Below are positions 1-64,000 of a stretch of 64,000 nucleotides of DNA, piece after piece (position 1 is the first letter of the stretch; the number at the start of each line of letters is the position of its first letter). Below the pieces are notes generated by a model. The model was not told where the DNA came from. It ran no database searches and saw only the letters and a list, made by a program, of their open reading frames with translations. Both the position numbers and the translations under genes were made by a program. This DNA comes from Heptranchias perlo (Eukaryota). The stretch is from contig NC_090353.1 of the NCBI RefSeq assembly GCF_035084215.1, positions 16,988,001 through 17,052,000 on the forward strand, read 5' to 3'.

Positions 1-400
1 TAGACTGGAGAAGCTGGGGTTGTTCTCCTTGGAACAGAGACGGTTGCGAGGAGATTTGATAGAGGGATTCAAAGAAACTGTTCCCATTGGCGGAAGGGCC
101 AAGGACCAGAGGGCATAGATTTAAGGTGATTGGCAAAAGAACCAAAGGTGACATGAGGAAAAACCTTTTTACATATTGAGTGGTTAGGATCTGGAATGTA
201 CTGCCCGAGGAGGTGGTGGAGGCAGATTCAATCATGGCCTTCAAAAGGGAACTGGATAAGTATTTGAAAGGAAAAAATTTGCAGGGCTACAGGGAGAGGG
301 CGGGGGAGTGGGATTAACTGGATTGCTCTTGCATAGAGCCGACGTGGACTCGATGGGCTGAATGGCCTCCTTCCATGCTGTAACCTTTCTATGATTCTAT
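1..400 (+). mobile_element. CR1 LINE 3' end (truncated by window start)
   Basis: Near-identical to 4575-4975; ends in CR1-type tail ttctatgattctat. Confidence 0.85.
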
Positions 401-2109
401 AAAAGAACGAGTGGTCCAATTGCACTAATAGGCTTAAAATAAAATATGCAACAAAAAAAGAAAAGTAACTTTACCAAATAAATTAGAATGTAATTCCTGG
501 CATTTTTAAGACACTCTTTGCCCTGCAGTGCCCACTGGTCACAGAAGGTTCCCACCTCTGGGTCAGAAGGTTCTGGTTCAAGCCAGGGAAATGGGAATGG
601 AATATTAAGCTTGGATGTGGAGCAAGCACCAACAAAAGCACAATGGACCATTTGTGGTGAAATATCTATGATTTTAAGCCACACTCCAGGACTTGAGCAT
701 TTAATCTGTGCTGACACTCCAGTGCAGCAGTGGTACAAGTGTGCTGCATTGTTGGAAATGCCAGTCACTTGGGATGAGATTTTAAATTGGGGTTCCACTC
801 TTTTTATTTCAGATTTCCAGCATCTGCAGAATTTTGCTTTTTTTAATTCCAGGCCATAGTTTGCTTTGTTAGTTATTGCAAAATATCTGTATTTTGAGAG
901 GTAGTCCAGGGTATTACTCATTTGCTGGTTAGTCCACAGGTGATTCATAGTTCAAAGTTGCACAAAAAAGTTTGGTATAGTATTTGGACTAGAACTGATC
1001 TCAAAGTTCCTCCTGTTGCCCATTTTTGTGCTTATTCTATGTGAAATAATAAATCTAACAGGATTAATTGAAATTTAAATGGTGCTAGTATTCTCTTTTA
1101 CCTAATTATTGCTCACTCTGCTGAAATTGCACTTGAACTATTAACAAGAGGATTTAACTTATTTCAGTGGTGAAATGACAGCAGGGGACAATTATGCTCA
1201 TTATTCTCTTTTGAAAGCCGACTGCTGCCCTTAAATCCTTATTTGGATTGTTTGACTTGTGATATCAAGTTTCAATGGTTGGCTCCTGAACTGTTTTTAA
1301 ATAAATAGGGATTTCAAGTGCATTAGGTTAGTGGCAGGGGTTGAAATAGATAAAGTGAAATGGTGGTAGCTACCTGTAATTTAATACAAAGTGGAGATTA
1401 CCCTTTATAATGTAGGTGCAATCAAGACAAAGTCATTAGAGGTTTAATTTAGTGAATATTTACTGACTACATAGGTGTTTAAACCCTAACTATATCCTGA
1501 TCTATAGTAAATCAATTTGATTGATCAAAGAGGATAGTAATTTAGAAGCTTACTGTGTAGAGGGCTAGGTAGCCCAGTGTCATTAGAAAAATGAGACATG
1601 TTCACCAATAATCCCCCCCCCTTTCTCTTAAGGGGCTTAAACAAAAAAAGCTGTGTAGAGGGCTAAAGGAAGATTGATGTGCTTTTGTGAATCGGTAATG
1701 TATAGGAACCTGTGCAGCAAATGTCAAGTAGGTGAACTTCCTCCCTAGGTCTCTGCTCAGGTAGGGTAGGCTGACTTAAATTTTCTTTGTAGAGTGGGCA
1801 GAGTAGAAGTGAGAAATTGAGGAGGGTGAAGAAAGGGGTAATGGATTGGATGAGGAAAATTAAGGAAAGAGGGGGTATTAAAGACAAAGAGGGAGGGAGG
1901 TTTAAATTGCATAACCTATATACTGTAGTACTTGTGATCATTTCTCACTGCCTTCCATTTTTATTGCAGAAATATACAGTTCAAAAATTATCTTTTAAAA
2001 ATGCACTGAACTACTGCCAGTTTAGACAGTAAATATATTAAATGTAAACAATTTAGTAGGGCAATTTTCAGTCTAAGGTTAAACTTTTACTTTGGTCGTG
2101 TTCATTTCC

Positions 2110-4975
2110 AACAGGTGCAGATATTAGGTGGGATCAGATTAAGAGAGAATACGAGAAGGTCTAAGATAGGTTTAGAGTGCATGAAAGTAATTGCACAAAG
2201 TGTGGTAAATAAGGTTGATGAGCTGCAGGCATAAATAGCCACGTGGGAATATGATGTAGTGACGACAATGGAGACCTGGCTCAAAACAGGGCAGGATTGG
2301 GTACTAAATATTCCTGGATACAAGGTGTTCAGGAAAGATAGGGAAGGCAAAAAAGGAGGGTGGGAGTGGCAATATTGATTAAGGAGAATATTGCAGTGCT
2401 GGAGAGAGAGGATGTCTTTGAGGGGTCAAGGACAGAATCTATTTGGTTAGAGTTAAGAAACAATAGAGGTGCCATTTCACTACTGGGTGTATTCTAAAGG
2501 TCACCAACTAGTGGGAAGGATATGGTGGAGCAAATGTGCAGGGACATTACAGAGAGGTGCAAGAATTATAGAGTAGTGATAATGGGGGACTTCAACTATC
2601 CTAATATAGACTGGGATAGCAACAGTGTAAAGGGTAAGAGGGGGAGGAATTTCTGAAGTGTGTTCAGGAAAACTTTCTTGATCAGTATGTGTCTGGCCCA
2701 ACAAGGAAGGAGGCATTGCTGGATCTAGTTCTGGGGAATGAAGTGGAGTAAGTGAGGGAACATTTAGGGAACAATGATCATGGTATCATAAAATTTAGAT
2801 TTGTTATGGAAAAGGACAAGGAGCAATGTAGAGTAAAAATACTTAATTGGAGGGGGGGCCAATTTCAGTGGGTTGAGAACGGATCTGGCCCAGATAAATT
2901 GGAATCAAAGGTTGGCAAGCAAAACTGTAATCGAACAATGGGCGGCCTTTAAAGAGGAGACGGTTCGGCTACAGTCTAGGTACATTCCCCTGAGGGGGAA
3001 AGGTAGGGCGACCAAGCCAGAGCTCCCTGGATGACGAAAGAGATAGAGTAAGATGAAGCAGAAAAAGGGAGCATATGACAGATGTCAGGTTGATAATACA
3101 AGTGAGAACCAGGCTGAATATAGAAAGTACAGAGGAGAAATGAAAAAGGAAATAAGAGGGGCAAAGGGAGAGTATGAGAATAGACGGCAGCTAACATAAA
3201 AGGGAATCCAAAAGTCTTCTATAGGCATATAAATAGCAACGGGTAGTAAGAGGAGGGGTGGAGCTGATTGGGGACCAAAAAGGAGATCTATGCATGGAGG
3301 CAGAGGGCGTAGCTGAAGTACTAAATGAGTATGTTGCATCTGTCTTTACCAAGGAAGAAGATGCTGCCAAAGTCACAGTGAAATAGGAGGTAGTTGAGAT
3401 ACTGGATGGGCTAAAATTTGATAAAGAGGAGGTACTAGAAGTTAGATAGGTCACCCATGGGATGGGATGCATCCTAGGTTGCTGATGGAAGAAAGGGTGG
3501 AAATTGCAGTGGTGCTGGCCATAATCTTCCAATCCTCCTTAGATATGGGGGTGCTGTCAGAGGACTGGAGAATTGCAAGTATTACACCCTTGTTCAAAAA
3601 AGGGTGTAAGAATAAACCTGGCAACTACAAGCCAGTCAGTTTAACCTCGGTGGTGGGGAAGCTTTTAGAAATGATAATCCGGGACAAAAATAATAGTCAC
3701 TTGGACAAGTGTAGATTAATAAAGGAAAGCCAGCACGGATTTGTTAAGGGCAAATTGTGTTTGACTAACTTGATTGAGTGTTTTGATGAAGTAATAGAGA
3801 GGGTTGATGAGGGCAATGCAGTTGATGTATATATGGACTTTCAAAAGGTGTTTGATAAAGTGCCACATAATAGGCCTGTCAGCAAAATTGAAGCCCATGG
3901 AATAAAAGGGGCAATGGCAGCATGGATACAAAATTAGCTAAGTGACAGGAAGCAGAGAGTAGTGGTGAACGGTTGTTTTTCGGACTGGAGGAAGGTATAC
4001 AGTGGTGTTCCCCAGGGGTCAGTACTAGAACCACTGCTATTTTTGATATATATTAATGACTTGGACTTGGATGTACAGGGTGCAATTTCAAAATTTGCAG
4101 ATGACACAAGACTTGGAAGTGTAGTAAACAGTGGGGAGGATAATAATAGACTTCAAGAGGACAAAGACAGGCTGGTGGAATGGGCAGACACATGGCAGAT
4201 GAAATGTAATGCAGATAAGTGGGAAATGATACATTTTGGCAGGATGAATAAGGAGAGGCAATATAAACAATTCTAAAGGGGGCACAGGAACAGAGAGACC
4301 TGGGGATATATGTGCACAAATCTTTGAAGGTGGCAGGACAGGTTGAGAAAGCAGATAAAAAAGCATACAGGATCCTGGGCTTTATAAATAGAGGCATAGA
4401 GTACAAAAGCAAGGAAGTTATGTTAAACCTTTATAAAACACTGGTTCGGTCACAACTGAAGTAGTGTGTCCAATTCTGGGCACCGCACTTTGGGAAGGAT
4501 GAGAAGGCCTTAGAGAGGGTGCAGAAAAGATTTACTAGAAATGGTTCCAGGGATGAGAGACTTCAGGTACGTGGCTAGACTGGGGTTGATCTCCTTAGAG
4601 CAGAAAAGGTTAAGAGGAGATTTGATAGAAGTGTTCAAAATCATGACTGGTTTAGATAAAATAAATAAAGCGAAACTGTTCCCATTGGTGGAAAGTTCGA
4701 AAACCAGAGGAGACAGATTTAAGGTGATTGGCAAAAGAACCAAAGGCGATATGAGGAAAAACTTTTTTACGCAGCGAGTAGTTATGATCTGGAATTCGCT
4801 GCCTGAAAGGGTGGTGGAAGCAGATTCAATCGTGGCTTTCAAAAAGGAATTGCATAAATACTCGAAGGGAAAAAATTAGCAGGACTAGAGGGAAAGAGCG
4901 GGGGAATGGGGCTAGCTGGATTGCTCTTGCAAAGAACCGGCACGAGCTTGATGGGCCGAATGGCCTCCTTCTGTA
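2110..4975 (+). mobile_element. CR1 LINE, decayed ORF2 (APE endonuclease + reverse transcriptase)
   Basis: Fragmented ORFs with CR1 motifs: WRIASITPLFKKG, PVSLTSVVGK, QHGFVKGK, GVPQGSVL, KFADD, RLRGDLIEVFK, NFFTQRVV; many stops and frameshifts. Confidence 0.92.
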
Positions 4976-4977
4976 AT

Positions 4978-5640
4978 AAAAGAAAATGCTGAAAAAGCTC
5001 AGCAAGTCAGGCAGCATCTGTGGAGAAAGAAACAGTTAACGTTTCAGGTCGAAGACCTTTCGTCAGAACTGGAAGGTGTTAGAGTTAAAATTTTTAAGCA
5101 AGTACAGAGCCAGGGAAGTGGTGGTGGGGAGGACAGGAAAGAACAAAAGGGAAGGTCAGTGATAGGGTAGAGGACAAAAGTGATGGTGCACGGTAAGGAG
5201 GGTAGTAATGGGACAAGTTAAGAAATAAAAGATTGGTCTAGAGGAGCTGTAAATGGCAACAGCGGAACCACAACCAGCAGCTGCAGTCCAACATAAATAA
5301 ATAAATGGGAGCAGTGGTTATGGACTGAAGTTATTGAAATTAACGTTGAGTCCGGAAGGTTGTAAAGTGCCTAAACGAAAGATGAGGTGCTGTTCCTTGA
5401 GCTTCATTGGAAGTATGAGGTCGAGGACAGAGCGGTCAAAGTTGTAGTGGGATGGAGAATTAAAATGACAGCCAGCCAGCAGGTCAGGGTTACGCTTGCG
5501 GACTGAGCGGAGGTGCTCAGCAAAGCGATCACCCAATCTGTGTTTGGTCTCCCCAATGTAGAGGAGACCGCATTGTGAGCAGCGAATACAGTATACTAAA
5601 CTGAAAGTACAAGTAAACCGCTGTTTCACTTGGAAGGAGT
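4978..5640 (-). mobile_element. Penelope-like retroelement fragment (GIY-YIG endonuclease end + pLTR)
   Basis: ORF 5318-5629(-) LVYCIRCSQCGLLYIGETKHRLGDRFAEH...LQPSGLN matches a PLE GIY-YIG domain; hammerhead motif in its 3' part. Confidence 0.85.
5033..5071 (-). ncRNA. Minimal type I hammerhead ribozyme motif (Penelope-associated)
   Basis: Minus strand cagtt-CTGACGA-a-aggtc ttc gacct-GAAA-cg-TT-aactg: helix I cagtt/aactg, helix II aggtc/gacct, palindromic helix III AACGTT. Confidence 0.7.
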
Positions 5641-6049
5641 GGCTCCTTCTGCGCTGTAACCATTTTATGATGTAGTCTGCATTTGATGTGATTGATTGTG
5701 TGGCACAAGTGATGCACGTCTTTTTTAAAAAGGCGACAGATTACAAATCACTAAGAATTAAACTTGAGTGAATGAATGATTTAAAAACATTAATTGCAGT
5801 TGGTTGCGAATTGTGTTTACTCCGCGTACAGGAGAGGAAGATTGTGATTTCAGCTTTTGTATTTTTAATAAATCAAAACAAACGCTGTTTGCCAGGGGTG
5901 AATGCTTCACAGTCTAGTTTTTAAAAAGGAAAAAAGTGGCAGCGAGAGGGTGTAGCTAGTGACATTTTTATGTTTAGTTTTCTTCCTATGAAATAATTGG
6001 TTCGTCTCTTGTTAATGATTTCGCCTCCTGTTCTAATTGACTGTGAATC

Positions 6050-6590
6050 CCTAGACGCTTCGCTCAATCTGTTGCGGTTTCTCGTGCGCGCCAAAATTTA
6101 AAAATCGCGCTTTCGGTTGCTCCGCTGCCCGAGGGGCGTGGCCACACGATTGACGGTTAACTGCTACCACGCGGGCCAATCCGCGCCGCTGGCGGGCAAC
6201 AAATTAGGCGCTGGCCCCCGCGTGAAGCACGCTGGGGGTTGTAGTCTGCCTGGTCTGGGCCTCATTGCCGCAAAATATAAACTTCAACTGCCAAAGAAAT
6301 TTGAAATAACTCAATGTACCAAGGCATCGAAGCGCGTCTTGCTCCGAGGAGACCGGTTATTCATGTCCTGAGAAACGTTCAAAAAGGCGGGATTAATAGG
6401 ACTACAGTTCCCGGCATGCAGTGTCTTTTTCCTCGTCGAGGTCCACATGATAGCGGCGCCATTTTCTAGTCCATTGAATAAAAGGGGATTGGCAGCGCGG
6501 CTACTAGCTGATCTGTACGGGCCTGAATTATTATTAAAAAAAAAGTTAATTATCGGCAATTTGTAGGGGAGAAAAAAAAAGTTTGTTGCC
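6050..6590 (+). promoter_or_regulatory. LMNB2 CpG-island promoter / 5' UTR
   Basis: CpG-dense; E2F-type TTTGGCGCGC (6086-6095, -), CCAAT ~6176, ZNF143-type ACTACAnnnCCCRGCRTGC at 6227-6245(-) and 6401-6419(+), CHR TTTGAA ~6300, YY1-type CGCCATTTT ~6457. Confidence 0.75.
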
Positions 6591-6940
6591 ATGGCAGCTA
6601 CTCCGGCTCAGAAGCAGACCCGAGCCAGTGCGGCCCAAACGCCTCTGAGTCCGACCCGGATCACCCGGCTTCAAGAGAAAGAAGATCTGAAGCACCTCAA
6701 CGACCGCCTGGCCGTCTACATCGACAAGGTGCGCTCTCTGGAGTGCGAGAATAGCGTCCTGCAGCTCAAGATCTCCGAGAAGGAAGAAGTAACGACCCGT
6801 GAGCTGACCGGCATCAAGTCTATTTACGAGACGGAACTGGCGGATACTAGGAGGCTGCTGGACGAGACGGCCCGGGAAAAGGCGAAGCTGCAGATCGACC
6901 TGGGCAAGAGCAAGACGGAGCTGGACGAGCTCAGCAAAAA
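6591..6940 (+). CDS. LMNB2: LMNB2 exon 1 (head, coil 1A, start of coil 1B)
   Basis: gccATGg start; MAATPAQ...ELDELSK; donor AA|gtaaag, phase 2. Confidence 0.95.
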
Positions 6941-9900
6941 GTAAAGTAGTATTTGCAGTACAAACCTTACCCGGAGCTTGTCTAATTATCTGATGTAGTA
7001 ATGTAAAAATTGTGTCCCTTTCCACGTGTTTCCCTTGCACCGTTTGTGAGGCTGAGTTGTCATTCTACATAAATTGTAACTGCTTTATGGGGGAGGGGTA
7101 ATTGATGAGTCTTTGTACTTGTAAAAGCTATTTAATGTGTATATATAAGATACAATTGATTAGGAATTCCCTTGCTATTATCAGTTTGCAACTTATTTAT
7201 TTAAAGATTTTTGAGAATCAGCTGTTAGAAAAGTATTTACCGTTAGCATTGATAGTTTGTATTTGAAATCCCTCTTTTCCTATAAACAACAACAACAACT
7301 TGGATTTATATAGCGCCTTAACGTCCCACGGCGCTTCACAGGAGTGTTATCAAACAAAATTTGACACATTCTACATTACAAGTCTATTCCTTTTCCCCCC
7401 GTCCTGATTTGTACTGTAATCACCAGTTAGCTCTGTGATTGGTTTACCAGTTACCTATGTAAATTGTTACAAACAATATTTGGCTTGAGTTTTATGAATT
7501 GCGTGAGTTGTGGGTAATACTTTGGTATTCTATCTTTTCAAAATCAAAACATAGTTGCTATTGACCAAGAATTTGCATTTGTTGAAGTGAATGACAAATG
7601 TTACTCATTGCCCTGAGCAGTGTATTTGCACTTTTGTTTTGTGTAACTTCATTGTTCTGTCAAGAATTTAATATTTAAGATGTGTTATGTCACAGCATTT
7701 TGTGAATGAGTTGAAAAACTGAACTAAGTTTCAGCTTTTAACCTGATGCAACCCTAACAGAAGTTAATTTAAATAAATAAGGTCATTAGAAATTTATTTG
7801 CATGCCAGAAATTCGAGACAATATTAGTGGTTTTTAAAATAAAGATTTACTAAAGTTGGTCTGCAGCACGACCTAAGCATTCTGGAATGGAAAATGAGTG
7901 AGTGGTGTACAGTAGCGTGTCAGGATAAATGTGCGGGAGAAATGATAGATTGCAGTGCTCTGGTGTACCAGTGGCTACAGCAGCGTGTATAAATTGTAAA
8001 AGCAAAATACTACAGATGCTGGAAATCTGAAATAAAAACATAAAATGCTGGAAACTTCTCTCCACAGATGCTGCCTGCCCTGAGTGTTTGTATAAGTTTT
8101 AGGCTTGTTCCAACACTTTAACTAGTGGGGTGGGGGGTTGTTTGGGAACAGGGTGTCTGGCCAACATTTTGTTCAGTTGTAGTTATTTCTAAGACCTCCA
8201 TAGAGTGGGGAAGTAATAATCAGTGCTTGCATGCCTTTTTTTCCAACGCTGCTCATGTTTTGTTGTCAACAGTAATCTCTGTGCAAATTTGAAACCACTT
8301 GAGTGTAATCTTTGCTCAGTAAACTTTCTAGCACTTAGAATTTGGTGGCGAAGCGTACAGCATCACACGTTGTACTCAATCCCACACAATGGGAACATAG
8401 CCAGTTATTTCTGGAATGTAATAGTAATGCTGTAAAATATTTGCAGAATACTGTATTTCTCCTTTTAGGATGCAGACTAAACTATTTAAACAGATTTTTA
8501 ATGCATATTACTACTAGAGGATTCAGCATTTTTGTATCTTTCCCTTCCTCACCTACTTAGAACCCTGAAGCAGATTCCTAAAGTGCTGGTCACTGCTTTT
8601 GTGGTGCAATTTTCTTCAAGCCATGATCAGTTGATTAAGAGTTAAGCAAGTTAAAGTGAGAATTCTTGAGACTTTTTTTTGCTTTATTTGAAGGTGGTAA
8701 TTGGGACTACAGCGCAGGAACACTCTTCAGTCAAAAGTCCATTCTTTGCCAAACCTGGGCAATGGACATCGGCAGGTTGTGGGTGGTGGGCAAAGGTTGA
8801 TACCGTAGATAGAAAGAAGACAAAATTATGATACTTTGTCAATGAAAACCACGTGAGTTGTTCTGGCTGGGGATTTTTTTCCCTTATGCAATCAGTTGCC
8901 TTTTTGATATCCAATTTCCTTTATTTGCATTTCTCATGCTAAAATATAAATATTAGGGGTTGGAAGAGAACCGATCTATCCCCATGCATCTTTTGTGTTG
9001 TGTGTACACAATTTCTCCTATTAATGTCTGAAGGTAGTTACTGATAAAGAAAATTTTGATAATTGGGGAATTTTCCTGTTAAGATTTATTCATAAACCTC
9101 ATTCAATTTTAGTTCCTGCTTTAATGCGCTCTAAGTGGCACTGCAGAATTATAGCATCTAGGATTCATGTTCATTTACTTAACAGTGAGTTCCTGATTTG
9201 AAATGTGTAGATGGCAGGTCTTTCCCTACATGAGAAGGAAAAGTTTGTGCACCTACTTGTGTCTGGTTAAGCAATGAACTCTGGAAACACTTTCTCCAGC
9301 AGTGAGATTGGGTGTGAAATGGACTGTAAAGTCAATGCCCCAGCCTGATGACGAGAATGCTTCTGAGCACTTGAATCATGAATGGCATGCCCCTCACCCA
9401 GCTGATTTCCCTTTTTAAGGATGGATAGAATTGTCTGCGATTCTGTTTTTGGTCCTGCCTCCTAGGGAGGTGGTGGGCTTGAGGCCTGGTGTTTAGAATT
9501 AGAAGAACCCACTTGGGCTGCTCTTCTCTAATATTTGGATTCAGAGCAGCCCTGGCCCTCTTGGACAGTAAGATGCTGGAAGCCTACAGACAAAAATGTA
9601 AATGCATTATCAAAAATTCTACTAAAAACAGCTTAAAATAGAACATGATTGATGTGGTTTAGTGGGAATGATTATAGACTCAAAACCTAATGAATGTGCA
9701 GGTGTCGTAGGCAATGGGAGAGCTGTAAGACTGACTTGTGTGGTTCATATTTATGTTGTGTATTTTTATAGATGGTAATATTTTCAAATATTCGCTTGGT
9801 TCTGCTTCATGATTTCCACTGGCAACCTGAAGATAATGAATCACACTGAGATGGGTTTTTGGGGTGTGGGGAAAAACCAGAGAGCCATCAAACATGCAGT

Positions 9901-12900
9901 ATTGTCTTTGCAAATTATGCAACAAAAAGGTTAAACCATAGTCAAATCTGATTCTGTATGTTCAGAGATAATCAATACCTGCTGCTGCTTATTTGTTTTT
10001 CCTTCTACATGGAGATGCCAAGGCTAATCACGTCTCTGGCCATCCTGGTTGCAATTCTGGGATCTTTTATATTTGCTTTTGTAATTTCAGTGGCAGGGGA
10101 GTGAACCAGTTCCCTGCGCCTGCATTGCTAAAGCTGTGTTTCCTTTTGTCTTAATAGCAAAGTTACAAGTTGCATGAAAATGTGCGTCTGTTGTTAGAAT
10201 AAGGCAGATGGTTTTATTAATGTAAATATAGGAGCTACTGGGCAGACATGGCTCCTGTGATCTGATCTGAACTGAAAAAGCACCAAATCTAAATGCTTAA
10301 ATCCTATCTGTAGTGAATGAAAGCATTCACTACAGATGGGAACCTTCCTTGCTTGGCAATGTACTGCACTGTATGGTACAGATCCTATTGAACCAGCCCA
10401 GTAGCTCTTGGCATCTTTTTAATATCCTGATGTATAGCTCCCTGCCGTGCAGAAGTAAAGTTTTGAGTAAAGATGATGCAAGCAGGCAGTGTGTGCTTGA
10501 ATTGCTAGTGCAGTAGTTTCATAACTGCTGGTACATAACTACTGTACTCAAGTGAGGAGGCTTGAGGGACGTTCTGTATGGATGGTTGTAATTGGCTGCT
10601 GTTGGAAGCATAAATGTTCAATTTTGAACTGCTTAAAAACACCTTTGTTATTAGGTGGTATGAACAAGCTGCTTCATCTGGTATTCCAACTAAATCGCCC
10701 TAATCAACATCCTTGAATGGCTTATGTCATTTGGGTGCTGGGTGATTTGAAATTGTCAAGATTTTGATTTCAATTTTTGTTAAGTATGGATTTCAAGGGA
10801 TATAGAGCAAAGATAGGTAACTGGAGTTGAAGTACAGATCAGCTGATTGAATGGCCCACTTCTTTCCTATGAGAGTGGAGTTGCCAACGTCCAGTAGCTG
10901 TACTTTTAATGCACTGACAATTATTGGGTTACTACCATAGTCCCTCTATTGAAGGTCCATAAACGATATAATCACTAAGATAAGTGAAATTTTATTTCGT
11001 AATATCCATTGAATAAAATTTTATAGAATCCAGGCTTGCTCATCACCCTCGCGTCCCACGGTTAAGCTTGGTGCTTTGTGTGGTATCTGCCCTCAAAATG
11101 CCGTAGTGAAAATTACATCGCCATTTTATCTGGTTCAGTTGGCGATGCACGCACGTCTGTTCTCTGTCTGAATAATACGATTCCGATTTGAACAGTATAG
11201 GAATAGCAATCCCATTTATTGAGAGATCTGGTAATATCGTTTACTTGAGCCAGGTTCAATCAAAACTACTTGATTTCTGTTGATTCTTTTGCCACAGATC
11301 TGGGCGACTACCATTTTTATATATATATATATAAAGTAAACCCATCACTTGATTTGACACGCCCCTCCCCCACTCCCAAAGGAGCAGTGCTGGCAGTGAT
11401 CTTAATGTACATGTATTATCGACGCCCTAATCCTCTTTGTGCTCCAGACCTAACGCTGAATAACGAATGATGACGCCCAATGTTTCCGCGCTGGATAGAA
11501 CAATAAATATGGAGAGGAATGAAACGAGAATTTCAGGGAACATATTCGAGTTCACCTACTGAACAGTCTGCAAATTGACTGAGATTGATCGAGTTAGCGA
11601 GCTAAATTCACAAGGACGTTGATGGGGCTTGAGCATAAGTGTAGATCTTTGCTAGTTTTATGTACGGATACTGCGATGTCCTTAAAAATTTCCGCTGCAC
11701 TTATCGGACCCAGTTTAATATTTTTGAAACGTTGGTTACCGTGTATACAAGACTCAGATGGGTAGGGTAGACAGAAAATTAAAAGAATAAATTTGCAGTA
11801 TCTTCCTGCTTAAAACATTCATTTTACAATTCGAAAATAGCCTCAAATGTGGATTAAAATCCATTCCCTTTTGAACGATGAGATTACTATAACTTTAATG
11901 TCTTCAGTCTGCTTCAATGCAACGACTTGACTGGTTTGTGTTCGTGGTTATGTTGTTGGGCAGATCACGCTATTACAGGAAACGCAGTGAAACTGAGCTC
12001 ATTCTTGCGTTTCCGGCTTTTTTTTTGGATCATATTCGGGAGGGAAAGGGGTGTCTTCGTTACAGAACTTTAGCTTTTTAAATCGTTACTCTGCATGCGT
12101 ATTTGCCGTGACTAGCTTTTTAAAAAAATGTCGGATCATAGCTGAGCCTAGTGCTTTTCTAGCTACTTAATTTGAATTGGAATCCGAAGCACGTTTACTT
12201 CGTTCAACAACCATGTACAAAAATTTGGAATTTTTTTTACGGGCTTTAGGGACTAGCCAATGAGGAGCTGCATTGGGTTTCCTGCCGTTATTTGCCTTTC
12301 TGGTAAGGGGGGTGGGTCCTGTTCTTAACGCATTGCTGGGACTGGACGGTTTGAATGCGAAGGGCGGCTGCAGGCTGATTCAAATCCTATCTTGTTTAGA
12401 TTGGTGTCCAATTTCCTTAAGTTCCAACAACATAAATATGGTCACGATTCAGTTGCAAAATTAGTGCAGTAGAGTGGGTCTGCCCTAACGATGCTTTGGG
12501 TTTTCTGAAATCCAAGCAGACTGTTGCTTTCAAAGGGGAAAATGGAATAAAAACGGACAATACTGGAAAAACACAGCAGATCACTTCGCATCTGTTAAAA
12601 ATGCAAGTCGCGATGTAGTTGTTGATAGTGGTTCTGCAGGCAAAGCAGAGGTAATTCTTTGGATGTCAGCTCAGATCTTGCACAATGCCTAGCACTAACT
12701 ATCCCTGTATCTCCAAAATCACAACCCCTAAGTTTATACAATAGTTGTCCTACAACTACTTCATGGCTCTATTACTGACCCATGGCATAGCTTTCAGTCA
12801 ACAGTACAACTACACCACTCATGCTGGCCATTAATAGTATACAAACGATTGGGGGTACATGGGCACTGTTGGGAAAACTTGTCGTTGGCAAAAGGTGAGT

Positions 12901-15900
12901 AATGTGAACTTTGGGCAGGAAGTTGGTAATTGAAACGTCTTTTCAAAGTTAACATCAGAAATAAAACCGAAAATGTTGGAAACACTCAGCAGGTCGGGCA
13001 GCATCTGTAAAGGAAGGAAAAAGGTTAGGTAAATATTTCAGGTTTATCATAACTATGCAGTTTGTCACTACTGGTGAGCTTCCTACTGCATGTAAAGGTA
13101 GGACCACCCTAACTGTTGTGGCATTGCCAGGTTCTTGTGAAGCTGACTTTCCCCTTTAGACTATTCAGTGCTAGATTGATGTAGACCAGAGCCTACCTTC
13201 TCTGCAGCCACTTCCCTTCACAGCTTGGAAGTCCTAGGCATACAATAGAAGGACTTCCTCCAGCCTATCTTGCAATCAGGTGCTGGATTTCACACACTGG
13301 CTGGAGGAGGCCTCTTCATTGCATGCCGAGGAGTTAATCATGAAGGAGAACTGTTTGGATACGTATTTTGTCTGTTACAAGTTTAACCTATGTTGGGACG
13401 CTGTTAGCAAAGAAAAATGAGAGCAAAGTGCCCATGACCCCGAATTACTACTTTGAGAGAGTGACTTTTGGTACGCAAAGGAGGGAATTAAAAAGGTGGA
13501 TGGGTGTTCTATTCTTTAATGTTCAAGTCTTGCACATAACCAACACTAATTTCCCCCCTTTCCTCATTCCCGTAAAACCGATCAAAGAAACCACACACAA
13601 TGCTGTGGTCCTGTTTTGTTTCCTGTTGGTTTGTTCTTTTGTTTAAAATGGATTCCTGGAAATTTGTCTCTGTTTTGGATGGGGGGGGGTGTTGGTAGGA
13701 GGTTAAAAGTATAATCTTCCTTTGTTAAATCTTTGCTTCATGTGATTTTTGTGAATTTTTATTGTACAAACAGATGTTATAAAGTGTGAAACCACTGTTA
13801 AACCAGACAAGCACTTGTCAGACATTGCTGTTACGAATCATTTGTAACCAAGGACTTGTTCAGTTTTAATAGAATCATAGAAAGGTTACAGCACAGAAGC
13901 GCGACTCTATGCAAGAGCAATCCAGGCTTCGTCGAAGGTGGTGGTTGCCTAAAAGGAGTTGAGGAGTGATCTGAGGACACTCCTGCAGTCTGTTTTCTGA
14001 GCTTGGGCAATGGGGAGAAAAATAACAATTCAACTTTCACAATGCAGTTACGGTACAATGGTGGATTCTGATGTTGAAATCCAAATTCTAGGATCCCAAA
14101 TCATTTATGTGACAAAATAGATTTTTTGTGTGTGCGCGTTAAATGAGTACGGCTGCTGTTCATAGCAGATAGAACATCATAAATCACTTAAATCTGTGCA
14201 CCCACTGAATTAACAAAGCTTTAAAGTGTTCATCCCAGATTGGCTGCCAGAAACCCTACATCCTTCAAGATTTGCTAAGCGATGTAAAGTTGGTTTTGTT
14301 TCAGACTCCGATCTAAGTGGGGAATTCAGTGGCTAAGCTTAAATTATTAATTGTGAATTTGGGATCCTAGCTTGGCTCAGTGATAGCACTTTCACCTCCT
14401 TGAATAAGAAGGTTGTGTATTCAAGCCCCACTACAGGGTTTAAGCACATAATCTAAGCTGATCACTGAAGTACAATGGGGGTTCTGCATTGTCTGATGTG
14501 CCATCAGATGAACGGATACCGCGCAACAATCGCCAGACAGGGGGGTTCCCTCCCAGTCGGGGAACACTTCAGCAGTCAAGGACATTCAGCCACCGGTCTT
14601 CGAGTAAGCCTTCTCCAAGGCGGCCTTCGAGACACACGACAACGCAAAATCGTCGAGCAGAAATTGATAGCCAAGTTCCGCACCCATGAGGACGGCCTCA
14701 ACCAGGATCTTGGGTTCATGTCACGCTACATGTAACCCCACCAGCGAAAAAAGAGTTATCTGTTTTTAATACAACTGGTCATTCTCTCTCTTTCTCTTCC
14801 TTTCGGATGTCTCTGTGTCTCTGTCTCTGTCTTCGGACCGTTTGTATATTCAGTAGTCCTGTATGTACTGTCTCTCTGTCTGATTGCCTTGACAACGGGC
14901 AGTTGGAAAGATTATCTGTAATCACCAGGCATTGTTCTCTGACTATATATGCGGTAACCTTCAAGGAATCACACACTCACCTGACGAAGGAGAAAGCCTC
15001 CGAAAGCTTGTGATTTTCAAATAAAACTGTTGGACTATGGTGTTGTAAGATTCCTTACATTTGTCCACCCCAGTCCATCACCGGCATATCCACATCATCT
15101 TTCAGATCAGCTCGGATGTTGAACTTTTGCTAATTTGAGTGGATGTTAAAGATTCCCTGCCACTATTTGAAGAGCTGAGTCCTGGCCAACAGTTTTCTTT
15201 CACAACTTCATTGTTTTTGTGGGACCTCTACTTAACAAAAATGGTGACTACACTTTTAAAAGTATTGTGGTTGAGCAGTGCTTTGGGACATGAAACGCTG
15301 CTATATAAATGCAAATAGAATGGGTATGCTGGTGTTTCTGGTGTGATGGGGGAATGGAGTGGGTTGGTGCTTAGGGTATAGATGTCTCCCCATCCCCGGT
15401 TGGAAGACTGTTGCCGATGTGTCAACGTGCACATTTTTTCTTCCAGGCTTCTGGGTCGCTAATCCTTTGCATGTTTTTATGCTCCCCAGTCTACTTGTCT
15501 GTTCCCTTTTAGCTCATCACACTTTTTGTCTCGTATAGATCTTTATTTCTTTGATTCCTCTTATACGCAGGAGACAAAAAGGAGGCATAATATCATTTAG
15601 CCATTTTCTAACCATAGCAATTTACCAAGTCATTCTATTTCTTGTGTGTGGTTTTGTTTTTCTCCTCGTCCCCATTTCCTTTGCTGTTTTGTAGTATCTT
15701 TTGAGTTCTGAGAAAGGGTCTGTACCTGAAACTTCACCTGATCTGTGTTCTCTGGACAGAAGCCGCCGGACCTGAGTGTGTCTAGAGCTTTTTTTTGACT
15801 TTCAGCATCTCCAGTATTTTTTGTGTTCATAAATGCAATTTTTTTTTTGCTCTCTTTCGTTCATGGTGCCAATGCATGGTTGTAGCTGTACTTGAGATTG

Positions 15901-18900
15901 AATGTGGAGTGGCTTTTACCTGGTAACAACTGAGTACTGCTCTGTAATCTATTTTATCTAACAGCAGACGTTATTAAAACTATGTGGTAGAAGGCCAAAA
16001 AAAACTCCTTTCCCTTCCTCCCAATATTGCTAATTCCTTTTTAAATCTAATATTTTGTTGAAAGTAGGTTCACTGTGGCAATTTTTTTTTTCCATGGATA
16101 ACCAGAGGACTGATCAGAAAGCAATTCTAGTCTTGGCTTGCGGTATATGCACTTTGTGGCTGTTACTGATATCTAGTGGTCCCTATAATATACACACCTA
16201 AGATCCTTTTCTGCAAGTTATAGAAACATTGCAATCTGGATATTAAAAGCCAGGCTTCAGTACCTTGCTTGTAATAAAAGCTGTCTTTGTTTTCCAAACT
16301 CTTATACGTTTTTACAAAACTGCATTTTACTGTAGCTTCTAATACTTCAGGCATGACACTTTTAATCTAATTTCTGGACAAGGGTATGTAATCAAGGAAG
16401 TGGTAATTACTTTTGTGAATGAGCTAGTATTGCAAGATCCTACTTCAGGAAATGTTGCTCGTATGATCGCTTATGGAAGAAACCAGTATAACATCAGGTT
16501 CATCCTATTTTTTAAAGTTTCAAAATTCATACTTTCCCTTCACACTTGCCATATCTGCACCAATTTGTGAATTTCTAAGGTGAATGATTTTTTTAAATTA
16601 CACTGTATTCTTGTCCTTTCTATAGAGAGGATAAAATATTCCTTTAAATATGAGTAGAAGTGACTGGCGTTCTTAAATTAATGGTTAATTAAAGACTGCA
16701 TGTAGTAGTTGCTGGTTGGGAATTTGTTGCAAGCCCCATTGAAGGTGAGTAAGAGGGGGCTATTATGTCTGAGAAGAAATGAATGTTCTGGCAATCTTTG
16801 GTCATGTAGTTGCTTTGCAACTTGCTAAAGTGTAGTTATTATAATTTCCTCTGAATTTGCTTAAATCATGTTTACATAAATATGGATTTGACTGTATTTG
16901 AATCTTTCTTTAAAGCTTGGATGTGAGGCTGTTTATTGCTCGTCATCAAAGCCATTGTCATCCAGATTGAGGCAATGAAACACTTGATTACTATTTAGAT
17001 TATTAAAACTTGCTTGTTTTGCTTTTGCAGTTACAAGAAGAAAGATAACGACTTGATATCAGCTCAGGCTCGGTTGAAAGATTTTGAACTGACCTATCAT
17101 AAAAATGAAGCTGCACTTAACACTGCTCTCAGTGAAAACCGCCTTATGGAAGCAGAGATGGCTGACCTGCGTTCACAGCTTGCTAAGGTAAAGCACTTGA
17201 GTCACCTGGGCTTATCTGGAGAGGAGAAACTGGCTGAAGAGGGATACTCTTCTGTTCGGAAGTGCTAAGTATATCATGGAGTGGGAGATAGAATCTGAAT
17301 TCTGCGGACTTTTCTGTTGCACCTTTCAGCTGTTGATCAGCTGTTCTATTTTTTTGGATGTTTAACTTTAACATTCTTTGTAAATAGTATGATGCTACTA
17401 AGAAAAGATGGGAGTGATTGTCAGCTATTTAAAGTGCGGCATGAGATTATCTCTTCATTTGCTAACCCATCTGATTAATGCTTGGTATTTATCCTGTTAG
17501 ATGTTTGGTAGAGGATTTTATGGACTGTTAGTGTTGTAAGGAGTCTAAGGATTGTTTCTCTAATTTTCTCTTTACCTGGTCCTCCTGAAAGTAATGACAC
17601 ATATGGAGTACCTCACCCAGGTGACCATTCTTCATGTGCAAGCCTATAATGTCAGTGAACTATTTAATTGTGGAGGAAAAAAATACATCTGAACCCAATC
17701 CAATTCTCATCTTGCGTCGACTTTCCAGTAAGGTTCCCTAGATAGTGTTTGAGAGGGTGCTCTGGCAGTAGAATTTAAAATTTTGTAGGCTTCTTGTTCC
17801 TAACCCAGGAACACTGAGGTCAGTTGTAGAACACTCCTTCTGCCCTATCTGAAATGGCTAACTCTACACAAAAGGATCACACTAGGGACGACTTATGTGT
17901 AGTACTTGAGAGAGCTGTGGATTTTTGAGTCTTTAACAACTGAACAAAAGTTAATTTTTGTAACTAATTTTAGGCTGAAAGTTCCCTGGCTGCCGCCAAA
18001 AAGCAGTTAGAAGAGGAGACGCTGATGCGAGTTGACCTGGAGAATCAGTGTCAAAGCTTAAAAGAGGAACTGGCGTTCAGGAAAAGTGTATTTGAAGAGG
18101 TATGATTGTTTGGAACTAACTCTTTAGATGTTGACTATTTCTTGGAATTTTCAAAGATATCCTTTTGAAATAATACATTCTGTAAATACAATTTAAGATT
18201 GGCATAGAATATTAACACTGTAGACTAATTATCCCTTTCTGGAGTAGGGGGCTATTCTCTCTACATCAGGAGGAATTTCCCCATCCTATCTCTAGATGAG
18301 AATTCTACCCATGAATTCTCCAGGACACTGGAAATTTTAATACCTCTTGTTGCAAATTTGGAAGCTTAAATCCTTCCTCACTTGTTTAATCTCCATACTA
18401 AGATTTGCTATGCCCTCAACATGCAGTTGCTTTGGTCATTGAATGCCTATCCTAGCTTGGTATGGTATGTAGAAGAAAGTTGAAAAATAATTAAAATACT
18501 GAAATGTTACAACTGGTCAATGAAGCTCACACTGTAACAGTATGCATATTGTATAATGTCCTTTAAAACAAAAATCCCAATTGAATTCTTGTATTCTGTA
18601 ATAGCCCTTCATTTCAAGGTACTGTACAAATTAATACAAACCCAAATATGATAGTGGCATCCTTTTTAATGTAGGAAGTGCGTGAGACTAAGAAGAAACA
18701 AGAACGACGCATAGTCGAGGTGGACACTGGGCGAAGGGTTGACTACGAATCCAAACTGGCGCAGGCCCTGCAGGACCTGCGAAAGCAACATGAGGAGCAA
18801 GTGAAACAGTACAAGGATGACTTGGAGCTAACATTCCAAGCCAAGGTAACTGAACTTATTCACCCAAACACACTTGTGAATGTTAGTCATTTCTAACTTG

Positions 18901-21900
18901 GTTCTTCGATTTATTGTACATACTTTTAACTTCTTTTTGTAGTTGGAAAATGCTAAGATAGCATCCGATAGAAATGACAAAGCTATTGGCACAGCACGAG
19001 AGGAGCTGCAGGAGGCATACCTTAGGATTGAGAGTCTCAACTACCAACTTGGAACCCTACAGAAGCAGGTAAATATTTAGCCACTTGTTAGTATATATTT
19101 TTGAGGGGGTAAAAGAGAATAGAATGATGTTTGTTCTTGAATTGTGGGCAACGCTGGCACAGCCGCATTTATTGCCCTAAGCAGTTGGTGGCCTCTTCGG
19201 AGCATTGAGTCAACCAGGTAGTGTAGGATTAGAGTCCTGTGTAAGCCAGCCTGGGTAGGGTGACCGGTTCTCTTTCTTGAAGGATATTAGTGAACCAATT
19301 GTTTTTTTTAATGTTGGCTTTTGTGGGCCGCCATCAGAAAAATTACCCAATTTATTGGATTTGTGGTGGGATTTGAGCCTATGGGTTGCTAGTCCAGTAT
19401 CATAACCACTACCATACCTGTATATGATTTGGGGGGGGAAAAAATCATCTGGGTTTTTTTAATAGCAAATGGGCATTATATTGATCAACCTTTAATAGAT
19501 AATGTACAGGCTAGGATATAGTGATAGCAGGAGGGGAATCCGACTGTGTTTGCATTTAGTTGTTGATATTGACAGCCAGACACTTGCACAAGGACGAAGG
19601 GTTTTGATGGAAAGAGGAGCTTAATGGGCCTAAACTCCTGTTTGCCTCATCAAGCCCCATGCTTGCAACAAAGTCCAATTTTAAGTGTCACAAATTCTAC
19701 CCATTTTATTTAATCTCCCTCTACTAGTGAATAATTGCAGGTAGAACGGAGACAATAAAACCTGAAATTCTGCAACATCTAGCTTTGGCAAATACAAAGC
19801 ATTGAACTGAAGCCGTGGCAGTTTCAGCATTGTGGCAAATGTGATTTTGAATGTGTATAAAATATTTTAGCATGATCAATAAAATCTGATATTGCAAGAA
19901 TTTAACATGAAAACTTTAAGCCTGGTTTAAAGTATGTAACCGATTGTGTCTTTATCTCCATAGTGCACTGTGTTGCCCTATGGCCAATTTTCACACACTA
20001 ATTCACTTTCAAACCAAAATCAAATCCTGTTGAAATTGTTTCTATGAAGGCCAGTGACTAGTGCAGATGTAGTAGTTATTCTGTGCCAGCAACATCCCAT
20101 AAACAGCTGCTGTTTTTAGGAGGCATTGGCTGATGTGTGAGTGTTGGATATTGAGAGAAGACTTTTTACATGTTTTTTTTTAAAAAAAGGTGATGTAAAT
20201 TATTCTGGTGTCATCGTTTTGTTAACTTCTTAACCTTCCTTATAGGCTGCTGCTTCTGAGGCTCGAGTTAGGGAGTTGGAAGAGATGCTCGCAAATGATC
20301 GTGATAAATATCGTAAGATGCTGGAGGCAAGAGACCGGGAAATGGCCGAGCTGAGGGATCGCATGGAGATGCAGTTGCAGGAATATGAAGACCTCCTTGA
20401 TGTCAAACTGGCCCTTGACATGGAAATTCAAGCCTACCGCAAACTCCTGGAAAGCGAGGAAGATAGGTACCTGTAGCTGAAAATCTTTTCGTAATGCATC
20501 TTAAAGTGCTATTGTCTAAAGGTTGCATATTATTGATCTGATTGGATTCTGGATGTCCAGAATGTTTTCTCTTCTTGCAGAGACCTTTTTAAAGTTGTAC
20601 CATATTTACTCTTGGGTGTAGATTTTTTTTGTTTAAAAAGTAAAGTAAGTCATACAATTTGTCTGTCAATAACTAGACAGTTAGGACTGATGACCTGAAA
20701 TGGAGTCAACCAGAGTATATGAACAAATGGTGTGAATATTTTACATGACAATAGTCTTAATTTATTTGCAGTAAAATACTGCAAACTGAATTTCATGTGC
20801 CTTGATGGGCTATTCAACTGTAACCGTATCAGCTGAGTTTGGCCTGGTCCTTATCCCAAACCTAGACAAGCAGTAGTGATTGGCTTTTGAGCAGCAGGGA
20901 GTACCTTGGAAGCATTACTTTTTGTTAAACAGCAACTACTTGCAAGATGTGACTTGGTGATGGGCTATACCACCAGTCTAGAGTTTTGGACATGCAGTGG
21001 GATGTATAGCTAGGGCTTGGTAAGGAACAAGGTGTCACCGCCCATGGCCAAATTTTTCAAAGCCAGGGTGTCAATACAGCCATCCATAATAAGATCAAGG
21101 CTTTGTGAGTGGAATGCACATTCTGGAGGGAACTGTTGAGAGGGGTATTGATCGTTGATCTGCCAAAAATCCTAGACCCAGCAATGAGTGGGTGAGGAGG
21201 TTGGTCCCCAGTGGGCAACCCCAGAAGATCGGCGAGAGAGAGAGAGGTGGAAATGAGTTAGGGTTGCTACTTGTAATGAGTGTTGAATGCCTCAATGACC
21301 TCTTTGAGAAATGCTGAGGCATAGAGGGTGGCAATTGGCTTATTCAAGGGGGATTTGAGCTTCTTTTAAAACTGCATATAATACTGCTCCTCAAAAAAAT
21401 ACACCCTTGATCTCTCTGTCCTTGCACACTACCATCTAATCTCCAACCTCTGTCCTCTTTTAGTCCTTGAAAATGTTGTCCGCTCCAAAATCTGCACCCA
21501 CCTTTCTCCTGTTTGAACCTCTCCAATTAGGTTTCTACCCCTGCCACAATACTGAAACGGCTCTAATCAAAGCCAGAAATGACATCCTGTCTGTGATGCA
21601 TTATCCTTCCCCATCAGTCACACATATGCCATGCGACTGTTAATGTGGTGCACTATCCTTCTACACCCTTCTAGACCTCTGTAGCCATTGACACGGTCGA
21701 CCACACGTCCTTCTCCAATGCCTCGCTTCCAATGTCCACCTCAGTGGGACGGCCCTTGCTTGATTCCAATCTTACCTATCCTACCAGCCAGCGCATCTCC
21801 AGCAATTTGGCTTTACTTTCTTCCCCCTAGTTACCTTTTGGAGTCTCCCAAGAATCTATCTTTGGCCCCCTCCTGTTGACTCTTGGCAACATCATCCAAA

Positions 21901-24900
21901 GACATGGGGACAGATTCTATATGTATGCTGATGACACCCAGTTCTACCTCTCCACCACCTCTCTTCAACCCCTCCACTACCTCAGTGCTGTCAGACTGCT
22001 TGTCTGATATCAAGTCCTGGGTGGAGCCACACTTTTCCTCATTAAGCATTAGGAAAACCAAAGCCATCATCTTTGGCCCTTGTGGAATCTATCCCCCCTC
22101 CCGTTATCCTATCCCCCTGTCTTTGGTTTAACCATACTGTTTGCAACCTTGGCATCATATTTGACCTTAAGTTGAATTTTTCCAGCCCCATATCCTCTCC
22201 ATCACTAAGACCGCCTACTTCTACTTCCGTAATTTCCCCTGTCTCTGCCCCTGCCCGGGCCCGTCAGCTGATTAGGCCCTGATCCATGCCTTTGTTGCCT
22301 CCAGCCCTGACTCTTCCAATTTTCCCCTGGCCGGCCTCCCATCCTCCCAAAATCAGCTCATCCAAAAGTTTGCTGCTTTTATCCTATCCTGCACCAAGTT
22401 CCACTCGCTCATCACCCTTGTGCTTGCTGACATTGGCCCCTGGTCCCCACAACGCTTCAAATTTAAAATTCTCATCCTTGGTGTTCAGATCCCTTCATGG
22501 CCTCACCCTTCCCCATCTCTAATCTTCTCCAGCCCTACAACCTTCAGGGAACAGTGTTCCTCTGACACTGGCCTCTTGTGCATCCTGAAATCCCTTTGCC
22601 CCACTATTGGCTGCCATGCATTCAGCTGTCTAGCCCCGAATGTCTGGAATGCCCTCCCTTCACCTCTGCTTCTGCATTCCCTATCCTTAAATCCACTTCT
22701 TTGACCAAGCTTTTAGTCACCCCTCCTTATATCCTCCTATGGCTAGGTGTCTGTGTTTATACAGCACTGTCAACATAAGTTGTTGCTGCTGTGGCAGGAG
22801 AGTAAGGAGGCAGAGGCGAAGTAGTGGTGGGTTGCAGTATCTATTAGAGAGGGCAAAGTGCCTGAGGTGAGAAATAAAAGGTGCTGTAGTCAACTGTTGG
22901 AAAGAAGAGCGAAAGGCCCCAAGAGGAGGAAAAAGGGAGATACAAGTAATGGGATCAGACCTGTAATATCATCCATCTGAGGAAGATAAATGCAACTAAA
23001 ACATTTTTGTTTCCAGGTTGAAGTTGTCTCCAAGTCCCTCTTCTCGGGTTACAGTATCCCGTGCTACATCCAGCAGTGCTGTTCACACATCTCGTGCTAA
23101 GCGAAAGCGTGTAGAAATGGAAGAGCCCAGAGAAAGCAGCAGTCATATACAGCAAACCCACTCTAGCAGTGGATTGGTCAGCATTGAGCCAACCGATCTT
23201 GAGGGAAAATTTGTTTGCCTCCAGAACAATTCTGAGAAGGTGAGAATCTTGAAAACGTTGTGTGGATGTATATATTCAATTTGTCTTCTGGTTGTGATTC
23301 AGCATGTTAGTGTCAAAATACCAATTCGTTATGATAGACACGCAATTGAGTACGGCAGCAGTTGGACTCTCATTTTCTGGATACTGCGAAGGGCACTTTG
23401 GTTCCAAATATTTCCCTTTTTTTAAGTTAAGACTTTGTGTCAGGAGGTTTGGCATTTGTAAGGTGAATTGGGGACTTGGGAGCTGACCTTTTGTCTTGCT
23501 GTGAGCTAATGTTCTTCATTTTTAGTAGTTGTTATGTCATCTTGTGCCCCTTCAATGTTCTCTAAGACGGAGAATGCTGGTGATTAATGTCTGCATCCAG
23601 CACTCTATTGGATATACCATAGCCAGCAGAATTGGTTGACTTGCTAGTGGAAATTTAAAAAAATATAACCATGGGGCAAACTATGCTGTTGGCTCTCTTG
23701 GCAGGAGCACTCTGGCCTAACTAAATGCTGCTTTCTTCCTGCAGTCAGAAGGGATGGCTGATATTGCAAGTACCAACTGAGTGACAGTGGCACTGCTTGG
23801 AGTGGGAAGCTGTTGGGCCAGCTCGCCCCCATGTGTGAGCCGGAAGCACCATCTATTTTTATTCCTCAATCAGCTTTTTGTTCATGCTGCTCTCCTCAGT
23901 CGTTTATGGCTGTAATGAGATTGAGATCCAAAAGTGCAATAAAGGTGGAAAGTTGGGCAAAACTTTAAAAAAAAAAAAAAATGTACGTGTAATTTAATCA
24001 AATATGGCCCACAGATAGTGGCTTGCTTGCTAGTTGAACACTGATGCAGTCTGCTGCTTCAATTAGACATTCCTGCCCCACTGAGCCGATGATTTCTTCA
24101 GTATCTCATGATGTCAGAGATTACAGGCAAGCAACTAATCTCTGGGAGTTCTGTTAGGCAATGCTTGTTCTTCTAATGACTAGTTCAAAACTGAAGGCCT
24201 GGAAGCAGGTTTCCTGCTGTCTTGACTGGAAAGAGAATGGCGAACGGTAATGGGGAACTTTACGCAAAAACTAGTAATTAAACATTCTTTAGTTGCAAAG
24301 AACAGTTGGCTTTCTTTTTGTCTGTCTAGAACCTGAGACTTGATTTAACCCATTGCCCCCACCACCCAAGCTGCATGCTGTGATTCGATTCTGTTCCACA
24401 AGCGATGGTAGCCCTGTACTACTCTTTCCAGTTACTGTTCCTTTGTGCATGAACTGAGTGTTGACAGGCTATTCTATCATCATGAGGCATCATAGCCAAG
24501 CCTGACTCTGTCCTTAGCTTGCATCCATACGTGTGCTTTTTCCCAAGAGAATCAGCTGATTAGTAAGCAGAAGTTCTGTGCTGCTGCTTTCTGTTCCACC
24601 TCGCTGCACCCTAAATCATATCCTGTGGGTACACTTCACTCCCTTCTGCCCTTTTTTCCCTTTCTCCATACGATGTGTCAGATGAGAGCCAATTTGGTAT
24701 AGACCAGAGATAATCTGATCTTCTTTGTGGTTCTGTGTCACTGGTGTATTTACCATCTGAGCAGGCACCCTTTTAAAAGGTCTTGGAGATCCTATCACTC
24801 TGGCTAAGTAGAATGATTGATTCACTGCACTTTTTCTTACAGGATCAGCCACTTGGAGGCTGGAGACTGAAGAGGCAAATTGGAGATGGGGAGGAAATAA

Positions 24901-27900
24901 TCTACAAGTTCACTCCTAAATACACTCTGAAGGCTGGGCAGGAAGTCAAAGTGAGTTACGTATAATGCAATATAAATTCTACTTTCTAAGTACAGTGATG
25001 TTGACCTCCTTTGCAATTGTATTATTATTGATCTAAAATGTGTGGGTGTGGTGTGAATCACAGCTGAATTTTGTACTGTGGGCTGCTAGGAGAAAACTTT
25101 ATTCCCAGCACTTTGAGAATGTAAGTGCGATCACCCTCTTTCTGTGAACTTAGATTATTTAAAAAGAGCATCTTTTGAACCTCTGAGCATTTCTTAAACC
25201 TAGCTTGACCCTCGACTGGAGTTTGTCAACATGCTGTTTAAACGAAGTGAGATAGCTTTGCCAAGGGGGTTTTGCAACACTGTTCGGAGTTAGATCAGGA
25301 CTTACTCTGGAGTTGCGATGTCATTTCTGTGTTGCTCCGGAGTGGTGATAACTGCAGCAGTGCTAAAATGCACCCTTTAAATTGTTTCTACTGTGTAGTT
25401 GAATATTGGGGTTGATGAAAAGCAACCGAAGTTGAGGCTACCACACTAGAGCAGTAGAGGGGTGGAGGCATTGTCACCCAGCTGCACTTGCATACTTTCC
25501 AGCAACTGCAGCAGAGTGGAGTTTGGGAGTGACTTGCTTGCTCAACTGAAAATCTTGCTGTTTGGGGAGATAGTGGGATGAAAGTATCACCAATAACTGG
25601 CCGGTTTAACTTTTTGGGTGCTTTTCAGTACAAAAGGAAAGTTGCAACACTGTTTCTGTTGAATGCTCTAAATGAAGGCTTGGCTTGTTTCAGGAGGATG
25701 AGATTAAATCACTATCTTAAACCAGTGCAGAAGTTCTGTCCTTAAATTATTAAACTTGGTGGGGGGAAGGTTATTTTGCTCTGAATTTTTTTTGTTTTGT
25801 TTGTCTAGATCTGGAGTGCAGATGCTGGTAAAGCCCATAGTCCCCCTACTGACCTTCTGTGGAAGAATCAGAGCTGGGGCACAGGCGATGAGATTAAGAC
25901 TGTCCTCGTCAACTCTGATGGAGAGGTATGGTTTATCTGCACTTTTTCTATTGGTTGTGCATTCTGAAATGGTGAAATTTCACATGGCTAAATTTTCCCC
26001 TATTGCAGGAAAGTTGTGTTCTTGAGGAATCTGCAGTATGAAGTAAATATCTAGTTTGACCCAGAACTGAGCTTTAGACCATATCCACTGCATTGCAAAG
26101 ATCACTTGCTCATTCACTTCCATCTCTGCAATGCCCCCTTCCACCCTTATGCTGCTGATACCTTTATATACATGCATTTGTTCCCTATTGACTCAACTAC
26201 ACCAACATTTTCCTTGCTGGCCTTCCATCTACCACCCTCCGTAAATTTGTAACTGACCCAAAACTCGGCTGTGCTTATCATGTTCTACTTGTCTATCACC
26301 TCAGTTGTCGCTGACCTGACTTGCATTGACTTCCCATCCCCTTTAAAAACCACCTCATCTTGAAATCTCTCCATGGCCTCGATCTACCCAATCTGTGGCA
26401 ATCTATTCTAGTCCTATATCCTTCCACACCCCCTCAAAAAAAAACTCTGACTCCTCCAGGCTCTTGTGCACCCTCCGCACCACCATTTTGCGGCAGTGTG
26501 TTCATGTGCCTGGGTCCTGCTCTCTGCAATTCCCTTAATCAACTCTCTCTGCATCTGTGTGTGTCTGTCTAAATTTTTGGTTGCCTTTCCTAATCTCACT
26601 TTAGGCACGTGGAAAATGGATGCTGAGCCAATCTGTGAAGGCATTATATAAATGGAAGCTACAACACAGGACTAATGCATGCTAAACAGCAGAAGCAACA
26701 TGCTATGGAATTGCTTAGCTCTGTCTACAACCAATAGATCATATCAAAGCTTTGCAGTCCTGCCACATCCAGTCGTGAATGGTGGTGGACAATTAAACAA
26801 CTAACGGGAGGAGGAGGCTCTGTAAACATCCCCATCCTCAATGATTACAGAGCCCAGCACGTGAGTGCAAAAGACAAGGCTGAAACGTTTGCAATCATCT
26901 TCAGCCAGAAGTGCCGAGTAGATGATCCATCTCTGCCTCCTCCCGATATCCCCACCATCACAGAAGCCAGTCTTCAGCCAATTCGATTCACTCCATGTGA
27001 TATCAAGAAACGGCTGAGTGCACTGGATACAACAAAGGCTATGGGCCCCGATAACATCCCGGCTGTAGTGCTGAAGACTTGTGCTCCAGAACTAGCCGCG
27101 CCTCTAGCCAAACTGTTCCAGTACAGCTACAACACTGGCACATACCTGACAATGTGGAAAATTGCCCAGGTATGTCCTGTCCACAAAAAGCAGGACAAAT
27201 CCAATCTGGCCAATTACCGCCCCATCAGTCTACTCTCAATCATCAGCAAAGTGATGGAAGGTGGTGTTGACACCTTCCATCACTTTGGCACTTACTCACC
27301 AATAACCTCACCGATGCTCAGTTTGGGTTCCGCCAGGACCACTGCTCCAGACCTCATTACAGTCTTGGTCCAAAAATGGACAAAAGAGCTGAATTCCAGA
27401 GGTGAGGTGAGAGTGACTGCCCTTGACATCAAGGCAGCATTTGACCGAGTGTGGCACCAAGGAGCCATAGTAAAATTGAAGTTAATGGGAATCAGGCGGA
27501 AAACTCTCCTGTGGCTGGAGTCATACCTAGCACAAAGGAAGATGGTAGTGGTTGTTGGAGGCCAGTCATCTCAGCCCCAGGACATTGCTGCATGAGTTCC
27601 TCAGGGCGGTGTCCTAGGCCCAACCATCTTCAGTTGCTTCATCAATGACCTTCCCTCCATCATAAGGACAGAAATGGGGATGTTTGCTGATGATTGCACA
27701 GTGTTCAGTTCTACTCGCAACCCCTCGGATAATGAAGCAGTCCAAGCCCGCTTGCAGTAAGCCCTGAACAACATCCAAGCTTGGGCTAATAAGTGGCAAT
27801 TAACGTTCGTGCCAGGCAATGACCATCTCCAACAAGAGAGCGTCTAACCACTTCCCCATGACGTTCAATTACATTACCACTGCCAAATCCCCCACCATCA

Positions 27901-30900
27901 ACATCCTGGGGGTCACCATTGACCAGAAACTTAACTGGACCAGCCACATAAATATTGTGGCTACAAGAGCAGGTGGCGAGTGACTCACCTCCTGACTCCC
28001 CAAAGCCTTTCCTCCATCTACAAGGCACAAGTCAGGAGTGTGATGGAATACTCTCCACTTGCCTGGATGTGTGCAGCTCCAACAACACTCAAGAAGCTCG
28101 ACACCACCCAGGACAAAGCTTGATTGGTACCCCATCCACCACCCTAAACATTCACTTCCTTTACTACAGAATGCACTGCAGCAACTCGCCAAGGCTTCTT
28201 CGACAGCACCTCCTAAATCCGTGCCTTCTACCACCTAGAAGGACAAGGGCAGCAGGCACATGGGAACAACACCTGCACATTCCCTCCAAGTCACACACCA
28301 TCCAGACTTGGAAATATATTGCCGGTCCTTCATTGTCACTGGGTCAAAATCCTGGAACTCCCTTCCTAACAGCACTGTGGGAGAACCTTCACCACACGGA
28401 CTGCAGTGGTTCAAGACGTTGGCTCACCACCACCTTCTCGAGGGCAATTAGGGATGGGAAATATATGCTGGCCTTGCCAGCAACGCCCACATCCCATGAA
28501 CAAATGTTTTTTTAAAATGGAAGTTCTAATGCTGGTGAATTTGACTGATTAGTCCTTGGCTCCATTGATCTCTTAGAATATGTGCAGCGTGTTTACACAC
28601 AATTGCAAACTGTGTTGGGCAGGAATTTCATAGCACTCCAGTTTCTGTTGCCGATACAAATGGGACATTAGCAACCCTTTTGAAGCAAGCAGCTCTTTGT
28701 GTGTGGCAGTGTGCACAGTAAATCTGAACTACGTGTTATGACTAAAGACACAGAAAATGAAAACTCTTTAAGCAGACATAAAACCTTAATAGCTTAATGT
28801 AATCTATTTTCCCCTTAATGGTTTTTTTTCGGTGGGAAGCAATGATGGAGGAGGATGACTTGTGTTGTAAATTGGTTAGCTGTTACCCACCCATGTGATG
28901 ACATTCATCAAGTGCCACCTTTTTATCCCTTACTGGCTTCCTTTTGAAAACTGCTAAGGGAACTATATATGTGCTCTAAAAATATTAACTTGCAATCCGA
29001 CTAGTGCAAGTATAGGTTTTAAGCATATTTCATGAGTTCCTGTTTAATTTTCAAATTAATATTCTCCTTTCATATGAATACATCTGTTTGTTGAGTACCC
29101 ACACTAATCCAGGAACTTATGACTATGTTCAGGGACTGTCGGTAAACTTTTGCACTAATTTGTCTTTCTTCAAGAAGGGACAGATTTGACCAGTTCCTGA
29201 GGAAGGATGGTATTGGGATGAATATAGGGTGGGGGCATTCATTTTATATTTGTTTAATGATGCTGCGTGGCTGCTCATGGAGTTTGCTTGATTGCCTTAT
29301 GGACTCCAGGAGAAATTTCCCAGAGTTTTTCCTGAAATTGGTGCCATTGTTTTTTGTCTACTCCAGGAATACTGATGGCTTGGGATAGTTGTGCATCCGT
29401 TTTTTAAAAAAAATCATTCTTGGGATATGGGTGTCACTAGCAAGACCAGGATGTATTGCCCATCCCTAGTTGCCTTTGGGAAAGTGGTGGTGAGCATTCT
29501 TCTTGAACCGCTGCAGTCCGTGTGGTGTAGGTACATCCACAATGCTCTTGGGTAGGGAACAGTGACAATGAAAAACCGCTAATACATGTCCAAGTCAGGA
29601 TGGTGTGTGACTTGGAGGTGATGGTGTTCCCAGGCACCTGCTGCCCTTGTCCTTCTAGGTGGTGGAGGTCAAGGGTTTGGGAGGTGCTGTTGAAGAAGCC
29701 TTAGCTAGTTGCTGCTGTGCATCCTATAGGTAGGATACTGTGCAGCCACGGTGTGCAAGTGATGGATGGGCTGCTGATCAAGCAGATTGCTTTGACCTGG
29801 ATGGCGAAGCTTTGTGGAGTCAGGAAGTGAACCACTCGCCACAGAATATCTAGCCTCTGGCCTGCTCTAGAAGCCATGGCATTTATGCGACCGGTCCAGT
29901 TGAGTTTTTGATCAATGATAACTCCCAGGATGTTGGGGGATTCGGCAATGGTAATGCCTGGCACTTGTGAGGCGCGAATGTTAGTTGCCGCTTATCAGCC
30001 CAAGCCTGGATGTTGTCCGGGTCTTGCTGCGGGCATGGCCTGCTTCATTATCTGAGCAATTGTGAATGGAGCTGAATGCTGCAATCATCAGCGAACAGCC
30101 CCCCTTATGATTAAGGGAAGATCATTGAAGAAGCAGCTGAAGAGAGTTGGTCCTAGGATGCTGCCCTAAGGATCTCCTGCAGTGATGTCCTGGGGATGCA
30201 CTGTCGATTGAACCATCTGGATCTGATGGGGTCCCTCCATCTGTGTTTTTTTCCCTTTTTTGTATGTTCATATGAACTGGATGATGCAGCAATGGACAGC
30301 TTGAGTTGAGTTCATTATTTCTGATCTGTTGCAGATATTTACAAATAGTTTTTAAAATATTCTTGACAATTGAAAAACAAAATATGAATGTAATGAGGCA
30401 TCCCAAATGTTTGTAACACTGTAAATATGTCTGCTTTTGCCACATTATATATTTGTGTTTATCTCTCATCCCTTTCAGAATATTGGCTGTGGTCAACTAC
30501 ATTGTATTGCTGATTTTTGGTTCAATTCGTACACAACTACAAAACATTTTAGTTTTGTAATTCCATCTAGTCCCTCTGAGTACTGTTTGCTTTGTCAGAG
30601 TGGAGGTTACTGGGCTTGCACCCTCTCTACTGGAGAGCAGGGGCAGTGAGTCCAGTTGGACTCTGTTAATTCCCTTGTGAACTCTTGGTCAGTTTATGGG
30701 CAGCATAGATACTCATTCAGCAGCAGGTTATTTGCCCGTGGTGCAGCTGGCAGTCAATTATGGAAACAGTTTTTAATATAGATACTATTTACACAATCAA
30801 CAGAATTATTCCAAAATGCACCCATGTTGGGTTATTGTATATTAGAATTAATCCAGAAGTCATTTTTAAGTTACTCTGTTTATTTTTTAGAAAAGCACTT

Positions 30901-31453
30901 TAGTAACCAACTTGCTTTTCTTTCCTATACAGGAAGTTGCAGTAAGAAGTCTCCGAAAAACTTACTATGAAGATGTGGAGGAAGAGGCTGAATTTGGAGA
31001 GGAAGATCTTTTCCACCAACAGGTAAAGTATAAATTGTTATATTGTATTGATATTTTGAATCTGAAAATCTTTTCTATAGCCAGAAATATTTCTGAATAG
31101 TACTTAACCCCAGGTTTGTCCCTATTCCTTGTCCTTGTCCAAATCAATAGATGCTGATTAACATGGGTTTTTTGTTTCCTGGTTCTGCATGCAGAACTTT
31201 ATTCCCACAAGTATCTCAGCTGACGTTAGCTATCTCATCACAGGCCAGGGATCAAATTTTGAACCCCCTTGTCTTTATGGCAATACTACACAGTTGTATT
31301 TTACTCACTGGGCGATGGAGTGGGAGGGGGGGTTTTAAATATGAATTTAGTTTATAACTGAATAAAATGACGTGGAGCAATTTTTTTCATTGGAAACTTG
31401 TTTTATTTCAGGGTGACCCGAGGACCACTTCCCGTCAATGTGCAGTCATGTGA
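6591..31453 (+). CDS. LMNB2: Lamin B2; join(6591..6940,17031..17187,17974..18099,18675..18845,18943..19068,20246..20466,23017..23239,24843..24950,25809..25925,30933..31022,31412..31453), 576 aa
   Basis: All introns GT-AG, phases consistent, 1731 nt total. Head [15 protein letters not shown], coil 1[13 protein letters not shown], coil 2 end [26 protein letters not shown], Ig fold, CaaX CAVM. B2-type rather than B1-type segments: [50 protein letters not shown]. Confidence 0.93.
11040..12620. promoter_or_regulatory. CpG-undepleted island inside LMNB2 intron 1 (putative internal promoter/enhancer)
   Basis: Roughly 50 CpGs counted by eye in 11041-12400, versus sparse CpGs in the flanks; CCAAT/ATTGG, GC-box, TTCCGG and TTTGAA motifs; no recognisable repeat or long ORF. 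Confidence 0.5.
14506..15098 (+). mobile_element. Penelope-like retroelement 3' fragment (GIY-YIG C-terminus + pLTR)
   Basis: [13 protein letters not shown]...PVGEHFS...[18 protein letters not shown] resembles a PLE endonuclease end; CpG-retaining (young); carries a hammerhead motif. Confidence 0.8.
14977..15013 (+). ncRNA. Minimal type I hammerhead ribozyme motif
   Basis: tcac-CTGACGA-a-ggag aaagc ctcc-GAAA-gc-TT-gtga: helix I tcac/gtga, helix II ggag/ctcc, palindromic AAGCTT helix III. Confidence 0.7.
17031..17187 (+). CDS. LMNB2: LMNB2 exon 2
   Basis: ttttgcag| (N)YKKKDNDL...LRSQLAK |gtaaag; 157 nt. Confidence 0.95.
17974..18099 (+). CDS. LMNB2: LMNB2 exon 3
   Basis: tttag| [42 protein letters not shown] |gtatga; 126 nt. 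Confidence 0.95.
18675..18845 (+). CDS. LMNB2: LMNB2 exon 4
   Basis: gtag| [17 protein letters not shown]...LELTFQAK |gtaact; 171 nt. Confidence 0.95.
18943..19068 (+). CDS. LMNB2: LMNB2 exon 5
   Basis: ttgtag| [14 protein letters not shown]...LGTLQKQ |gtaaat; 126 nt. Confidence 0.95.
20246..20466 (+). CDS. LMNB2: LMNB2 exon 6 (end of coil 2)
   Basis: tatag| [13 protein letters not shown]...[10 protein letters not shown](R) |gtacct; 221 nt. Confidence 0.95.
21350..22790 (+). mobile_element. L2-clade LINE, decayed RT and 3' end
   Basis: Remnants H(N)TETALIK (~21545), LDLS-A-DTVDH (~21672), MYADDTQFY (21921); pyrimidine-rich L2 composition. Confidence 0.8.
23017..23239 (+). CDS. LMNB2: LMNB2 exon 7 (tail SPSP, NLS, start of Ig fold)
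   Basis: ttccag| [19 protein letters not shown]...KRKR...NNSEK |gtgaga; 223 nt. Confidence 0.95.
24843..24950 (+). CDS. LMNB2: LMNB2 exon 8
   Basis: ttacag| [36 protein letters not shown] |gtgagt; 108 nt. Confidence 0.95.
25809..25925 (+). CDS. LMNB2: LMNB2 exon 9
   Basis: gtctag| [39 protein letters not shown] |gtatgg; 117 nt. Confidence 0.95.
26060..26590 (+). mobile_element. L2-like LINE 3' fragment
   Basis: Degenerate similarity to 22150-22700 (tgacc...ctgagcttt...ccatatcc; aaatctctccatggcctc). Confidence 0.55.
26660..28510 (+). mobile_element. Non-LTR retrotransposon (CR1 superfamily, distinct family), RT region and 3' end
   Basis: [12 protein letters not shown]...[16 protein letters not shown]...[12 protein letters not shown]; VPQGGVLGP and FADD (~27684); stops and frameshifts. 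Confidence 0.85.
29415..30200 (-). mobile_element. Second, more decayed copy of the 26660-28510 LINE family, inverted
   Basis: ORF 29701-29964(-) [15 protein letters not shown]...RAGQRL matches 27890-27975(+); the 3' tail also matches. Confidence 0.8.
30933..31022 (+). CDS. LMNB2: LMNB2 exon 10 (acidic tail)
   Basis: atacag| [30 protein letters not shown] |gtaaag; 90 nt. Confidence 0.95.
31412..31453 (+). CDS. LMNB2: LMNB2 exon 11 coding part (CaaX)
   Basis: tttcag| [16 protein letters not shown]. Confidence 0.95.
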   Translation, partial: GDPRTTSRQCAVM

Positions 31454-33819
31454 TCATCTTCAAAAATGTCCTATTTTTGAAAAAATAGTCTGAGTTCTTT
31501 ACTTTATCCAGAGCCACTGAGAAATATTTTTGTACACAATGTGTTTTTCTTTTAACATTTGAGACCATTCTGTTTTAGTATTTTTAAGACCATTGTTTTA
31601 TTTTGTAAAACCTGAGTTCTGAAGGGGTATTTTTTTAAGGTCTTATTTTGACAGAACACTTCAATGTGACATTAGAAGGAGAGGTTATCAAAAAATTTTA
31701 CATGGGATGGGGGGGTGGGAGGGAGGGAGAAGATGATGTTTTTATAGTCATACGGCCTCCTTGTGATGAATTTGGGTATTGATTGGGATTTGGGTTCAAT
31801 ACATCCAGGGTTTAGCTGTAGCACTGCATCACTGGCTGTATTAATCAGAATTTGGTTATTCTGCAGTTTTTCAAACCCAAAGGGTTGTTGTAAAAACTCC
31901 ACCAAATTGGTGTAAACCTAGTAACCTTGTACCCAAACAGAATTAGCGTTGTTAGGAGTAAGAAACTCCTTCAAAACTGCAGATGGAGTATCCTGTACTC
32001 CAATGCAGAAGTCTCAGGTGTTTTACAGAAATCATGCTATAAAGATTTCTACTGTGATCCCGCCCACAAATACTGTTTATTTGGCTATTCTGTACCAAAA
32101 CTGTTGTACGTGATCTGTAAGAATTTGTAATATGGAATGGAAACTGACTGCAATGCCTGAATGACCATTGATCTGGAAATGGGAGCCCAAATTTATTTTA
32201 ATTGGAATGAATTATGCGATCATGTGCATTTATTAAATGGAAACATAAACATTGCATGAAAAACAGCAGAATACACCAAACTTTTAATTTTTAATCAATC
32301 ATCTTGTTAAGTGCTGCATGTAATGTTCTGCTGCATTGCTCTCATTTCACAGCAAAGCCTGAACCTTATAGTTAGTGTTGTCAAAATTCCATTGTTTAAG
32401 GTGGTGCCTGACCATTTGGATCCCTAGTTTCTGATGCCGTTGGGTAATTTACTGGCTGGTGTATTAATATTTGGATGGTGGCTTATGGAAGTTTGATTTT
32501 TGTTAATTGCTGATGGCTGTTTAGTACTTAACTGACAGCGATTGTAGTAGAAGCTAGTTTCTTGTAGTGGCTTATTAGATTGACCTTCAGATAAAGACAA
32601 GGGTTGGAAAAATGTTTCACAACACTGGGACAGATGTTAAAATGTTTCATTTGACAGGATAGTTGCTTACAGTTTACCCAGCAGTTGCAGAAACCTTAAT
32701 TTGCAAACTCAAATGTTTTAACAAATCCTGTAGCCAGTACATAACAAATGATCCAGGCAGAATATAATAACAATCATAAAAATTTTGGCAGTAGCTAAGG
32801 TAAGCCAACATAAGATACTGCAAAACTAAAATAAGATTCTGCATAAAATAAGTAACACAATCTTTTTCAAAGCTTTTTGATAATGTAGTCAGGATTTGTG
32901 AAGAGCATTCTATTCTTCGTAATAACTGAGGTTTTCAAAAACAGTACAGCTACTTATGAAATCTTAAGCAATAAAACTGTGGCAAAGAGGAGATCTGCAG
33001 CTAAACTGAATATTCCATCTTGCATCACTGTCCCAAGAGTTCTAAATTGGTTAAGTATTTTGGGGGTTAAAGAAATCATGTTAATTGTAATTTAAAGGCT
33101 GACAGATTTGATGTACTGTACCTGTACATTGTAGCATATAGGGGAAAAAAGTCCTGGTCACACTAATGTTGGTTTTTCCCACCCTACCTTGTGATTTATG
33201 TATACATATATATGGTTTAAATAACAAATTTTATGCTTATCGCTCATTAAAACTTTGAAATTATGTTTCTCAGATGATTTTTTTTTAGTGGGCTGAATAC
33301 AAATCAGAAATGTTGAGATTAAAAGGTGGGAGTTCCTTTTGAATCCATGAATTGAATAGTTCTAGTTTAAAATATTAGTAGTTCAGCCTTTTCATAGATT
33401 TACGGTGGTCTTGGTGAATTAGAATGATAGATTGTGAAATGTGGAATTAAGTGCCCTCACGTAGAAGTTGCTGAGGTTTATGACCTGGGAAACAGAATTT
33501 TAAAAAATTTACTTATGCTTTTATATTAAACTTATTTGAACCATAATGGATGGTCTTAAAAAAAAAATCATGTGCACACTGACTGTGTTAAATGATAATG
33601 TCTAATTTACTGGTTAAAATCATGATATGCATTGCTGTGATTTTTTTTTTGTAACCTTTTTAAAAGGTTGAATGGCAAGGTTTCTGGTGTTTCCCTTGTA
33701 AAATCAAACACTTCTTTCCACTGATTAAAAAGAAACCCACAAAGCACATGTGGAATTCAGTTTCTGTCGTCTTTGAGATTTTTCATTAACTAAGATAACC
33801 AGATATAGCAGATCCGCAC

Positions 33820-33916
33820 GCTCTCCATTCTCTCCCGTGTTCGTTCTCTCTTTCTCCCTTTTTTCTTTCTTTCCCCTCCCGTGCACTTTTCTCTCTTTCT
33901 CCTCCCCCCAGTTTTG

Positions 33917-33957
<41 letters not shown>

Positions 33958-34085
33958 CTCTATATCGCTCTTCCCCCTCCCTCCCACGCGTATTTTTCTC
34001 TCTCCCCGCCCTCCTGTGTGTGTCTCTTTTTCCTCCCCCCCCCCCCCCCCCCCCCAAGCTGTGTGTGTGTCTCTCTCTCTCTCGC
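33820..34085. repeat. Low-complexity tract: polypyrimidine, (TA)17 at 33922-33955, poly-C ~34035-34055
   Basis: Directly visible. Confidence 0.9.
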
Positions 34086-34604
34086 ACTCTACTATACTAT
34101 ACCAGTGATACTAATTTCATTTTTATTTTAAACCTGTAGTCAACCTTTTTTAAAATGCATAGTTCAACTGAATTATAAACTACAAAGTTACTAATGTGTT
34201 AATTTTTGAGCAGCGAAAGAAAATGTGAACAGAGCCATTTCTGTGTCCTTTTCACTCAAGGTAAATGCACCGTGACCAGATTGTCTAGCTGAAGATGCAG
34301 TACTTTGTTGTGGAATAGGGTTAGTTTACTTTATAGTTTCTTGACCTACTGCAGCACCGTCAGCAATATCAGGACCTGTTGCTGTTTCTGTAAATGGGCA
34401 TTAATGCATAAACTGCCCCGAATGAGGTGTTGTCCCAAAGAAAGCGCTGCTGTGCCTAGTATAAAATCTACCATAAATATCAAAACAAAGTGGAACTTTA
34501 ACCTGCCCTTGTAGCATAAATAATTATGCTACAAAGTACCTGGATTTGCATTAGATTCTTTTATTGATTTTTGAGCTAGAGAATGTTGACAGTCTTCACA
34601 CCCC

Positions 34605-34733
34605 AATAAACTAGACTTTATCACTTAAAGGTGTTTTGTTAGATGGAGATTACATGCCAAAATACAAAAGTTCTGTCTGTAATTTGTAAACATACATTTT
34701 ATAACTGGAAATTTTTTATGAACATTCAATAAA
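34605..34733 (+). terminator. Candidate LMNB2 polyadenylation signals AATAAA (34605 and 34728)
   Basis: Two AATAAA at the end of a long AU-rich, mostly repeat-free stretch; the distal one is followed by a G/T-rich element; repeats resume at ~35000. Confidence 0.5.
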
Positions 34734-34999
34734 GGTGGTTTTACATATTATGAAAGTGATGGGTTTTTTTTAAAAGCATGGTATTTTTGTCTTGTATGAA
34801 CTTCAGAAAGCAAGATGTGATGGTCTGGAACAGACCTCTTCAGGAGGCAGCATGGTTGGTTGTGGGAACATTTTGCAGAAGCTATTTTAAGTTTTTTTTT
34901 TAAAAATCGACACTTTATCCAAAATCCTTCAAAATTTTCAAATCTTGCTTTGCTGTGAACTAAAAGGACATCACTTGAAGTGTTTGTGATGGTACAGTT

Positions 35000-35400
35000 G
35001 TCAGCTGTGGCTCAGTGGTAGCTGTCTTGGAGTCAGAAGGTCATCTGTTCAAGCCCCACTCCAGAGACTTGAGTGCATAATTATTTCAGTGCCATACTGT
35101 CAGCAATGCTGCCTTTCTGATGAGGCGTTAAACTGAGGCCTTGTCTGCCTGCTCGGGTGTGCATAAAAGATCCTATGGTCGTCTTTTTATTTTGGGTGTT
35201 GCCGTGTGCAAATTCAAACAGGTGTTCTCCCAGCATCCTGGCCAACATTTGTTGCTCAACCAACACTATAAAACATTTTATGTGGTCATCTATTTGTGTG
35301 AATGTTGCTGTGTGCTGTGACTGCATTTAGAAGTAATCCATTGACCAGTGCTTTTGGAGTGGCCTGAGCATGTGAAAGGTGCAAAAACATGTAAAATAAA
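35000..35400 (+). mobile_element. DeuSINE (SacSINE1-like)
   Basis: tRNA-like head tggctcagtggtag...gttcaagcccc; Deu-domain-like gatgaggcgttaaactgaggcc...aaaagatcc. Confidence 0.65.
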
Positions 35401-36727
35401 CCTTGAATTGTATTTAGTAAGTTTAAAGATTTTTTTTTTGCATTGAGGGCTTCTTCCAAGCCCTCCTGAGATTTGTCTCCTCATACCACAGATGACATCA
35501 GAAGGTTCTGCATCGACCAGGTTTATTTGTTTGGACTGGAGGTTGAGAGGTGCCTCAATGAAGTTGTTGGTATGATTTTTTTTTAAAAAGTATTTTGACT
35601 TGGAAGAATCAGTGACTCAGAAATGGAATAATATACTGAGAATGTGAAACACAGAAATTCAGTTTGTCTACTTGACCCTTTTTGGGGAAGGGGATCCTGT
35701 CTTGTGTTTGACTTGCTTGGTAGCACTTTGGTGGCTTGAGTGGGATGTTTGGGTTGAAAACTCCGTTCTGGGATTTGAGCACGTAGGTTAGGCTGATAGT
35801 GCAGTACAGAGTGCTTCCATTGTTAAAGTGCCATCCTTCAGAGGGCACATTAAACAGATGCCCCTTCTGTGTATTTCAGTGGTTCAAGTAGACATTAAAG
35901 ATCCCATGGTATTATTTGAGTAGGAGCCTGGTGCTCTGACCTGTTGGCCAATTTTAACCAACAAAAGTAATTTGTTATGCATGAAATGCTCTTGAGGCAT
36001 TTTTTTGAAAGATCTGATCAGGTCTTTTTCACAGTTATATTTGGGTTACTGTGCTGTTGTTCAGCATCACTGGCAACTCCTGTACGCAGACCTCATGCCC
36101 CCTACAATTGAGACTTTTCCATCCCTTATTTAGCTAAATGGTGACTTGACCCAAGGATTGTAACAGAACCCGTGTTCTTAGTGAATGTATCACATGCTGC
36201 ATGTGATTCCACTTTCTTTTGAAAGATGGACTGGATATACACTTAACAATTGAGACGTAGGCTTTGGGCCTGAAGTTTTCTTTTGCAGAATTATGCAGAA
36301 ATTACAGCACAGAAGCAGACCTTTTAGGCACAACTAGTCCATATTGGTGTTTATCCTAATCCCTGTTCCCATATCCCTTTATTTCCCTTTGCTTCAACCT
36401 CCTATCTGTCTGCCTCTTCATAAAATAACTACTTGCTTTCCCAACAGAAGTCTACTTACTATAAACTCTTATCTAGTCTAACTCCCTGGCAAGAGGTGTT
36501 GACTTTACTGCCCATCAATTTCGTATGTTCAGAAGTCTAGCTCACACCAAAAACTCAAGTCAGGCCGAATCTTGCGGTGTGGGCCCTTCATCAGGACTGG
36601 GAAGAGTTTGTACCTGAAATGCCCCTCTGTGTTCTCCACAGATGCTGCCTGAGTGTGCAATATTTTCTGCTTTTGTTTCAGATTTCCAGCATCTGCAGTA
36701 TTTTTCTTTCTTGTTCAGGTCTAGATA

Positions 36728-38482
36728 TTGACTGATTGTAAGAGCTTCTACAAGAATATAAAAAGGAAGAGAGTAGCAAAAGTGAACGTTGGTCCCTTTG
36801 AGGCTGAGACAGGAGAAATTATAATGAAGAATAAGGAAATGGCAGAGATGTTAACCAAATATTTTATATCTGCCTTCACAGTAGAAGACATAGAGCATAC
36901 CAGAAATAGTGGGGAACCAAAGGTAAAATGGGAGTGATGAACTTGAAGTAATTAATATTAGTAGAGGAAAAAAGTACTGGAGAAACTAATGGGACTAAAA
37001 GTTGATAAATCCCCTGGACCTGATGGCCTATGTCCTAGGTTTCTGAGGTGGCTGCAGAGATGGTGGATGCATTGGTTGTGATCGTCCAAAATTCCCTAGA
37101 TTCCAGAACCGTCCTAGTGGATTGGAAAGTAGAAAATGCTATTCAAGAAAGGAGGGAGAGAGAAAACGAGCAACTACAGGCCAGTTTGCCTGACATCAGT
37201 CGTCTGGAAAATGCTGGAATCAATTATTAAGGATATGACAACAGGGCACTTAGAAAATCATATGATTAGGCAGAGTCAACATGCTTTATGAAAGGGAAAT
37301 TGTGTTTGACAAATCTATTAAGTTTTTTGAGGATGTAAGTAGCAGGGTAGATGAAGGGCACAAAACAAATCTTTGGATTTTCAAAAAGCTTTTGATAAAG
37401 TGCTATATGAAAGGTTACACTGGATGTGGGGTTGGGGGTAACATTAGCATGGATAGAGGATTGGTTAACGGACAGAAAACAGTAGGGATAAACGGGTCAT
37501 TTTCAGGTTGGCAGGCTGTAACTGGTGGAGTGCCACAAGGATCAGTGCTTGGACCTCAGCTATTTACAATCTATATTAATGGCTCAGATGAAGGGACCGC
37601 GTGTAATGTATTCAAGTTTGTTGATACAAAGCTAGGTGGAAAAGTAAGCTGTGAGGAGGACACGAGTCTGCAAAGGGATATGGACAGGTTAAGTGATTAA
37701 GAAGGTGGCAGATGGAGTATAATGTGGGGAAATATGAGGTTATTCAATTTGGTAGGAAGAATAGAAAAACAGAACATTTTTTTAAATGGTGAGATTATTA
37801 TATGTTCAGAGAGATTTGGTTGTCCTTGCACAAGAAACACAAAGTTAGCATGCAGGTACAACAAGCAATTAGGAAGGCAAATGGTGTGTTGGCCTTTATT
37901 GCAAGGGGGTTGGAACATGAGAGTAAGGAGGACTTGCTGCAATTGTACAGGGAGTTGGTGAGACCTCACCTGGAGTACTGTGTACAGTTTTGGTCTCCTT
38001 ATCTAAAGAAAGATATACTTGCCTTAGAGACGGTGCAACGAATGTTCACTTGATTTGATTCCTGGGATGAGAGGGTTATCCTATGAGGAGAGGTTGAGTA
38101 GAATGGGCCTATGCTGTCTGGAGTTTAGAAGAATGAGAGGTGATCTCATTGAAACATACAAGATTCTGAGGGGGCTTGACAGGATAGATGCTGAGAGCTT
38201 GTTTCCACTGGCTGGAGAGTCTCAGAGCTAGGGGGCATAGTCGCAGGATAAGGGGTCGGCCATTTAAGACTCAGATGAAGAGAAATTTCTTCACTGAGTG
38301 TTGTGAATCTGGAATTCTCTACGCCAGAGGGCCCTCGATGCTGAGTTGTTGGATAGATTTCTGGAATATGGGGATTGGGCGGGAATGTGGAGTTGAGGTT
38401 GAAGATCAGCCATGATCTTATTGAATGGCGGAGCAGACTTGAGAGGCAGAATGGCCTACTCCTGCTCCTATTTATGTTCTTA
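36728..38482 (+). mobile_element. CR1 LINE, 5'-truncated and decayed
   Basis: KSFYKNIKRKR, GVPQGSVLGPQLF, LVRPHLEYCVQFWSP; tail tttatgttcttatg. Confidence 0.9.
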
Positions 38483-40653
38483 TGGAGTCCTTTAGTGGGG
38501 AATGGAACCTTGTAGCCTTTTGGTGTGGGCAAATAGCCAGAATGATGCGTCAAGCAGCAGGGTGTCTCAAAGTGTCTCTGAGAAACAAACAAGGTTCGTA
38601 ATCCTTGATTCCTCCATTTGATTTATCAGTGATAACTGGAACTGAATATCTAGCATCTAACCTGTATTAACGGGACAACACTTTTGTGATGCATATTAAT
38701 TGATCTTTGCGGTAATGTGTATTTTCTATGCAATGCAAAGGTAGCTCACAGAAAACCACAATTAACCCATTGTAAGCTTTTTCTAGGAATAGAACTGATA
38801 AATTAGGGAGGAAAAAGGACATAAAAAGTACATTTTTCTCACTCACCTGACAGCTGCACTTTTCCTGCATGGCTCATTAAATAATGAAGAGGGTGAGTGC
38901 TGGCTGAATTTTTTTCCTCCTAACCTAGGGGCACTGAAACCAGTTGTAGTGTCCCTGTTCACTGAGATCAGCGACCTCAGCGCAGACTTGGCTTGTATGT
39001 CTCTTCGATATCATTAAGTGGAGCACTAATTTGTAGACTGCAAGGCCTACTGCCAGTTCTTTTCACAATGTAGTCCTTTGTAGCTGTCCTGTGTTTATTT
39101 TTGCTTTGGGACTGATATTAACATTTAGCATATAATTGTGGCCGAGGATGGTTAGTAGATGAAAATATTGGGAGTTGAAAATTCAGTAGGTTGGGAGAGG
39201 GTAGGGTAGTGGTGAAAACAACCTTTGGTGAGTGGAATGGCTTGTGTCCTTGTATCAAATATTTAATTGTTTCATTTGAGATAAAATGTAAAACAACTAC
39301 AACTAACTGCAAATGACCAATTAAATGCATCTTGTAGCTGTGGCAGACACCACTGGGAGACCTCGTTACATGATTAAGCAATAAGTGCAGGAATCTGAGT
39401 TTACAAGGAATTCAACAGTTCCCATATGCTAAATAAACACAAAGGTCACAGCCATGCTCAGTGCTGGAGTATTTGATTTTTTGGGTAAGCTTGGGATTAG
39501 CAACCTGACTGCAATAATACATGTTAAGAGATTACAAATTAAACTTAATGTAGCTCATTTAAAATCAGGTATGAGGTATTATAGGTTGGGGACGGGGAGG
39601 GAGAAAATTAATGTTTTGTAATGCTTATAACACTTGGTGCCCAAAATAAAATTAAAAAAATAAAATTTAGCTTATTGGTCCTGGGTGAGAAGGGGATGTG
39701 ACTTCTGTTTGTATCTTGCACAACTATCTTTATTTTCCCTCTTGAAGTACCGGGTGCAGTTCTATTGCAACTTCGCTGTTCTTTGAACATATGTCTCTTG
39801 CGATTTATATACAGGGCTATGTAGAAAATATGTACTCCTGCATGTCACAATCACTGCCTGCTTTTATTATCTTCCATTATCTTCTATAACTATTATTGCT
39901 GAAATAAAACATTCTTTAATCTGATCATCCAAATAAATAATAGTTTACAACTTGATTTTATTAGTTTCCTTCAATTGGACTAACTTGTTTCAGCCAGTGA
40001 TGGTTCGCTTCTTAACCAACTGCTAACCTAATTACTCCAATCGGGTATTCAACATCCGTCTTAACTGAACAGGAATCACATGACATTGGAAGGGACGACA
40101 GAGCTCACTGGATAAACTCAGTTGAGTGGCTGAGCCATTCAGAACAGGAAGGTTCCTGAGTCCATCATTGGGCTGTACTGAGTTCGCTTGATCTCGGCAA
40201 GTAGGGAAATGGCAGTCATTGCGACTGAAAAAAGCAAATTTGAGGGCGAGGAGGAAAAGACTTGAAGGCAAGGTTGAATAGAACGGTTTTTAGGAGGTAT
40301 TTGAAAGCTTGACTGGGGATGGTGATCAGGTGGTTTTGGGAGAGATCGGGGGCAGTGGTTGAAGGATCAGCCTTTGATGGGGTTCAGAAGGCTATGGAGA
40401 ACAAATGGGAGTTTAGAAGTCAGATGAGTGGCGAAGATTGTCTAAACAAGGTGGATTGAGGATAAGCATCTTCAAGTTAATTCATGGGGCATATGGAAGT
40501 TGGAATGGATAATGGGAACTAGTATAGAAGAAGGCATAGCTGTGGGCGACCAGTGTATGGGAGAGGGCACAGGCTCTGAAGTTCTAGGTTCTAAAGTTTG
40601 TAAGGGTGGAGACTAGGGTGAGGAAGAGTTTGAAAAGTAAAAGTGATAAATGT

Positions 40654-43600
40654 AGTTGAGAGCAGCAAGAGAGGGGAAGACCCAGGGGAAATCTACAATA
40701 CAAATAGTACCAACAGTTGTTCAAGAACAAGTGAAAGGGAAAAGCGTAGAGCAGCGGAAAGAAAGTGTACTTTAGGCACGACAGATAAAATAAAAACTAG
40801 AAGGCGTAAGGCGATTAACCCAGCATCAAAGCTGTGGCAGGGGGTTGGGAACCTGAGCAGGGAGACAGAGGAAAGCGTGTCAGGAAGGGACAGAAGGTAT
40901 GGAGTAAAAGGTAAAGTGTTAAAAAAGGAAAAAGCAGGAACTAAGTGTCACAAAACATATTTGAAAGTTCTTTATCTGAATGCACGTAGCATTCGTAACA
41001 AAATGGACGAGTTAACGGCACAAATAACTACGTATGGGTATGATCTTGAGGCCATTACAGAAACATGGCTGCAGGGTGACAACGACTGGGAATTAAATAT
41101 GCCAGGGTATTTAACAATCAGGAAGGACAGGCAGGAAGGAAGGGGAGGTGGGATGGCTATGTTAATAAAGGAAGGAATCACTGTAATACTGAGAAATGAT
41201 ATTGGGACAAAGGATCAGGATAATGAAACAGTTTGGGTAGAGATAAGGAATAATAAGGGGAAAAAACACTAGTGGGCGTAGTATATAGGCCTCCTAATAG
41301 TTGCAACTCTGCTGGAAGAAGTATTAATCAGGAAATAGTCAGGGCATGTAATAAGGGAACAGCTATAATTATGGGGGATTTTAACTATCATATTAACTGG
41401 ACAAATCAAATTGGGCAGGGCATCCTTGAGGAAGAGTTTATTGAGTGTATTAGGGATGGATTTCTTGAGCAGTATGTAACTGATCCTACAAGGGGGCAAG
41501 CAACCTTGGACCTGGTCCTGTGTAATGAGCCAGGATTAATTAATAATGTCCTAGTTAAGGATCCCCTTGGAATGAGTGACCATAACATGGTTACATTCCA
41601 TATCCAATTAGAGGGCGAGAAGGTTGGTTCTCAAACAAGCGTACTGAGCTTGAATAAAGGAGACGATGATGGTATGAGAGCGGAATTGATTAAAGTGGAC
41701 TGGGAAAATAGATTAAAGGGTAAGACGGTACATGAGCAGTGGTGTTCATTTAAGGAGTTATTTTACAACTTTCAAAAAATATATATTCCACTGAGGAAAA
41801 AAGGGTGTAAAAGAAATGACAGCCATCCGTGGCTAAGTAAAGAAATTAAGGATAATGTCTGACTAAAAACAAGGACATATAAGGTAGCCAAACTTAGTGG
41901 GAGGATAGAAGATTGGGAAGTCTTCAAAAGACAGCAAAAAGTAACGAAAGGATTGATTAAGAAAGGGAAGATAGATTATGAAAATAAATTAGCAAAAAAT
42001 ACAAAAACAGATAGCAAGAGTTTCTATAGTTATATAAAAAGAAAAAGGGTGGCTAAGGCAAACGTAGGTCCCTTAGAGGATGAGACCGGGAAATTAATGG
42101 TGGGAAACATGGAGATGGCAAAAATGCTGAACAAATATTTTGTTTCAGTCTTTACGGTAGAGGACACTAAGAATATCCCAACACTAGACAAATAGGGGGC
42201 TCTAGGGGGGAGGAGCTAAACACGATTAAAATTACTAAGGAATTGGTACTCAGTAAATTAATGGGACTCAAGGCGGATAAATCCCCTGGACCTGATGGCT
42301 TCCATCCTAGGGTCTTGAGGGAAGTGGCAGTAGGGATTGTGGATGCTTTGGTAATAATTTTCCAAAATTCTCTGGACTCGGCAAAGGTCCCGGCAGATTG
42401 GAAAACTGCTAATGTAACACCCTTATTTAAAAAGGGTAGTAGGCAGAAGGCTGGAAATTGTAGGCCAGTTAGCCTAACATCTGTGGTGGGTAAAATTTTG
42501 GAGTCTATTATTAAGGAGACAGTAGCGGAACATTTAGATAAACATAATTTAATAGGACAAAGTCAGCATGGCTTTATGAAGGGGAAGTCATATCTGACAA
42601 ATTTGCTTGAGTTCTTTGAGGACATAACGTACAGGGTGGATAAAGGGGAACCAGTGGACGTAGTGTATTTAGACTTCCAGAAGGCATTCGACAAGGTGCC
42701 ACATAAAAGATTATTGCTCAAGATAAAGAATCACTGGATTGGGGGTAATATTCTGGCATGGGTGGAGGATTGGTTATCTAACAGGAAGCAGAGAGTTGGG
42801 CTAAATGGTTCAATCTCGGACTGGCAACCAGTAGCCAGTGGTGTTCCGCAGGGGTCGGTGCTGGGTCCCCAACTCTTTACAATCTATATTAACGATTTGG
42901 AGGAGGGGACCGAGTGTAACATATCAAAGTTTGCAGATGATACAAAGATGGGAGGGAAAGTGGAGAGTGAGGAGGACATAAAAAACCTACAAGGGGATAT
43001 AGACAGGCTGGGTGAGTGGGTGGAGATTTGGCAGATGCAATACAATATTGGAAAATGTGAGGTTATGCACTTTGGCAGGAAAAATCAGAGAGCAAGTTAT
43101 TATCTTAATGGCGAGAAACTGGAAAGTACTGCAGTACAAAGGGATCTGGGGGTCTTAGTGCAAGAAAATCAAAAAGTTAGTATGCAGGTGCAGCAGGTGA
43201 TCAAGAAGGCCAACGGAATGTTGGCTTTTATTGCTAGGGGGATAGAATATAAAAACAGGGAGGTATTGCTGCAGTTATATAAGGTATTGGTGAGACCGCA
43301 CCTGGAATACTGTATACAGTTTTGGTGTCCATACTTAAGAAAAGACATACTTGCTCTCGAGGCAGTACAAAGAAGGTTCACTCGGTTAATCCCGGGGATG
43401 AGGGGGCGGACATATGAGGAGAGGTTGAGTAGATTGGGACTCTACTCATTGGAGTTCAGAAGAATGAGAGGCGATTTTATTGAAACATATAAGATTGTGA
43501 AGAGGCTTGATCGGGTGGATGCGGTAAGGATGTTCCCAAGGATGGGTGAAACTAGAACTAGGGGGCATAATTTTAGAATAAGGGGCTGCTCTTTCAAAAC

Positions 43601-43878
43601 TGAGATGAGGAGAAACTTCTTCACTCAGAGGGTAGTAGGTCTGTGGAATTTGCTGCCCCAGGAAGCTGTGGAAGCTACATCATTAAATAAATTTAAAACT
43701 GAAATAGACAGTTTCCTAGAAGTAAAGGGGATTAGGGGTTACGGGGAGCGGGCAGGAAATTGGACATGAATTTAGATTTGAGGTTAGGATCAGATCAGCC
43801 ATGATCTTATTGAATGGCGGAGCAGGCTCGAAGGGCCGATTGGCCTACTCCTGCTCCTATTTCTTATGTTCTTATATG
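40654..43878 (+). mobile_element. Young CR1 LINE with nearly complete ORF2 (APE + RT), few disabling lesions
   Basis: LYLNARSIRNK, AITETWL, YRPP, MGDFN, LDLVL, SDH (APE); 508-aa RT ORF 42243-43769 with KFADD; tail ttcttatgttcttat. Confidence 0.95.
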
Positions 43879-45479
43879 TATGGATAAACGTTTCAGTGAT
43901 CAGGGAGAAGTAGGGACTTGGGTGAGCAATATTGCAGAGGTGGAAGAAAGCATTTTTTGTGAAAGGATTTTTGGTAGAAAGCTCAATCATTGGGCTGTGC
44001 TGAGAAGTTTAACAGAGAGAAGCTGCAGAACGTAGAGGAGTTGATAGTGGAGTCCAGGGATGAGCCAAGACGAGTGGAGGGAAAAAGGGTAGAGGGCAAG
44101 GCAGCTGTGCATATGGTCTTGATTTTGGATGTGGAGAAATAAATTAGTTTCCACCACTTAGTGTCAGAGGTGAGGATTGAGTACGCGAGAACCAGTGAAG
44201 ATGGTTGTTCTTGCTCTCCAGGAGAAATGATGCTGCAAGGTTGTGTGAAGAATTTTCAATATTGGTTTTTAAATTTACCCCTCATTAGTTTGAAGCTGTG
44301 CCCCCTTGTCCTGTTATGGAACTAAAATAATTGTTAAAGTCAGTAATTGCAGAAACTAAAGAACGTAGCAGCAGATTGGTAAGGAATATCACAAGCAATT
44401 CTTTCAGCCAGCAAATACCATTGTGTAATGTCTCAAATATGCAGATCTCGGTACTGTTTACATCGAACAAGGCACTTGCCTAACGCCAGGTTTACATTGC
44501 AAGCATCTGCTTCTCCGTAAAGTTTTACAGCAGGACCAGATTCCTCTTGTAATCCTGGTCACCATTACATAACATTTCTGTCTAATATAATTTGTTACAT
44601 ATTAACATATGTTTCTGTTTATACTTTTCACAGCATCGATAATTTTTGTTTTCCATATGTGGGAGGGGGGAAATTGATGGCCATTTCTTATGCTGCAGAG
44701 CCAACCATTTTCAAAATAGTTCACTCTTCATTCGACTGCAAAATATTTCTGTGTTTGAACTATATAGTTACTTGAGATTTTATTTGTAGTTTTTAAGAAA
44801 AAAAACTAATCGTGCATAAACTGGAAAATTCATGGTGGTTACGGCTGCTTTTGAGCCAGCAGCCAGTTTATGCACACTTCCTGCAGACTGTGGAATAGAT
44901 TTGGTTGAGCTAGTCAAACAAATATTTAAATTGTTACCAGATTTTATGAAGGCAATTGCCATGAATGTTAGGATGTTTAAACGGTGAATGCAAGTCCAGG
45001 GAGGGTTCTGTTGACCCTCTGAGATGGGTGAGACCACACTTGAAACAGATGTATTGGAATAGATTCAAACATTGTTGGCCTGAGATGTTTTAGGAACCTA
45101 TTAGAGTTGTGTTTAGGTTCCTTGTGCTTTCTACCCCCCCCACCACCCCGCCAACCATCAACAAATTCCTTTATAGAGCTCCTCCCATGCAGGAGGAGCT
45201 AAGCCACGCAGCCAAGGAAGGTCTTTGACTTGTTCCCTGGTTTGTGCCAAGTTCACTGATTTCAGCCAGGACAGCAGTAGGTGTTCTACAATTATCCCCA
45301 ACGCTCCCGAACAGGGGAAAGAAAATTCACAGTTTCCTTGCTGGAAAGTGCATTTGAGGTCATTGGATAAGGATAGGATAGGATTTGGTGATGATGTTGC
45401 CTTCAGTACACTAGCCTGCTCACGCTGTCAAAACACGAGTACCAGTAGGTGTCAAAATCTTTGAGGGGGGACAGGGCCG

Positions 45480-47560
45480 TGGCAAGATTGGCAAAACAAA
45501 AAATTCCTATACGGCTGTGGCTTTTTCTCCATCTACAAGCCCCATCCATCTGGCTTCACGTTCTTATCATTCCCCCTCCCAAAACCACACATTAGCAACT
45601 TGGCTTTTATCTTGCGATCTCAACATGGCTTATCTCCTATTCCTACAGCTCCTCCATGTTCGAACAGCTCACATTCTACTACCCCACTATCGTCTAATGC
45701 CGCATAAAGCAACTTCCTCACCAAAATGTCCTCCTCCCTTTCCGATCTCAGCATCTGAATTGAGCAACTCCTACTCAGTGAACTTAATCCCCAACTCCAA
45801 TGCCTTCCTCACCCTGCTTGTCTCCCTCAACCGAATACCCCACTCACATATGTTGCGTCCTCACTGTCACATCACATGTAGCCTCGATCCCTCTAGGGTC
45901 TCTTATCACTGACTGGACTCTCTCCACCCACTTCATCTCCATTCATCTATTTCTCTGCCTACCTCACATTCCTTCAGTTTCTGGCTCCAGAAAAAAATAC
46001 TCCCAACTCACTTACAAGTGCCCTCTGTAATTTCAATATCTCATTCCTCTGGCTTGTAACCTGTGATAGTATCAACACCTCGGTCAATCTCCTATAACTG
46101 TCTCACCTCTACCTTTTAATGTTGTCGTTTTCCCCAATCCCAGTGTCCCACTCCACCCTCAAAGCCATAGGCTTACAACTTGAACACCTTTGGCAATCGA
46201 CAAGCCTGGTTGTCTCTTGAACTCCAGACAATTCCAAACTTTTCTTCACAAGCTGCTGCCTCATATTTCATCCTCAGATTCAAAATGCAAGGAACTCAGA
46301 CTTTTTAATCCAAAAATTGAGGTGGTGTGCATTGCTGCTACAGTCTCCACCTCTCAGCACTCATTTCTTCCAATTAAGTCTTCTATTTCCCACTCATCTT
46401 GAGCACAAAGCCTACTACCTACTCATCCCAGCTTCACCTCTCCAATCCAACATTGTTGATGTGAATCCATTAAGTGGGTAATCACATCTGCAGCCCCTCT
46501 ATTTCTCTCCAACTATCTTTGACCCTCTCTTTTAAAGTCCTGCACTGTATAGTTTGCCTTGTTTGAGACCCTCCAATCTGGTTTCCACCCACAGTACTCA
46601 ATTGATCAAAGTAACGATATCCTGTGCGACAATGATCATAGGTCTCTTATCTCGCTTCCTTCTCCTTGACTGGTCCATCACCTCACTGTTCTTTTCTAAT
46701 GACTGCTCTCTTCTTATTTTGTTGGTGCAACAACTTTTCTTCTGTTCACATGGTTGCCTCTGGTATACCGCAAGGCTCCAGCTTTGGTCCCCTCCTTACC
46801 ACCATTTAAATGCTATCCATTTGCAATTTCATCCTGAAACAAAGGGTCTGCTTCCACCTGTATGGTGACAACACCCAACTCTATTTCTTTGCCTCCATTA
46901 AGCAGTTTGCTTGAGCTCTACTTGTCTGTCCAACATCAACCTGCATAAGCTTAAATTTTATTCAGTTTGTCAGCAAAACCAAAGGCTTCCTTTTTGACTC
47001 CTGCATCCCTCTCACCTTGATTCCATTAAACTCGCCAGCTGCTACCTCAAGATGAGTCAGATTAATTTGTTCATTGTTGAGCTCAGCTTTCTCTCCCAAA
47101 TCCCAGTCTGTCATTGAGACTGCTTTCTTCCTGCCACAGTACCTTCCATAATCTTAGCCTGTGCCTTCAGCGCCTTGACTGCCCACTTTCCTAGCTGACT
47201 TTTACTCTCCATAAGTTACAACTCATCCTCAAAACATCACAATCTAGATCCCTGTCCTAATCAAGCCCCATAGGATCAAAACCTAGCAAGTGCCTTCAAA
47301 ATATTCATCTAGTACAAATTGTTCTATGGCCTCAACTCACCCTTCCTTGGCACTCTATTTCAGCCTTGTATCCTCACACACCCTGTACTCTAACTCTTCC
47401 TTGTACCCCTACTCTTTGCTGGTGGCTTTTCCATCAGCCACTAAACTCCTAACCTTTAGAATTCCCTGCTTCATTGGGTCACCTCCCTCTGCTTTTTTAA
47501 AAAAAAAATCCCCACATTTTAAGTACACTTTTTTTTTTAAAAAGGCAATTTTTCCTTGGG
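45480..47560 (+). mobile_element. Old L2-like LINE remnant
   Basis: C/T-rich; degenerate YADDTQLY (tatggtgacaacacccaactcta, 46861); ccctccaatctggtttcc motif shared with the 21350-22790 L2. Confidence 0.6.
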
Positions 47561-49567
47561 CTTTGTTGTAGGTTTTCTTCCCTTTTATTTAAGGGGAACA
47601 GAAACAATGTGGAAGATTAGACAACTATAGAAAGCAGGCATCTAGAACGAATTAAAATCCCATATCCCCTGCAACAAAGTAACCTACTTGTTTTAAATAA
47701 TCTCAATTTGAAGAAAGTTTCATTCACTTACAGGATTCAAACCAAAGGGCAGAATCCATGAACCTAAATGTGGCAAATGGAAAGCCAGAAATTTCAGAAC
47801 AGCAGATGTTGGAACCTGATCCCTCATCAGGCTGTTTTGCTGCATCAGTTTATGTATTGTTCTATGTCACCACCTCACACTGAACAGCCTGAAAAATCAA
47901 TTGTTGTGTCCATAGTGACAGCAAGTTCACAGTAGGCTATGTACAGACATGCTGCAGATTTCTACATCTACAGCACTTTGCTGTGCAAAAAGTGTCTGTC
48001 TCTTGTATTTGCATACCAAAGTCACTGCATCTCAAAGTAATTTACCATATGGAAAGTGCTTTGAGGTAGTAGCGATAAAAATGCTTTTTAAATGCAATTC
48101 TTCTGACCAGAAGTTCAAAGGTGAATTGGGGTTAAGCCTTTTGCTTGAGAGAACTTCAACACAGTTTTTAGCAGTGAGCACACAATCCCAGTAGCATCCA
48201 TAACAAATGGGCTATAACAGTTGTGCCATTAAGTGTTCATTTTTTAAAATTTAGTCTGTTAAAGTGGCACATCACCAGCAACAGAAGGACTCACACAGAA
48301 AAAGAGGTTTGGCAACATGTTTATCCACCATACATAATAACCATGCACAATCAAGTGACAATACATATTTACAAAATGGATTGCACTTAATGGAATACAG
48401 GAGCCATCAGTGACAAGGAAGTAACAGACAACATGCTCCAAATTATTTTAACGGAGCCATTGTGTCAGTCACAGGCAAAACATCAATTTTTTTTTGCAGG
48501 TGGGGTGAAGAGAAGGAATTGGGATGGATATCAATACATTTCTTGATTAACAATCCAGTGATGCCTTCAAACAGCTGTTTGGAAACACCACCGACCATTT
48601 TAAACAGTAAGCAATAGGTAGTCCCTTTGTGAAACTCTCCAGTCCAGAGACAGGCAATGAGATTCCAAACCTAAGCGGTTGGCTTGGGTTTGCTGTGCTC
48701 GTTCCAGTTTTTTTTTGAAGACAGAATCTGAATAAAGCTATCTGTAAGAAAAATGCACATGATTTAAAAAATCTGCCTGAATCCAACTGGAAAACTGCCC
48801 TTTCTTCCTGACGAGGTACGTATTCTCTTTCAACCACAATGTCAACAGTTTTTTTCCCCCCCCAATGACCAGGTAAACTGAAGGTGGTATCGCTGACTCA
48901 AATTTTTAGTGTGGATATTTACATGCTTCAGGAATGTGTCAGCTTTTAATGCACTAAGCTACTAACTAGTCAATGCAAAGCAGCACTGCAGGTTCTGTAT
49001 CTACATTAATATGCAGCAAATAGGCTACAATTAAATAGTTTATAATTAATAGATCTCTATCAGTAGCTGGAAGGAAAGGGAAAAATATGGTTTTCCTTTG
49101 AAAAGACTCCAAAGCGCAAGATATAAATACTTTTATATGACAGGATATAAAGGCCTCAGTAGCATTATAAAAGGGAAATGTTCCACAGTTCATGTCAGGA
49201 TCTTGATCTTTTCAGACAGGAACCCTCTGACAGAAGCATAAATATGCACATAAGCTCAAACTCACTGTTGAAAGATGTAGAAGGGGTATGTGTTTCTTTG
49301 TCTTTTAAAAAAAAGTTATGTACATAAAATATTGCTTGACTCAAGTCTTGAATGTGTTCATAATTACAGGCAAAGGAGGAAGAGGAGAGACGCACATGCA
49401 ACGTAGTCACATTAAAAGGGATATCCCATATGCAAAAAGGAATGTCAGCTCTACTGTTACAAGTCATTAGAAAGGATTTCATTAATCACAAGACACTGGA
49501 CAGAAGCATTCACAACACACTACAATGCACAGGCAAGAGTAGGGATTAGAGTAGCAGCTGAAGCAGG

Positions 49568-61887
<12,320 letters not shown>

Positions 61888-61889
61888 TT

Positions 61890-62740
61890 TATCGTCGATG
61901 TAGGCGGCTTCCACCGAAGCAAAAACCTGCAACAACCGCAAAAACACCTCTTCCTTTTTTCGGCCCAGGCACAAGCCCAACCCCTACCGGACGACCGCCC
62001 ACCGTCTCTCTTACTGACTGACAGCTTGATTAACCAATAAGAGACTGGGATAGGTACAACAGACCATAGAAACTCTATCACTATGGCGACAAGACCCACC
62101 CTCCCGCACTGCGCTGCCTGACTGGGTGAAGTCATCCTGTCCGGACGCCATCCCGCCTTTCGCTGAATACTGTTTACTGATTGTTTACAAAAACTATCAA
62201 TCAAAATAAACGCCCGTCGCTGATTGCGTAATTTACTTGTCATTCAAAGTTATCATCCGTACACCCCTTTTCCGGCGCGGACTTTTTTTATTATTAAGGA
62301 GGAGGCTTGTACGTCTCGAGCGGTCGTGTTGTTGGAGAGATGGGCCGAATGAAACGCTGAACCAAGCCCCGGGGATCGTCCACCCAGTCATTCCGAGAGC
62401 GATAACTCTGAGGTAAAGAAAGACGAATCGAGCGAGTTTTTTTTTTAAATTATAAAATGTACAGCGACTCCCCCTCTCCTCACACGGTTTTGTGCGTCAT
62501 AATCCTGGTTATGGGAGCCTCTGTTGGTTTATTTTGTGGCTAAAATGTCTCCTCAAATGATAATTTAAACAGGCCCCGGAGTGAACTGTCACTCGGTCTG
62601 CAGCTGCGTGGAGTGTAAACATCAGCCTGACATTTCTGCAGGGACCCCGTGGCCCTGCTGTCACAGCTCGGAGGGAATTGGGCAAATCCTTCAATTCTTC
62701 GGATAACTCTCATAACCCCCCCCCCCCTCCGATTAATCTA
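61890..62740. promoter_or_regulatory. RAB11B CpG-island promoter, probably bidirectional
   Basis: CpG-rich; CCAAT ~62034, GC-boxes, TTCCGG ~62270; + strand splice donors at 62412|62413 and 62832|62833. Confidence 0.65.
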
Positions 62741-64000
62741 ACCAACACCTGAGTGATTTATTGCTGTTTTGGGGCAATTGTGTGTGTGTGTGCGTGTTTG
62801 TTGTGTGTGTCCCTGGAATAATATTGTTCCAGGTGAGTTGTCAAATGGTTCTGATAGCTTTGGTCCGCGATCAAGCTTGTTGGCGGTGACGACCAAATGG
62901 TATTGACGTGGTTCATTTTGGCTAAGTGAACCTAGACTAGTATCTCATGTTGGAAAGTCTTCCAATGGTGAGCTGTGATATCACTGTGACATAATCTTTG
63001 ACTGTACTATTTTGCATTGAGCACAGCAGTGGTGGTTGACCACTTCTGAGTTTAGATCTTCTGTCACCTCTTGTATTATTCATATCTGAACAGTCTCCTG
63101 TTCCCATAGGATCTTAACTTGGACAGGTACAGAATAGGAAGCATATTACAGAAGGAGTTGTTTCACTTCATTGCTTGTAGCTGGTTTTTCAAGCCAGCCT
63201 TGCTGGTGGAACTATAAATTCTAATTATAAAGCTGTCTGTATCTAGTAATATATTGTTGAAGTTTAGCTGAGGCTATTGACTGCTGCATTATCATTGAGA
63301 TACTTAACCCATTAAGTATGGGTTATCTGGATTATTTTCTGACCAGTAGGCAAAGGAATGATTTTAATCTGTCAGAAGTTGGAAATTGCACATACATTAT
63401 AACGTAATGTTCCATGATCTGTTGTTTCTCAAAATACTGTATGCGTAAAAGTATGTCAATAAAAATGTGTCCAATTAAAGAGGCATTGTAAGTTACTGCA
63501 GTCTTTGTTTTTCTTTTCCTTTTGAGACTACCATACCCATGTTCTAGGTTCCGTACTCTCATTAGTGTCCTGTTGCACAGTCTCCTTGCTCTGGGCAGGA
63601 AGGATGGTTTGAATTGTGGACTTCTCCCGGGTCTCTGGGAATACAGCTATGTAATTGGATGATGCGTTGGCATTGGTACTGGCAGTTTTTATTTATAAGT
63701 TTTCTTTAGATAAAGAATGTGGCTATTGTGAAAGTGTTGTGGAGAACTGATGAAATTTACTGAAAGCTAATGAATACTTGAATGGCCAAAGGACTTGAAC
63801 CTTGTGTCTGGCTGCTCTACATTCAGTCTTGCATCTACTGGATTGTTTCTTTAAATTCTACAGAAGAGATTTATTTTAATTTTTTTCTCTTCTCCCCTCC
63901 CCTCCCCCATCCCCCCCAAAAATCCTGCTGGCTACTAGTGGTTAATTGGATCCTTTTTGACTCACAGTAGGTAATATGAAACAATTATTCTGATCTTGGC

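Follow-up and report, generated by a model that had tools for sequence, protein, structure and literature searches.

A CpG-retaining stretch in intron 1 of shark LMNB2 is a candidate orphan non-methylated island

The first intron of the lamin B2 gene (LMNB2) of the shark Heptranchias perlo contains a stretch of 1.6 kb that has retained its CpGs, carries a lower TpG/CpA excess than its flanks, is unique in a DNA run and is spliced out of the main mRNA. We consider this stretch to be probably, though not securely, an orphan intragenic non-methylated island, which would likely act as an enhancer-like element or as a weak non-coding start. Methylated CpG decays to TpG/CpA, while escape from methylation keeps CpG near its expected frequency, and the best reading of our data is that the CpGs survived here through escape from germline methylation: germline methylation would probably have been absent from this host DNA over a long period. 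If it is an orphan island, it would belong to a very common class and have local significance as a candidate LMNB2 regulatory element, and GC-based island callers would overlook an island of this composition. All positions refer to the window, i.e. the whole stretch of 64,000 nucleotides that was analysed (contig NC_090353.1, positions 16,988,001 to 17,052,000), and the individual features are collected in Table 1.

Table 1. Features in and around the CpG-retaining stretch (window positions).
Feature	Position	Strand	Basis and remarks
Main LMNB2 promoter island and 5' UTR	5700..6590	+	CpG observed/expected 1.14, GC 45%; RNA contigs start at 6536 and 6572
LMNB2 exon 1, coding part	6591..6940	+	Protein identity; spliced RNA contigs
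Decayed repeat remnant just outside the left edge	10793..10855	+	72% identical to 52811-52880; contig pile-up of 749 in bin 10711-11111
CpG-undepleted island at background GC	10960..12620	.	Maximum-likelihood extent, 62 CpGs
Island core, unique, no known RNA or protein family	11112..12314	.	DNA-run depth at baseline; longest ORF 73 codons
SP/KLF-type GC box	11359..11372	-	GGGGCGT at 11359, GGGAGGG at 11363
Candidate promoter/enhancer core	12171..12412	.	Motif cluster of 5 CCAAT, 2 GC/KLF boxes and 3 TTTGAA
Candidate splice donor after 12302	12300..12308	+	Score 5.9 with an approximate matrix; under 8/9 U1 match; no ATG in frame with exon 2
Decayed piece of an abundant shark repeat, right edge	12550..12611	+	Copies at 4982 and 12969, identity 69-73%
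Candidate alternative exon end	12821..12900	+	Open over 24 codons from an ATG at 12821; the 9/9 U1 donor after 12894 keeps the frame of exon 2
LMNB2 exon 2	17031..17187	+	tblastn; spliced RNA contigs

The position within the gene is defined by protein and transcript evidence. The open reading frame of exon 1 shows 100% identity over 116 amino acids to the lamin-B2 protein of Heptranchias perlo (protein P0134) and shares 83-91% identity with the lamin-B2 proteins of other chondrichthyans. In all three sequencing runs that we guessed to be RNA, spliced contigs with GT..AG ends join 6940 to 17031 and continue to exon 3, and because of this junction the island can be placed within intron 1. The intron measures 10,090 bp, with the island 4.0 kb past the donor and 4.4 kb before the intron end, so that the location given in the initial annotation (about 4 kb inside LMNB2 intron 1) was borne out by both junction and protein identity. 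The gene comprises eleven coding exons and reaches to about 31.4 kb; 3.5 kb of DNA with a CpG observed/expected ratio (o/e) of 0.22 separate the island from the start-site island. Within exon 1, contigs of two other lamin-like transcripts, which probably derive from paralogues, cross-map to 6646-6818 in all four runs. Literature listings and abstracts, which left most subscription papers and supplements aside, contained no description of an island or promoter in intron 1 of LMNB2 in sharks and no shark-specific CpG decay rate.

The CpG excess itself is real. Between 11040 and 12620 we counted 60 CpGs at a GC content of 41%, corresponding to an o/e of 0.90, compared with 0.22 (7501-11030) and 0.29 (12621-14480) in the flanks, which are indeed as depleted as initially described, and 0.25 between 20 and 61 kb. 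A manual count had given about 50 CpGs for 11041-12400, where computation finds 54 at an o/e of 0.93. In line with reduced decay, the TpG/CpA ratios of 1.14/1.05 are lower than those of the flanks (1.38/1.25 and 1.27/1.31). At the o/e of the whole window (0.32), the CpG count of the island has a Poisson P of 5e-12, for a region picked post hoc and with about 40 windows of such size fitting into 64 kb. When windows of 1.6 kb are ranked by CpG, the island is surpassed solely by those over the main LMNB2 promoter, and its o/e of 0.9-1.3 across 1.2 kb approaches the value of that promoter. A two-state maximum-likelihood fit delimits the island as listed in Table 1, with an edge uncertainty of 200-300 bp (left 10840-11050, right 12370-12690).

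The initial annotation had also called the region AT-rich. Its GC content is low, but equal to that of its surroundings (39-41% in the flanks), so the island is best described as having background GC. Classical CpG islands are defined by a GC content over 50%, an o/e over 0.6 and a length over 200 bp, and the GC content here is lower, both overall and in 200-bp windows, which reach 47% at most. Besides, the context of the CpGs is AT-flanked, unlike that of the other two islands of the window: 19 of 62 CpGs lie in AACG/CGTT, compared with 2 of 50 in the main promoter and 2 of 56 in the island at 62 kb; the same context accounts for 72 of 449 background CpGs and 14 of 68 in the rest of intron 1. 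The GpC value is 1.14 in the island vs 1.45 in the main promoter. If words containing CG, TG or CA are left aside, the 4-mer profile is host-like, with a Kullback-Leibler (KL) value of 0.067 vs a median of 0.075 and with 64% of 125 windows further away from the host background. The island looks like ordinary intron sequence minus the CpG loss and unlike a housekeeping promoter. The island at 62 kb (61700-62900) has an o/e of 0.83, a GC content of 47.5% and a good splice donor at 62833, and probably represents a neighbouring gene's promoter; no Pfam match was obtained for the two long open reading frames that it contains.

These properties fit well with what is described for non-methylated DNA in vertebrates. 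In sharks, methylation pervades the genome and spares the start sites (PMC5437953). In zebrafish, non-methylated islands combine a high CpG o/e with background GC, as the shark island does, and tissue-specific islands are located away from start sites (PMC3583005). Orphans make up about half of CpG islands (PMC8286816), and vertebrate orphan or non-methylated islands resemble the shark island in being non-repetitive, rich in CpG by o/e and off an annotated start site (PMC3583005 and PMC8286816). Three features of orphan non-methylated islands can be tested in sequence, and all of them were found: a high o/e, a position apart from the start-site island and the lack of multiple copies. In contrast to measured non-methylated islands, the non-methylation of the shark island is inferred from sequence, and none of its 200-bp windows attains a GC content of 50%. 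The mechanism that we invoke, an o/e that rises with the time spent unmethylated in the germline, is the one reported for sperm hypomethylated regions, of which the older ones show a higher CpG o/e; those regions are defined by mammalian bisulfite data, the shark island by its sequence (PMC5793779). As for function, 46-57% of intergenic islands either serve as non-coding start sites, qualify as putative enhancers or show some other transcription (PMC3583005).

CpG retention alone is no proof of an unmethylated state, because young repeats of this genome keep their CpGs as well, with an o/e of 0.80 at 14507-15038 and 0.64 at 4500-4971, while older LINE pieces of the window fall to 0.25-0.41. 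A test for a young repeat was therefore required. At 80% likeness, the summed contig depth of one DNA run over 11112-12314 is 15, 14.7 and 17, compared with 14-20 in unique flanks and with 10^4-10^6 (3e4 to 1e6) in nearby repeat-bearing bins; such depth values do not translate into copy numbers, the run is possibly the source of the window itself, and copies less than 80% alike would escape. In addition, a single contig of 4,962 bp covers 8027-12988 with 0 differences and thereby crosses both island edges. At 80% likeness the core is without a pile-up of similar copies, which shows that it is not a young multi-copy transposon. Hence the main objection foreseen in the initial annotation does not apply to the core at this likeness; its further statement that a LINE/SINE signature is missing holds for the core only, since a decayed repeat fragment, presumably Penelope-like, sits at the right edge, and the lack of a long open reading frame was confirmed. 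The remnant outside the left edge is presumably the 3' end of a LINE-like element. Although the island shares CpG retention with the young LINE/Penelope-like repeats, it differs from them in the baseline depth of its core.

An unlikely source of the CpGs would be an inserted sequence of foreign or unmethylated origin, present once or in very few copies and fixed too recently for CpG decay; a rare non-autonomous element, a virus or horizontal transfer could have supplied it. The deviating CpG context and GpC value in comparison with the other two islands would suit such an origin, as would the o/e of 0.6-0.8 in young repeats, the repeat remnants at both edges and the fact that the core has no match in the rest of the window. 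On the other hand, no extra contigs appear at 80% likeness, the contig is unbroken over both edges, and the non-CpG 4-mer profile is that of the host. The edges share no word of at least 9 bp, direct or inverted, which speaks against terminal repeats and against target-site duplications of that length, shorter duplications being beyond the reach of this comparison. In Pfam, neither the 19 open reading frames of the island nor six read-through frames scored above cutoff, a weak negative because a repeat fragment used as control was missed as well. None of six frames was related to viral contigs, a search sensitive to close relatives only; blastn against phages and plasmids returned a single 28-bp chance match, and one 24-base pattern had 0 matches in metagenome contigs. 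Two other candidates were dismissed. For a structured non-coding RNA gene, nothing coherent came from Rfam and ARAGORN (no match in the island), folding (z of -2.5 or lower in 1 of 66 island folds vs 3 of 74 controls) or polymerase III box scans, and descent from a duplicated main promoter was rejected with a best match of 14 bp (E 0.37). A hairpin at 11976-12026 has a perfect 9-bp stem followed by nine T; one of eight windows gave it a fold z of -2.3, and it is unremarkable in a sliding scan.

With regard to motif content, the GC-box, TTCCGG, CCAAT/ATTGG and TTTGAA elements named initially are all present at the positions given. The clustering of promoter-type motifs that was read from them stands in part: the island does hold the richest CCAAT/GC-box/TTTGAA cluster of the window, but most motif counts are at chance. 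Scored against 500 dinucleotide shuffles, the island contains six CCAAT (4.5 in shuffles, P 0.30), one GGGCGG (0.3, P 0.26) and one CCGGAA (0.6, P 0.45), and CCGGAAG is absent from it. TTTGAA occurs seven times vs 2.7 (P 0.02 uncorrected, short of the family-wise threshold), a count reached in 0 of about 117 overlapping background windows. SP/KLF-like boxes number four vs 0.4 in shuffles, and 8% of these background windows have as many. MYB (three sites vs 2.6), E2F, NRF1, CRE and RFX motifs show no enrichment in the island; CTGC was the one 4-mer marginally over the family-wise threshold, and no 5- or 6-mer passed.

The densest part carries CCAAT at 12176, 12257, 12272, 12400 and 12408, GC/KLF boxes at 12310 and 12362, and TTTGAA at 12171, 12350 and 12379. 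Its segment 12241-12430 is the richest of five loci of the window where 180 bp contain at least three CCAAT plus a GC box; since the other four (at 2.8, 27.1, 43.3 and 60.9 kb) sit in CpG-poor DNA, such clusters also arise without an island. CCAAT/CHR promoters of the cell cycle repeat CCAAT at about 32 bp. The combination of CCAAT, GC boxes and TTTGAA within 240 bp resembles such G2/M promoters, but the spacing of CCAAT in the island is 81, 15, 128 and 8 bp in mixed orientation, with counts at or near chance. The main promoter holds three ZNF143-like and two E2F-like sites, whereas a single partial ZNF143-like word is all that the island offers, with E2F-, NRF1- and complete ZNF143-type sites absent. 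Two of the ZNF143/SBS-like elements of the main promoter are in opposite orientation (6234-6245 and 6401-6412), and its E2F-like sites are at 6088 and 6265.

For the orphan island that we favour, SP/KLF- and NF-Y-type factors bound at 11359 and in 12171-12412 might hold the DNA open and exclude de novo methylation, and the target would be the LMNB2 promoter 4-5 kb upstream. It is rather improbable that the same patch, long-lived or recently abandoned, is unmethylated in the germline without a present regulatory role, either as a by-product of germline chromatin or as a former element in which CpG decay is just starting. Motifs mostly at chance and the removal of the island from the main mRNA in three of three RNA runs are compatible with such a patch, and mammalian regions that recently lost sperm hypomethylation keep a raised CpG o/e (PMC5793779). 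However, an o/e that nears the main promoter over 1.2 kb implies long protection, and about half of the non-promoter islands of mouse and zebrafish carry regulatory marks or transcription (PMC3583005).

The initial annotation had proposed a second promoter or strong enhancer, for which we obtained no positive support: the motifs are mostly at chance, the mRNA splices across the island and isoform N-termini map elsewhere. In the RNA contigs, the junction 6940-17031 is the only one of its kind among the 15 listed of 258, none of which leads from the island to exon 2; contigs drop rare forms, and the tissues are not on record. Contig cover of 11112-12314 is zero in the three runs guessed to be RNA, and no RNA run was among those listed for 11000-12700; neither result is evidence of silence, and RNA depth at 12315-12715 and 10711-11111 coincides with repeat fragments. 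Using an approximate matrix, four of the five strong plus-strand donors of intron 1 fall within 12302-13097; this clustering in or near the island is not robust, as a second scoring by plain U1 match reduced it to one of four. The donor after 12894 matches U1 at 9/9 positions and is one of two such donors on the plus strand of intron 1, its coding potential resting on a frame check; by our estimate, an in-frame ATG is expected for about one in 4-5 random donors. The other perfect donor (16742-16750) lies 286 bp before exon 2 and has an in-frame stop upstream.

RefSeq models of lamin-B2 that lack exon 1 are found in 5 of the 15 listed members (of 22) of a shark cluster, namely forms of 468 and 390 amino acids in Carcharodon and Cetorhinus and of 496 amino acids in Stegostoma; in a search with exons 2-3, no further shark or ray cluster without exon 1 was among the best 120 of 430 matches. 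The 390-residue forms begin at the methionine of exon 3, in agreement with an alternative 5' exon that does not code. The N-terminus of the lamniform 468-residue forms (P0124, P0126) corresponds to 15326-15345 with 22 of 24 bases (0 of 300 shuffles as good), in a repeat-laden bin; in Heptranchias perlo this frame stops after six codons, and the segment is possibly a repeat that was exonised in lamniform sharks. For the N-terminus of the Stegostoma form (P0129), the best position is about 14025-14082 in unique intron DNA, a weak match (2 of 300 shuffles) that is sensitive to parameters, with 0-41 of 100 shuffles as good across nine settings; a query with residues 1-44 of this isoform gave no match. 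The unique N-termini of the lamniform and Stegostoma isoforms have no significant match in the island, and a placement of the latter at 11013 (24 of 30 by eye) was dropped when gapped scoring gave the island no significance. Protein records are silent on transcript starts, so an intronic promoter may lie upstream of those isoform exons.

In this context, we regard it as rather improbable that the island is an internal promoter, probably restricted to germline or embryo, whose transcript runs to exon 2 and encodes a lamin B2 without the head and the first part of the rod. Such a product could arise via the in-frame exon 12821-12894, or via a non-coding first exon leading to the methionine of exon 3. 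The motif cluster upstream of the 9/9 donor with its in-frame ATG and the exon-1-less models of other sharks would agree with an internal start. Set against this, the isoform N-termini map to 15326-15345 and about 14025-14082 and never significantly to the island, the donor clustering was lost under the second score, the lamin-B2 record of H. perlo carries no isoform label, and in the RNA contigs exon 1 continues directly into exon 2 over the island; moreover, the short models could equally be cassette exons or 5'-incomplete alignments.

The start of mammalian lamin B3 lies in a later intron (intron 4), and a form from shark intron 1 would therefore be independent of it. Host gene and outcome would be shared, as an internal start removes the N-terminal part in either case: in mammals, an alternative promoter gives rise to lamin B3, which has no N-terminal domain (PMC6008938), while lamin LIII/B3 of fish and amphibians is a separate gene (PMC4680568). 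That the island is a shark-conserved germline promoter for headless lamin B2, as an independent parallel to mammalian lamin B3, is equally improbable; if true, mammals and sharks would each have drawn on LMNB2 for a rod-truncated lamin, a second use of this gene.

Two further structures were noted in the window. Within an LMNB2 intron, 27669-30109 consists of imperfect inverted LINE-like copies spanning about 2.4 kb, with arms that are 77-86% complementary. A near-perfect palindrome at 55735-55926 is composed of two 95-bp arms that show 99% complementarity and are separated by 2 bp, and is related to the repeat end at 14974-15098.
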